From the IMG/VR virus record IMGVR_UViG_3300029537_000007: a stretch of DNA of 37,563 nucleotides; one strand, written 5' to 3'. Position 1 is the stretch's first letter. Each line of letters begins with the position of its first letter. Under the pieces are notes generated by a model. It had not been told where the DNA came from. It worked only from the letters and a program-made list of their open reading frames with translations, and made no database searches. This stretch comes from a virus. Below are positions 1 to 37,563 of this stretch, in pieces. A program made the position numbers and the translations under genes.

Positions 1-99
1 GCCATCGGCTTCCAGCTTCCGTCCGCCTGTAACAGCTCTACCTCCACGGGCGTACTGTCCAGCGGCACAAGGGACATTTGATACACCTTATCATTTTCT
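1..99. repeat. Terminal overlap copy 1, identical to 37465..37563; marks a circularly closed or terminally redundant genome
   Basis: nt 1-99 (gccatcggcttccagc...ccttatcattttct) recur exactly as the last 99 nt of the window. Confidence 0.95.
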
Positions 100-596
100 G
101 TCCCGAGGAACTGCTCCCGGTATTTCGGAGATATCAAATTGGCGTTTTCATATTCTTCTCCGCCGATGTTTGGGGCGCGCGCGATGGTCAGCGTGGGAAT
201 GTATGCGTCCGCGTCCACCCGCGTCACGGCCGTGCCGTCGTAGCACAGCAGCGCCTTTCCGTCCGCGATGTACAGCTTTTCGCCAAATTCCCACGAGCGG
301 CTGCGCGCGTCGTTTGCGTCGGAATACACCACGGAATCGCCCTTGTACAGCTTTGTGCCCGCGTGTACCAGCGGGTCGTGTCCCATCAGCGCGTGATATC
401 CGTTGATTCGCCCGTCCAGCGTCCGCTTCACCTGCCATCCCATGCGCTTGCGCACCTTCCCGGGCACGTCGCGGATCATGTTCTCGCAGTCGGGCGAGCG
501 GTTTTCGTCCGCGTTGGCCGGGCTGTTCGTCAGGTCCGCGCCTAAAAAGGTATCAATTTTCACCTGGGACAGCGTGGGAGCCGACGCGCGCGGCAT
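1..596 (-). CDS. 5' part of a 613-aa nozzle/tail-hub-like virion protein that continues across the circular junction into 37464..36219
   Basis: ATG at 596 (MPRASAPTLSQVKIDTFLGADLTNSPANADENRSPDCENM...), 10 nt after the stop of the upstream gene. It is open to the window edge. The frame reads ...GTENDKVYQMSLVPLD, which is the start of track ORF 36219..37550. 497+1345 nt = 1842 nt = 613 codons plus stop. The ORF track missed it because it runs off the edge. Confidence 0.8.
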   Translation of the reverse strand, partial: MPRASAPTLSQVKIDTFLGADLTNSPANADENRSPDCENMIRDVPGKVRKRMGWQVKRTLDGRINGYHALMGHDPLVHAGTKLYKGDSVVYSDANDARSRSWEFGEKLYIADGKALLCYDGTAVTRVDADAYIPTLTIARAPNIGGEEYENANLISPKYREQFLGTENDKVYQMSLVPLDSTPVEVELLQADGSWKPM

Positions 597-606
597 ATTT
601 GTCTGT

Positions 607-1110
607 TTAAACATTGCAGCCACCCATTACAACCGCAGTTGGTCCATCTGTCATGCCGGAAAGGTTTGAAAGCTTGCCCTGATACTGCGCGTAAAAGCTC
701 TGGAAAAACCGCTGGTCGTATTCCATGCTCTGCGTCTGCGCCGCGACAAATAAAATCACGGCCAACACTGCTTCATCCGGCAAATCAAACTCCGTTTCAT
801 CCGGCGCATTGTCCGGAATGTCCGCCGGATACGCCTCATAGCGCAGCGTAAACGCATCCGGCAGCTGCGAATATTTTGTGTACGGATGTGCAATGCCGTC
901 TACGATCACGTAGCGCGGCTTATAGCAGTCCTGCGGCAGCGTTTTTTCATCTTCCGCTGTGTACATTTTTTCACGCCAGATGGGGTAATACAACGCTACC
1001 TCTTTCTGTCCCATGTCAAAAAAACGGTCCAGTTTCCCCGTCAAATCAACCTTTGGCTTTGTTTCGTCCAGCAGCTTTAAAACTTCACTCTTTGCATCGC
1101 CCAACATCAT
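607..1110 (-). CDS. Virion structural protein in the head-tail adaptor position
   Basis: Track ORF 607..1128 starts at TTG. GGAGG lies 11 nt upstream of ATGATG at 1110. It sits between the capsid genes and the nozzle-like gene. Confidence 0.55.
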   Translation of the reverse strand: MMLGDAKSEVLKLLDETKPKVDLTGKLDRFFDMGQKEVALYYPIWREKMYTAEDEKTLPQDCYKPRYVIVDGIAHPYTKYSQLPDAFTLRYEAYPADIPDNAPDETEFDLPDEAVLAVILFVAAQTQSMEYDQRFFQSFYAQYQGKLSNLSGMTDGPTAVVMGGCNV

Positions 1111-1171
1111 GTTTATTGTCGCCTCCAATTCACGAGCGCAGGAATCGAACCCGCATGTTCCATTCTCGTGT

Positions 1172-1192
1172 CAAAAGGGGGCTTTCGCCCCC
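1172..1192 (-). terminator. Rho-independent terminator or attenuator after the capsid-proximal 111-aa gene
   Basis: On the minus strand GGGGGC-GAAA-GCCCCC is followed by UUUU, directly after the stop at 1204. Confidence 0.6.
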
Positions 1193-1203
1193 TCACGGGC
1201 CAT

Positions 1204-1539
1204 TTAAGGAAGCAGCAATGCCGCCGCCTTCATGGTCGCCGCGCCTGTAACAATGACCTTGCCCGCCTTTTTAAACGCGCCGGATTCCAGCACCACGGCC
1301 TTGGTCTTGCCGTTCGCCACGTTCACCACAAGGTCCGCGACGCCCTGAATGCCATTTCCGGCTTTGAATGTTACGTCCCCGGCGCTGGAGCCGCTGTTTT
1401 CAATCAGGATCACGATTTTTGTATCCTGTTCATCAAACTGAATCTCCGCCCCGGCCGTGCCGTCCAGGGCAGCCGCAGCGGGCAGCTCCACCCCGCCGTT
1501 CAAGGGGATTTTTGTCAAAGCAATTGCAGTTGCAGCCAT
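1204..1539 (-). CDS. Small beta-rich virion protein (possible head decoration or accessory protein)
   Basis: 111-aa ORF immediately downstream of the capsid gene and followed by a terminator. No motif recognised. Confidence 0.55.
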   Translation of the reverse strand: MAATAIALTKIPLNGGVELPAAAALDGTAGAEIQFDEQDTKIVILIENSGSSAGDVTFKAGNGIQGVADLVVNVANGKTKAVVLESGAFKKAGKVIVTGAATMKAAALLLP

Positions 1540-1558
1540 GTTTCAAAACTCCTTTCCA

Positions 1559-2395
1559 TTAAGCCCCGGCCTTGCAGTTCAGCACCACAAGCTCCTTGGG
1601 CCGCACGATTTTCGCCTGATACAGCACAAAACCCTTCACCGCGTCGGAGAAGCCCTTCTCCGGGCGGTACGCCTCCACGTGCGTCATCGGGTTCACAAAC
1701 GCCACTGCCTTGTCCGTGTGCACCGTAATAAGGCTGTTTGCGCTGGAATCCACGGCGACGTTGTTGCTCATCTTTACAATAACGTTGCCGTACTTGCCCA
1801 CGCGGCCGTTCTCCAGCATTTTGCTGTTGTCGGTGTCCAGCGCCGTATATGCCTGCTTCAGGCGCATGTAGAACCAGGGCGGCACCTCCATCATGATTTT
1901 GCCGTTGGGCTTCACGTTGTTGCCGTACAGCTTTTCCAGCGCCTTGTCGATCTCCTCCAGCACGTTGCTTTTGGTGATAGATGTTGCGCTGGACGCGTAC
2001 TTCACCGCCTCGCGCGTTGCCGCCATGCCGGCAATGTGCTTGTCCATCTCGTCCGCAAGGCCGTAAGTCGCCTCCTTGTTCAGCGCCTCCATCACGCCGC
2101 CCACAGCCTGCCGCTTGTCGATATCGTCTACCTTGTAGTTGAAATAGCTGATCTGTCTGATGGCAAGTGTCACGCTGGTGTCATCCACGTTTTCAGGGTC
2201 GCTCAGTGTGATCGCCTTGTCAGTGGTTGTGGTGATGGTGGGCTTTCCCACTCCAAGGATGCGTACCGTGTCTCCCATCGCCTTTACTTCGCCCTCATAC
2301 TGGCGGTTGCAGCCCTCTGCATATACGAGCGCTTTTTCCAGCTCCCGGTTGATCGCCTCCGCCCATACGGTGGGAATAAAATTCTGATATGCCAT
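1559..2395 (-). CDS. Major capsid protein
   Basis: 278-aa ORF after the scaffold-like gene with an AAGGAGGAG RBS. The N-terminus MAYQNFIPTVWAEAINRELEKALV resembles the start of many phage major capsid proteins. Portal-scaffold-capsid synteny. Confidence 0.75.
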   Translation of the reverse strand: MAYQNFIPTVWAEAINRELEKALVYAEGCNRQYEGEVKAMGDTVRILGVGKPTITTTTDKAITLSDPENVDDTSVTLAIRQISYFNYKVDDIDKRQAVGGVMEALNKEATYGLADEMDKHIAGMAATREAVKYASSATSITKSNVLEEIDKALEKLYGNNVKPNGKIMMEVPPWFYMRLKQAYTALDTDNSKMLENGRVGKYGNVIVKMSNNVAVDSSANSLITVHTDKAVAFVNPMTHVEAYRPEKGFSDAVKGFVLYQAKIVRPKELVVLNCKAGA

Positions 2396-2412
2396 AGTTT
2401 AAAACTCCTCCT

Positions 2413-3195
2413 TTACTTCCATGTTCCCATGGATTTTCTGATTTTTTCGTAATTTTTGCTTACCGTCGCCTGGTCCATCGCTGCCACTTCTTCGCGCGTG
2501 AAGAACTCTTTTTCTCCGGAAGATGTCGGCTTTACATCTCCCATACTGGGCGGGTTCTGCGTGCTGCGCGCTTTTTCGGCCCGGATGGCCTCATAGGCCA
2601 CAAGCGGTTTGATGCCGCTCGCGCACAGCTTCAAAAATTCAACGCCCAGCTCGTCCACGCTTTTGGCTTTCTCGTCCGGGTATGCTTTTCGGATGGCTTT
2701 CAGATCATTTGAAAACTGCTCCTGTGCTTCCCGTTGCCGATGTCGCTGCAATTCTTCTGCCTGCGCCCGAATCTCCGGGTCTGTGGCTTTAATCTGCTCA
2801 CGAAGCTGCGCTTCAAGCTGCTTGAAAGCCTCCGGCTCCATCTGCGCAGCCTGTGCGCGCTGGCGTGTTGCCATTTCGTCGCGCCACGCGACAAATTCCG
2901 CCTTGGATGCAAACGGCTTTCCGGTATTCGGGTTGACCGCGTCTCCTACGAGTTCGTGGAAAATCTGTTCTTCCCGCTGCTGTGCCTCCTGCTGGCGGCG
3001 CATGGCGGCAAACCTTGCGTTTTCTTCCGGAGATTGCGGCTGTTTGGCGGGTTCAGCCTCGTTTGCGCCTGTTTCATTCTCCACCGAAGTTTCAGGCTTG
3101 GATGCCGCTGCGTTTTCTTCTGCGGCAACGGCTTCTGCGTCAGGCACGGCGCTTTCCTGTACCTGCGCTTCTGTAGTGTTCATGTTCTCGTCCAT
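2413..3195 (-). CDS. Scaffolding protein
   Basis: 260 aa, strongly E/Q/A/K-rich and predicted helical, located between portal and capsid. Confidence 0.65.
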   Translation of the reverse strand: MDENMNTTEAQVQESAVPDAEAVAAEENAAASKPETSVENETGANEAEPAKQPQSPEENARFAAMRRQQEAQQREEQIFHELVGDAVNPNTGKPFASKAEFVAWRDEMATRQRAQAAQMEPEAFKQLEAQLREQIKATDPEIRAQAEELQRHRQREAQEQFSNDLKAIRKAYPDEKAKSVDELGVEFLKLCASGIKPLVAYEAIRAEKARSTQNPPSMGDVKPTSSGEKEFFTREEVAAMDQATVSKNYEKIRKSMGTWK

Positions 3196-3265
3196 TTTTC
3201 TCCTTTTTACGCTTGGAAAGCGATTGGATTTTTCCGCGTTGCCTGCGAATTATTTGAAGCGCGGG

Positions 3266-3463
3266 CTATTCGCCCGGCTCGCCTCCGATTAGATACGCCC
3301 GCCGCTGCTCCACGATTTTACCGTGGTTCGCACATTGCGCGTTCGTGCAGGTAAGGTCCTGCTCTATGTATACTTTGGTAGCGGTGTCCGGGCTGTTGTC
3401 GCCCTCGGCTTTTGTTCGGCTGCCGGAAATGCGCATCTCCGTTTTACACAATGGGCATAGCAT
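3266..3463 (-). CDS. Small zinc-ribbon protein
   Basis: 65 aa with CPLC...CTNAQC pairs; overlaps the portal stop by 20 nt. Confidence 0.5.
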   Translation of the reverse strand: MLCPLCKTEMRISGSRTKAEGDNSPDTATKVYIEQDLTCTNAQCANHGKIVEQRRAYLIGGEPGE

Positions 3464-5120
3464 TTTGCATCATCCCCTCTCCTGCCGTCATTACAGGAGA
3501 TGCGGTTGCAACTCCCTGTGCGCCCATTCCCGTGCCGGGCATACCATTCGGCACGCCCATAGCAAGCATCGCCTGCGCGGCCTCCTGCTGCGCCTGTGCG
3601 CGCCTGTCCAAAATGGCCTGGAACTTGTCCTTCGGCACGCCGGAATTGTCGTCCAGCGCCTCCACGTATTCCTCAAATGTGATATGCTGCTGCGCCAGCG
3701 CATTTTCCAGCGAAAGCTCACGGGAAAGCACGCTGTACGGGTCGATGGGCGAAATGTCGATTTTGATATCAATGTCCAGATTTTGAAGGTCAGCGTTTGA
3801 AATCAAAACGCCGTTGTCCAGTTTCAATCCTTGTACAGAATACGCCACCCACAGCTTGTACCAGATCATCGCCAGGTCTTCCACGAACTGCTTATATGCC
3901 GCGCTCTGTTCGTTCAGGTTCATGGCGCTCTGGTCGCGGGCCGCCTTGATGGCCTCGCCGCTGGTTTTTGTCGGGTCTACCTGTCCAGTGGCTGATTCAC
4001 TCGCTCCTTCAAGCTCCCGGCTCGTGCCCACAAGCTCGGCCTGTAAATTCGCAGCATCGCCGCTGATGGGCGCGGGGTTCAGATACTGCACAAAGCTGCC
4101 CACCGGGTTCGCGTTCAGGTTTTTCACACCGATGCTTGCCCCCACTGTGCCCAGGCTCTCCGGCTGCAGCAGCTTGTCCTGGTCGTACACCACCGTGGGA
4201 AAGCTGTACCGCTTCACGCAGATGGCCCGCCGCGCCAGCGTGCGGTTCACCTCGATCTGGTTCGGAATCAGCGTTTCCACAACGCCCACGCCCCGGGCGC
4301 TGCCCATTTTTTCTTCCCAGCGCATGCCGCACACCGGGTAAACGTCCAAACCGTTGATTTTCTCCATGGGCCGGTAAATAACGGTCTCCGTTGAACGGCA
4401 GAACTCCATGCCATCTGTTGTCTTGCGCATGAACAACAGGCTTGTGCATTTCCCGTTGTCCGTCTGCACCTCGTCGGCACTCGTAACGCCTAACTGCGTT
4501 TCGTCCGCTTCATCGGATACGATCATACGGATATCCGCTTCGTTTATCCCATTTTCCTTCGCCTGTTTACGCACGCTGTCCACAGGCACGCGCTCGGCAA
4601 TGATAATCCATTCCTGTTCTTCCAGGTTCGGCTCCTGCTCGTTGGCTAAATACAGCGAAGTCTTATCAATCAGCCTCATTTTCAGCCGTGGCGTCATGTC
4701 TGTTACTACGCTGTTGCTCGGCTTTCGGTCATCAAAGCAGTACAGATAATGATCTCCCGTGATGCAAGCATTTTTCACAACGGCCCATTTCTTGCTGTCC
4801 AGTTTGCCCTTTTCCCACTGCGCCGCCGCGAACTCCGTCAATGCGTCGCAAATCTCGGCTTTCTGCGGGTCGTCATCCATTGGAGAAAATATGATCGCCG
4901 TATCGTTCATCGCTACCATGGCAATTTTGTACCGGCAGATGGGCTTGATAAAGTTCAGAACCGGTAATTCCTCATCTCCGGATTGCAGCCCGTGCCACTG
5001 GTCGCCCTCGTAAAAACGGTGGCATTTTTCCGTCAGCGTGTACATGTTCGCTTTGTTGTGATGGTCCTTGCCCGCCTGGTACTTGCGCCAGATGTCCGTA
5101 CACTCTTTTTCCTGCATCAT
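3444..5120 (-). CDS. Portal protein
   Basis: 558-aa ORF downstream of the large terminase; size, position and acidic/helical character are typical of portals. Confidence 0.8.
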   Translation of the reverse strand: MMQEKECTDIWRKYQAGKDHHNKANMYTLTEKCHRFYEGDQWHGLQSGDEELPVLNFIKPICRYKIAMVAMNDTAIIFSPMDDDPQKAEICDALTEFAAAQWEKGKLDSKKWAVVKNACITGDHYLYCFDDRKPSNSVVTDMTPRLKMRLIDKTSLYLANEQEPNLEEQEWIIIAERVPVDSVRKQAKENGINEADIRMIVSDEADETQLGVTSADEVQTDNGKCTSLLFMRKTTDGMEFCRSTETVIYRPMEKINGLDVYPVCGMRWEEKMGSARGVGVVETLIPNQIEVNRTLARRAICVKRYSFPTVVYDQDKLLQPESLGTVGASIGVKNLNANPVGSFVQYLNPAPISGDAANLQAELVGTSRELEGASESATGQVDPTKTSGEAIKAARDQSAMNLNEQSAAYKQFVEDLAMIWYKLWVAYSVQGLKLDNGVLISNADLQNLDIDIKIDISPIDPYSVLSRELSLENALAQQHITFEEYVEALDDNSGVPKDKFQAILDRRAQAQQEAAQAMLAMGVPNGMPGTGMGAQGVATASPVMTAGEGMMQNAMPIV

Positions 5121-5356
5121 TTAACCACCCTCTGGCCTTTCCCGGTCCCGTCATATGCATCGATGTTCGCCAGAATCGTGTCATATTTGTCCGTGCGCTT
5201 TACCGTAGCTTTTACAGGCATCTTCGCAGGCTCCGGAGCTATTCCTTCCTGCACATGCATACCGTCCCGCAGCCCGAGGCGGTAGCAGTATACGCACAGC
5301 GCCGCCATACCGCATACCGCCAGCGCCAGAACAAACGTTAAAATGTCAGATAACAT
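5117..5356 (-). CDS. Small membrane protein
   Basis: 79 aa with an N-terminal hydrophobic helix (ILTFVLALAVCGMAALCVYCY); overlaps both the terL end and the portal start. Confidence 0.5.
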   Translation of the reverse strand: MLSDILTFVLALAVCGMAALCVYCYRLGLRDGMHVQEGIAPEPAKMPVKATVKRTDKYDTILANIDAYDGTGKGQRVVK

Positions 5357-6728
5357 GATATTTCCCTCCTTGCCCCAGCGGTCCCGCCGTTGGCTTCTTT
5401 ATGCTGAAATCATCCCGCAGGATATCGTGTGTCTGTTTTTGGGGAGCCTGCGCCGCTGTGCTCCAATAGGTGCAGAACCCACGCAGCGCATCCGGTGCAT
5501 GCGTCAGCTCATGCGGCTCATTTGCCACATCCTCCGGCTTTTTCTCGTCATGCTGTACAGCCGGAAGCGTGCGAATGAGATTTATACAGGTGTCGAAGAT
5601 GCGCAGCCCCGGAGACGTTCCGCCCTGCTCGTCCGGCCGCAAAGCCAGAAATTCCCGCACCGCCAGCCATCCAGCCACACGGTCGTTCCCGGTCTTTGTC
5701 AGTGCGACGCCATTCTCAAAAAATATTTCCGCCGCGCTTTTCCCCGTGTCCTGCCTTCGGTTCCACAGGTCCGGCGGTGCCAGCCATGTGTATATATCGT
5801 CATCACCGTTTACCTCCAGCATCCGCCGCGCCGCCTCGCTGATGATGTGGCCCTGTTTATTGGCTCCCTTGCCATTGTCCCGGCCCTCGTATAGCTCCTT
5901 ATACACCACGGCGCGCCCCTGCTCGTCCACAGCCATCCAAAGCGCCGCAAGCATGTCCATGCCGTAATCCAGCGTCACATAACGCCGCCAGTGCGCCGGT
6001 ATGCCGTGCGGCCTGCACACATGGATATCGCGGTCAAACTCCGCGAAATACTGGCCCTCGAAGATGTCCCACTGTCCCAGCAGCCACGCCTTGCGCTGTT
6101 CCTCCGGCAGATTTTCCAGCATCCGCACATAGTCCGGGTCATGTTCCATCAGCGCGTGGTTGTCATATACGTTTGCGGCTATGAACAAGTAATCCTCCGG
6201 GCGTTCCGACGCTTTGTACTGCTTGTCAATAAACAGCCGTTTCACCCAAGTGTGCCCCACGCCGCCGGGGTTGCAGGTCAGATAAAAGCGCTTTGGGAAG
6301 TCGTTGGCTCCGCGCAGGCATGCCGTCAGCGTGGTGAACTGGAACTCCGTGAACTGCGTGGCCTCGTCCATAAAAATAACGTCGTACTCCTGCCCCTGGT
6401 ATTGCAGCACGTCCGCCTCGCTGTCGCAGTATCCAAATACGATGCGGCTGCCATTGGGAAACGTGAAGGATTTGTCCATGTCCCGATACCGCGCAATCCC
6501 CATTAAGTCGGCAATCATTGGCAAAATGTGGTTTTCCCGCAACTCCGGGAACGTGCGGCGCAAAATCAAAATGCTGATCCCGTTATAAGACAGTGCAAGC
6601 CCGGCAGACTTTTTGCGCACCGCCCAGCTTTTGCCGCCACCGCGCGCCCCTCCATATGCCACAAACCTTGTGCGCGCTTTAAAAAAAGCAATCTGTTTTG
6701 TGTTTGGCTTTCCAATATTCCATTGCAT
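5346..6728 (-). CDS. terL: Terminase large subunit
   Basis: 460 aa with Walker A YGGARGGGKSWA, Walker B-like VIFMDEA and a C-terminal nuclease-like half; start overlaps the terS stop. Confidence 0.9.
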   Translation of the reverse strand: MQWNIGKPNTKQIAFFKARTRFVAYGGARGGGKSWAVRKKSAGLALSYNGISILILRRTFPELRENHILPMIADLMGIARYRDMDKSFTFPNGSRIVFGYCDSEADVLQYQGQEYDVIFMDEATQFTEFQFTTLTACLRGANDFPKRFYLTCNPGGVGHTWVKRLFIDKQYKASERPEDYLFIAANVYDNHALMEHDPDYVRMLENLPEEQRKAWLLGQWDIFEGQYFAEFDRDIHVCRPHGIPAHWRRYVTLDYGMDMLAALWMAVDEQGRAVVYKELYEGRDNGKGANKQGHIISEAARRMLEVNGDDDIYTWLAPPDLWNRRQDTGKSAAEIFFENGVALTKTGNDRVAGWLAVREFLALRPDEQGGTSPGLRIFDTCINLIRTLPAVQHDEKKPEDVANEPHELTHAPDALRGFCTYWSTAAQAPQKQTHDILRDDFSIKKPTAGPLGQGGKYHVI

Positions 6729-7048
6729 CAGCCCATCAGCTCCCGCGCTTCATCGGACATCACGATTTGCAGCGTCGCGTCAAGGTTCCCGTCAATTGGC
6801 TGTGTAGCCTTACCGTACACCCTGTCAATCACTGTCTTTGCCGCGTCCATCCGCAGCGCCAGCGGAGCGTCCTCGTCATCTATTGTTTTGATGAGCAGCT
6901 TTGCGGCGGCAGGCGTTGCGGCTTTGAACATGTCCCGCACATCCGGCGGAATTTTAGGCCGCCCCCTCGGGTTTCCGCTTTTTCCCTTTTCAAACGGCTT
7001 CCCCGGTACGCTCTTCTTTGCTGTTTTCGTGCTGTTAGCAGCAGCCAT
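6728..7048 (-). CDS. terS: Terminase small subunit candidate
   Basis: 106 aa containing GKSGNPRGRPKIPPDV, the GNPxGRP motif common in small terminases; immediately upstream of terL. Confidence 0.6.
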   Translation of the reverse strand: MAAANSTKTAKKSVPGKPFEKGKSGNPRGRPKIPPDVRDMFKAATPAAAKLLIKTIDDEDAPLALRMDAAKTVIDRVYGKATQPIDGNLDATLQIVMSDEARELMG

Positions 7049-7068
7049 CCGCCCACCCCCTTTCAGGC

Positions 7069-7103
7069 ATAAAAAATAGGCCCAGGGTTTCCCCTAAGCC
7101 TAT
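7069..7103 (-). terminator. Strong rho-independent terminator between the early block and the packaging/late operon
   Basis: On the minus strand ATAGGCTTAGGG-GAAA-CCCTGGGCCTAT forms a 12-bp stem (2 G.U pairs) with a GAAA tetraloop, followed by UUUUUAU. Confidence 0.65.
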
Positions 7104-7143
7104 CGTATCAAAAAAGCAGTTGGATTTTGGGCACACTTTTCGT

Positions 7144-7452
7144 CTATATCAAATTCAATTCTTTTGCCAATGCCCAACAAAATTTCCGTTTTTCTTTGTA
7201 AAAAGTCCTGCGGCTTACCGCAAACCCGTAATGCGCCTCCAGAAAGTCATACGGCCAGTCCTTTTGATTGATGATGGATAACTTCACCGCGGCTATAAGC
7301 GCCCTGCGCGCCGCGAAGGCATCATTATCAAAGCTTTGCCCAACGCTTTCCTCCGCACGCGCCACAGCTTGCTTATATCGGTCTGGCAGCACATCCAGCG
7401 CCTCAACAACTCCCGCGCACGCGCGCACGATTCCATGCGGTAAATCATACAT
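7144..7452 (-). CDS. Possible late-gene transcriptional activator (RinA/ArpU-like position)
   Basis: The start is refined to ATG 7452: GGAGGG lies 8 nt upstream and TGATG overlaps the upstream stop. The C-terminal segment GFAVSRRTFYKEKRKFCWALAKELNL looks HTH-like. It is the last gene before the terminator and terS. Confidence 0.4.
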   Translation of the reverse strand: MYDLPHGIVRACAGVVEALDVLPDRYKQAVARAEESVGQSFDNDAFAARRALIAAVKLSIINQKDWPYDFLEAHYGFAVSRRTFYKEKRKFCWALAKELNLI

Positions 7453-7769
7453 CAGATAAACCCTCCACGAATCGCCACATATTTTCCATAACTGATTGGG
7501 CATTCTCCGCGCTTACGGCGCTCGTTGTTATATGTATTCAGCTCCCTTAAAAATGAACCGAGCTTGTCCCGCTCCCTTATTTTCTCGGCTTTTCTTTTCA
7601 ATTTTAGTTGTTCTTGTGCTATTTTTTGATTTTCCATTCTCACTTTTTTAGCACATGAATCACAATATTTCCGAGACGAGTTCGGTCTCTTCAATATCAT
7701 CGGAGCACCACACACTTCACACTGTCGCTCAATCATCATCGCACCTCCATTATTCGCTTGCTTCGTCAT
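7452..7769 (-). CDS. Zinc-finger protein, function unknown
   Basis: 105 aa with CEVCG...CDSC followed by a K/E-rich helix. Confidence 0.5.
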   Translation of the reverse strand: MTKQANNGGAMMIERQCEVCGAPMILKRPNSSRKYCDSCAKKVRMENQKIAQEQLKLKRKAEKIRERDKLGSFLRELNTYNNERRKRGECPISYGKYVAIRGGFI

Positions 7770-8022
7770 TCAAAGCATCTTTCAGTGCATCGGTATTTGC
7801 CAGTAAAATATGCATAACAACATCTGACAGTATGTGCGCAGCGGCAGCAGACTTATCGAAAGCCTGCATATTGTAATAACCGATTACTGTGTCGGTTGCA
7901 TCATCTGATAAGCCAACCATCGCAATTTTATTTATTCTACGCTTTGCAAACTCATGCAGTGCTTCTGTAACCATCTCACTGTATGGTTGCGTCATATCAT
8001 TGCTTATGATAATCGTGCTCAT
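7750..8022 (-). CDS. Hypothetical protein
   Basis: 90-aa ORF on the operon strand with GGGAGG upstream of the ATG. Confidence 0.5.
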   Translation of the reverse strand: MSTIIISNDMTQPYSEMVTEALHEFAKRRINKIAMVGLSDDATDTVIGYYNMQAFDKSAAAAHILSDVVMHILLANTDALKDALNDEASE

Positions 8023-8128
8023 TATCGCACCTCCCTGAAATCACTAGACACGCCCACATAACAATAGGGCAGGACAGAAGCAATACAATTCCCACAGCCT
8101 TTACGAAAGCTATGATTATTTCGAGCAT
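7997..8128 (-). CDS. Unlisted 43-aa single-pass membrane peptide
   Basis: Hand translation gives MLEIIIAFVKAVGIVLLLSCPIVMWACLVISGRCDNEHDYHKQ*. AAGGAGG lies 7 nt upstream of the ATG. It fills the 8022-8116 gap and is below the ORF-track size cutoff. Confidence 0.3.
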   Translation of the reverse strand: MLEIIIAFVKAVGIVLLLSCPIVMWACLVISGRCDNEHDYHKQ

Positions 8129-8409
8129 GCCGGGGCCTCCTTGAGCCTGTTTTCAAGTCTGCGCACTTTGTATTGCCTGCGGTTTTCCACAGCGTCAAAG
8201 CACTCGTACATCATGCAAAGCTGTTCCAGCATGATGGATACGTCCGCAATTTCGTCAACGATGGCGTCAGTGGCCGCTGGCTTTTCGTTCACGCCGGCGC
8301 GACGCATTTTACAAATCGCCTTTATGAGTTCGCTCATTTCTTCAATGGCTACATCTTCTTGAGCTGTCTGGCCGTATGTAAGAATTGCCTTTTCAAATAC
8401 TTCCTTCAT
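8116..8409 (-). CDS. MazG-like all-alpha NTP pyrophosphohydrolase
   Basis: 97 aa with paired acidic motifs AIEEMSEL and VDEIADV, the EExxE...DExxD pattern of the MazG family. Confidence 0.55.
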   Translation of the reverse strand: MKEVFEKAILTYGQTAQEDVAIEEMSELIKAICKMRRAGVNEKPAATDAIVDEIADVSIMLEQLCMMYECFDAVENRRQYKVRRLENRLKEAPACSK

Positions 8410-8837
8410 CGTTTTTCCTCCAATCCTCTGAAAATGACAACCATACTTGGAAAAGGAGCGGAATTTCTACTTCCGCCGAATTTAAGGCGTCCTTTTATGA
8501 AACGAATTTCCGAACGATTGTAGATATAATCGTGAAACCATCTCGTATCCGTTCTCGCCGGCAAAAGCATCACTACTGTATTTCCTTCAATGCTTGAAAA
8601 AAATCCACGGCGCACCCATTCTCCTATCTGCCTGCCATATGGCGGATTGCACCATATAGTTCCCATCCACGGCTTTTTCAGCCCATCTTGTTCCGGCGTA
8701 TAGTAGTTTTCACATTTAGCGTTTTGGGGTAATGCGCAAACATCCAAGGTAAAATGGAACTCATCGTTTAACTGGTTGAAAAATTCCTGTGGTGTTTCCC
8801 AAAGATCTGTCCGACTAGAATACATCACATCTGTCAT
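8406..8837 (-). CDS. Phage Dam-type DNA N6-adenine methyltransferase (orphan)
   Basis: 143 aa with FTLDVCA...NAKC..YYT...GL...W.G.IWCNPPYG (NPPY catalytic motif); no adjacent endonuclease. Confidence 0.8.
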   Translation of the reverse strand: MTDVMYSSRTDLWETPQEFFNQLNDEFHFTLDVCALPQNAKCENYYTPEQDGLKKPWMGTIWCNPPYGRQIGEWVRRGFFSSIEGNTVVMLLPARTDTRWFHDYIYNRSEIRFIKGRLKFGGSRNSAPFPSMVVIFRGLEEKR

Positions 8838-9085
8838 ATCGCGTGCCTTTCTTTTTCTTTACAAACCACAAATTCGCAATGCCCATCGAGCGGGCAGTTA
8901 ACGCAAGTCCGTGTATCCGTGTACGTTTCCACACGCTTTAAAATGCTGCATCTTTTGCACTCCGCCGCATCCATCATGCACTCCAACGCAATTGCTTTTG
9001 ACGTATCGCTGATTTCGTGTTTGCTACAGTGGAATGCCTCATCCCAAAAATCTTGAATCGCCGATTGTAGTTCTTCCCGTGTCAC
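8834..9085 (-). CDS. Cys-rich hypothetical protein
   Basis: The start is refined to GTG 9085 (GGAGGG upstream, GTGA overlap with the upstream stop). Multiple Cys pairs are present (CKRC, CVNC, HCEFVVC). Confidence 0.5.
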   Translation of the reverse strand: MTREELQSAIQDFWDEAFHCSKHEISDTSKAIALECMMDAAECKRCSILKRVETYTDTRTCVNCPLDGHCEFVVCKEKERHAI

Positions 9086-9441
9086 GTGTTTCCCTCCAAT
9101 CCGCGCCACTCCCAGCAGTCTTTTTTGCCGCACCGTGTGCTCCCCTCATCGGTTTCGTACTTACAAAAAAAGCATTCAGTATAAAAACTAACAGCGTATT
9201 TTAAATCATTGACCGCCGCATCCCTCTCCGCCTTGTATCGGTCGCGCTCTGCGGCCACCGTGGCAAGTTCGCCTATGAGATTCGTGTTGTCGATTTTTTC
9301 AAAGTAGAGTTCTGCGCACAATTGTTCAATGCGGTCCGCTGCTGTTATAAACTCTGAACGCTTACATAGAGTTGGTTCCCATTCGTCCATCATGCAATTA
9401 GCATTTAATCGCAACCGCTCCACAAGCTCTTTATCTGTCAT
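9082..9441 (-). CDS. Hypothetical protein
   Basis: 119-aa ORF on the operon strand. Confidence 0.5.
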   Translation of the reverse strand: MTDKELVERLRLNANCMMDEWEPTLCKRSEFITAADRIEQLCAELYFEKIDNTNLIGELATVAAERDRYKAERDAAVNDLKYAVSFYTECFFCKYETDEGSTRCGKKDCWEWRGLEGNT

Positions 9442-9937
9442 GCTCTGCCTCCCTTTCCACCAGCGCGGCCTCGGCGGCTTCGCGGGTCAGAAATACGGTT
9501 TTGCCGAGAGCGGATATTTCAAATCCATTCAGATTTGAATAAATACCGTCTAGTAAATCCCACCCTACAAGAATCGAACTCCCAGAAAAATGCACAGAAA
9601 TCACCTTGTATGTAGAGATAACCCCTCTCTTATTTGGCTCATATACGGTATTTCCAAGCAACCGGTACGCCTGCGCCAGCTCGTATAGGCGGTCAATAGG
9701 AATTTCCTTGATGATTTCCAACCGCTGAGCGTTTTCAGTTCGCAAGGTCATGCCGCGCCCGTATGAATCTAAAATGCGCTCGATTTCCTCCGGCTCCAGC
9801 CCGGTTTCCTCGTAGGCGGCGAGGCGAGCTGCCAGTTCTTTTACACAATCGACAAATTCATCTACCGTATCATCTTTAACTGGCGGGAAATTTTTATGCG
9901 CCCAAAATTTACCATCGAAAACAGTAATTCTCTCCAT
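9431..9937 (-). CDS. Hypothetical protein
   Basis: Track ORF 9431..9946; ATG at 9937 (MERITVF) has GAGGA 8 nt upstream. Confidence 0.5.
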   Translation of the reverse strand: MERITVFDGKFWAHKNFPPVKDDTVDEFVDCVKELAARLAAYEETGLEPEEIERILDSYGRGMTLRTENAQRLEIIKEIPIDRLYELAQAYRLLGNTVYEPNKRGVISTYKVISVHFSGSSILVGWDLLDGIYSNLNGFEISALGKTVFLTREAAEAALVEREAEHDR

Positions 9938-9949
9938 TTTACACATCCT

Positions 9950-10213
9950 CTATTCGTGTATCCCGTTTTTTCTTAATCTTTTTAACGATAACATGTTGAA
10001 CACATCAAATTCTGTTGTACCTATTTTTGTTTCTCCTGCATGCGGATTTTTAGGAGCGTTATCACCGATTGGGTTTGATTCTGTAAATTTTTTGCTCTCA
10101 TTGCAAAATTTGTTTAATAACTCATAAAATTCTTTTGGCTTATTCCAAACTGGAAATTCTTTATACTCTTCAATTGCTGTATGCAAATACTTCCAATAAT
10201 CACTCAATGTCAA
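9950..10213 (-). CDS. Hypothetical protein (AT-richer gene)
   Basis: Track ORF 9950..10243; the likely start is TTG 10213, in a TTGA overlap with the upstream stop and after GGGAGGAG. Confidence 0.45.
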   Translation of the reverse strand: MTLSDYWKYLHTAIEEYKEFPVWNKPKEFYELLNKFCNESKKFTESNPIGDNAPKNPHAGETKIGTTEFDVFNMLSLKRLRKNGIHE

Positions 10214-10500
10214 TTCTCCTCCCGGCGCTGGCCCCAGCTGCAAAAATCAGTAAGGTTGATATTACGGTTTGTCATCTTACAGTAGCACCAGCTTTCGACT
10301 TCGTTTTCGCCAATACATGTAAACTTGCATTCATTGCAGTAGCACACACCAGCAGCGTTCACCGGGTCAACGGAAGGCGGTTTGTTTGCCTGCGCAATCG
10401 CACTATCGTATCCAGCACATTTATCTGGAATGTTACCATTCAAGCGACGTTTGAATTTCAGGCGCTCAATCAGCGCATCAGCGTCAATCAGCCTTGCCAT
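10210..10500 (-). CDS. Cys-rich hypothetical protein, paralogue-like to 10924..11217
   Basis: The start is refined to ATG 10500 (MARLIDADALIERL) with GGAGGG upstream; the longer track ORF would overlap the Lar-like gene by about 140 nt. Confidence 0.5.
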   Translation of the reverse strand: MARLIDADALIERLKFKRRLNGNIPDKCAGYDSAIAQANKPPSVDPVNAAGVCYCNECKFTCIGENEVESWCYCKMTNRNINLTDFCSWGQRREEN

Positions 10501-10717
10501 TGTCAGCCCTCCGGTTCCATGCTTCTTGTGCTTCGAGGTACTCAGAATCATTTTTGTGATATTTTGTGCTGTATAACACCCTATTTGAACGAGCATCACA
10601 GTTTGTACAGCGCACATATACAGCATCGCACCAATGGAATTTAGTTTTTACTTGTTTCCTTACAAATTCAGCTTTTCCCCCGCAGAAAGGGCACGGCTTT
10701 AAGTCAGTCATTGTCAT
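10484..10717 (-). CDS. Lar-family restriction-alleviation-like zinc-ribbon protein
   Basis: 77 aa with LKPCPFCGGKAEF...RCTNC...AQEAWNRR, matching the Lar-family pattern (CPFCG, C.NC, AWNRR). Confidence 0.6.
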   Translation of the reverse strand: MTMTDLKPCPFCGGKAEFVRKQVKTKFHWCDAVYVRCTNCDARSNRVLYSTKYHKNDSEYLEAQEAWNRRADNGKAD

Positions 10718-10937
10718 TCCCTCCGTCTACCAGATACAGGTCTGCATACTGTTTGTTTAATCCAACAGAACAAAGCTCCCCAAACTCATCTGAGATGACG
10801 GCCACAATTGCCTTGTCAAGTTCTCCACATGTTACTTTCGCTTGCAACGTTTCAAACGGAAGTAATCCGTCAGTGCTTTCGTCAACATTGAAATTCAACT
10901 CAATGGTAGCGACATATTTCCCTTTAATCATTGTCAT
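10704..10937 (-). CDS. Hypothetical protein
   Basis: The start is refined to ATG 10937 (MTMIKGKY), preceded by the same GGAGGG-ATGACAATGA junction as the Lar-like gene. It ends ...DGGNDND*. Confidence 0.5.
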   Translation of the reverse strand: MTMIKGKYVATIELNFNVDESTDGLLPFETLQAKVTCGELDKAIVAVISDEFGELCSVGLNKQYADLYLVDGGNDND

Positions 10938-11217
10938 TCCCTCCGTCCATCTTGGCGCCGCAGTTGGGGCAGTAATTATCAACAATTCTCACATGGCGGC
11001 AATGAGAGCAAGTACCCACCTCATGCCCGTTTTCTTCATGGAGTTCTATCCACTCACCACGCACCACCGGAGCGGCATCAACGGTTGGCGCAGTTTCGAC
11101 CTCACTAATCGCCGTTGCAATTCCGCTCAGAAATTCTGATTTATCATAGTTCACGCATGGGTTTATCCACTTATCCAACTCTTCAAGCAGCGCCTTTCGG
11201 CTTATCAAATCAGCCAT
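10924..11217 (-). CDS. Zinc-ribbon hypothetical protein
   Basis: The start is refined to ATG 11217 (MADLISRKALLEEL). The C-terminus reads CSHC...CPNCGAKMDGGNDND*. Confidence 0.5.
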   Translation of the reverse strand: MADLISRKALLEELDKWINPCVNYDKSEFLSGIATAISEVETAPTVDAAPVVRGEWIELHEENGHEVGTCSHCRHVRIVDNYCPNCGAKMDGGNDND

Positions 11218-11257
11218 TGTCTTTCTCTCCAATCACATCGGCTCTACGCCCATCTTT

Positions 11258-11560
11258 TCATAGCTCATCCTCGATATCGGCTACGTCTACACCAGCTTCA
11301 CGCAAATCTCTCAGCATCGCAAAATCCGCGCAGTTGTCAGCCCGCAGCTCACCGTATTTCTCGCATACCTGCGGCATCTCGGATTGGATTCGCTCGATAT
11401 CCTCAGCAGTAAATCCGGCATTGAGCGCTGCGCACATCCACAGATATTGCGCGCGCCTGGCAACGTCATCCAACTGCTTTTCAATCACCCGTTTTGCAGC
11501 ATAGGCGGCTGCCTGCCGCTCTTTTACAGATAGGCATTTATCCCTGTATCTTGCGTTCAC
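11258..11560 (-). CDS. Hypothetical protein
   Basis: 100-aa ORF on the operon strand. Confidence 0.5.
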   Translation of the reverse strand: MNARYRDKCLSVKERQAAAYAAKRVIEKQLDDVARRAQYLWMCAALNAGFTAEDIERIQSEMPQVCEKYGELRADNCADFAMLRDLREAGVDVADIEDEL

Positions 11561-11976
11561 ACGTCATCCATCCTTATTTGTCTTGCTTTCAACTTTTCTT
11601 TTACTTCGCTGCCCAACAGCGTTTTATCGCCAGTCATAGCCGCAATGCATGTGCAGGCTAGTGGAAACAGCACGTCAATTCCTTCTCCGCTTTCCAGCGC
11701 CTTATGCAGCCGAATGCGAAACTCGTTCGATACCTTTAATCCAGTCTGCCATTCATCTCGCAGCATGTCACGGGTCTGTTCTGTACTGACAGCTCGTTCA
11801 AATGCATTCCGAAGCCGTACCTTTTCATCATGCGCAGCTTGCACATTCACAACGCCTCGTCTATAATCCTCATAGAGATGTCTGAGCGCAAAATAACACA
11901 TCTGTTCATGCAGAGGCGCGTTATCCGGCATCGGTTCAAACTTCAGCACAGAATGTTCAATTTGTTTAAAATCCAT
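11557..11976 (-). CDS. Hypothetical early protein
   Basis: Track ORF 11557..12132 runs into the iteron region. ATG 11976 (MDFKQIEHS) has GAGGAAAA 7 nt upstream; ATG 11994 is an alternative. Confidence 0.5.
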   Translation of the reverse strand: MDFKQIEHSVLKFEPMPDNAPLHEQMCYFALRHLYEDYRRGVVNVQAAHDEKVRLRNAFERAVSTEQTRDMLRDEWQTGLKVSNEFRIRLHKALESGEGIDVLFPLACTCIAAMTGDKTLLGSEVKEKLKARQIRMDDV

Positions 11977-11995
11977 TGTTTTTTCCTCAGTCATC

Positions 11996-12279
11996 GTAAC
12001 CACTCGTATCCACCTTGTAACCACCCCACTGGTTACGTGTTTTTTGGCTTTGCAAAGCCATTTTTTAAGGTATGTAACCACTGTAACCACTATTTGTGGA
12101 AGTTCCCACACGCGCGAACACACACAACCCATTTTTTACCAGCATATATGTTTCATACGTGATATGTATATCAAAACAGTGGTTACACTGGTTACAGTGG
12201 TTACAAGGTCTGATTTTTGGCTCTGTTGAGCCATTTTTTTGTAACGCAAAACGTAACCAGTAGAAGTTTGAGTGGTTAC
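11996..12279. repeat. Iteron cluster and putative origin of replication
   Basis: At least 10 copies of GTAACCA(C)/(G)TGGTTAC at 11996, 12017, 12030, 12074, 12083, 12179, 12189, 12197, 12253 and 12272. They flank an AT-rich tract (12131..12178) and two T-flanked hairpins (TGGCTTTGCAAAGCCA 12045..12060; TGGCTC-TGTT-GAGCCA 12218..12233). Confidence 0.7.
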
Positions 12280-12282
12280 AAA

Positions 12283-14007
12283 TCAGTCCGGAATGTAGTC
12301 CAAAGGCTCAAAATCGTCATTTTCAAGCTGCGGGAGCCTCAAAACCACGCATCTGGTGGGGATGTTGTTGATTCTGACAGTCTTCGTCAGATGCGGTTTG
12401 CTCGTTTGCAGGTAGTTGTTCTGCGCGAGCCAGCTCAACAGCGCCTGCGCGTTGTATCCTCCGTCTGCGCATATCGAATCAAATACCTTCCGTATCACGA
12501 TTGCCGTATCATCGTCCTCCAGCCGTCCCCAAACATCGCTCACCGGGGCGTCTCCGCCAAGGAACTTATTTGCATTCTGGCTGATCGTTTCGCATAAATA
12601 CTGATATCCGCGCTCATGCGCTGAAACGCTTGCTTTTGTCCGCAGAAATTCGCCGATCTCACCGGCTGTGAGTGCGCGGCCGTCTTCAAAAATCCATTCT
12701 GTTGCAAGATTGTCGGCAGTCAGTACAAGCGCCGCAGCCATAGCCTGCTTTTCCGTGGTATCTCCCTCGCCAAGCTGTACGCTGTACCGTTTAAACAGAT
12801 CGGCAGCGCGCTCCATTGCACCGTCCTGTTGTAAGTGCTCAACAAATGCACACCCCGCAAAGCCGTAGTTTTTACGAACGGTATCTGCAACGCCGCGCGG
12901 GTCTTCAAACAGTTTTTCCCGGCATTCTATTTCGATGATACGGTTTACCGCACCGCCGCCGCTGCCCGCGCCTGTAATAGGCATTTCTCCGCTTGTAAGG
13001 ATGCAGTTTGCCCAGGTAGGGGTTTTATCCACCCCTCCGCTTTTCGTGCCTCTGGTGCGCCCTGCACCCTCCGAGAGCATATAGATGTCCTTGTCAAACT
13101 CCCGCTTGTCCTTTACGATCTGCAGCTCGTCCAGTATCAGAGGCAGACTGTTTACAAACGCCGCAGACTTTTCCCGGCCAACCGCAGTGCTGTTGAATGT
13201 GTGGATGAAACGCCCGATTTCAGGGTTTGCCCATACGCTGGCTGCCAACATAAGGCCCACGGTCTTGCCGGATTCCGTGCCTCCCCAAAGGTGTACGAAG
13301 AACGGCAGACCGCCCAGCGGCTTTACCAGGACAGACGCAAACGCCGATGCAAGGATAACGCGGGCAAATACACTCTTCTGCCGGATGCCGCGTGCCATGC
13401 CGAGCCATTTTTCCATGCTGCCGCGTTTTTTCACGCTCTCAAAAAATGTTCGAAAATTTGCGTCTCCGTCAAATACAAGTTCTTCCACGTAGGGCGAAAA
13501 ACCCTCATCTTCAATCCATCCCAGGCGGCTCACACTGTTTTTTTCAGGGATCCGATCATAGTTCAAAGATTCGAGGTCATAGAAATACTGTACCAGGTGC
13601 TTTGCGCTTTCAGACGTCACAGCGACGCCCACGTTTGCAAGCTCCAATATCTTGTTTGCGCTGGCCAACACGCCTTTTTCAGCTATGACTTTGCGCCACT
13701 GCTTGCCCTTTCGATAGGCAATCTGAAGCTTCTCTGCGCCCGTGTCGATGTTTACGAGCCGCAGCACCGGCATGATCGGATGATTGCACGCCTCAATATC
13801 CGAACCATATGGACCATCCGTTCTTATCCCAAATTCATCCGCCACCCAGCGGCCGGAATCCAGTTCCATTTCCTGTCCATCAAATTGCGTGACATTCGGC
13901 ACCATGATCTCTTTGTTTTTGATGCGCAGGCTGTCTATGTATGCCTTATAGAGTTTTTTGAAGCCGTTCACGCCGACCGATTTTGCCCAAATCGTCATCT
14001 GTTCCAA
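12283..14007 (-). CDS. DUF927/SF3-type replicative helicase
   Basis: 574 aa with Walker A WGGTESGKT and Walker B LPLILDELQ; adjacent to the CHC2 zinc-finger gene and the iteron cluster. The start is uncertain (TTG 14007 or ATG 13998). Confidence 0.75.
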   Translation of the reverse strand: MEQMTIWAKSVGVNGFKKLYKAYIDSLRIKNKEIMVPNVTQFDGQEMELDSGRWVADEFGIRTDGPYGSDIEACNHPIMPVLRLVNIDTGAEKLQIAYRKGKQWRKVIAEKGVLASANKILELANVGVAVTSESAKHLVQYFYDLESLNYDRIPEKNSVSRLGWIEDEGFSPYVEELVFDGDANFRTFFESVKKRGSMEKWLGMARGIRQKSVFARVILASAFASVLVKPLGGLPFFVHLWGGTESGKTVGLMLAASVWANPEIGRFIHTFNSTAVGREKSAAFVNSLPLILDELQIVKDKREFDKDIYMLSEGAGRTRGTKSGGVDKTPTWANCILTSGEMPITGAGSGGGAVNRIIEIECREKLFEDPRGVADTVRKNYGFAGCAFVEHLQQDGAMERAADLFKRYSVQLGEGDTTEKQAMAAALVLTADNLATEWIFEDGRALTAGEIGEFLRTKASVSAHERGYQYLCETISQNANKFLGGDAPVSDVWGRLEDDDTAIVIRKVFDSICADGGYNAQALLSWLAQNNYLQTSKPHLTKTVRINNIPTRCVVLRLPQLENDDFEPLDYIPD

Positions 14008-14126
14008 CGCACGGTCATGTACAAACGGGTCTGCCTTGTGCGCATAAACATCCTCAAACGGCTTCGTTCCTTTTAAAAAATCGTCCTTTGTATAGGGCGA
14101 TATCGTTATTTCCTGTGATATTCAAA

Positions 14127-14642
14127 TCACCTCCAAGGGTGGCCTTGCAGCCACTCCCATTCGTCTTCACAACCACGCACAGCGGCAATATAGCTTGGAT
14201 ACATTGTTTCACTGCCCAAGAGCGGGCGGAAGTCTTTCTCCGCTTCCTCACAGGCTCTATACCGCAGCATATGGCTGTCCCACTCTTTCCTGTATGCCTC
14301 CAGATCTTCCAGCTCTTTTGCACGCTGTGCGCGGCGCTGAACGGCCATGGCGCGGGTATCAGTCTTTTCATCATCTGTAAACCCAAAATCCGCGCCAAGC
14401 CGTATGACCGCCTGTGAAAAGCTGAGTCCAAACAGCTTCATCACGAAACTGATCACGTCGCCCCCGGCGCCGCATCCGAAGCATTTCCAGCGTTTGTCAT
14501 TCGCATATGTGCCAAGGCTCGCGGTTTTCTCGCTGTGGAAAGGACATACGATAAAGCCTGCACGATTCTGTTCAAAGCCATACTTGGCGAAGATATCGCG
14601 CATCGTAAGGCTGCCCTTGATAATGTCCACCGCACGCCCCAT
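14127..14642 (-). CDS. CHC2 (DnaG-type) zinc-finger protein, stand-alone primase zinc-binding domain
   Basis: 171 aa with CPFHSEKTASL...WKCFGCGAGGDVISFV; too short to hold a TOPRIM/RNA polymerase domain. Confidence 0.75.
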   Translation of the reverse strand: MGRAVDIIKGSLTMRDIFAKYGFEQNRAGFIVCPFHSEKTASLGTYANDKRWKCFGCGAGGDVISFVMKLFGLSFSQAVIRLGADFGFTDDEKTDTRAMAVQRRAQRAKELEDLEAYRKEWDSHMLRYRACEEAEKDFRPLLGSETMYPSYIAAVRGCEDEWEWLQGHPWR

Positions 14643-15160
14643 CAGAATGCCTCGCTTTCCAAAAGCTCCTTTGCTTCCCGGTACAGCACCTCGCGTATCA
14701 ACGGCCCGCTCAGCTTCGGCTCGCAGAAAAGCAGCTGGCAGTTATACCGCGCCAGCCACGCCGTCATACTTGCTATCAGCGCCTGCGGCGTCATTCTCGT
14801 GCGAAATTCACCGTCCCAGGCCTGTTCCCACGAGCCGTTTTCCACAAGCAGATAGATTTTCGCGCCCATGCCGGCCGCGCGTTCAAATTCGCGTGTGAAC
14901 CTGTCCCGGCTGCGCGTGTAGCATTGGCACAACTCGTCAAGGCTCATTTTCCGTTCCACGGCCACACGCCCGGCAAGGCTCCACCAGTCGCCTGTGGGCA
15001 GCCGTAACTTCGCGGAATAGTCCCCGAAGTCCAGCTTCTGCCTCTCGTACGGGCATTCCATTTTCTTTAAACGAAGCCGCAGACGCGGCGTGTCCTGTTC
15101 CCGTGTGTCCACCAGTATCACCATGCTGTCAAGCACGGCTTTTTGCTCTACCGGATGCAT
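14642..15160 (-). CDS. ERCC4/XPF-Mus81-type structure-specific nuclease
   Basis: 172 aa with ILVDTREQD, FGDYS and VERKMSLDEL (the ERKxxxD signature). Confidence 0.75.
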   Translation of the reverse strand: MHPVEQKAVLDSMVILVDTREQDTPRLRLRLKKMECPYERQKLDFGDYSAKLRLPTGDWWSLAGRVAVERKMSLDELCQCYTRSRDRFTREFERAAGMGAKIYLLVENGSWEQAWDGEFRTRMTPQALIASMTAWLARYNCQLLFCEPKLSGPLIREVLYREAKELLESEAF

Positions 15161-15771
15161 CAGAAGGGCAAATCTTCGTCATCGTCAATGGTGGCGAAAT
15201 CATCTGTATCCGCAGCCACGTCAATGCTCACGGCATTTTTGTTCGGCTTGTCAGCAGGCAGAGTAAACTTGCCATTACGCACTCGTTCTACCGTCAGTGC
15301 TCTAAACGGCTGCGCTTTCCATCCATTGCGCGTCCCCATGGCCCATTGCTCGTTGCGGAACAAAATGCCGATCATCTTCCCCTTGAGCTGTTCTTCGTGT
15401 TCAAAATCAAAATGGTACCCGATATTACTTTCTTCAACAGCTTCGATCAGCGCCTTGAGTGCGCTCTTTGTCCACTCGTCATTTTCCGTGCCGTCGTCCT
15501 TGGGGAGATACTGCCGGAGCACACCTTTCCACTTCTTGTCCTCGCCGCGCTGCGCATCGAAATCCTTCTTGTAGTGTCCCGAAAAATCCCCTTCTGCAAT
15601 GTCGAATGCGATCTCCAGCTTTTCAAAGGTGCTGCTGCCGTCGCGGCTCTCGTATGTGCGTACTCCTGCTTTCAAAATTTTGCAGATGTATGCTCCCACA
15701 GGCAGTTTTTCCCGCTCCGCTGCGGCTTTTACATTTTCCCAGTTATCAGGTTTTTTAATTGCCATTTCCAT
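15160..15771 (-). CDS. DUF669-like ssDNA-binding-type protein with an SSB-like acidic C-terminal tip
   Basis: 203 aa paired with a P-loop ATPase as in AAA_24+DUF669 phage modules; the C-terminus is TIDDDEDLPF*. Confidence 0.6.
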   Translation of the reverse strand: MEMAIKKPDNWENVKAAAEREKLPVGAYICKILKAGVRTYESRDGSSTFEKLEIAFDIAEGDFSGHYKKDFDAQRGEDKKWKGVLRQYLPKDDGTENDEWTKSALKALIEAVEESNIGYHFDFEHEEQLKGKMIGILFRNEQWAMGTRNGWKAQPFRALTVERVRNGKFTLPADKPNKNAVSIDVAADTDDFATIDDDEDLPF

Positions 15772-16397
15772 TACTCCTTTTCTTTTACAGCCTTTTCCAG
15801 TCCGTAATATTCGCGGATGATTCCATCCACGGCTTTCAAATCGTTTTCAATTACCGGCTCGAACATTTCCATCGGGCTCTTCGCGGTCGTGGTACCGTCG
15901 CTCTGCGTGATAAATTGATGATTTCGCCCGTCCGTCTGGCACAGCAGCACGATGGAAAACAAACCTTCCAGCGTCAATTTTTCATCCAACATCTTACCGA
16001 TGGTCTTTGCCTTGATTCGCCCGTCCACCACGTCCACGTGGTGCAAAAAGTACACGATCACATCATCCGGCAGTTTTTTGATAACGAGCTGCACGAGATT
16101 GTAAAAATGCAATGCCATGTCTGTGAATTTCTGATATCCCACCTCAGCCGATTTGCTGAACATCTCAAAGCACATCAGATATTGGCTATCGTCAATAGCA
16201 AAAGACTTGCACTTGCCGCCCAGCAGGCCGGACATGATTTTTGCGTATTCATCTGTGTTTTTGCTCGGCAGTTTCTTTTTAAAAGGCAGCGGTTTCCCGG
16301 CCACATTGAAAATACCGATCTCACCCGGCTCAAAGTTCCGCAGGCTCGCGCTTTTTCCGCTCCCGCTCTCGCCCAGAATCAAAACTGGAATCCCCAA
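15771..16397 (-). CDS. P-loop ATPase (AAA_24/Sak4-like recombination or replication ATPase)
   Basis: 208 aa with Walker A LGESGSGKS and Walker B-like SFAIDDS. Confidence 0.7.
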   Translation of the reverse strand: MGIPVLILGESGSGKSASLRNFEPGEIGIFNVAGKPLPFKKKLPSKNTDEYAKIMSGLLGGKCKSFAIDDSQYLMCFEMFSKSAEVGYQKFTDMALHFYNLVQLVIKKLPDDVIVYFLHHVDVVDGRIKAKTIGKMLDEKLTLEGLFSIVLLCQTDGRNHQFITQSDGTTTAKSPMEMFEPVIENDLKAVDGIIREYYGLEKAVKEKE

Positions 16398-16399
16398 AA

Positions 16400-16603
16400 T
16401 TATTCCTCCTTGTCAAACACGACACGTTCAGCTGCGTTCAAAATGAATATGCTGCCGAGCTGTGTCATCGAAAGCGTGCTCTCGTTATACACGTCAACCA
16501 ATGCGTTATATGCTTCCGTGCTTATCCAAATCTGTGCACGGTTATTGTTGGTGTATTTTTTGGTTCTCGCTGGGATATGGATTTTACCGTCATTTCTCTC
16601 CAT
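16400..16603 (-). CDS. Hypothetical small protein
   Basis: 67-aa ORF on the operon strand. Confidence 0.45.
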   Translation of the reverse strand: MERNDGKIHIPARTKKYTNNNRAQIWISTEAYNALVDVYNESTLSMTQLGSIFILNAAERVVFDKEE

Positions 16604-16829
16604 TGTTTTTCTCCTTCAGCGGGCAAAAACGCCCGCGCTCCTTAAATGGTTCCAGCAGCCATTCACCTGTGAACCGGCAGCTGAACCGTTTAAAATCCTC
16701 CTCATACCGGCATCCAATCAGGCAGTACCTGCAGACCTTTTTCCCTTTTGGGAACCAAAACGGATCCGTCAGATACAGCGCTTCAAATTCCTGTATACCA
16801 ACTGGGAAATCCTCCGTGATGGGATTCAA
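16590..16829 (-). CDS. Cys-rich hypothetical small protein
   Basis: 79-aa ORF with several Cys residues (CRYCLIGC, SCRF, FCP). Confidence 0.45.
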   Translation of the reverse strand: MNPITEDFPVGIQEFEALYLTDPFWFPKGKKVCRYCLIGCRYEEDFKRFSCRFTGEWLLEPFKERGRFCPLKEKNNGEK

Positions 16830-17017
16830 GCTCCCACCTCCAGATCTGCCAGCTCCTCGTCTATTTCTTCGATTTGAGCATCCAATTCAAAGCGTTCAGT
16901 CTGGAGTGCATCTTTTTTGGCAAGAAGTTTTTCAATACGCTCTTTTTTCAACTCATCCGCATGCGATAACTCCGGCGCAAAAATGCCATACGCAAATTCG
17001 TCGTTACTATATGCCAT
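16826..17017 (-). CDS. Small coiled-coil protein
   Basis: 63 aa, acidic and helical (LQTERFELDAQIEEIDEELADLE). Confidence 0.45.
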   Translation of the reverse strand: MAYSNDEFAYGIFAPELSHADELKKERIEKLLAKKDALQTERFELDAQIEEIDEELADLEVGA

Positions 17018-17354
17018 TTGACAAACGCCCTCTTTCGGTGTATTTTATAGATAGTGTATTTTTCTTTGTTGCCTTGTCCGTGTTGGTAGCGCGGGCAGGG
17101 CATTTTTTGCTGTATATGACACCTTCCACACCAGTGTAAGGGTCACGGCGTTTTCCGACCTGGAATATGTATCCCGCACGGTCAAGCTCGTTCAAACGCG
17201 GCCTTACTCGGTTCGGGTCCGTAAAACTCCTTCGCCGCATGATTTCCAGTGCCGTGCCATCGCCGCGCTCAAGCTCTGCCAAGATAGCCGCCTTTCGCCC
17301 GCTCGGGTCAAGCTGCTCAAAGCTCTCACGCCGCGTCTCATGCGTTATTTTCAT
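17007..17354 (-). CDS. Winged-helix DNA-binding protein candidate
   Basis: 115 aa with AAILAELERGDGTALEIMRR...RPRLNELDRAGYI, a wHTH-like pattern. Confidence 0.45.
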   Translation of the reverse strand: MKITHETRRESFEQLDPSGRKAAILAELERGDGTALEIMRRRSFTDPNRVRPRLNELDRAGYIFQVGKRRDPYTGVEGVIYSKKCPARATNTDKATKKNTLSIKYTERGRLSNGI

Positions 17355-17586
17355 GCTTGTCCTCCTCTCTTACAGCTATGTATCCCGCGATCCCGGCCAG
17401 CACCAACACCAGCCCAAGCGCCAGCGTTACAAGCCCCGGCAGCATGTCCGAGTTGCCACGGCCAATCGCCTGCAAACCGTCCAGTACGGGCAGTATAGCT
17501 GCAATCAGTACCACCTTATAGATAAGGCTTGTCCATCCGCGCAGGCCGCGCGGGAGGCGCAGGCAGAACGGGTTAGGTTTGTCCAT
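17338..17586 (-). CDS. Small two-TM membrane protein
   Basis: 82 aa with two hydrophobic helices. Confidence 0.5.
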   Translation of the reverse strand: MDKPNPFCLRLPRGLRGWTSLIYKVVLIAAILPVLDGLQAIGRGNSDMLPGLVTLALGLVLVLAGIAGYIAVREEDKHENNA

Positions 17587-17803
17587 TTTCGTTACCTCTC
17601 ACGCCACGTGCCCACGCAAGGAACGCTTCCCTTGGAACCATAAGGCGATTCCCGTTCCAAGTGAAATTGAATGGCCATCGTTGCTCTGGGTCGTCTGAAT
17701 GCGCCTTTCTCAGAACATCACCCGGAGACATGCCGTATAGTGCGGCAATCTCCCTTGTTCCAATCCGTTCGCGCGTCATTTCTTCAATATCTTTCAGTGT
17801 CAT
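17573..17803 (-). CDS. HTH DNA-binding protein (excisionase or early regulator candidate)
   Basis: 76 aa with TREIAALYGMSPGDVLRKA, an HTH-like segment. Confidence 0.4.
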   Translation of the reverse strand: MTLKDIEEMTRERIGTREIAALYGMSPGDVLRKAHSDDPEQRWPFNFTWNGNRLMVPREAFLAWARGVRGNENGQT

Positions 17804-17869
17804 AATTTTCCTTTCTGTCCCATTTTACGGACATTAGATGTGGTATCTTGTAATAAAGGATGTGATGAA

Positions 17870-18211
17870 ATGGATATGCCAAGTCTAAAGAAAACCCTTT
17901 GTAAAGCCTATGCATTATTAGGAAGTGAGGAAAACGTCGGGACCGTCGCTTTTATTACTGCCGCTGGCATAATAACCGGGACAGTACTCAGGATGCCATC
18001 CGACGATTCCAATGAGTTAATCCCTCTTGTCACCAAGCAAAGCTCAATAGACTATTTCGGAAAGTACAGGGTTTCTCCACAATGTGTCCCCGGAAACGAT
18101 GGCATGATTTTGCTTGGAAACGCCACTTTACAACATGGAAGTGAATCCACTCATTTTGAATATCTCACGGTATTCTACGACCAGATCATTGGGGTAACGC
18201 TTCTGAGTTAA
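17870..18211 (+). CDS. Unknown small cytosolic protein, first gene of the opposite-strand accessory pair
   Basis: Track ORF 17840..18211; ATG 17870 follows AAGGA. AT-richer than its neighbours. No family recognised. Confidence 0.55.
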   Translation: MDMPSLKKTLCKAYALLGSEENVGTVAFITAAGIITGTVLRMPSDDSNELIPLVTKQSSIDYFGKYRVSPQCVPGNDGMILLGNATLQHGSESTHFEYLTVFYDQIIGVTLLS

Positions 18212-18284
18212 AACAAATCGCTTTCCAATAGCCCGATCAAGTAGCCGCTTCATCTCCTTTGTGCTACAATGAGCGTGAAAGGTC

Positions 18285-18698
18285 GTGACAAGTGTGGAAT
18301 TTTTAAGTACCCGGTCAATCGAAATTCTTAAAATCATCCAAACACACCCTCGTATTGATGTGAACACGCTGTACCGTGATTATTCCGTTTCGTTAGACGA
18401 ACTTGAAAGCCTTGTTCGGTGCCGCTATGTCGAACGACCAATCTATGATGTTCAAAATGGCGTCGTCCGCTACCGGAACGAATTTTCTCTTACGCTCGAA
18501 GGTCTGTCTGCTTTAGAAAAACTTGAAGAACATTTGCGTAACGAGGCCGAGGAAAAAGCATATAAGCGCCGACAAGAGAAGATTGCGGTATTGCAAGTGC
18601 TTGTGCCTGCGATAACTTTCATTTTGGGATTGATAGTAGAGCACTTTTCCGGCATCGTTGCCTTGGCTTTTGAACTCTTTCGGAACTGGGTCCAGTAG
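18285..18698 (+). CDS. Unknown protein with an N-terminal wHTH-like domain and a C-terminal TM helix
   Basis: GTG start after GAAAGG, with TGCTACAAT (extended -10-like) at 18262..18270. It contains SIEILKIIQTHPRIDVNTLYRDYSVSLDELESLV and the hydrophobic IAVLQVLVPAITFILGLIV. Confidence 0.55.
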   Translation: MTSVEFLSTRSIEILKIIQTHPRIDVNTLYRDYSVSLDELESLVRCRYVERPIYDVQNGVVRYRNEFSLTLEGLSALEKLEEHLRNEAEEKAYKRRQEKIAVLQVLVPAITFILGLIVEHFSGIVALAFELFRNWVQ

Positions 18699-18768
18699 CT
18701 TGTCCATGATTCGGCACATCAAACAACGTTTCAATCGCTTCACCTCGCTTTCAGGTTAGTTTTGTTTT

Positions 18769-18978
18769 CTAAACTTTTGGGGTAAAAAAATATTCGCCTA
18801 TCCTCTCTGGCGGTATTTTCATATGCTCTACTAACTGACGAATTTCATCAGAAGTAAAAGGATATCGCCCAGAAATTTTTAAAGACATGGTGCTTTCCGT
18901 TATGTGAGCAATTTTTGCCATATCTTTTTGTTTCAATCCCAAAGCACGGGCCGCCCCTAAAAGTTTGTCATAGTTCAT
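18769..18978 (-). CDS. Cro-like XRE-family HTH regulator
   Basis: 69 aa with LGLKQKDMAKIAHITESTMSLKISG; divergent from the repressor gene. Confidence 0.75.
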   Translation of the reverse strand: MNYDKLLGAARALGLKQKDMAKIAHITESTMSLKISGRYPFTSDEIRQLVEHMKIPPERIGEYFFTPKV

Positions 18979-19159
18979 TTTTTGCGTAAAATCACCTCCT
19001 TTTTGGTTTAGTTTTCTGAACTAACAATAGTTTACCACGCATGTTTTGACTTGTCAACACAAAATATTTAGATTTCTAAATTATTTTCTGAATAATGTTG
19101 ATTTTTCTAAACTGTTACTATATAATGAAAACAGATAAACAGGAACGGAGGCATTCCTT
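18979..19159. promoter_or_regulatory. Genetic-switch region with divergent promoters and repeated operators
   Basis: Plus strand: TTGATT (19098)-17 nt-TATAAT (19121). Minus strand: TTGACA (19057..19052)-17 nt-TAAACT (19034..19029). Hyphenated palindromes: GTTTAG-N4-CTGAAC 19006..19021, ATTTAG-N4-CTAAAT 19066..19081 and ATTATT-N5-AATAAT 19080..19096. A TTCT[A/G]AA core recurs at 19105 and 18767. Confidence 0.7.
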
Positions 19160-19570
19160 GTGAGTATAGATAATCAGTTTTCTTCACGACTAAGACAAGC
19201 AATGACGATTCGCGGATTTAAACAGGTAGAGTTATGTGCGAAAGCAGGAATCCCTAAAAGTGCTCTTAGCCAGTATTTAAGCGGTGCATTTGAGCCTAAA
19301 CAGGATCGTCTATGGGCGATTGCTAAGGCATTGGATGTCTCAGAGGCGTGGCTTATGGGCTATGATGTAGCGATGGAACGGAAATCCTCCCAACCAGAAA
19401 TCTCAGAAATTAGCCAAGAAATTAATAATGATCCTCTCGCTGGCCAACTTTTCGCAGCATATGGCAAGGTAAAAGAAGAGTTTAGCCAAGCTGAGATTGA
19501 CGATATAACAATGATTATGGAAATGATAGCGGAGAAAAAACGCAGAAAACGCGAAAAAGGAGAAGAATGA
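19160..19570 (+). CDS. XRE-family phage repressor (ImmR/CI-like)
   Basis: GTG start after AGGAACGGAGG; HTH is FKQVELCAKAGIPKSALSQYLSG; there is no S24 autoprotease domain. Confidence 0.8.
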   Translation: MSIDNQFSSRLRQAMTIRGFKQVELCAKAGIPKSALSQYLSGAFEPKQDRLWAIAKALDVSEAWLMGYDVAMERKSSQPEISEISQEINNDPLAGQLFAAYGKVKEEFSQAEIDDITMIMEMIAEKKRRKREKGEE

Positions 19571-19574
19571 GAAA

Positions 19575-20171
19575 ATGAATGCCACGGTTCCTCTTGACGA
19601 ATTGTACGACAATTTAGATCAACAAGGAATAGAAGTCTTTCATTGTTCCACAAAAGAAGTTGTCGCAGTTGCAGAGCCATCCGGCTATCTTTGCATTGAC
19701 CCCCAAAAAGTAGAAAGCACTGAACACGAGCGTGAAATCCTCATTCACGAAGAGGGCCACTTTGCCACGAACACCTTTTATCAGTTGGACAGTCCGTACA
19801 CGGTGCGAGAACATCAGGAAAACATCGCGGTTCGCTACGGCTTTAAAAAATATTATTCTGTTGAAAAGCTACTGTCCTTGATGGAAGAAGGCTACACAGA
19901 GGTTTGGCAGCTTGCGGAACAGCTCAGTGTGCGTGAGGAATATGTACAGGAAATGCTTGACTATTACACACAGGCATGCAACGTAAATTTTGCACAAGAA
20001 TTAGCCGAACGTAAACGTGCCCGTGAAATAGAAAATGACCCAATCACACCAGAAACCTTACAAAAATTGCAAGGCATCGCTTTTTCGTGTGATGGGCCAT
20101 TAACAGAGACCAGTGCGCAAGATATACTCAAACTCGTGGAAATTGTAAAAGAACGCAGCAAGGAACGCTAA
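19575..20171 (+). CDS. ImmA/IrrE-family zinc metallopeptidase (anti-repressor protease)
   Basis: 198 aa with ILIHEEGHF (HExxH), immediately downstream of the XRE repressor. Confidence 0.75.
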   Translation: MNATVPLDELYDNLDQQGIEVFHCSTKEVVAVAEPSGYLCIDPQKVESTEHEREILIHEEGHFATNTFYQLDSPYTVREHQENIAVRYGFKKYYSVEKLLSLMEEGYTEVWQLAEQLSVREEYVQEMLDYYTQACNVNFAQELAERKRAREIENDPITPETLQKLQGIAFSCDGPLTETSAQDILKLVEIVKERSKER

Positions 20172-20209
20172 ATCCTTAAGAGTTCATGCTATCTAGGAGG
20201 AATGGTCGA

Positions 20210-21625
20210 ATGTCAAAAACGGTTAAAATTCTAAATTGGACGTTTTCTGTATTCTGTATTCTTGGATTTTTTGTCTATTTTCCAAGTATTGCAGCTTTTT
20301 TGTTTTTGCTGGCCGGAATCGCATCCTTACCCATAAAGATAATACAAAATCTATATCCCCCATTTTTTCGCAAATCTATCAAAACCGCTCTGATTGCCGT
20401 TTTATTCTTTTGGGCTGCGCTAATTGCACCCACTCAAGATTCAACCGCGCAAACTATACCTACACAACTGCCATCTTCTTCATCCTCAAGTATTTCTTCA
20501 ATGGTGAGTTCGTCCAAAACAGTTGTCGAATCCGATAGTAATGCCTCATCCACTGTTGAATTAGAAAATACCTCTCCGGGAAACAGCATATTCCAAATCA
20601 CATTTATTGATGTTGGGCAAGCCGATAGCGCCCTTGTTGAATGTGATGGACATTACATGTTAATCGACGGTGGAAACGTGGAGGACAGCAACAGAATATA
20701 TTCTATCCTCAACAGCAAAGGTGTTTCCTATCTTGATTATGTTATTGGCACACATGCACATGAGGATCATATCGGAGGGCTTTCCGGCGCACTCTCCTAT
20801 GCGAAAGCTGGAATTGTATTTTGTCCTGTAAATAACTACGATAGCGACGCATTTCGTAATTTCAAAGCAAAGGCAGACGATAACGGCGGAATCGTTATTC
20901 CACACGCAGGCGATTCTTTTTCGCTTGGTTCAGCATCCGTTGAAATTCTTGGTCTTAACGCCTCCACGGACAACACAAACGACACGTCCATAATTCTAAA
21001 AATTGTTTACGGAAATAATTCTTTTCTATTTACTGGTGATGCGGAATACGTAGCAGAGCAGGCCGTGATCGGAAAGGACTTGTCTTCAGACGTTTTAAAG
21101 GTCGGACATCACGGAAGCGAAACTTCTACCTCTTATATATTTTTAAGAGAAGTAATGCCCACATACGCAGTTCTGTCAGTTGGGCAGGACAACTCATACG
21201 GACATCCGGATGATGTTACATTGAGCCGTTTACGCGACGCAGATGTAAAAGTATTTCGAACAGATATGCAAGGAGACATTATCTGTACCTCGGATGGCCA
21301 AACCATAACTATTACGCCAAGTCGTAATCCTGATGTAGAAACAAATCCTACCACCAATGACAGGAATGGACAAAACGCTAGTGACACGGCTTCTCCGCCG
21401 CAACCTGTTGAGCCACAAACCCCACCTGTACAGTCTCAGGCCCCTTCTGTTGAGCCCGATCAGCCCGTTGCGCAACAAGCGCCTCAAGGGGATTTAGTGT
21501 GGATTAGCGGTAGCGGAAAAAAATATCATAGCAATCCTAATTGTAGTAACATGAAAAACCCATGGCAAGTTACCATTGGCGAAGCTCAAGCGCAAGGCAG
21601 AACACCTTGCAAAAAATGTTATTAA
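20210..21625 (+). CDS. Membrane-anchored ComEC-type metallo-beta-lactamase-fold hydrolase
   Basis: The start is refined to ATG 20210 (AGGAGGAA 7 nt upstream). N-terminal TM helices and a Ser-rich linker precede an MBL core (IDVGQADS, GTHAHEDHIGG, VGHHGSETS). A Pro-rich linker and a C-terminal YHSNPNCSNMKNP...PCKKCY module follow. Confidence 0.75.
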   Translation: MSKTVKILNWTFSVFCILGFFVYFPSIAAFLFLLAGIASLPIKIIQNLYPPFFRKSIKTALIAVLFFWAALIAPTQDSTAQTIPTQLPSSSSSSISSMVSSSKTVVESDSNASSTVELENTSPGNSIFQITFIDVGQADSALVECDGHYMLIDGGNVEDSNRIYSILNSKGVSYLDYVIGTHAHEDHIGGLSGALSYAKAGIVFCPVNNYDSDAFRNFKAKADDNGGIVIPHAGDSFSLGSASVEILGLNASTDNTNDTSIILKIVYGNNSFLFTGDAEYVAEQAVIGKDLSSDVLKVGHHGSETSTSYIFLREVMPTYAVLSVGQDNSYGHPDDVTLSRLRDADVKVFRTDMQGDIICTSDGQTITITPSRNPDVETNPTTNDRNGQNASDTASPPQPVEPQTPPVQSQAPSVEPDQPVAQQAPQGDLVWISGSGKKYHSNPNCSNMKNPWQVTIGEAQAQGRTPCKKCY

Positions 21626-21774
21626 CTTACTTGAAATTTTAAAATATGAAAAAACGCCCCACGGCGGCAACCGTGAAGCGTTTATAGAACAGCTTACCCA
21701 ATGGGCAATCCGTCCGACAATGTGATTGTACCACCTTTGGGCAGGCTTTGTAAAGTGCGCCCGGAGGTGTTTTT

Positions 21775-22890
21775 ATGTTATGTAAAAAATGCGGCAAAGA
21801 AATTCCCAACGAAAGTATGTTCTGCAATTGGTGCGGAAAGAAACAAACCATGCAGCAAAAGAAAGGAAAACAGCGCGGCAACGGTTCTGGCACAGTGTAC
21901 CAGCTCCCCAATAAAAAGTGGAGAGCTGAAGTGCGTGTCATGGCCAATGGAGCCAATATACGGCGCACAAAAGATGGGTTTCTCCGAAAAAAAGACGCTC
22001 TGGACTATTTGCCCATTTTGAAAAACGGGAAATACACTGTCTCGGAAAAGTCGCCTATTCTGCGCGACCTTTATAACCTTTGGAAAGAAACAAAAAAATA
22101 TAAAGGAATGTCAGAAGACAAAAAATCTCATTATCTCACGGCATGGGGCCGCCTCGAGGAGTTACAGCACCGGGATATTCAAACGCTTACATTCCTCGAA
22201 ATGCAAGAAATTGTTGACGGCGCGCCGGGCGCATATTACCCAAAGCGTGATATTAAAACGCTTTTATCCCATATGTACAAAATTGCAGAAAGAGAAGAAA
22301 TACTTCCTCCAAACAAAAACTTAGCTCAATATATCGAATTGCCTCAAACGCCCAAATCCAAACGCGACGCATTTACATCAGAGGAGGTAGCAAAGATATG
22401 GAAAGACTACGAAAATGGAAATAATTTTGCGGGATATGCTTTGGCAATGATCTATACCAGCATGCGGACAGGCGAGTTATTTGCACAACAGGTAAAAGAC
22501 ATTTTCCTCGATAAAAAATACATGATTGGGGGAATAAAAACGGAGGCGGGTATAAATCGAGTGATTCCATTGGCTGATTGCATCATTCCCGTAATAAAAA
22601 AGCAAATCAGCCTATCCAAAAAAGGCGGAATCATCGACATGCGGATAGAAGATTTTTACGAAATGTGGGCTGAGTTCATACAGCGCACAGGGATACGCCC
22701 CTTGGATGCATATTGCTGCCGTCATACAACCGCGACCGCCCTTGCCGAAAAAAAAGTAGCCCCCGCCATCATAAAAGAAATCATGGGGCACACTTCATAC
22801 AACACAACTCTTCGATATACCCATATATCCGTAGATGAAAAAGTAAAAGCAGTAAATAAGTTAAGAAAGAAAAAAGAAGACAAAAAGTAG
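21775..22890 (+). CDS. int: Tyrosine integrase with an N-terminal zinc ribbon
   Basis: 371 aa with CKKCG...CNWCG at the N-terminus, CCRHTTATAL (HxxR box) and GHTSYNTTLRYTH (catalytic Tyr box); next to the tRNA-derived attP. Confidence 0.9.
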   Translation: MLCKKCGKEIPNESMFCNWCGKKQTMQQKKGKQRGNGSGTVYQLPNKKWRAEVRVMANGANIRRTKDGFLRKKDALDYLPILKNGKYTVSEKSPILRDLYNLWKETKKYKGMSEDKKSHYLTAWGRLEELQHRDIQTLTFLEMQEIVDGAPGAYYPKRDIKTLLSHMYKIAEREEILPPNKNLAQYIELPQTPKSKRDAFTSEEVAKIWKDYENGNNFAGYALAMIYTSMRTGELFAQQVKDIFLDKKYMIGGIKTEAGINRVIPLADCIIPVIKKQISLSKKGGIIDMRIEDFYEMWAEFIQRTGIRPLDAYCCRHTTATALAEKKVAPAIIKEIMGHTSYNTTLRYTHISVDEKVKAVNKLRKKKEDKK

Positions 22891-22920
22891 CGAATCCAAG
22901 GCGATTTCATCATCCAGCTA

Positions 22921-22948
22921 TTGACAAATCTTTCCGAATCACTATAAT
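22921..22948 (+). promoter_or_regulatory. Near-consensus sigma-A/sigma-70 promoter facing attP
   Basis: TTGACA (22921)-16 nt-TATAAT (22943); no ORF of useful size before the hairpin at 23019..23062. Confidence 0.55.
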
Positions 22949-22966
22949 ACACGCATGGCAATAAGC

Positions 22967-22986
22967 GTGGCAATAGCAAAATTTTG
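22967..22986. repeat. attP arm-type repeat, copy 1
   Basis: GTGGCAATAGCAAAATTTTG matches 23177..23196 at 19/20 positions. An extra TGGCAATA lies at 22956. Confidence 0.6.
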
Positions 22987-23010
22987 ATGGAATATGGAGG
23001 GTAAAAATAG

Positions 23011-23062
23011 ATAAAAATAAAACCGCACCGAAAGCTCAAAAACGGCTTTACAATGCGGTTTT
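23011..23062 (-). terminator. Phage-supplied terminator for the reconstituted tRNA-Ser
   Basis: On the minus strand AAAACCGCA...TGCGGTTTT forms a 9-bp outer stem with an inner AAAGC/GCTTT stem, followed by AUUUUUAU, immediately 3' of the tRNA CCA end. Confidence 0.6.
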
Positions 23063-23063
23063 A

Positions 23064-23126
23064 TGGCGGAGAAGGAGGGATTTGAACCCTCGCGCCGGTT
23101 TCCCGACCTACGCCCTTAGCAGGGGC
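23064..23126 (-). other. attP core: 3' 63 nt of tRNA-Ser(GCU), from the anticodon stem to CCA
   Basis: The reverse complement is GCCCCTGCTAAGGGCGTAGGTCGGGAAACCGGCGCGAGGGTTCAAATCCCTCCTTCTCCGCCA. It contains a CUGCUAA anticodon loop, a long variable arm, a T-arm and the 3' acceptor strand. No D-arm or 5' acceptor strand lies upstream. Confidence 0.8.
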
Positions 23127-23176
23127 TGAAAAAACCACGCAAATAAGCCAAATATCGGACATTTTGTGTCAATAGA

Positions 23177-23196
23177 GTGGCAATAGCTAAATTTTG
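23177..23196. repeat. attP arm-type repeat, copy 2
   Basis: GTGGCAATAGCTAAATTTTG, with a related TGTCAATAG at 23166. Confidence 0.6.
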
Positions 23197-23201
23197 TCAC
23201 A

Positions 23202-23684
23202 ATGTCCAAGATAGAAGGATGTTGCGTAGTGAAATCGACGAATTTGCTCGAAATTGTTCGTAATCAATCTATTTCAATCGAAAATAGTAATTTTTTACCT
23301 GAAAGAGATAATATACCAGTACATTCTTTCAGGGGGTTGATTTTAATCAAAGACCCGCAAAAAGAACTAAATCGGCTAGGAGTATCGCCCAAATTGATTG
23401 GATATTGGGACTTGTTAACAGCCATTGAACTAGTCTTAAAAAACAAATCGGCATTGACCGCTATGATAAAAGAAATCTATATTCCAACAGCAGCCAAAAG
23501 GTGCGTTGAATGGGATTGTCCCGAAGCTTCTATAAGAAAAGCAATCCGCTTGATCTGGCAACGCGGGAATCGGGATTTGTTAGAAAGGATTATGAATCAT
23601 TCCCTACCTGAGCCGCCTCCCGCGGGAGAATTTCTTGGCGCCTTTGCTTTTTACTTAGAAGATGCATCAGAGGAATCCAACTGA
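23202..23684 (+). CDS. Stand-alone Spo0A C-terminal (DNA-binding) domain protein lacking a receiver domain
   Basis: The segment LGVSPKLIGYWDLLTAIELVL...IYIPTAAKR...EASIRKAIRLIWQRGNRDLLERI...PPPAGEFLGAFAFYL parallels the Spo0A_C pattern (KGY.YL..AI, ..VERAIRHAIEVAWSRGN, PTNSEFIA). Confidence 0.65.
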   Translation: MSKIEGCCVVKSTNLLEIVRNQSISIENSNFLPERDNIPVHSFRGLILIKDPQKELNRLGVSPKLIGYWDLLTAIELVLKNKSALTAMIKEIYIPTAAKRCVEWDCPEASIRKAIRLIWQRGNRDLLERIMNHSLPEPPPAGEFLGAFAFYLEDASEESN

Positions 23685-23857
23685 ATCGGTTCCACTTCTT
23701 TTTCAAAATCAACAATGAGTTTACGCAGCGCAAGATTTACCTCTGCGTTCCTGCTTATCCCGTGATATTGGGCAATGTAATCCACTTTCGCTATGATTTC
23801 TTTGTTCGCGCGCACTAAAAATTTCATATCGGTATTATTCACAAGCCGTCCCTCCAT
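23651..23857 (-). CDS. Ribbon-helix-helix (CopG/Arc-like) regulator
   Basis: MKFLVRANKEIIAKVDYIAQYHGISRNAEVNLALRKLI fits a beta-strand plus two helices. The start may be GTG 23842 after GGAGGG. It converges on and overlaps the 3' end of the Spo0A_C-like gene. Confidence 0.55.
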   Translation of the reverse strand: MEGRLVNNTDMKFLVRANKEIIAKVDYIAQYHGISRNAEVNLALRKLIVDFEKEVEPIQLDSSDASSK

Positions 23858-23881
23858 TTTCTCTTGTGCTTAGTATACCGA

Positions 23882-23925
23882 TGTGATATACTTAATATAT
23901 CGTTGTGATATATTTTTGATATCTC
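23882..23925. promoter_or_regulatory. Direct-repeat operator candidates between the RHH gene and the 4-TM gene
   Basis: TGTGATATA occurs at 23882 and 23904 (22-nt phasing), with TGATAT at 23917. Confidence 0.45.
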
Positions 23926-23959
23926 TTTTTTAGTGATTTGTGAGAAAGGGAGCCTTGTT

Positions 23960-24373
23960 ATGGAAAAACCCATAAGTACCATCATTGTTAGAAATATTTT
24001 GGGTTGTATTTGCGGGTTGGTGGTAGGCTGGCTTGCCTATATGTTCATAGGTGTGATTTTCGGATTTTTGTTTTCCATCGAATGGGTTGCGAAGCTGCTA
24101 AGTTGGCCATCCACGCCTATTCTATATATGTCAACCGGTATGGGGGCATTCGGAGCATTGCAGGCTCATACTGTTTCGGATAAAATCTGCTTAGAAAATT
24201 CAAAGGGATACAAATGGGGCACAATTGTTGTCGGAGTTGTAATTCTCGTTTATTTTGTGTATTGCACTATAGTCAATTGGATTCGAGATGGATTCAGTGA
24301 TTTTGTGATTGGATACTTTTTTACTGCAGTGTGCGGTGTTCTTCTTATCAACGAGGGACGTGGAAAAGATTAG
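23960..24373 (+). CDS. Four-TM membrane protein (superinfection-exclusion-type candidate)
   Basis: The start is refined to ATG 23960 (AAAGGGAG upstream). Four hydrophobic helices. No family recognised. Confidence 0.55.
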   Translation: MEKPISTIIVRNILGCICGLVVGWLAYMFIGVIFGFLFSIEWVAKLLSWPSTPILYMSTGMGAFGALQAHTVSDKICLENSKGYKWGTIVVGVVILVYFVYCTIVNWIRDGFSDFVIGYFFTAVCGVLLINEGRGKD

Positions 24374-24473
24374 TAAAATCTTTTGCATTTCAATCCCATT
24401 CAAATCTGCCTATATGAAACGCTGTTTGTCTATCTTTTCCCACAGATGGATGTAAGCAGCGTTCCATATTTTA

Positions 24474-24520
24474 CCGCCCCTGTCCGCTATCCACGGACGG
24501 GGGCGGCCTCTTTTGTGTAA
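24474..24520 (+). terminator. Rho-independent terminator
   Basis: CCGCCCCTGTCCG-CTATCCA-CGGACGGGGGCGG forms a 13-bp stem (one G.U pair) followed by CCTCTTTTGTGT. Confidence 0.65.
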
Positions 24521-24620
24521 AAAGTGTTTTTGTGTTATACTTATAAAGGGAGAAGCACTAAATATAGTATCTTGTCAATTGGCAAAATGTAAAAAAATAA
24601 CGCGAATTTACAGAAAATTG

Positions 24621-24649
24621 TTGAACTTTTCCAGCGGCTGACATATAAT
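24621..24649 (+). promoter_or_regulatory. Promoter of the Panacea-domain operon
   Basis: TTGAAC (24621)-17 nt-TATAAT (24644); imperfect palindrome TTGTCAATTGGCAA at 24572..24585. Confidence 0.55.
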
Positions 24650-24720
24650 ACATTGTACCGATGTAAACATTAGTGAGATTATGTAAACTCATACCAACTA
24701 AAAAAGAAAGGTGATGTACA

Positions 24721-25149
24721 ATGACAGTATTTGATACTGCAAAATATATTCTTGAAAAAAAAGGTTGCCTTTCAACGATGAAATTGCAAAAGCTATGTTA
24801 TTACGCTCAGGCGTGGAGTTTGGTATGGGATGATGCTCCGCTTTTTGATGATGATTTTGAAGCGTGGGCAAATGGGCCAGTATGTCCTACTTTGTTCCGT
24901 GCAACACAGGGAAACTATTCGGTGACAGCAAAGGATGAAAAAGGAGATTCTTCAAACCTTTCTGCCAATCAGAAAGATACGATTGATACTGTCTTAGCAC
25001 ATTATGGAGACAAAAATGCTCAGTGGTTAAGTCAGTTAACACATATGGAAGATCCGTGGAATAATGCTCGCAAAGGAATCCCAGCAGGAGTAGGGTGCAA
25101 TCGTATTATTACGAAGGAGAGCATGGCGGAATATTATGGCGGCCTCTAA
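24721..25149 (+). CDS. Panacea/DUF4065 (SocA/GepA-like) antitoxin-type protein
   Basis: AKYILEKKGCLSTMKLQKLCYYAQAWSLVWDDAPLFDDDFEAWANGPVCPTLF matches the DUF4065 signature (KLQKLlYYaq...pLf.e.feAW.yGPV). Confidence 0.8.
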   Translation: MTVFDTAKYILEKKGCLSTMKLQKLCYYAQAWSLVWDDAPLFDDDFEAWANGPVCPTLFRATQGNYSVTAKDEKGDSSNLSANQKDTIDTVLAHYGDKNAQWLSQLTHMEDPWNNARKGIPAGVGCNRIITKESMAEYYGGL

Positions 25150-25615
25150 AAAGAAAAAAACGGAAAAGGTTGTTAAACAGAGCTATTCTCCTAATGGACG
25201 AACTGTTAGGCAAACTGAAAATCCTGAAAGATATTATAATTTACATCCGTCTTGGAATTTTAATACATGTGACATTGGAGGCTCATGGGATTTTGCAAAA
25301 GAAAGCGTTGGAGAATCTTTATGGGATGAAATTCTACCTCGCTTAAAAGCTTGGGAATCACAAACTTGGAACGAAATTTTGATTGTTGCAAAAGACCATA
25401 ATCATTCGATTGATGTCAACGCACTGAATCCTTGTGCACAGACACGGTTGACGGAGAAATTTATTGAGTGGGATTCTATTGTATCGTTACGTTTGACTAA
25501 TACACATCGATTATATGGTTATATCATAGGCTCAGTATTCAATGTTCTATGGTACGATACGAAGCATGGAGATAATTCAGAATGTGTATGTCGTTGTAGA
25601 AAAAAACATACATAA
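25136..25615 (+). CDS. Unrecognised 159-aa partner of the Panacea protein (candidate toxin)
   Basis: It overlaps the upstream gene by 14 nt and has a Lys-rich N-terminus. The C-terminus SLRLTNTHRLYGYIIGSVFNVLWYDTKH loosely resembles the YoeB/RelE terminal beta-hairpin (SRRIT.EHRLVY...H). Confidence 0.45.
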   Translation: MAASKKKKTEKVVKQSYSPNGRTVRQTENPERYYNLHPSWNFNTCDIGGSWDFAKESVGESLWDEILPRLKAWESQTWNEILIVAKDHNHSIDVNALNPCAQTRLTEKFIEWDSIVSLRLTNTHRLYGYIIGSVFNVLWYDTKHGDNSECVCRCRKKHT

Positions 25616-25617
25616 CA

Positions 25618-25655
25618 AAGCCCCCGGCCAGGAGGAATCCTGAACCGGGGGCTTT
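25618..25655. terminator. Bidirectional terminator between convergent genes
   Basis: AAAGCCCCCGG-16 nt-CCGGGGGCTTT forms an 11-bp stem with A/T tracts on both sides. Confidence 0.65.
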
Positions 25656-25657
25656 GT

Positions 25658-28600
25658 TCATCCGTTTAACAGGTCATACAACTGCATCGCCTGATACTGG
25701 CTGTATCCGGCATCTACGAGGGCGGCAATTTTATTTTTCTTCGCGCTGCCGCTTATAGTCCTGTCCGTACCGGGGACTTTATCCCCGGTCACATCCTTGA
25801 TAATTGCATGCGCAAACAGGATTTCCGCCCAGTTTGCATACTGGGTTCCATCCAGCGCGCTTGCCTCCTCCATACGTTTTTCCGTGGTCCTGCTTAAATC
25901 CGCGCCGAACAGCTCATTTTCAGCAACATCCTTTGCCATAGAATACGCATTATCCAGTACCGACACTTTTTGCTCATCCGTCAAGTTATCAAACTTGGGC
26001 ACCAGATATTCCGCAATATTATAGGACATCTGCCCCATTTCCCGTTGATAGTCGCTGTATTCCCTGTTGGTAAGGCTTTTGCTTTCGCCGTCTACCGTAA
26101 CACTCCATCCGGCTTTGCGGGGAAATACCTTGTTATTCCCGGTATCCTGAAACAGCTCCAGAATCACATTGTCGATAGGAGATTCATTTGCATTCCCCAA
26201 CGTTCCGGGGCTTACGAATTGTGCAAACGCCGCTTCACCTGTGCTGTTCTGCCGCGTGATCGGTCTGCCCCAAGTGTCATATGCCGCAGGTAGAGATTTT
26301 GATGCGCCGGGAATTTTTGCCTGCATTCCTCCAAACAGAGTGCCGAGCCAGTCTCCTTTGCTGTATGTTTGGCGCTGTACGGGGTCCACAGTGCGCGCCG
26401 TTGCCCCAACTGTAGATGGAATAAAACTTCCTGGAATTTCCTGCACCAATTCCGCAACACCGCCGGGCAGGCCCTCATAGCTTGAAAACAAATCTTCGAT
26501 GGATTTAACAGGCGATGCTTCTATCCAGGTGTTCAACGCAGTTTTTCCAGCTGCAACCGAAGCGTCGGCAAAGCTGGCGTCAGGGTTCTTCTCCAGTTCG
26601 GCCATGATCGCTGCCCCCATCATCAGGCTGCTGGCTGCGGGCTGTGCCCAATCTACCGTGTAGTATTTGTCTCCAACATGTACAGCATTCGGCTTAAACC
26701 CTTGCGTCCGCATAAATGCGGCCTCGTCCTTATCGTCGCTTTCAGGCCCTGTAAGAATCCCGGCTTTGAAAAGCTGTGCGCCTAACACCATCAGCCCTGT
26801 TCCGGTAAGACCCTTTGAAATGTCGTCAATGAACTGCGCGGCATCCGTCTGGCCTTTCACATGTTTTGCGGCGGCGGAAATCAATCCTGCAGGGCTGTAA
26901 TCCGCAATGCGCATTGCAATGTTGGCCGGGGTTTTTGTAAACGTAAGCAGAAAGTTCCCCATCCCGCCCACGCGGTTTGTTGAACGTTTTATAGACGAAA
27001 GCATTTCCGTCAACGCATTGTCATCTTTAAACGTTGCCTTCATTGCTTCGTCCAGCGCTGTTGTAATGGCCTCCGGGGGGACGTCGTTCACGCTTTTTAT
27101 CCCACGTGCTTCAATGTAGCTTGCAAGGCGGTCTCTGAAAAACTTGTCCACAAAACCCGCGTCGCCAAGCTCAAGCAAACCATAAGTAAGCTGCCGTGTA
27201 TTTTCCAGTATTCCCTTTTCGCTCGTCATGCCGGAAAACAAGTCCTGTTGCGCCGTTTTTTGAGATACTTTGTTCAGCTCATATGCTGTTTTGTCTACGA
27301 GCTGCGAAAGCCAATCGCTTTTAATTTCCCCCTTGAATATTGTTTTGTCCCGAGCGTATTGGTTCAGGTCGTTCAATGCGTTTTGCCCTTTTGCGCCCGC
27401 ACCCTGTCCCTGAAATTCATAATATTTTGTATCACCCGAAAGCACACTCCGCATATTGTCGGCAACCTGAGATGCCAGCGTTTTGCTTTCCTTGGATACA
27501 TGCAGCGCCTGCGTGGGTGTAAAATCAGGGTTTATCCGATGAGTGATGTCCTGAATCAGCGCGGATACTTTCCCGGAGGCTCCCTGTACAGGCATCATCG
27601 CGGCGTTCGCCAATGTATTTCGCACCATTGTGCGCGGATTCAACAGCATCCCAATACGGCGCAGTTCCAGCAACTTTTCATATACCGTAGCGGGATATTC
27701 CTTACTGATACGCTTGCCGACATTCTCCATTGCGGTTTCCACCGCCTGCGTGTCGCCGGGGTCAATGTTCTTGAATGCGTCTATCTCCGCATCCGTCAGT
27801 TCAAAGTCGTTCCACTTCCTGCCAAACTTCTTTGCACCAGCGGCGTTCATCGTGTCTACCTGCCGTTGGATATACTGCAACGCGGTCATGGGGTCCGCCT
27901 TTGTCAGCGCGATCACCGCCGCCTGCGAAAACTGGCCGCTGCGGGTAAGCGCAGCAGACATATCCCGCAGAACATTCACCGCTCCGGCCCGGTCTCCCTT
28001 GGCGATAAGGTCATCAGCAATCATCTTGCCAAGCGGAACCGCCGCCGGATCTGCGGTTTTCAGCATATCGCTGAAAGCGTTCCTTGCTTCTGTTTCACCG
28101 CGTGCGAATATTTCTTCTGCGCGCGCCACAGTCGTTTCATTGGAGAGCGACTTGTACAATTCCGGGTTGTCTATGAACTCCTGCTTCACTTCGGTGGGCA
28201 GGTCGCTTTTGGTCCGCAGGCTCTCGGCAAAACCGCGCTCTTTCATACCTGACGGGATTTCAGGTGCGTTCTGTGTTTGTGCCCTAGCATTGGGTTGAAC
28301 CCTTGCGCTTACAGAGGATGCCGCACCGTCCGCCCTTTCCGCCAATGGTTTCGCTGAAACCGTCTCAGAGAGGGAGGTTCCCAATTGTCTCTGCGCACTC
28401 TGCGCATCAGCTTTTAATGCTGACAAGCTGGAATTTATCGCTTCCGCTACGCCGGTATAATCAAAAAACAAATCTCCAAATACTTCCTGCGCCTCATGCG
28501 GGTCATTTTGCAATCTTCCTGCAAGCTGTGCGGACAATTCGCGATACAGCGTTGTCAAATTTTCAAGAGGCAAATCACCGTCGTACTCTGCGGTGTAAGC

Positions 28601-31600
28601 ATTTAAATAGCTCTTCAGCAAAGGGTTGATTTCCCCATTTTGACCGATCGGGTTTATCCCGCTTTCCTGCATTGCCTCCAGCGCAGGCTCGTAAAGGTTT
28701 TTCTTTACGCGTTGCATATGGTGCATGGCCTCATGGGCTGCAATTTCACGCGCCGGGAGGGACGCGTCGTTTCTTAGCAGCACCGTACCATCGCGCAGCG
28801 TTTGCGCATCCCCGTTCATAAACGCATACGTGCCGTTCACTTTTAAAATGCCGGGGCCTTGAATAACTTCAGGTATTATCCCATATTCAGAGAAAAACTG
28901 CAGCGCATCCTTTGTCCCCTGCGTGTACTCTGCCTGCACTGCAGGTATCGTTTTTATTTCTGCCTCTCCAATTCTTCTAATTCTTGCAATGTCAGCATTT
29001 CTCCTGTCTTCGAATAGTGCCTTTGCTGTCTCATCCAGCCTTCGATGAGTTTTCGAACTCTCGCTTCCTTCTCCGGTGACAGTTCTACCGGCTGTTTCAG
29101 CTGCTCCGTCGTAAGATAAGGCACCAGCGAGGCCAAAACGTCCTCCTTGTCGCCCATCTTCTTGTTGTCCATTCAAAACACCTCCATTGCGTTTATTATC
29201 CGCTGATATCACTCCTGTGTCAACATCTGCCCTCCGGTTTGCCACAGGTTTTGCACCCTGTTCCAACAGGCTGTCACGGTAGGCCAGCGCCTCATCATAG
29301 TCCATCTCAGGCAGGGCGGCAAGTTCTTCATCAGTGAACATGTGGAAGCCGCCCTCGGTTTCACTAAGCCCCAGTTTTGCCTCAATCTGTGCCGCGTCCA
29401 AGCCGTCTTGCAACTTCATCACATACACATCTTTAGGGCCATAGTTCCACCCCTCTGGTGCGTATTCTGGATTCCACTTCACTTTCGCCACGGGCTCAAA
29501 ACCCATCTTGCTATAGTTCTGCACGAGTTTTTCCCCATAGCAGTCCAACTTTACGCCCCCGTTATCCACCGCCGTGACGACCATCTGATAAGAAAGTTTT
29601 TTGCCCTCGCCTCCCGGGATGCGAAACACTGCTTCAATATCTCCATCGGCGGTAACAGCAGCTCCCGACATGCCATCCTTGCTCATAAAAGTAACGGCCC
29701 CACTGTCAGCCAATTCCTGCGGGTTTTTGGGGCTGACCATGAGGCCGTTTTTATTCTCTTTGATTGCCCTGTTAAGCTGCGCACTAAAATATTCAGGATC
29801 GGCGGTGCTGTCCACCAGTTCCTGAGTAGTCGCACCAGCACGGCTATATGCCGTCCCATCGCTTACAGGCTGTCGAAAAACTCTTTGATTTCCTGCGGCG
29901 TTTCGCCCCGCTGATATGCTGCCAAGGCTACTTCCCGCTCTGCCGGATTCAACTCCGCCAATACCTGTTCCAAAGTCAGTTCCATTCTGCGCACCTCCAC
30001 TAACCCCATTATATTCTGTTTTCAAAGTACCGTCAATGCTTTCTTCTGCGCCAAGTTTCAGCAACGCCCGTGTCTTGCTTGCCGTCTCGGGCAAGGTCAA
30101 TCCGGTCGCAGCTTCAAAGGCCGCTCTGTTTTTGCCGCCGGGCTTCAAAGTCTCGATCTGTGCGTTGGTAAGTGTATTATTGTAGAACGCATTCACCAGC
30201 GCGTCTGTTTCGCTCTGTACGGGTGTTTTGTTGCCCAAAGGAAACATGTCTGCCATGGACGGAACGGACGCTTCTGTGCCTGTTGCAATCGGCTGTGCGG
30301 CGTTTCCCGTTTCGCTATCAGCATTGTACTGATATATCTGTGAAATATCATAGGTCGGACGCGTGCTATTAAGTATCATGTTTCCGCCGCCGAACAGTCC
30401 GCCTATGGCCGCACCGCCGCCGAAAGCCTTTATTTCCCGTTCCGGGTTAAACACGGCGTTTTCGTCTGTCATGGAAAAATACTCTGCATCCTGATTGTAC
30501 AGAATCTTCGCCAGCAGATTTGCAATCACGTTTTGCTTTACTTCCTCGCTGCCTTCCTCATACATAGTTTGCAGAACACCGCCAATGCCGTTCTTGTCCA
30601 TCATGCCCTCGACACCGCCGCCTACCTCAATGCCGGAAGAGACCAGGCCGTTTGTAATGCCGTATACCGTAGCGGCAAGTTCGTTTGCGCCTGATGCTTT
30701 TGCATCTTCATAGGATGCCCCTGCCGTCCTCATAAAGCTTGACCAGAATGAAGGGTTTTTCATTGCTTCCTGTATCACGTTCGATACCGTGGAACCAGAT
30801 GCTCCGCCAAGCTGCGCAGCGTCACTCGCGCCGCCGCTCATCAATGTAAGCACAGCATTGGGCAATGCTTGAACCGCAGATTGGAACAGTGAGCCTGGGG
30901 TCTCCATCCCAAGCTCCTGATTGGTCGCAGCGGCACGTGCCTCGTAGCCAGAACCGTCATTTTTATAAAAATTCAACACATCCTGTACCGGCTTGACTGT
31001 AATAACGTCAGGAAGAATAAAATCGGCCGTTTGTGCGACGCTGCGGTTAAATCCGGAAAGCCCTGCCATTACATTATCTTTCACAAAATCGCTGTACAGA
31101 AGATTGTTTACTTTTTGCGGGTCAGTCAAAAAATCCAGAACGTTTGCCACACCTTCCGAAAGATCATAAAGTGTTTTTGTAGCAAACTCTCCTGCTTTGT
31201 CTAAAAGACTTGCCGATGGTGATTTTTCACCAAGCAAACGGGCGTCGTTGCGTCCCGCACCCGTTCTTGAAAAACTTCCACCGGCACCTTGCACGGACGC
31301 ATTTTTTTGCTGTACGTCCGGCGTAGCCTGCCAATTGAGCTGCGTAAACAAATCGTTTGCGTAAGCAATTTTTTCAGCCTCGGTCATTTTGCTCAAATCC
31401 ACAGGGGCTGTTTGTGATGCTTGATGCGTTATGGGTTGCGGTTGAGACGGCTGCGCGGTGGTAAGTTCCACAAGATTTGCAGGAGCGTTTTCTTTCCAAT
31501 CCGTTTTATCCGGATTATTCACCCCAAAACCTTTCCAACCGCTTCCGGTGTCCAGGCCACCGGTTTTCGGCCTCTGCGGTGCGGCAGTTGGAGCTGGATT

Positions 31601-31720
31601 TGGATAGAGCTGTTGAAAAATATTAGCATCGTACAACTTTTTCTTGGCTGTATTTTCAAGTTCCCATGTATTTTTCAGTGGCGCGTCCAACCAATCGTAT
31701 TGCGGGTTTCTTTTAGCCAT
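25658..31720 (-). CDS. 2020-aa multidomain (polyvalent-type) protein, probable virion-delivered internal or ejection protein
   Basis: Single ORF. A Gly-rich hydrophobic segment AFGGGAAIGGLFGGG is present. A GNAT-like block sits at about aa 631-772 (IEAVFRIPGGEGKKLSYQMVVTAVDNGGVKLDCYGEKLVQNYSKMGFEPV). An HExxH motif AAHEAMHHMQ sits at aa 996 (nt 28735..28712). A large helical C-terminal half follows. Confidence 0.6.
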   Translation of the reverse strand: MAKRNPQYDWLDAPLKNTWELENTAKKKLYDANIFQQLYPNPAPTAAPQRPKTGGLDTGSGWKGFGVNNPDKTDWKENAPANLVELTTAQPSQPQPITHQASQTAPVDLSKMTEAEKIAYANDLFTQLNWQATPDVQQKNASVQGAGGSFSRTGAGRNDARLLGEKSPSASLLDKAGEFATKTLYDLSEGVANVLDFLTDPQKVNNLLYSDFVKDNVMAGLSGFNRSVAQTADFILPDVITVKPVQDVLNFYKNDGSGYEARAAATNQELGMETPGSLFQSAVQALPNAVLTLMSGGASDAAQLGGASGSTVSNVIQEAMKNPSFWSSFMRTAGASYEDAKASGANELAATVYGITNGLVSSGIEVGGGVEGMMDKNGIGGVLQTMYEEGSEEVKQNVIANLLAKILYNQDAEYFSMTDENAVFNPEREIKAFGGGAAIGGLFGGGNMILNSTRPTYDISQIYQYNADSETGNAAQPIATGTEASVPSMADMFPLGNKTPVQSETDALVNAFYNNTLTNAQIETLKPGGKNRAAFEAATGLTLPETASKTRALLKLGAEESIDGTLKTEYNGVSGGAQNGTDFGTGIGGVESGRAGSSLGSISAGRNAAGNQRVFRQPVSDGTAYSRAGATTQELVDSTADPEYFSAQLNRAIKENKNGLMVSPKNPQELADSGAVTFMSKDGMSGAAVTADGDIEAVFRIPGGEGKKLSYQMVVTAVDNGGVKLDCYGEKLVQNYSKMGFEPVAKVKWNPEYAPEGWNYGPKDVYVMKLQDGLDAAQIEAKLGLSETEGGFHMFTDEELAALPEMDYDEALAYRDSLLEQGAKPVANRRADVDTGVISADNKRNGGVLNGQQEDGRQGGRFGLAGALSYDGAAETAGRTVTGEGSESSKTHRRLDETAKALFEDRRNADIARIRRIGEAEIKTIPAVQAEYTQGTKDALQFFSEYGIIPEVIQGPGILKVNGTYAFMNGDAQTLRDGTVLLRNDASLPAREIAAHEAMHHMQRVKKNLYEPALEAMQESGINPIGQNGEINPLLKSYLNAYTAEYDGDLPLENLTTLYRELSAQLAGRLQNDPHEAQEVFGDLFFDYTGVAEAINSSLSALKADAQSAQRQLGTSLSETVSAKPLAERADGAASSVSARVQPNARAQTQNAPEIPSGMKERGFAESLRTKSDLPTEVKQEFIDNPELYKSLSNETTVARAEEIFARGETEARNAFSDMLKTADPAAVPLGKMIADDLIAKGDRAGAVNVLRDMSAALTRSGQFSQAAVIALTKADPMTALQYIQRQVDTMNAAGAKKFGRKWNDFELTDAEIDAFKNIDPGDTQAVETAMENVGKRISKEYPATVYEKLLELRRIGMLLNPRTMVRNTLANAAMMPVQGASGKVSALIQDITHRINPDFTPTQALHVSKESKTLASQVADNMRSVLSGDTKYYEFQGQGAGAKGQNALNDLNQYARDKTIFKGEIKSDWLSQLVDKTAYELNKVSQKTAQQDLFSGMTSEKGILENTRQLTYGLLELGDAGFVDKFFRDRLASYIEARGIKSVNDVPPEAITTALDEAMKATFKDDNALTEMLSSIKRSTNRVGGMGNFLLTFTKTPANIAMRIADYSPAGLISAAAKHVKGQTDAAQFIDDISKGLTGTGLMVLGAQLFKAGILTGPESDDKDEAAFMRTQGFKPNAVHVGDKYYTVDWAQPAASSLMMGAAIMAELEKNPDASFADASVAAGKTALNTWIEASPVKSIEDLFSSYEGLPGGVAELVQEIPGSFIPSTVGATARTVDPVQRQTYSKGDWLGTLFGGMQAKIPGASKSLPAAYDTWGRPITRQNSTGEAAFAQFVSPGTLGNANESPIDNVILELFQDTGNNKVFPRKAGWSVTVDGESKSLTNREYSDYQREMGQMSYNIAEYLVPKFDNLTDEQKVSVLDNAYSMAKDVAENELFGADLSRTTEKRMEEASALDGTQYANWAEILFAHAIIKDVTGDKVPGTDRTISGSAKKNKIAALVDAGYSQYQAMQLYDLLNG

Positions 31721-31735
31721 ATTACTACTCCTTAT

Positions 31736-32845
31736 TTAAAGGCCGTATATCGCCGCGATCCGTTCCGCATCGGCACGGGAAAGCATGCCCTGCTGATACG
31801 CAGAAGAAATCGCATATTGGATCTCGGCTTTTTGATCTTCTTCTGACATCTGCTGTGTAAACTTGTTATTCTTTCTGTTTTGGTCCATTTTGTACATCCA
31901 CGCCCGGCCACTGTTAGAAATATCGCCTTGCGACGTGCTTACACTGCTATTCCCGCCACCGGACGAATAGCTGCGGCTTGCCGCCTTTGCTGCGGCCTCG
32001 GCCTGTGCCTGCTGTAAAGCAAGCATCTGCTGCGTGTATGTGTTATCAAGGCTTTGCAACGCATCATATTTGCTTTGCAACACTTCCGCATTTTGATTTG
32101 CAAGCGCCTGCTCAAGCTGTAACTGATATGCCATTTTTTGCTGTTCATCAGCAGAAATCTGATTGTTATAGTTTTGCAGCGCAGTGGATTTATTGCTGTT
32201 CAGTGTGTCCAACAGCGTTGCAAGGCTGTCGTTGCGCCCGCGGTCAATCGTGTTTCGGTTGTTTCCGTAGGAATTGTACATGCCCGCCAGCGCGCTTTCT
32301 GACATGCCCCCCGTCAACCCCTGTGCCACCAGCGCCTGGGGAAGGTCACGCTTGCTCATCATATAGTTGATATACGCCTGCTGCTGGGCGCTGTCGGCGT
32401 TCTGGTTCACCCCGCGCGCACCGCTCTCATAGCTGGCCTGCAGCTGTGCCAAAGCATCGTTGTAGTTCTGCTGAAGCAAGTTGTTGCGGTTCGCATATGC
32501 CTCGTTCAGGTATCCCATGTTTTTGTCATAGGCAGCTTGTGCGGCCTCCTGCTTTTGCCGCGCCAATTCTTCCGCACGCCGTGCCGCCGCATCCTGTGCC
32601 GCCTGCACCTGGGCAAGCATGGCGGCGTAATAATTTGCCGCAGAAGCATTTCCGCCGATTTTTCCGCTTCCTCCCATATCGCTTGTAGAATCGGAAATGG
32701 GGTCTTGAGAAGAATCATCTGTTTTGGTTGGTATATATACCGAAACAGCTTTATTGTCTAAAACATTTTTGTTAAAATACGGATTATTTGGAGAGGGCCT
32801 TATACCATTATTTTTTTTATCGCTTCCCCAATCGCCCATAAGCAT
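31736..32845 (-). CDS. Q/N/A-rich coiled-coil protein (internal virion or ejection protein candidate)
   Basis: 369 aa with long low-complexity helical tracts (AQVQAAQDAAARRAEELARQKQEAAQAAY...) and a GGAAAGGAG RBS; co-oriented with the 2020-aa gene. Confidence 0.5.
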   Translation of the reverse strand: MLMGDWGSDKKNNGIRPSPNNPYFNKNVLDNKAVSVYIPTKTDDSSQDPISDSTSDMGGSGKIGGNASAANYYAAMLAQVQAAQDAAARRAEELARQKQEAAQAAYDKNMGYLNEAYANRNNLLQQNYNDALAQLQASYESGARGVNQNADSAQQQAYINYMMSKRDLPQALVAQGLTGGMSESALAGMYNSYGNNRNTIDRGRNDSLATLLDTLNSNKSTALQNYNNQISADEQQKMAYQLQLEQALANQNAEVLQSKYDALQSLDNTYTQQMLALQQAQAEAAAKAASRSYSSGGGNSSVSTSQGDISNSGRAWMYKMDQNRKNNKFTQQMSEEDQKAEIQYAISSAYQQGMLSRADAERIAAIYGL

Positions 32846-32863
32846 ATTTTTTTACTCCTTTCC

Positions 32864-32896
32864 AAAACGGCCCGCCCGCATCACGCCGGGCGGGCC
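32864..32896 (-). terminator. Rho-independent terminator between the holin and the 369-aa gene
   Basis: GGCCCGCCCG / CGGGCGGGCC forms a perfect 10-bp stem with an 8-nt loop, followed by UUUU on the minus strand. Confidence 0.65.
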
Positions 32897-32906
32897 TGTG
32901 TTGTAT

Positions 32907-33383
32907 TTATTCCGTTTTTCCGCCCGTCAGGCTTTCCCCCACGTCCTCCGTGCTGTTCTTCACCACAGCGAGGATTTTTTTCAAAAATCCTGGCAGGGGC
33001 GCGCCCAGCGCCGCCGCATTTTCGCAGATGCTCCCCATCTCCGTAACGATGTACCAGCACAACACCAGCGGGCACACAAGCACCGAATATTCAAACGGCA
33101 GCTTGATTGCTGTGATATTGTTGATGATGATTCCCAGCAGGCCATCCAGCGCTGCGGCCACCACAACCACGACAAGCATGCCGCCTTTATGCCATAGCCC
33201 GGCGCGGGCCGTGGCGCTGGACCAGCCGTCCTTTTTGCTGCCTGCCACGCTCCCGGTAATCCAATCCAGCAGCATGCAGGCTGCAAAGCCGATCACCAGC
33301 CAGCCCATCCATCCAAATACAGCCGTAATAGCTCCGGCAATGCCCACCACAGCCAGCTTGATTTTGTTCAGTGTCTCCATCAC
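32907..33383 (-). CDS. Holin (Phage_holin_4_1 / TcdE-like family)
   Basis: 158 aa with several TM helices and the motif LLDWITGSVAGSKKDGWSSATARAGLWHKGG; adjacent to the endolysin. Confidence 0.75.
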   Translation of the reverse strand: MMETLNKIKLAVVGIAGAITAVFGWMGWLVIGFAACMLLDWITGSVAGSKKDGWSSATARAGLWHKGGMLVVVVVAAALDGLLGIIINNITAIKLPFEYSVLVCPLVLCWYIVTEMGSICENAAALGAPLPGFLKKILAVVKNSTEDVGESLTGGKTE

Positions 33384-34315
33384 ACTGCACCTCCCAGCGC
33401 GGCTTTGGCCGATTCAATTCGCCGCAAATATTCGCCCGCCTGCTCGTTTGCCTTCGTCTCCCCAGCCTGCGCCCGGTCGGCGCGCTGCGTTTCTTCGGCA
33501 GCACGCTTGTCCGCTTCATCCGCGCGGCGGGCCTCGGCATCCGCCCGGGCGTTCGCCGCTTCAAGCTGTGCTTTCAATCCTTCTGCAGCATCGCTCGTGC
33601 CGCCTCCCTGCGCCACGCAGGCTGTGAAAGCGTCGCCCGGGGAGAGCGTCACAAGCTGGCAGCGGTCGGCCAGCACCACGGCGTAACGCTGCACTCCCGC
33701 CACGAAGATGCGCACCCAGCTGTATCCGCCGGAGCTGCCCACCTCGGCCTGCACCGGGTAGCATGTCCCCTCAATCAGCTTGCCGCCGTTGTAGGACTTG
33801 TCCACCGCATTCACATTGGGCGCGGTGAACACCTCGCATTTGCCGCTCGTCACCTTCAAGAATTTCATGTCGTTGTCCTCCTTGTCCGTTGCATCCGTAT
33901 AAGTTCCAACCGCGTTTCGAACGCCTGCATAGCCTGCCGGGTCTATGGCCGTGCCGTAAGCATTACGCACTTCAAAATGCGTGTGCGCGCCGAAGCTGTA
34001 CCCGGTGTTTCCCATCGTGCCAAGCGCCGTGCCAGCCTGTACCCGCTGCCCGGCCCGTACACGCAGGCTGCCCGCCGCCAAATGGCAGTAGTAATACTTG
34101 CGCCCATCATTTCCGTCAATGCGCACATAATAGCCCCACTGCCACGTCAGGCCACCCGCGCTTTTGGACACGGCACCCGCAAAGCCCACCGTGCCGCCCG
34201 CGACGGCGTGCACTGTTTTATCGTCGTCACCCACAAGGTCAATGCCGTTGTGCTCCGGCCGTGCTGCCAGCCGAAAGCCGGAGGTTACACGGTTGCGCCC
34301 CTTAAAAATCATCAT
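33380..34315 (-). CDS. M23 (LytM-type) peptidoglycan endopeptidase endolysin with an SH3-like middle domain and a coiled-coil tail
   Basis: HNGID (HxxxD) and GAHTHFE (HxH) motifs. The middle region KFLKVTSGKCEVFTAPN...WVRIF is SH3b-like. The C-terminus is an A/E/R-rich helix. Confidence 0.8.
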   Translation of the reverse strand: MMIFKGRNRVTSGFRLAARPEHNGIDLVGDDDKTVHAVAGGTVGFAGAVSKSAGGLTWQWGYYVRIDGNDGRKYYYCHLAAGSLRVRAGQRVQAGTALGTMGNTGYSFGAHTHFEVRNAYGTAIDPAGYAGVRNAVGTYTDATDKEDNDMKFLKVTSGKCEVFTAPNVNAVDKSYNGGKLIEGTCYPVQAEVGSSGGYSWVRIFVAGVQRYAVVLADRCQLVTLSPGDAFTACVAQGGGTSDAAEGLKAQLEAANARADAEARRADEADKRAAEETQRADRAQAGETKANEQAGEYLRRIESAKAALGGAV

Positions 34316-34443
34316 GCGCTTTCCGCCTCCCCAACAATTTCTTTGTACTGCGCTTCAGAAATAACGCCTTTAAGGACGGCCTGCCGCACCTGCGCTGCCG
34401 ACCACAGACCCATGTCGTACCACTTTTTAATGTTGTTGTACAT
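34312..34443 (-). CDS. XkdX-family small protein (unlisted)
   Basis: Hand translation gives MYNNIKKWYDMGLWSAAQVRQAVLKGVISEAQYKEIVGEAESA* (43 aa), with an ATGA overlap onto the endolysin start. It matches the XkdX pattern (W.....G.W....V...V.kG.Is..eYkeI). Confidence 0.7.
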   Translation of the reverse strand: MYNNIKKWYDMGLWSAAQVRQAVLKGVISEAQYKEIVGEAESA

Positions 34444-34445
34444 GC

Positions 34446-34790
34446 TTAACCCTCCAGCATCGTGTCTGTCATCATAGCCGTGTACGCAACCTGCGCCTCC
34501 ACCCGGTCAAGCGGCGTCGGCTCCGGCGCGGGCCGCGCAGCAATCTCTGCCGCCTTCTCCGCCTCTGTGCGTAGGGCTGGCGTACCGTCTGCCAGCTTGT
34601 AGTTCGCGCAGCCATCCGGCCCGAACAATGGTAGCGGGAAATAGTTTCCTTGGGCGTGGTGGTACTTATCGCTGTAGCCCTCATCAATAGCCGTCCAGCC
34701 CGCCGTGTCGGCCAGAAACGCGCTGCTGTTTATCTCCACAATGCGGCCTGCTTCGTCTGTGCGGACGTATACCGTATACTTTCCATCCAT
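34446..34790 (-). CDS. Tail-fibre-associated protein (XkdW-like position)
   Basis: 114 aa between the tail fibre and XkdX. Confidence 0.45.
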   Translation of the reverse strand: MDGKYTVYVRTDEAGRIVEINSSAFLADTAGWTAIDEGYSDKYHHAQGNYFPLPLFGPDGCANYKLADGTPALRTEAEKAAEIAARPAPEPTPLDRVEAQVAYTAMMTDTMLEG

Positions 34791-34803
34791 ACTTCTTCAC
34801 CTC

Positions 34804-36207
34804 TCATAGATCCGCAGACAATTCCAGTGTCGAACCGGACAATATACCTGTAACCGTTTGATTCTTTTGAGTAAAGGTTCCGGAGAAATCCAAAACGACC
34901 CAACCGGGTTTTGTAGATACACCCGGTGTGTAGCTAAATGACGCAGTGGTCCCGCTGCCAAAGTAAAATGTACCGGTTAAGGTCCCTACGGTCGGATTTA
35001 TCCGCATAGTCGATGCGGTTGGCAGCATAAGAAATACATGCTTACCTTCCCAATCGCAATAACCCACACCTATCATTTGCCACGCGGGAATACGTATATA
35101 GTATCGCTGACATTCTGCCATCTCCGCCCCGTAGCCCTTGGGCACATACGGCGTGGCCACGCTGCCTTTTTCCCACTTAATATAATTGACGGTGAGCGGC
35201 TTCTTCGGATAAATGCCAAGGTTATACATAGTGTTGTCTCCCGCATAGGTACAAAGCACGATTTCAAAGTCGTCGCAAGCATAGCTGGCAGGGACGTTTG
35301 CAAAAGCATCATACAAATCGCGGTCAATCACTTTCATTGTCGGGGTATGCAGCTTTCCGTTGGCATATATCGACACCGTAACATCGTCACCAATACTCAG
35401 TTGGTGCGCTCCCATTTCATTTGATTGCCACATACCGCATGCACGTGCTGCATAACTAGTGGCAGTTAAAGTAAAAGAAGCCACGGTATATGTAGTATTT
35501 TTTAAGATACGCCACCTATCAATACAATACATATGAGCTTCGGTAGCAGTCGTATAAGAAGCTGCACCTCTTTGATTTATTGGATTGGAAAAGTTTGTGT
35601 TTGTTCCGAGGTTCGGATACACCGCACCGTTCACCAGCTTATTCACTACGGAAAACCGCTTCTTGATCTTCCCGAACAGCACGGTCAGCTCTTCCCCCGT
35701 CTGGATATCCGCGTCCTGTGCCGCCTCGGTAAAAGACGCCGTTACGTTGGAGCCGTCCCCGTTGCGCGGCAAAAGCGGCTGCTGCTCGTTTCCGGGGTCA
35801 TAGATGCTTTTCGCCATGTCGCCCGCGCCCAGCTCCACCACCTTCGCGCTGATGGCCGCGTCCGTCTCAGCCTTGGAATAGGCCCCCGCCTGCGCCGCCG
35901 TCACCCCGTGGGGGTTGTCCGCGCGGTCCGTGTGCGCTTTTACAAGGTCCCGCAGTCCGTTCAGCACCGCCTGCAGCTTTCCCGCCGGCGCGGCCGTCAC
36001 CCCCTCGGGCGCCGCGGCGCCGATGTCGGCGGCCGCCGTTTCGGCCTCCAGCTGGCCGGCAAGCTCGTTGAACGCGGGCGCAAGCACCTCCCGCGGCAGC
36101 TCGTCCATAATGCGCTGCATCTCGGCGGTGGAAACGCCGGGCGTGTCCGGCCGCCCCACGTTCCCCTTGCCCAGCATATCCCCTTCTGTAATTTTTCGAA
36201 ACGCCAT
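34804..36207 (-). CDS. Tail fibre / receptor-binding protein
   Basis: 467 aa. The N-terminal part carries NPHGVTAAQAGAYSKAETD, a motif common in phage fibres. The C-terminal part is beta-rich and contains ECQRYY. Confidence 0.7.
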   Translation of the reverse strand: MAFRKITEGDMLGKGNVGRPDTPGVSTAEMQRIMDELPREVLAPAFNELAGQLEAETAAADIGAAAPEGVTAAPAGKLQAVLNGLRDLVKAHTDRADNPHGVTAAQAGAYSKAETDAAISAKVVELGAGDMAKSIYDPGNEQQPLLPRNGDGSNVTASFTEAAQDADIQTGEELTVLFGKIKKRFSVVNKLVNGAVYPNLGTNTNFSNPINQRGAASYTTATEAHMYCIDRWRILKNTTYTVASFTLTATSYAARACGMWQSNEMGAHQLSIGDDVTVSIYANGKLHTPTMKVIDRDLYDAFANVPASYACDDFEIVLCTYAGDNTMYNLGIYPKKPLTVNYIKWEKGSVATPYVPKGYGAEMAECQRYYIRIPAWQMIGVGYCDWEGKHVFLMLPTASTMRINPTVGTLTGTFYFGSGTTASFSYTPGVSTKPGWVVLDFSGTFTQKNQTVTGILSGSTLELSADL

Positions 36208-36218
36208 TGTATCCTCCT

Positions 36219-37563
36219 TTACGCCCGGTAATACCCGGTCTCCACAAATTCAATGCCGATGCCGTCCAGCCCGAACGGCTCGTTCAGCACGCCGTTTTCC
36301 ACCTTGAACCCCGCCTTGTCCACTTTTTTCAACCGGATTTTGTCCCCCAGCGTGCGGGGCGTGTCGTCGTTGGAGTAAGTGAACTTGGAATAGATCAGAT
36401 GCGCATAGGAAAAATACCGCGCCGTCACAAAATCGCTGAACAGCTCTTCCCATATGCCCGCAACGCGCCCCCACGCCCGCACGCCTGTCGCCAGCGCGCT
36501 GGCCAGCGCCACATAAAACCGGCTGAACGTTTTGTTGCGGTAAAAGGTCTTTCCACTCAAATCCGGCGTGCGCCAGCACGCGTAGATCGCCTCGCCGTTG
36601 TCGTTGTAGTTCAGCGGGTCGGACGGTTCGTTTGCAAATGCACAGAGCCTGCCGTCCGCCGTGCCGAACCACAGCGCGCCGTCCTGCTCCCACAACACGC
36701 GGGCCGGGATATTGGTGCAGTAAAAGCCCGCATACTGGCGCGTGGAATAGGGGGCCGAGCGGTCCGTCTGCGTGGCCTGCAGCCCGTCCAGAATGTACGC
36801 GCGCCCATTCAGGCACAGCCAGTACATATCTTTGTAAACCAGCGCGAACGCTTCCTCCAGCCCGTTTTCCTCCAGCAGCTTCCCGTTCAGGAAGAAGCTG
36901 CGGCTCTGGCTGTATTTTTCCCCGGTAATGTCCTGCGCCGTGATGGCGTAAACGCCCAGCTTTGTCAAAAACAGCGGTTCCGTGCCCAAATACCCAAACG
37001 AATATGGAGCAACTGCCCCTTCTCCTTGTAAAATGTTCACAATGCGGAACGCGGGCTTGTTGTCCACAAGATTTCCCTCCCGCACGATCACGTTCCGGTC
37101 GGAATCGGTAGAATCCTTGTGCGCCGCCAGCCGGGCGTTTACAATGGAATATCCCACAATGGCGCTGTCGCTCTGGCCCAGCACCGAATAGGCCTGATCT
37201 CCCCAGTAGGTGGGGTCGTTCAATCCGCTGTACCAGTCGTAGTTGATGAGCTGCGGGCTGCCGGACAAAAACAAACGGTCCGTCGCGCCGTTCACGCCGA
37301 ACTGGATGCCGATGCGGCATTTGTTGACGCGGTCCGCATAGCCCTCAACCGTGTGTGATGCGGTGATTCTCACATTGTCCTGCCCCGCCACCGGGGATAC
37401 GCCCGGCGCGGTGGTGAACGTGACCGTGCCCGCCGTTCGGTTTACAGTAAAGCCGCTGTTTTCCGCCATCGGCTTCCAGCTTCCGTCCGCCTGTAACAGC
37501 TCTACCTCCACGGGCGTACTGTCCAGCGGCACAAGGGACATTTGATACACCTTATCATTTTCT
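36219..37563 (-). CDS. 3' part of the 613-aa nozzle/tail-hub-like protein that begins at nt 596 across the junction
   Basis: Track ORF 36219..37550 (443 aa) is open upstream to the window end and in frame with 596..100. Nt 37465..37563 duplicate 1..99. Confidence 0.8.
   Translation of the reverse strand, partial: ENDKVYQMSLVPLDSTPVEVELLQADGSWKPMAENSGFTVNRTAGTVTFTTAPGVSPVAGQDNVRITASHTVEGYADRVNKCRIGIQFGVNGATDRLFLSGSPQLINYDWYSGLNDPTYWGDQAYSVLGQSDSAIVGYSIVNARLAAHKDSTDSDRNVIVREGNLVDNKPAFRIVNILQGEGAVAPYSFGYLGTEPLFLTKLGVYAITAQDITGEKYSQSRSFFLNGKLLEENGLEEAFALVYKDMYWLCLNGRAYILDGLQATQTDRSAPYSTRQYAGFYCTNIPARVLWEQDGALWFGTADGRLCAFANEPSDPLNYNDNGEAIYACWRTPDLSGKTFYRNKTFSRFYVALASALATGVRAWGRVAGIWEELFSDFVTARYFSYAHLIYSKFTYSNDDTPRTLGDKIRLKKVDKAGFKVENGVLNEPFGLDGIGIEFVETGYYRA
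37465..37563. repeat. Terminal overlap copy 2, identical to 1..99
   Basis: Exact 99/99 identity with the window start. Confidence 0.95.

Follow-up and report, generated by a model that had tools for sequence, protein, structure and literature searches.

The region between positions 24621 and 25655 of the window (the whole 37,563-nucleotide stretch of DNA that was analyzed) is a true cassette of two genes and lies at one end of a prophage from a gut bacterium. The carrier of this panAT cassette is a temperate Ruthenibacterium lactatiformans phage. The features of the cassette and of the adjoining attachment site are as follows:

21775..22890: tyrosine integrase.
23060..23140, plus strand: attP junction and tRNA-Ser-like fragment; the left end of the prophage in integrated copies.
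24474..24516, plus strand: upstream intrinsic terminator with a 13-bp GC-rich stem and a T-rich tail; dG -29 kcal/mol, z -5.4.
24621..24649, plus strand: candidate sigma-70-like promoter, TTGAAC-17-TATAAT; 10/12 matches.
24707..24715, plus strand: Shine-Dalgarno of panA, AAAGGTGAT, read from the sequence, 6 nt before the ATG.
24721..25149, plus strand: panA, encoding a 142-aa standalone Panacea/DUF4065 protein (PF13274).
25136..25149, plus strand: 14-nt overlap of the panA stop and the panT start, taken as translational coupling.
25136..25615, plus strand: panT (cluster T1), 159 aa, characterized using the family profile, the NsnC C-terminal HMM, AF2, and Foldseek.
25614..25658, both strands: bidirectional terminator hairpin common to panT and a convergent gene for a protein of 2,020 aa.

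The two open reading frames that had been predicted, 24721..25149 and 25136..25615, are present and overlap by 14 nt (25136-25149). The product of the first had been assigned to the DUF4065/Panacea domain, and this assignment was confirmed with Pfam model PF13274 (SocA_Panacea), which matches residues 22-113 of PanA with an E-value of 2.4e-20 and a score of 74 bits, relative to a gathering score of 25.7 bits. A match to phrog_1281 (4.4e-39) was also obtained. An identical protein, named "Antitoxin SocA-like Panacea domain-containing protein", is found in approximately 276 contigs, with R. lactatiformans as the organism. No helix-turn-helix or other N-terminal domain and no DNA-binding domain was found in PanA, and the usual autoregulation is therefore not evident. 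The antitoxin of SocAB, the type VI toxin–antitoxin system of Caulobacter, contains the same Panacea domain. The pair differs from SocAB in that PanA scores 52.7 bits on the NCBIfam SocA equivalog, for which the cutoff is 190, and PanT is unrelated to SocB. Most PanAs bind directly and are not ClpXP adaptors (Kurata 2022, PMC8832971).

The panAT pair lies inside an AT-rich arm, at a distance of 1.66 kb from the attachment junction of the phage, and is flanked by two strong terminator hairpins. Its neighbors are the membrane-protein ORF at 23933..24373 and a Spo0A_C protein, with the convergent 2,020-aa gene beyond panT. The tRNA-Ser-like fragment (approximately 23065-23140) is an incomplete tRNA. 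In the integrated copies, which are found on bacterial contigs, homology with the window begins at 23060 and none appears before this position; in excised or circular phage copies the integrase is directly upstream. The predicted placement of the cassette beside attP is borne out by the integrase, the tRNA-Ser-like fragment, and the boundary of the integrated copies. This boundary and the terminators on both sides also support the description of the pair as a self-contained unit that occupies a cargo position at the prophage end. The AT-richer island of the original prediction is real, with a GC content of 0.395-0.43 compared with 0.51-0.61 in the rest of the window, but it is broader than the pair and extends over roughly 18-26 kb. 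One integrated copy (L097) was considered as a panA-less natural test of toxicity and was rejected. Its DNA carries an intact panA with a single base difference, and the missing gene call is therefore only a gap in the gene table.

Two real hairpins were found where terminators had been predicted at the ends of the cassette. For the upstream hairpin (24474-24506), 0/200 shuffled sequences fold equally well, and this terminator insulates the cassette from the membrane-protein ORF. The hairpin at approximately 25614-25658 provided dG values of -34.6 and -36.8 kcal/mol and z-scores of -6.8 and -6.2 for the plus and minus strands, respectively. The proposed TTGAAC-17-TATAAT promoter is present as a motif at 24621-24649, but promoter-like sites are no more frequent than chance, with 10 found in the region and 8.4 ± 3.0 expected from shuffled sequences. 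Because these sites are not enriched, the motif is no evidence for a promoter by itself. The SD-like sequence closest to panT, AAGGAG, appears at 25114-25119, 16 nt ahead of the ATG. Base pairing of the 5′ leader with the panA start codon through an 8-bp complement was rejected, the fold not being significantly stable (z -1.5). A weak Rfam RT-17 match at 24568-24670 (E 0.085; 25 bits, with a gathering score of 40) was put down to chance.

The PanT family contains 1,929 clusters at 50% identity as obtained by a profile search, and it is distributed among many phyla and phages. Conserved pairing with a Panacea gene was found in all of the neighborhoods surveyed. In 7/7 neighborhoods of homologues at 27-57% identity, a SocA_Panacea gene immediately precedes the homologue in the same orientation, and among 79 genome loci a PanA ORF is directly upstream wherever upstream DNA is available, mostly with a -14 overlap. 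The homologues that were looked up occur in an IS21/integrase island, between tail genes of a phage, in the early region of a phage, following a lysis module, in an integrase island of a cyanobacterium, and between housekeeping genes, contexts that are unrelated to one another. The homologue from Bacterium 1XD21-70 is 55% identical to PanT, has PanA upstream with a -14 overlap, and corresponds to the T1 row WP_121706052.1/WP_121706053.1 (gap -14) of Kurata Dataset S1 (PMC8832971). The T1 member from Salmonella phage Emek (YP_006560566) was aligned with the family profile by hhalign with a probability of 96.9% and an E-value of 1.7e-10.

By sequence comparison, the family of the 159-aa protein was identified as cluster T1 among the PanTs of Kurata et al. 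2022. The partner had been proposed as a novel toxin of undescribed fold and target; this proposal fails because the family is a published PanT cluster, for which an "mRNase" had been predicted (PMC8832971). The panAT cassette is a new copy of a family predicted in 2022 and no new kind of system. Among the clusters of PanA partners, T1 ranks in the top two by size, with at least approximately 217 rows in the part of Dataset S1 covered (PMC8832971). In common with the T1 pairs of Kurata, the cassette has a standalone Panacea antitoxin first and a hypothetical partner of approximately 150 aa second, the overlaps of such pairs ranging from -1 to -20. It differs in that its accessions, WP_205487363.1 / WP_058723910.1, are absent from the Dataset S1 rows examined, in belonging to a subgroup from Clostridia that has an additional HGDNxxCVC insertion close to the C-terminus, and in its location on a temperate phage beside attP. 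A tblastn search of PanT against 50,697 phage records provided no match at E ≤0.01. The contig collection has 464 blocks in which a protein identical to the present copy of PanT is indexed, and the cassette is common in human gut metagenomes.

NCBIfam model NF046006 ("MAG6450 family protein") matches the family consensus over profile positions 23-102 of 103 with an E-value of 1.3e-8. Scores of 19.6 and 35.3 bits were obtained for PanT and the family consensus, respectively, which are below the curated cutoff of 40 bits. NF046006 is a related Mollicutes subfamily that is separate from the PanT family. MAG6450 adjoins MAG6440 ("prophage protein ps3"), and Panacea proteins are also annotated as "prophage ps3 protein01-like".

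The N-terminus of PanT is disordered and rich in Lys. The protein also contains a conserved PSWxF..D..W motif, and a C-terminal BECR/RelE-like domain is predicted at approximately residues 60-145. No Pfam model, those for RelE, YoeB, HigB, YafQ, and ParE included, matches PanT, its C-terminal half, the family consensus, or 112 family members, and searches of the PDB by sequence and by profile returned noise only. Two AF2 models were obtained for the PanT family, with pLDDT values of 81.7 and 91.6 and a core pLDDT above 90 in both. Approximately 43 of the top 50 Foldseek matches in the PDB are RelE/YoeB/YafQ/HigB/ParE/Cami1 toxins, none of them significant (best single E 0.15). The target-normalized TM-scores of these matches, for which the same best E applies, are 0.63 for Thermus thermophilus RelE, 0.59 for archaeal RelE, and 0.55-0.56 for YafQ. 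The earlier suggestion of a YoeB/RelE-like C-terminus pointed in the right direction, the top Foldseek matches being nearly all RelE/ParE-superfamily toxins.

The hhalign comparisons with profiles for YoeB (123 sequences; P 0.02, 2% probability) and YafQ (P 0.26, 0.2% probability) were not significant. The YoeB profile is shallow, since all sequences from the homologue search have 82-99% identity to the query; the E. coli YoeB query was verified against 2a6q_E and the YafQ sequence was likewise verified. A direct sequence link from PanT to the canonical RelE families was rejected, as Pfam, the PDB searches, and hhalign all provided no significant match. In the non-significant alignment with E. 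coli YoeB, residues S117-R125 of PanT are placed on YoeB S57-R65, with the PanT motif S-x-R-x-T-x-x-H-R-L in register. PanT further resembles RelE, YoeB, YafQ, and HigB in its predicted fold, in which helices precede an antiparallel sheet of three to four strands, and YoeB and YafQ in a C-terminal His past the last strand (compare YoeB H83 and YafQ H87). Like the RelE-superfamily toxins, it is small, basic, and encoded in a two-gene operon. It differs from them in an N-terminus that is longer by approximately 60 residues, in a strand-helix insertion at 89-107, in the lack of a significant sequence or profile match, in an H-R-H triad as opposed to E-R-H-Y in YoeB and H-D-H in YafQ, and in a Panacea antitoxin as opposed to YefM, RelB, DinJ, or HigA.

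A match was obtained with the PADLOC model for NsnC, which aligns residues 65-144 of PanT with profile positions 203-278 of 284 at an E-value of 2.2e-4. The same model is matched by 83 of 112 diverse family members (best E 1.9e-9). H90, R125, and H144 are all inside the matched stretch of PanT and are conserved in 109, 108, and 111 of the 112 members, respectively. As judged from these profile matches, the C-terminal domain of PanT and the NsnC effector domain PB-BECR1 are shown to be homologous. PB-BECR1 is the C-terminal RNase domain of Menshen NsnC, with a RelE/YafQ-like fold and an H-R-H triad, and its assignment as an RNase is a bioinformatic prediction only (PMC12065111). Because no RelE-family profile or significant Foldseek match was found, the RNase assignment of PanT rests on this homology. 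The C-terminal match, the H-R-H triad, and the assignment to a RelE/YafQ-like fold are common to PanT and NsnC. The panT locus differs from Menshen in having no NsnA (ParB-DUF262) or NsnB (ABC ATPase) neighbor. In place of the inPIN N-terminal domain, PanT has its own N-terminal extension with the PSWxF..D..W motif, and its domain is partnered with a Panacea protein as the proposed regulator. No statement of homology between the T1 domain and PB-BECR1 was found in the literature searched.

PanT is a probable RelE-like RNase toxin on the basis of the NsnC match and the modeled fold. We consider it fairly likely that the cassette is a PanAT-type T1 module, an accessory cargo of the temperate R. 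lactatiformans phage located near its attL end, and that the module acts as proposed here. A single transcript would start at the candidate promoter (24621-24649) and end at the hairpin located at approximately 25614-25658. PanA would be translated from its good Shine-Dalgarno, and PanT would probably be produced by ribosomes re-initiating in the 14-nt overlap, at a level that may be no higher than that of PanA. Re-initiation is proposed because panT has no well-placed Shine-Dalgarno. The C-terminal domain of PanT would be a BECR/RelE-fold ribonuclease with H90-R125-H144 as the putative active site. PanA is expected to bind PanT directly and to hold it inactive, by analogy to the validated PanAT pairs (Kurata 2022, Ernits 2023). 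Once PanA disappears or senses a signal, for example that another phage has infected the cell or that the prophage has been lost, PanT may be freed to cleave RNA, with either mRNA on the ribosome or tRNA/rRNA as the presumed target. This cleavage would stop translation and lead to growth arrest, with abortive infection or prophage addiction as the possible outcome.

T1 is a predicted PanAT family for which the published tests do not display classical toxin–antitoxin behavior. The tested members are listed as predicted "mRNase" in SI Table S1; the PanT of C. cadaveris (WP_074844970.1) is toxic and was not neutralized by its own PanA, and the members from E. coli MOD1 and phage Emek are non-toxic (PMC8832971). 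Listeria phage B025 gp28 ("mRNase", non-toxic in Kurata 2022) was left out of this tally because it is not in the T1 family (hhalign probability 0.45%). The lack of toxicity in E. coli for 2/3 of the tested members, and the absence of rescue of the toxic one by PanA, are consistent with a two-component abortive-infection pair in which PanT is latent alone and PanA senses infection and licenses or activates the RNase, as opposed to only holding back a protein that is toxic at all times. The homologous domain is a regulated effector of the Menshen defense system, and the cassette occupies a prophage cargo position, both of which would agree with such an arrangement. However, the equivalents of R125 and H144 are absent from the Emek member in the profile alignment, and its lack of toxicity may mean a degenerate active site, not latency. 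The antitoxin-first order and the translational coupling are typical of type II toxin–antitoxin pairs, and the standalone PanAs of other pairs neutralize their toxins directly (Ernits 2023). Sensing and activation by PanA is possible, if unlikely.

It is very improbable that PanT has a RelE/ParE fold and no RNase activity, acting as a ParE-like gyrase poison or as a non-catalytic binder of RNA or the ribosome. This fold does support both activities (Ernits 2023 discussion), and ParE structures are among the Foldseek matches. However, the near-invariant His-Arg-His, at positions comparable to the YafQ and NsnC-C triads, is unexpected in ParE-like proteins, and RelE, YoeB, YafQ, and HigB rank above ParE in the fold search. 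A non-conflict role for panAT, for example in phage regulation or nucleic acid processing, with an incidental toxin–antitoxin-like layout, would accommodate the two non-toxic phage or prophage T1 members but is scarcely credible, because the isolated two-gene unit recurs in many phyla, in mobile and chromosomal settings that are unrelated to one another, which is the pattern of a selfish or defense module, and the PanT domain is homologous to a defense-system effector.

The T1 family is very large, yet it has no Pfam model and its toxicity record is ambiguous. For the PanAT-type module favored here, the present copy is a reasonable representative of the family: all three putative catalytic residues are kept, the cassette is insulated, and it is common in the gut. 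The homology between T1 and PB-BECR1, if confirmed, would tie PanAT and Menshen together and would point to H90, R125, and H144. The further proposal that T1 is a distinct BECR RNase lineage, common to the most abundant Panacea-linked modules and to Menshen, with PanA as an infection sensor that activates a latent RNase, is doubtful. If PanA does act as a sensor, the prophage cassette would be an extremely widespread abortive-infection system and not a classical addiction module.

The open reading frames of panA and panT and their 14-nt overlap were recovered at the positions originally predicted, and the pair is bounded at both ends by hairpins that bear out the proposed terminators.

24474-24506: upstream terminator hairpin, strong (dG -29, z -5.4)
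24721..25149 (+): panA, ORF of 142 aa
25136..25615 (+): panT, ORF of 159 aa
about 25614-25658: downstream terminator hairpin, strong (dG -34.6 and -36.8 for the two strands, z about -6 to -7)

By domain homology PanA is unambiguously a standalone Panacea/DUF4065 protein, as had been proposed. Residues 22-113 match PF13274 in Pfam (E 2.4e-20; 74 bits, gathering score 25.7), and phrog_1281 is also matched at 4e-39. Assignment of PanA as a SocA equivalog was rejected (52.7 bits against 190 required). The Pfam scan of PanT returned no family. The Shine-Dalgarno sequence of panA, AAAGGTGAT, is well placed. The sole SD-like site for panT, AAGGAG, appears 16 nt ahead of the ATG, which suggests that translation of panT is probably coupled to termination of panA within the overlap. 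The predicted TTGAAC-17-TATAAT promoter is present at 24621-24649 as a candidate, but the region is not enriched in such matches over shuffled sequence (10 found against 8.4 ± 3.0). Downstream of the candidate -10 box and ahead of the Shine-Dalgarno sequence of panA, ATGTAAAC is directly repeated at 24661-24668 and 24681-24688 (20-nt spacing). The repeat could be an operator, but PanA lacks a DNA-binding domain and an 8-mer in two copies may be due to chance. An Rfam match to RT-17 RNA (24568-24670, +; E 0.085), below threshold at 25.2 bits (gathering score 40.4), spans the intergenic region upstream of panA and the promoter, and probably arose by chance.

The first search with PanT provided 44 clusters of 147-167-aa "hypothetical proteins" with 45-82% identity. 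The profile built from these clusters was scored against 1.84 billion representatives and detected 1,929 clusters at E ≤1e-3 and 878 at ≤1e-10. A Pfam scan of 112 diverse members, which share 27-57% identity with the query, found no domain. Conserved pairing, proposed as a check in the original prediction, was recovered throughout. All 7 neighbourhood look-ups showed a same-strand SocA_Panacea gene immediately upstream of the partner, with gaps of -14, -14, -14, -1, +21, +3, and -8. The seven settings are unrelated to one another: two are integrase islands (one IS21/integrase, one cyanobacterial), two are phage regions (between tail genes and in an early region), one follows a lysis cassette, and two adjoin other genes (secE-nusG and a umuC-like gene). 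Among 79 genome loci from Clostridia, Negativicutes, Synergistales, Acidobacteriota, Alpha- and Gammaproteobacteria, and Cyanobacteria, a PanA ORF is directly upstream at every locus having upstream sequence. The identical -14 overlap appears at most of these loci, and the outlying gaps (-55 to -134; ≥ +100) mostly reflect the longest-ORF start rule or interrupted reading frames. Functional linkage of panA and panT is very well supported by these two surveys of gene order.

The partner had been placed in no family and called undescribed. The latter proved wrong, since its family is listed as PanT cluster T1 in Dataset S1 of Kurata et al. 2022 (PMC8832971). The row for Bacterium 1XD21-70 pairs PanA WP_121706052.1 with predicted PanT WP_121706053.1 (cluster pT1/T1, order A|T, gap -14), and the locus from this bacterium encodes a 55%-identical PanT homologue with PanA upstream at -14. 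The sole further PanAT pair of that genome among the matches listed is likewise T1, and the cluster comprises at least ~217 rows, comparable to the MqsR cluster T2 (PMC8832971). Salmonella phage Emek carries a T1 member, YP_006560566, that aligned with the family profile over 135 columns (hhalign probability 96.9%, E 1.7e-10). The pair is thus a member of the published predicted T1 family and no new toxin class; the observation itself was confirmed and its interpretation holds in part. A 345-aa family member from the protein representative library contains the T1 domain in full (residues 2-150) and then ~195 further residues, which points to a fusion or to read-through in the gene call.

The T1 family is a predicted one, with mixed experimental results. 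For the tested members, the predicted mode of action is "mRNase" (SI Table S1, PMC8832971). In the same table, C. cadaveris WP_074844970.1 is toxic and is not neutralised by its PanA, and the members from E. coli MOD1 and from phage Emek are non-toxic. The table also includes gp28 of Listeria phage B025, which was rejected as a member of this family. In the profile alignment the Emek protein (locus L095, 14764..15637) keeps the equivalent of H90, but R125 is replaced by Ala and H144 by Phe. Degenerate members may thus account for some of the non-toxic results, and part of the family may be catalytically degenerate. The window PanT keeps H90, R125, and H144.

The conserved core of the PanT family covers residues about 60-145. 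The best-kept positions among the 112 members are H144 and W139 (111 each), G128 (110), H90, D141, and A101 (109 each), R125 and W40 (108 each), and E74 (107). Residues 65-144 of the window PanT match positions 203-278 of 284 in the PADLOC model of the Menshen effector NsnC (E 2.2e-4), whose C-terminal domain, PB-BECR1, is a predicted RNase with a RelE/YafQ-like fold. This model is matched by 83/112 members (best E 1.9e-9), and no other defence family recurs among the 112. The family consensus matches NCBIfam NF046006, the "MAG6450 family", at 1.3e-8, below the cut-off. MAG6450 is a conserved hypothetical protein whose gene adjoins that of "prophage protein ps3", an annotation also applied to Panacea proteins; the two are probably a Mollicutes branch of the same pairing. 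The tail of PanT in the Clostridia subgroup contains an HGDNxxCVCRSxKKHT insertion at residues 144-159 (25565-25612), and in the broader family this is only H-x-V-C-P-S-x-K-K-H-T. Together with the terminal His, the insertion forms a His/Cys-rich tail that might bind metal.

Two AlphaFold2 models of PanT, from alignments of 38 and 112 sequences, gave mean pLDDT values of 81.7 and 91.6, respectively, with the core above 90. Both share an identical secondary-structure topology: a short strand (39-41), helices 61-74 and 78-84, strand 89-93, helix 99-107, and strands 114-119, 125-131, and 134-141. Foldseek against the PDB yielded no individually significant match for either model (best E 0.3 and 0.15). 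RelE/ParE-superfamily toxins make up ~43 of the top 50 matches in each run, including YoeB, RelE, RelK, HigB, YafQ, HP0892/HP0894, ParE, PrpT, and the CARF-RelE protein Cami1. Target-normalised TM scores reach 0.63 (T. thermophilus RelE), 0.59 (archaeal RelE), 0.55-0.56 (YafQ), and 0.52 (S. aureus YoeB). In the YoeB alignment, which is insignificant, S117-x-R-x-T-x-x-H-R125 of PanT falls on S57...H64-R65. Foldseek against the BFVD viral library gave nothing useful, and sequence profiles provided no bridge between the PanT family and canonical RelE families. Because the superfamily recurs without a significant single match or a profile bridge, convergent lines of evidence, weak and indirect, give good support to the assignment of PanT as a BECR/RelE-fold RNase but do not prove it.

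The window is a temperate, siphovirus-like phage with genes for a major head protein, portal, large terminase, primase/helicase, tail fibre, endolysin-type peptidase, CI-like repressor, and tyrosine integrase. Identical PanA and PanT proteins are on record from Ruthenibacterium lactatiformans and hundreds of metagenomic contigs. In two integrated copies (L097 and L098), bacterial xanthine/uracil permease, TatD, and AIM24 genes extend up to the equivalent of 23060, where homology to the window begins; in two other contigs, the excised copies L099 and L100, the integrase is directly upstream, as in the window. This comparison places the attachment junction at about 23060, coincident with a tRNA-Ser-like fragment of 60-76 nt (the two together at about 23060-23140) that is not a complete tRNA and is not called by ARAGORN. 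The start of panA is 1.66 kb from the junction, in agreement with the proposed position near attP. The predicted AT-richer island is real (GC 0.40-0.43 against 0.51-0.61), but it spans about 18-26 kb, the entire lysogeny and accessory region, and is wider than the pair.

The integrase (21775..22890, +) carries an N-terminal zinc-ribbon. The first gene past the junction (23202..23684, +) encodes the Spo0A C-terminal DNA-binding domain alone (PF08769, E 2.9e-17), without a receiver domain; such a prophage-carried effector domain could disturb host sporulation control. Between the repressor region and the integrase, 20186..21625 (+) encodes a 479-aa metallo-beta-lactamase-fold protein, absent from variant L100. 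Its faint likeness to Apyc1, an anti-Pycsar nuclease (17 bits where the cut-off is 50), probably reflects no more than a common fold, but the protein may be an anti-defence candidate. Convergent with panT is a giant ORF of 2,020 aa (25658..31720, -), for which the Pfam scan detected no domain and the sole PHROG match, of unknown function, covers residues 638-747. It measures 1730, 1772, 1917, or 2020 aa in phage copies that are otherwise nearly identical, and a stretch at about 28330-29979 is divergent or rich in indels. An ERCC4-domain nuclease (PF02732, E 3e-11) is encoded at 14642..15160 (-) in the replication/recombination module.

The anatomy, domain homologies, residue conservation, strict pairing, and cargo position of panAT are shown by the present analysis. 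The pair is most likely a type II-like PanAT module. One mRNA would provide both PanA and PanT by coupled translation. We infer a complex in which PanA binds and silences the putative BECR-fold RNase; loss of PanA, or a presumed trigger acting on it, would free the RNase to act on a presumed substrate and arrest translation, resulting in prophage addiction or abortive infection. The chief counter-evidence is the T1 record, with one member toxic without rescue and two non-toxic. The main rival holds that PanA is a sensor or activator of PanT as a latent effector, which fits the idea of Panacea as a sensor (Ernits et al. 2023) and is in line with Menshen, where the homologous domain is regulated. 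The present analysis adds the T1 assignment, the family size, the strict PanA linkage, the PB-BECR1 homology with its conserved H-R-H triad, and the mapped prophage-end location. The significance is modest, and would grow only with sensor-type regulation or a new RNA target, if shown by experiment.
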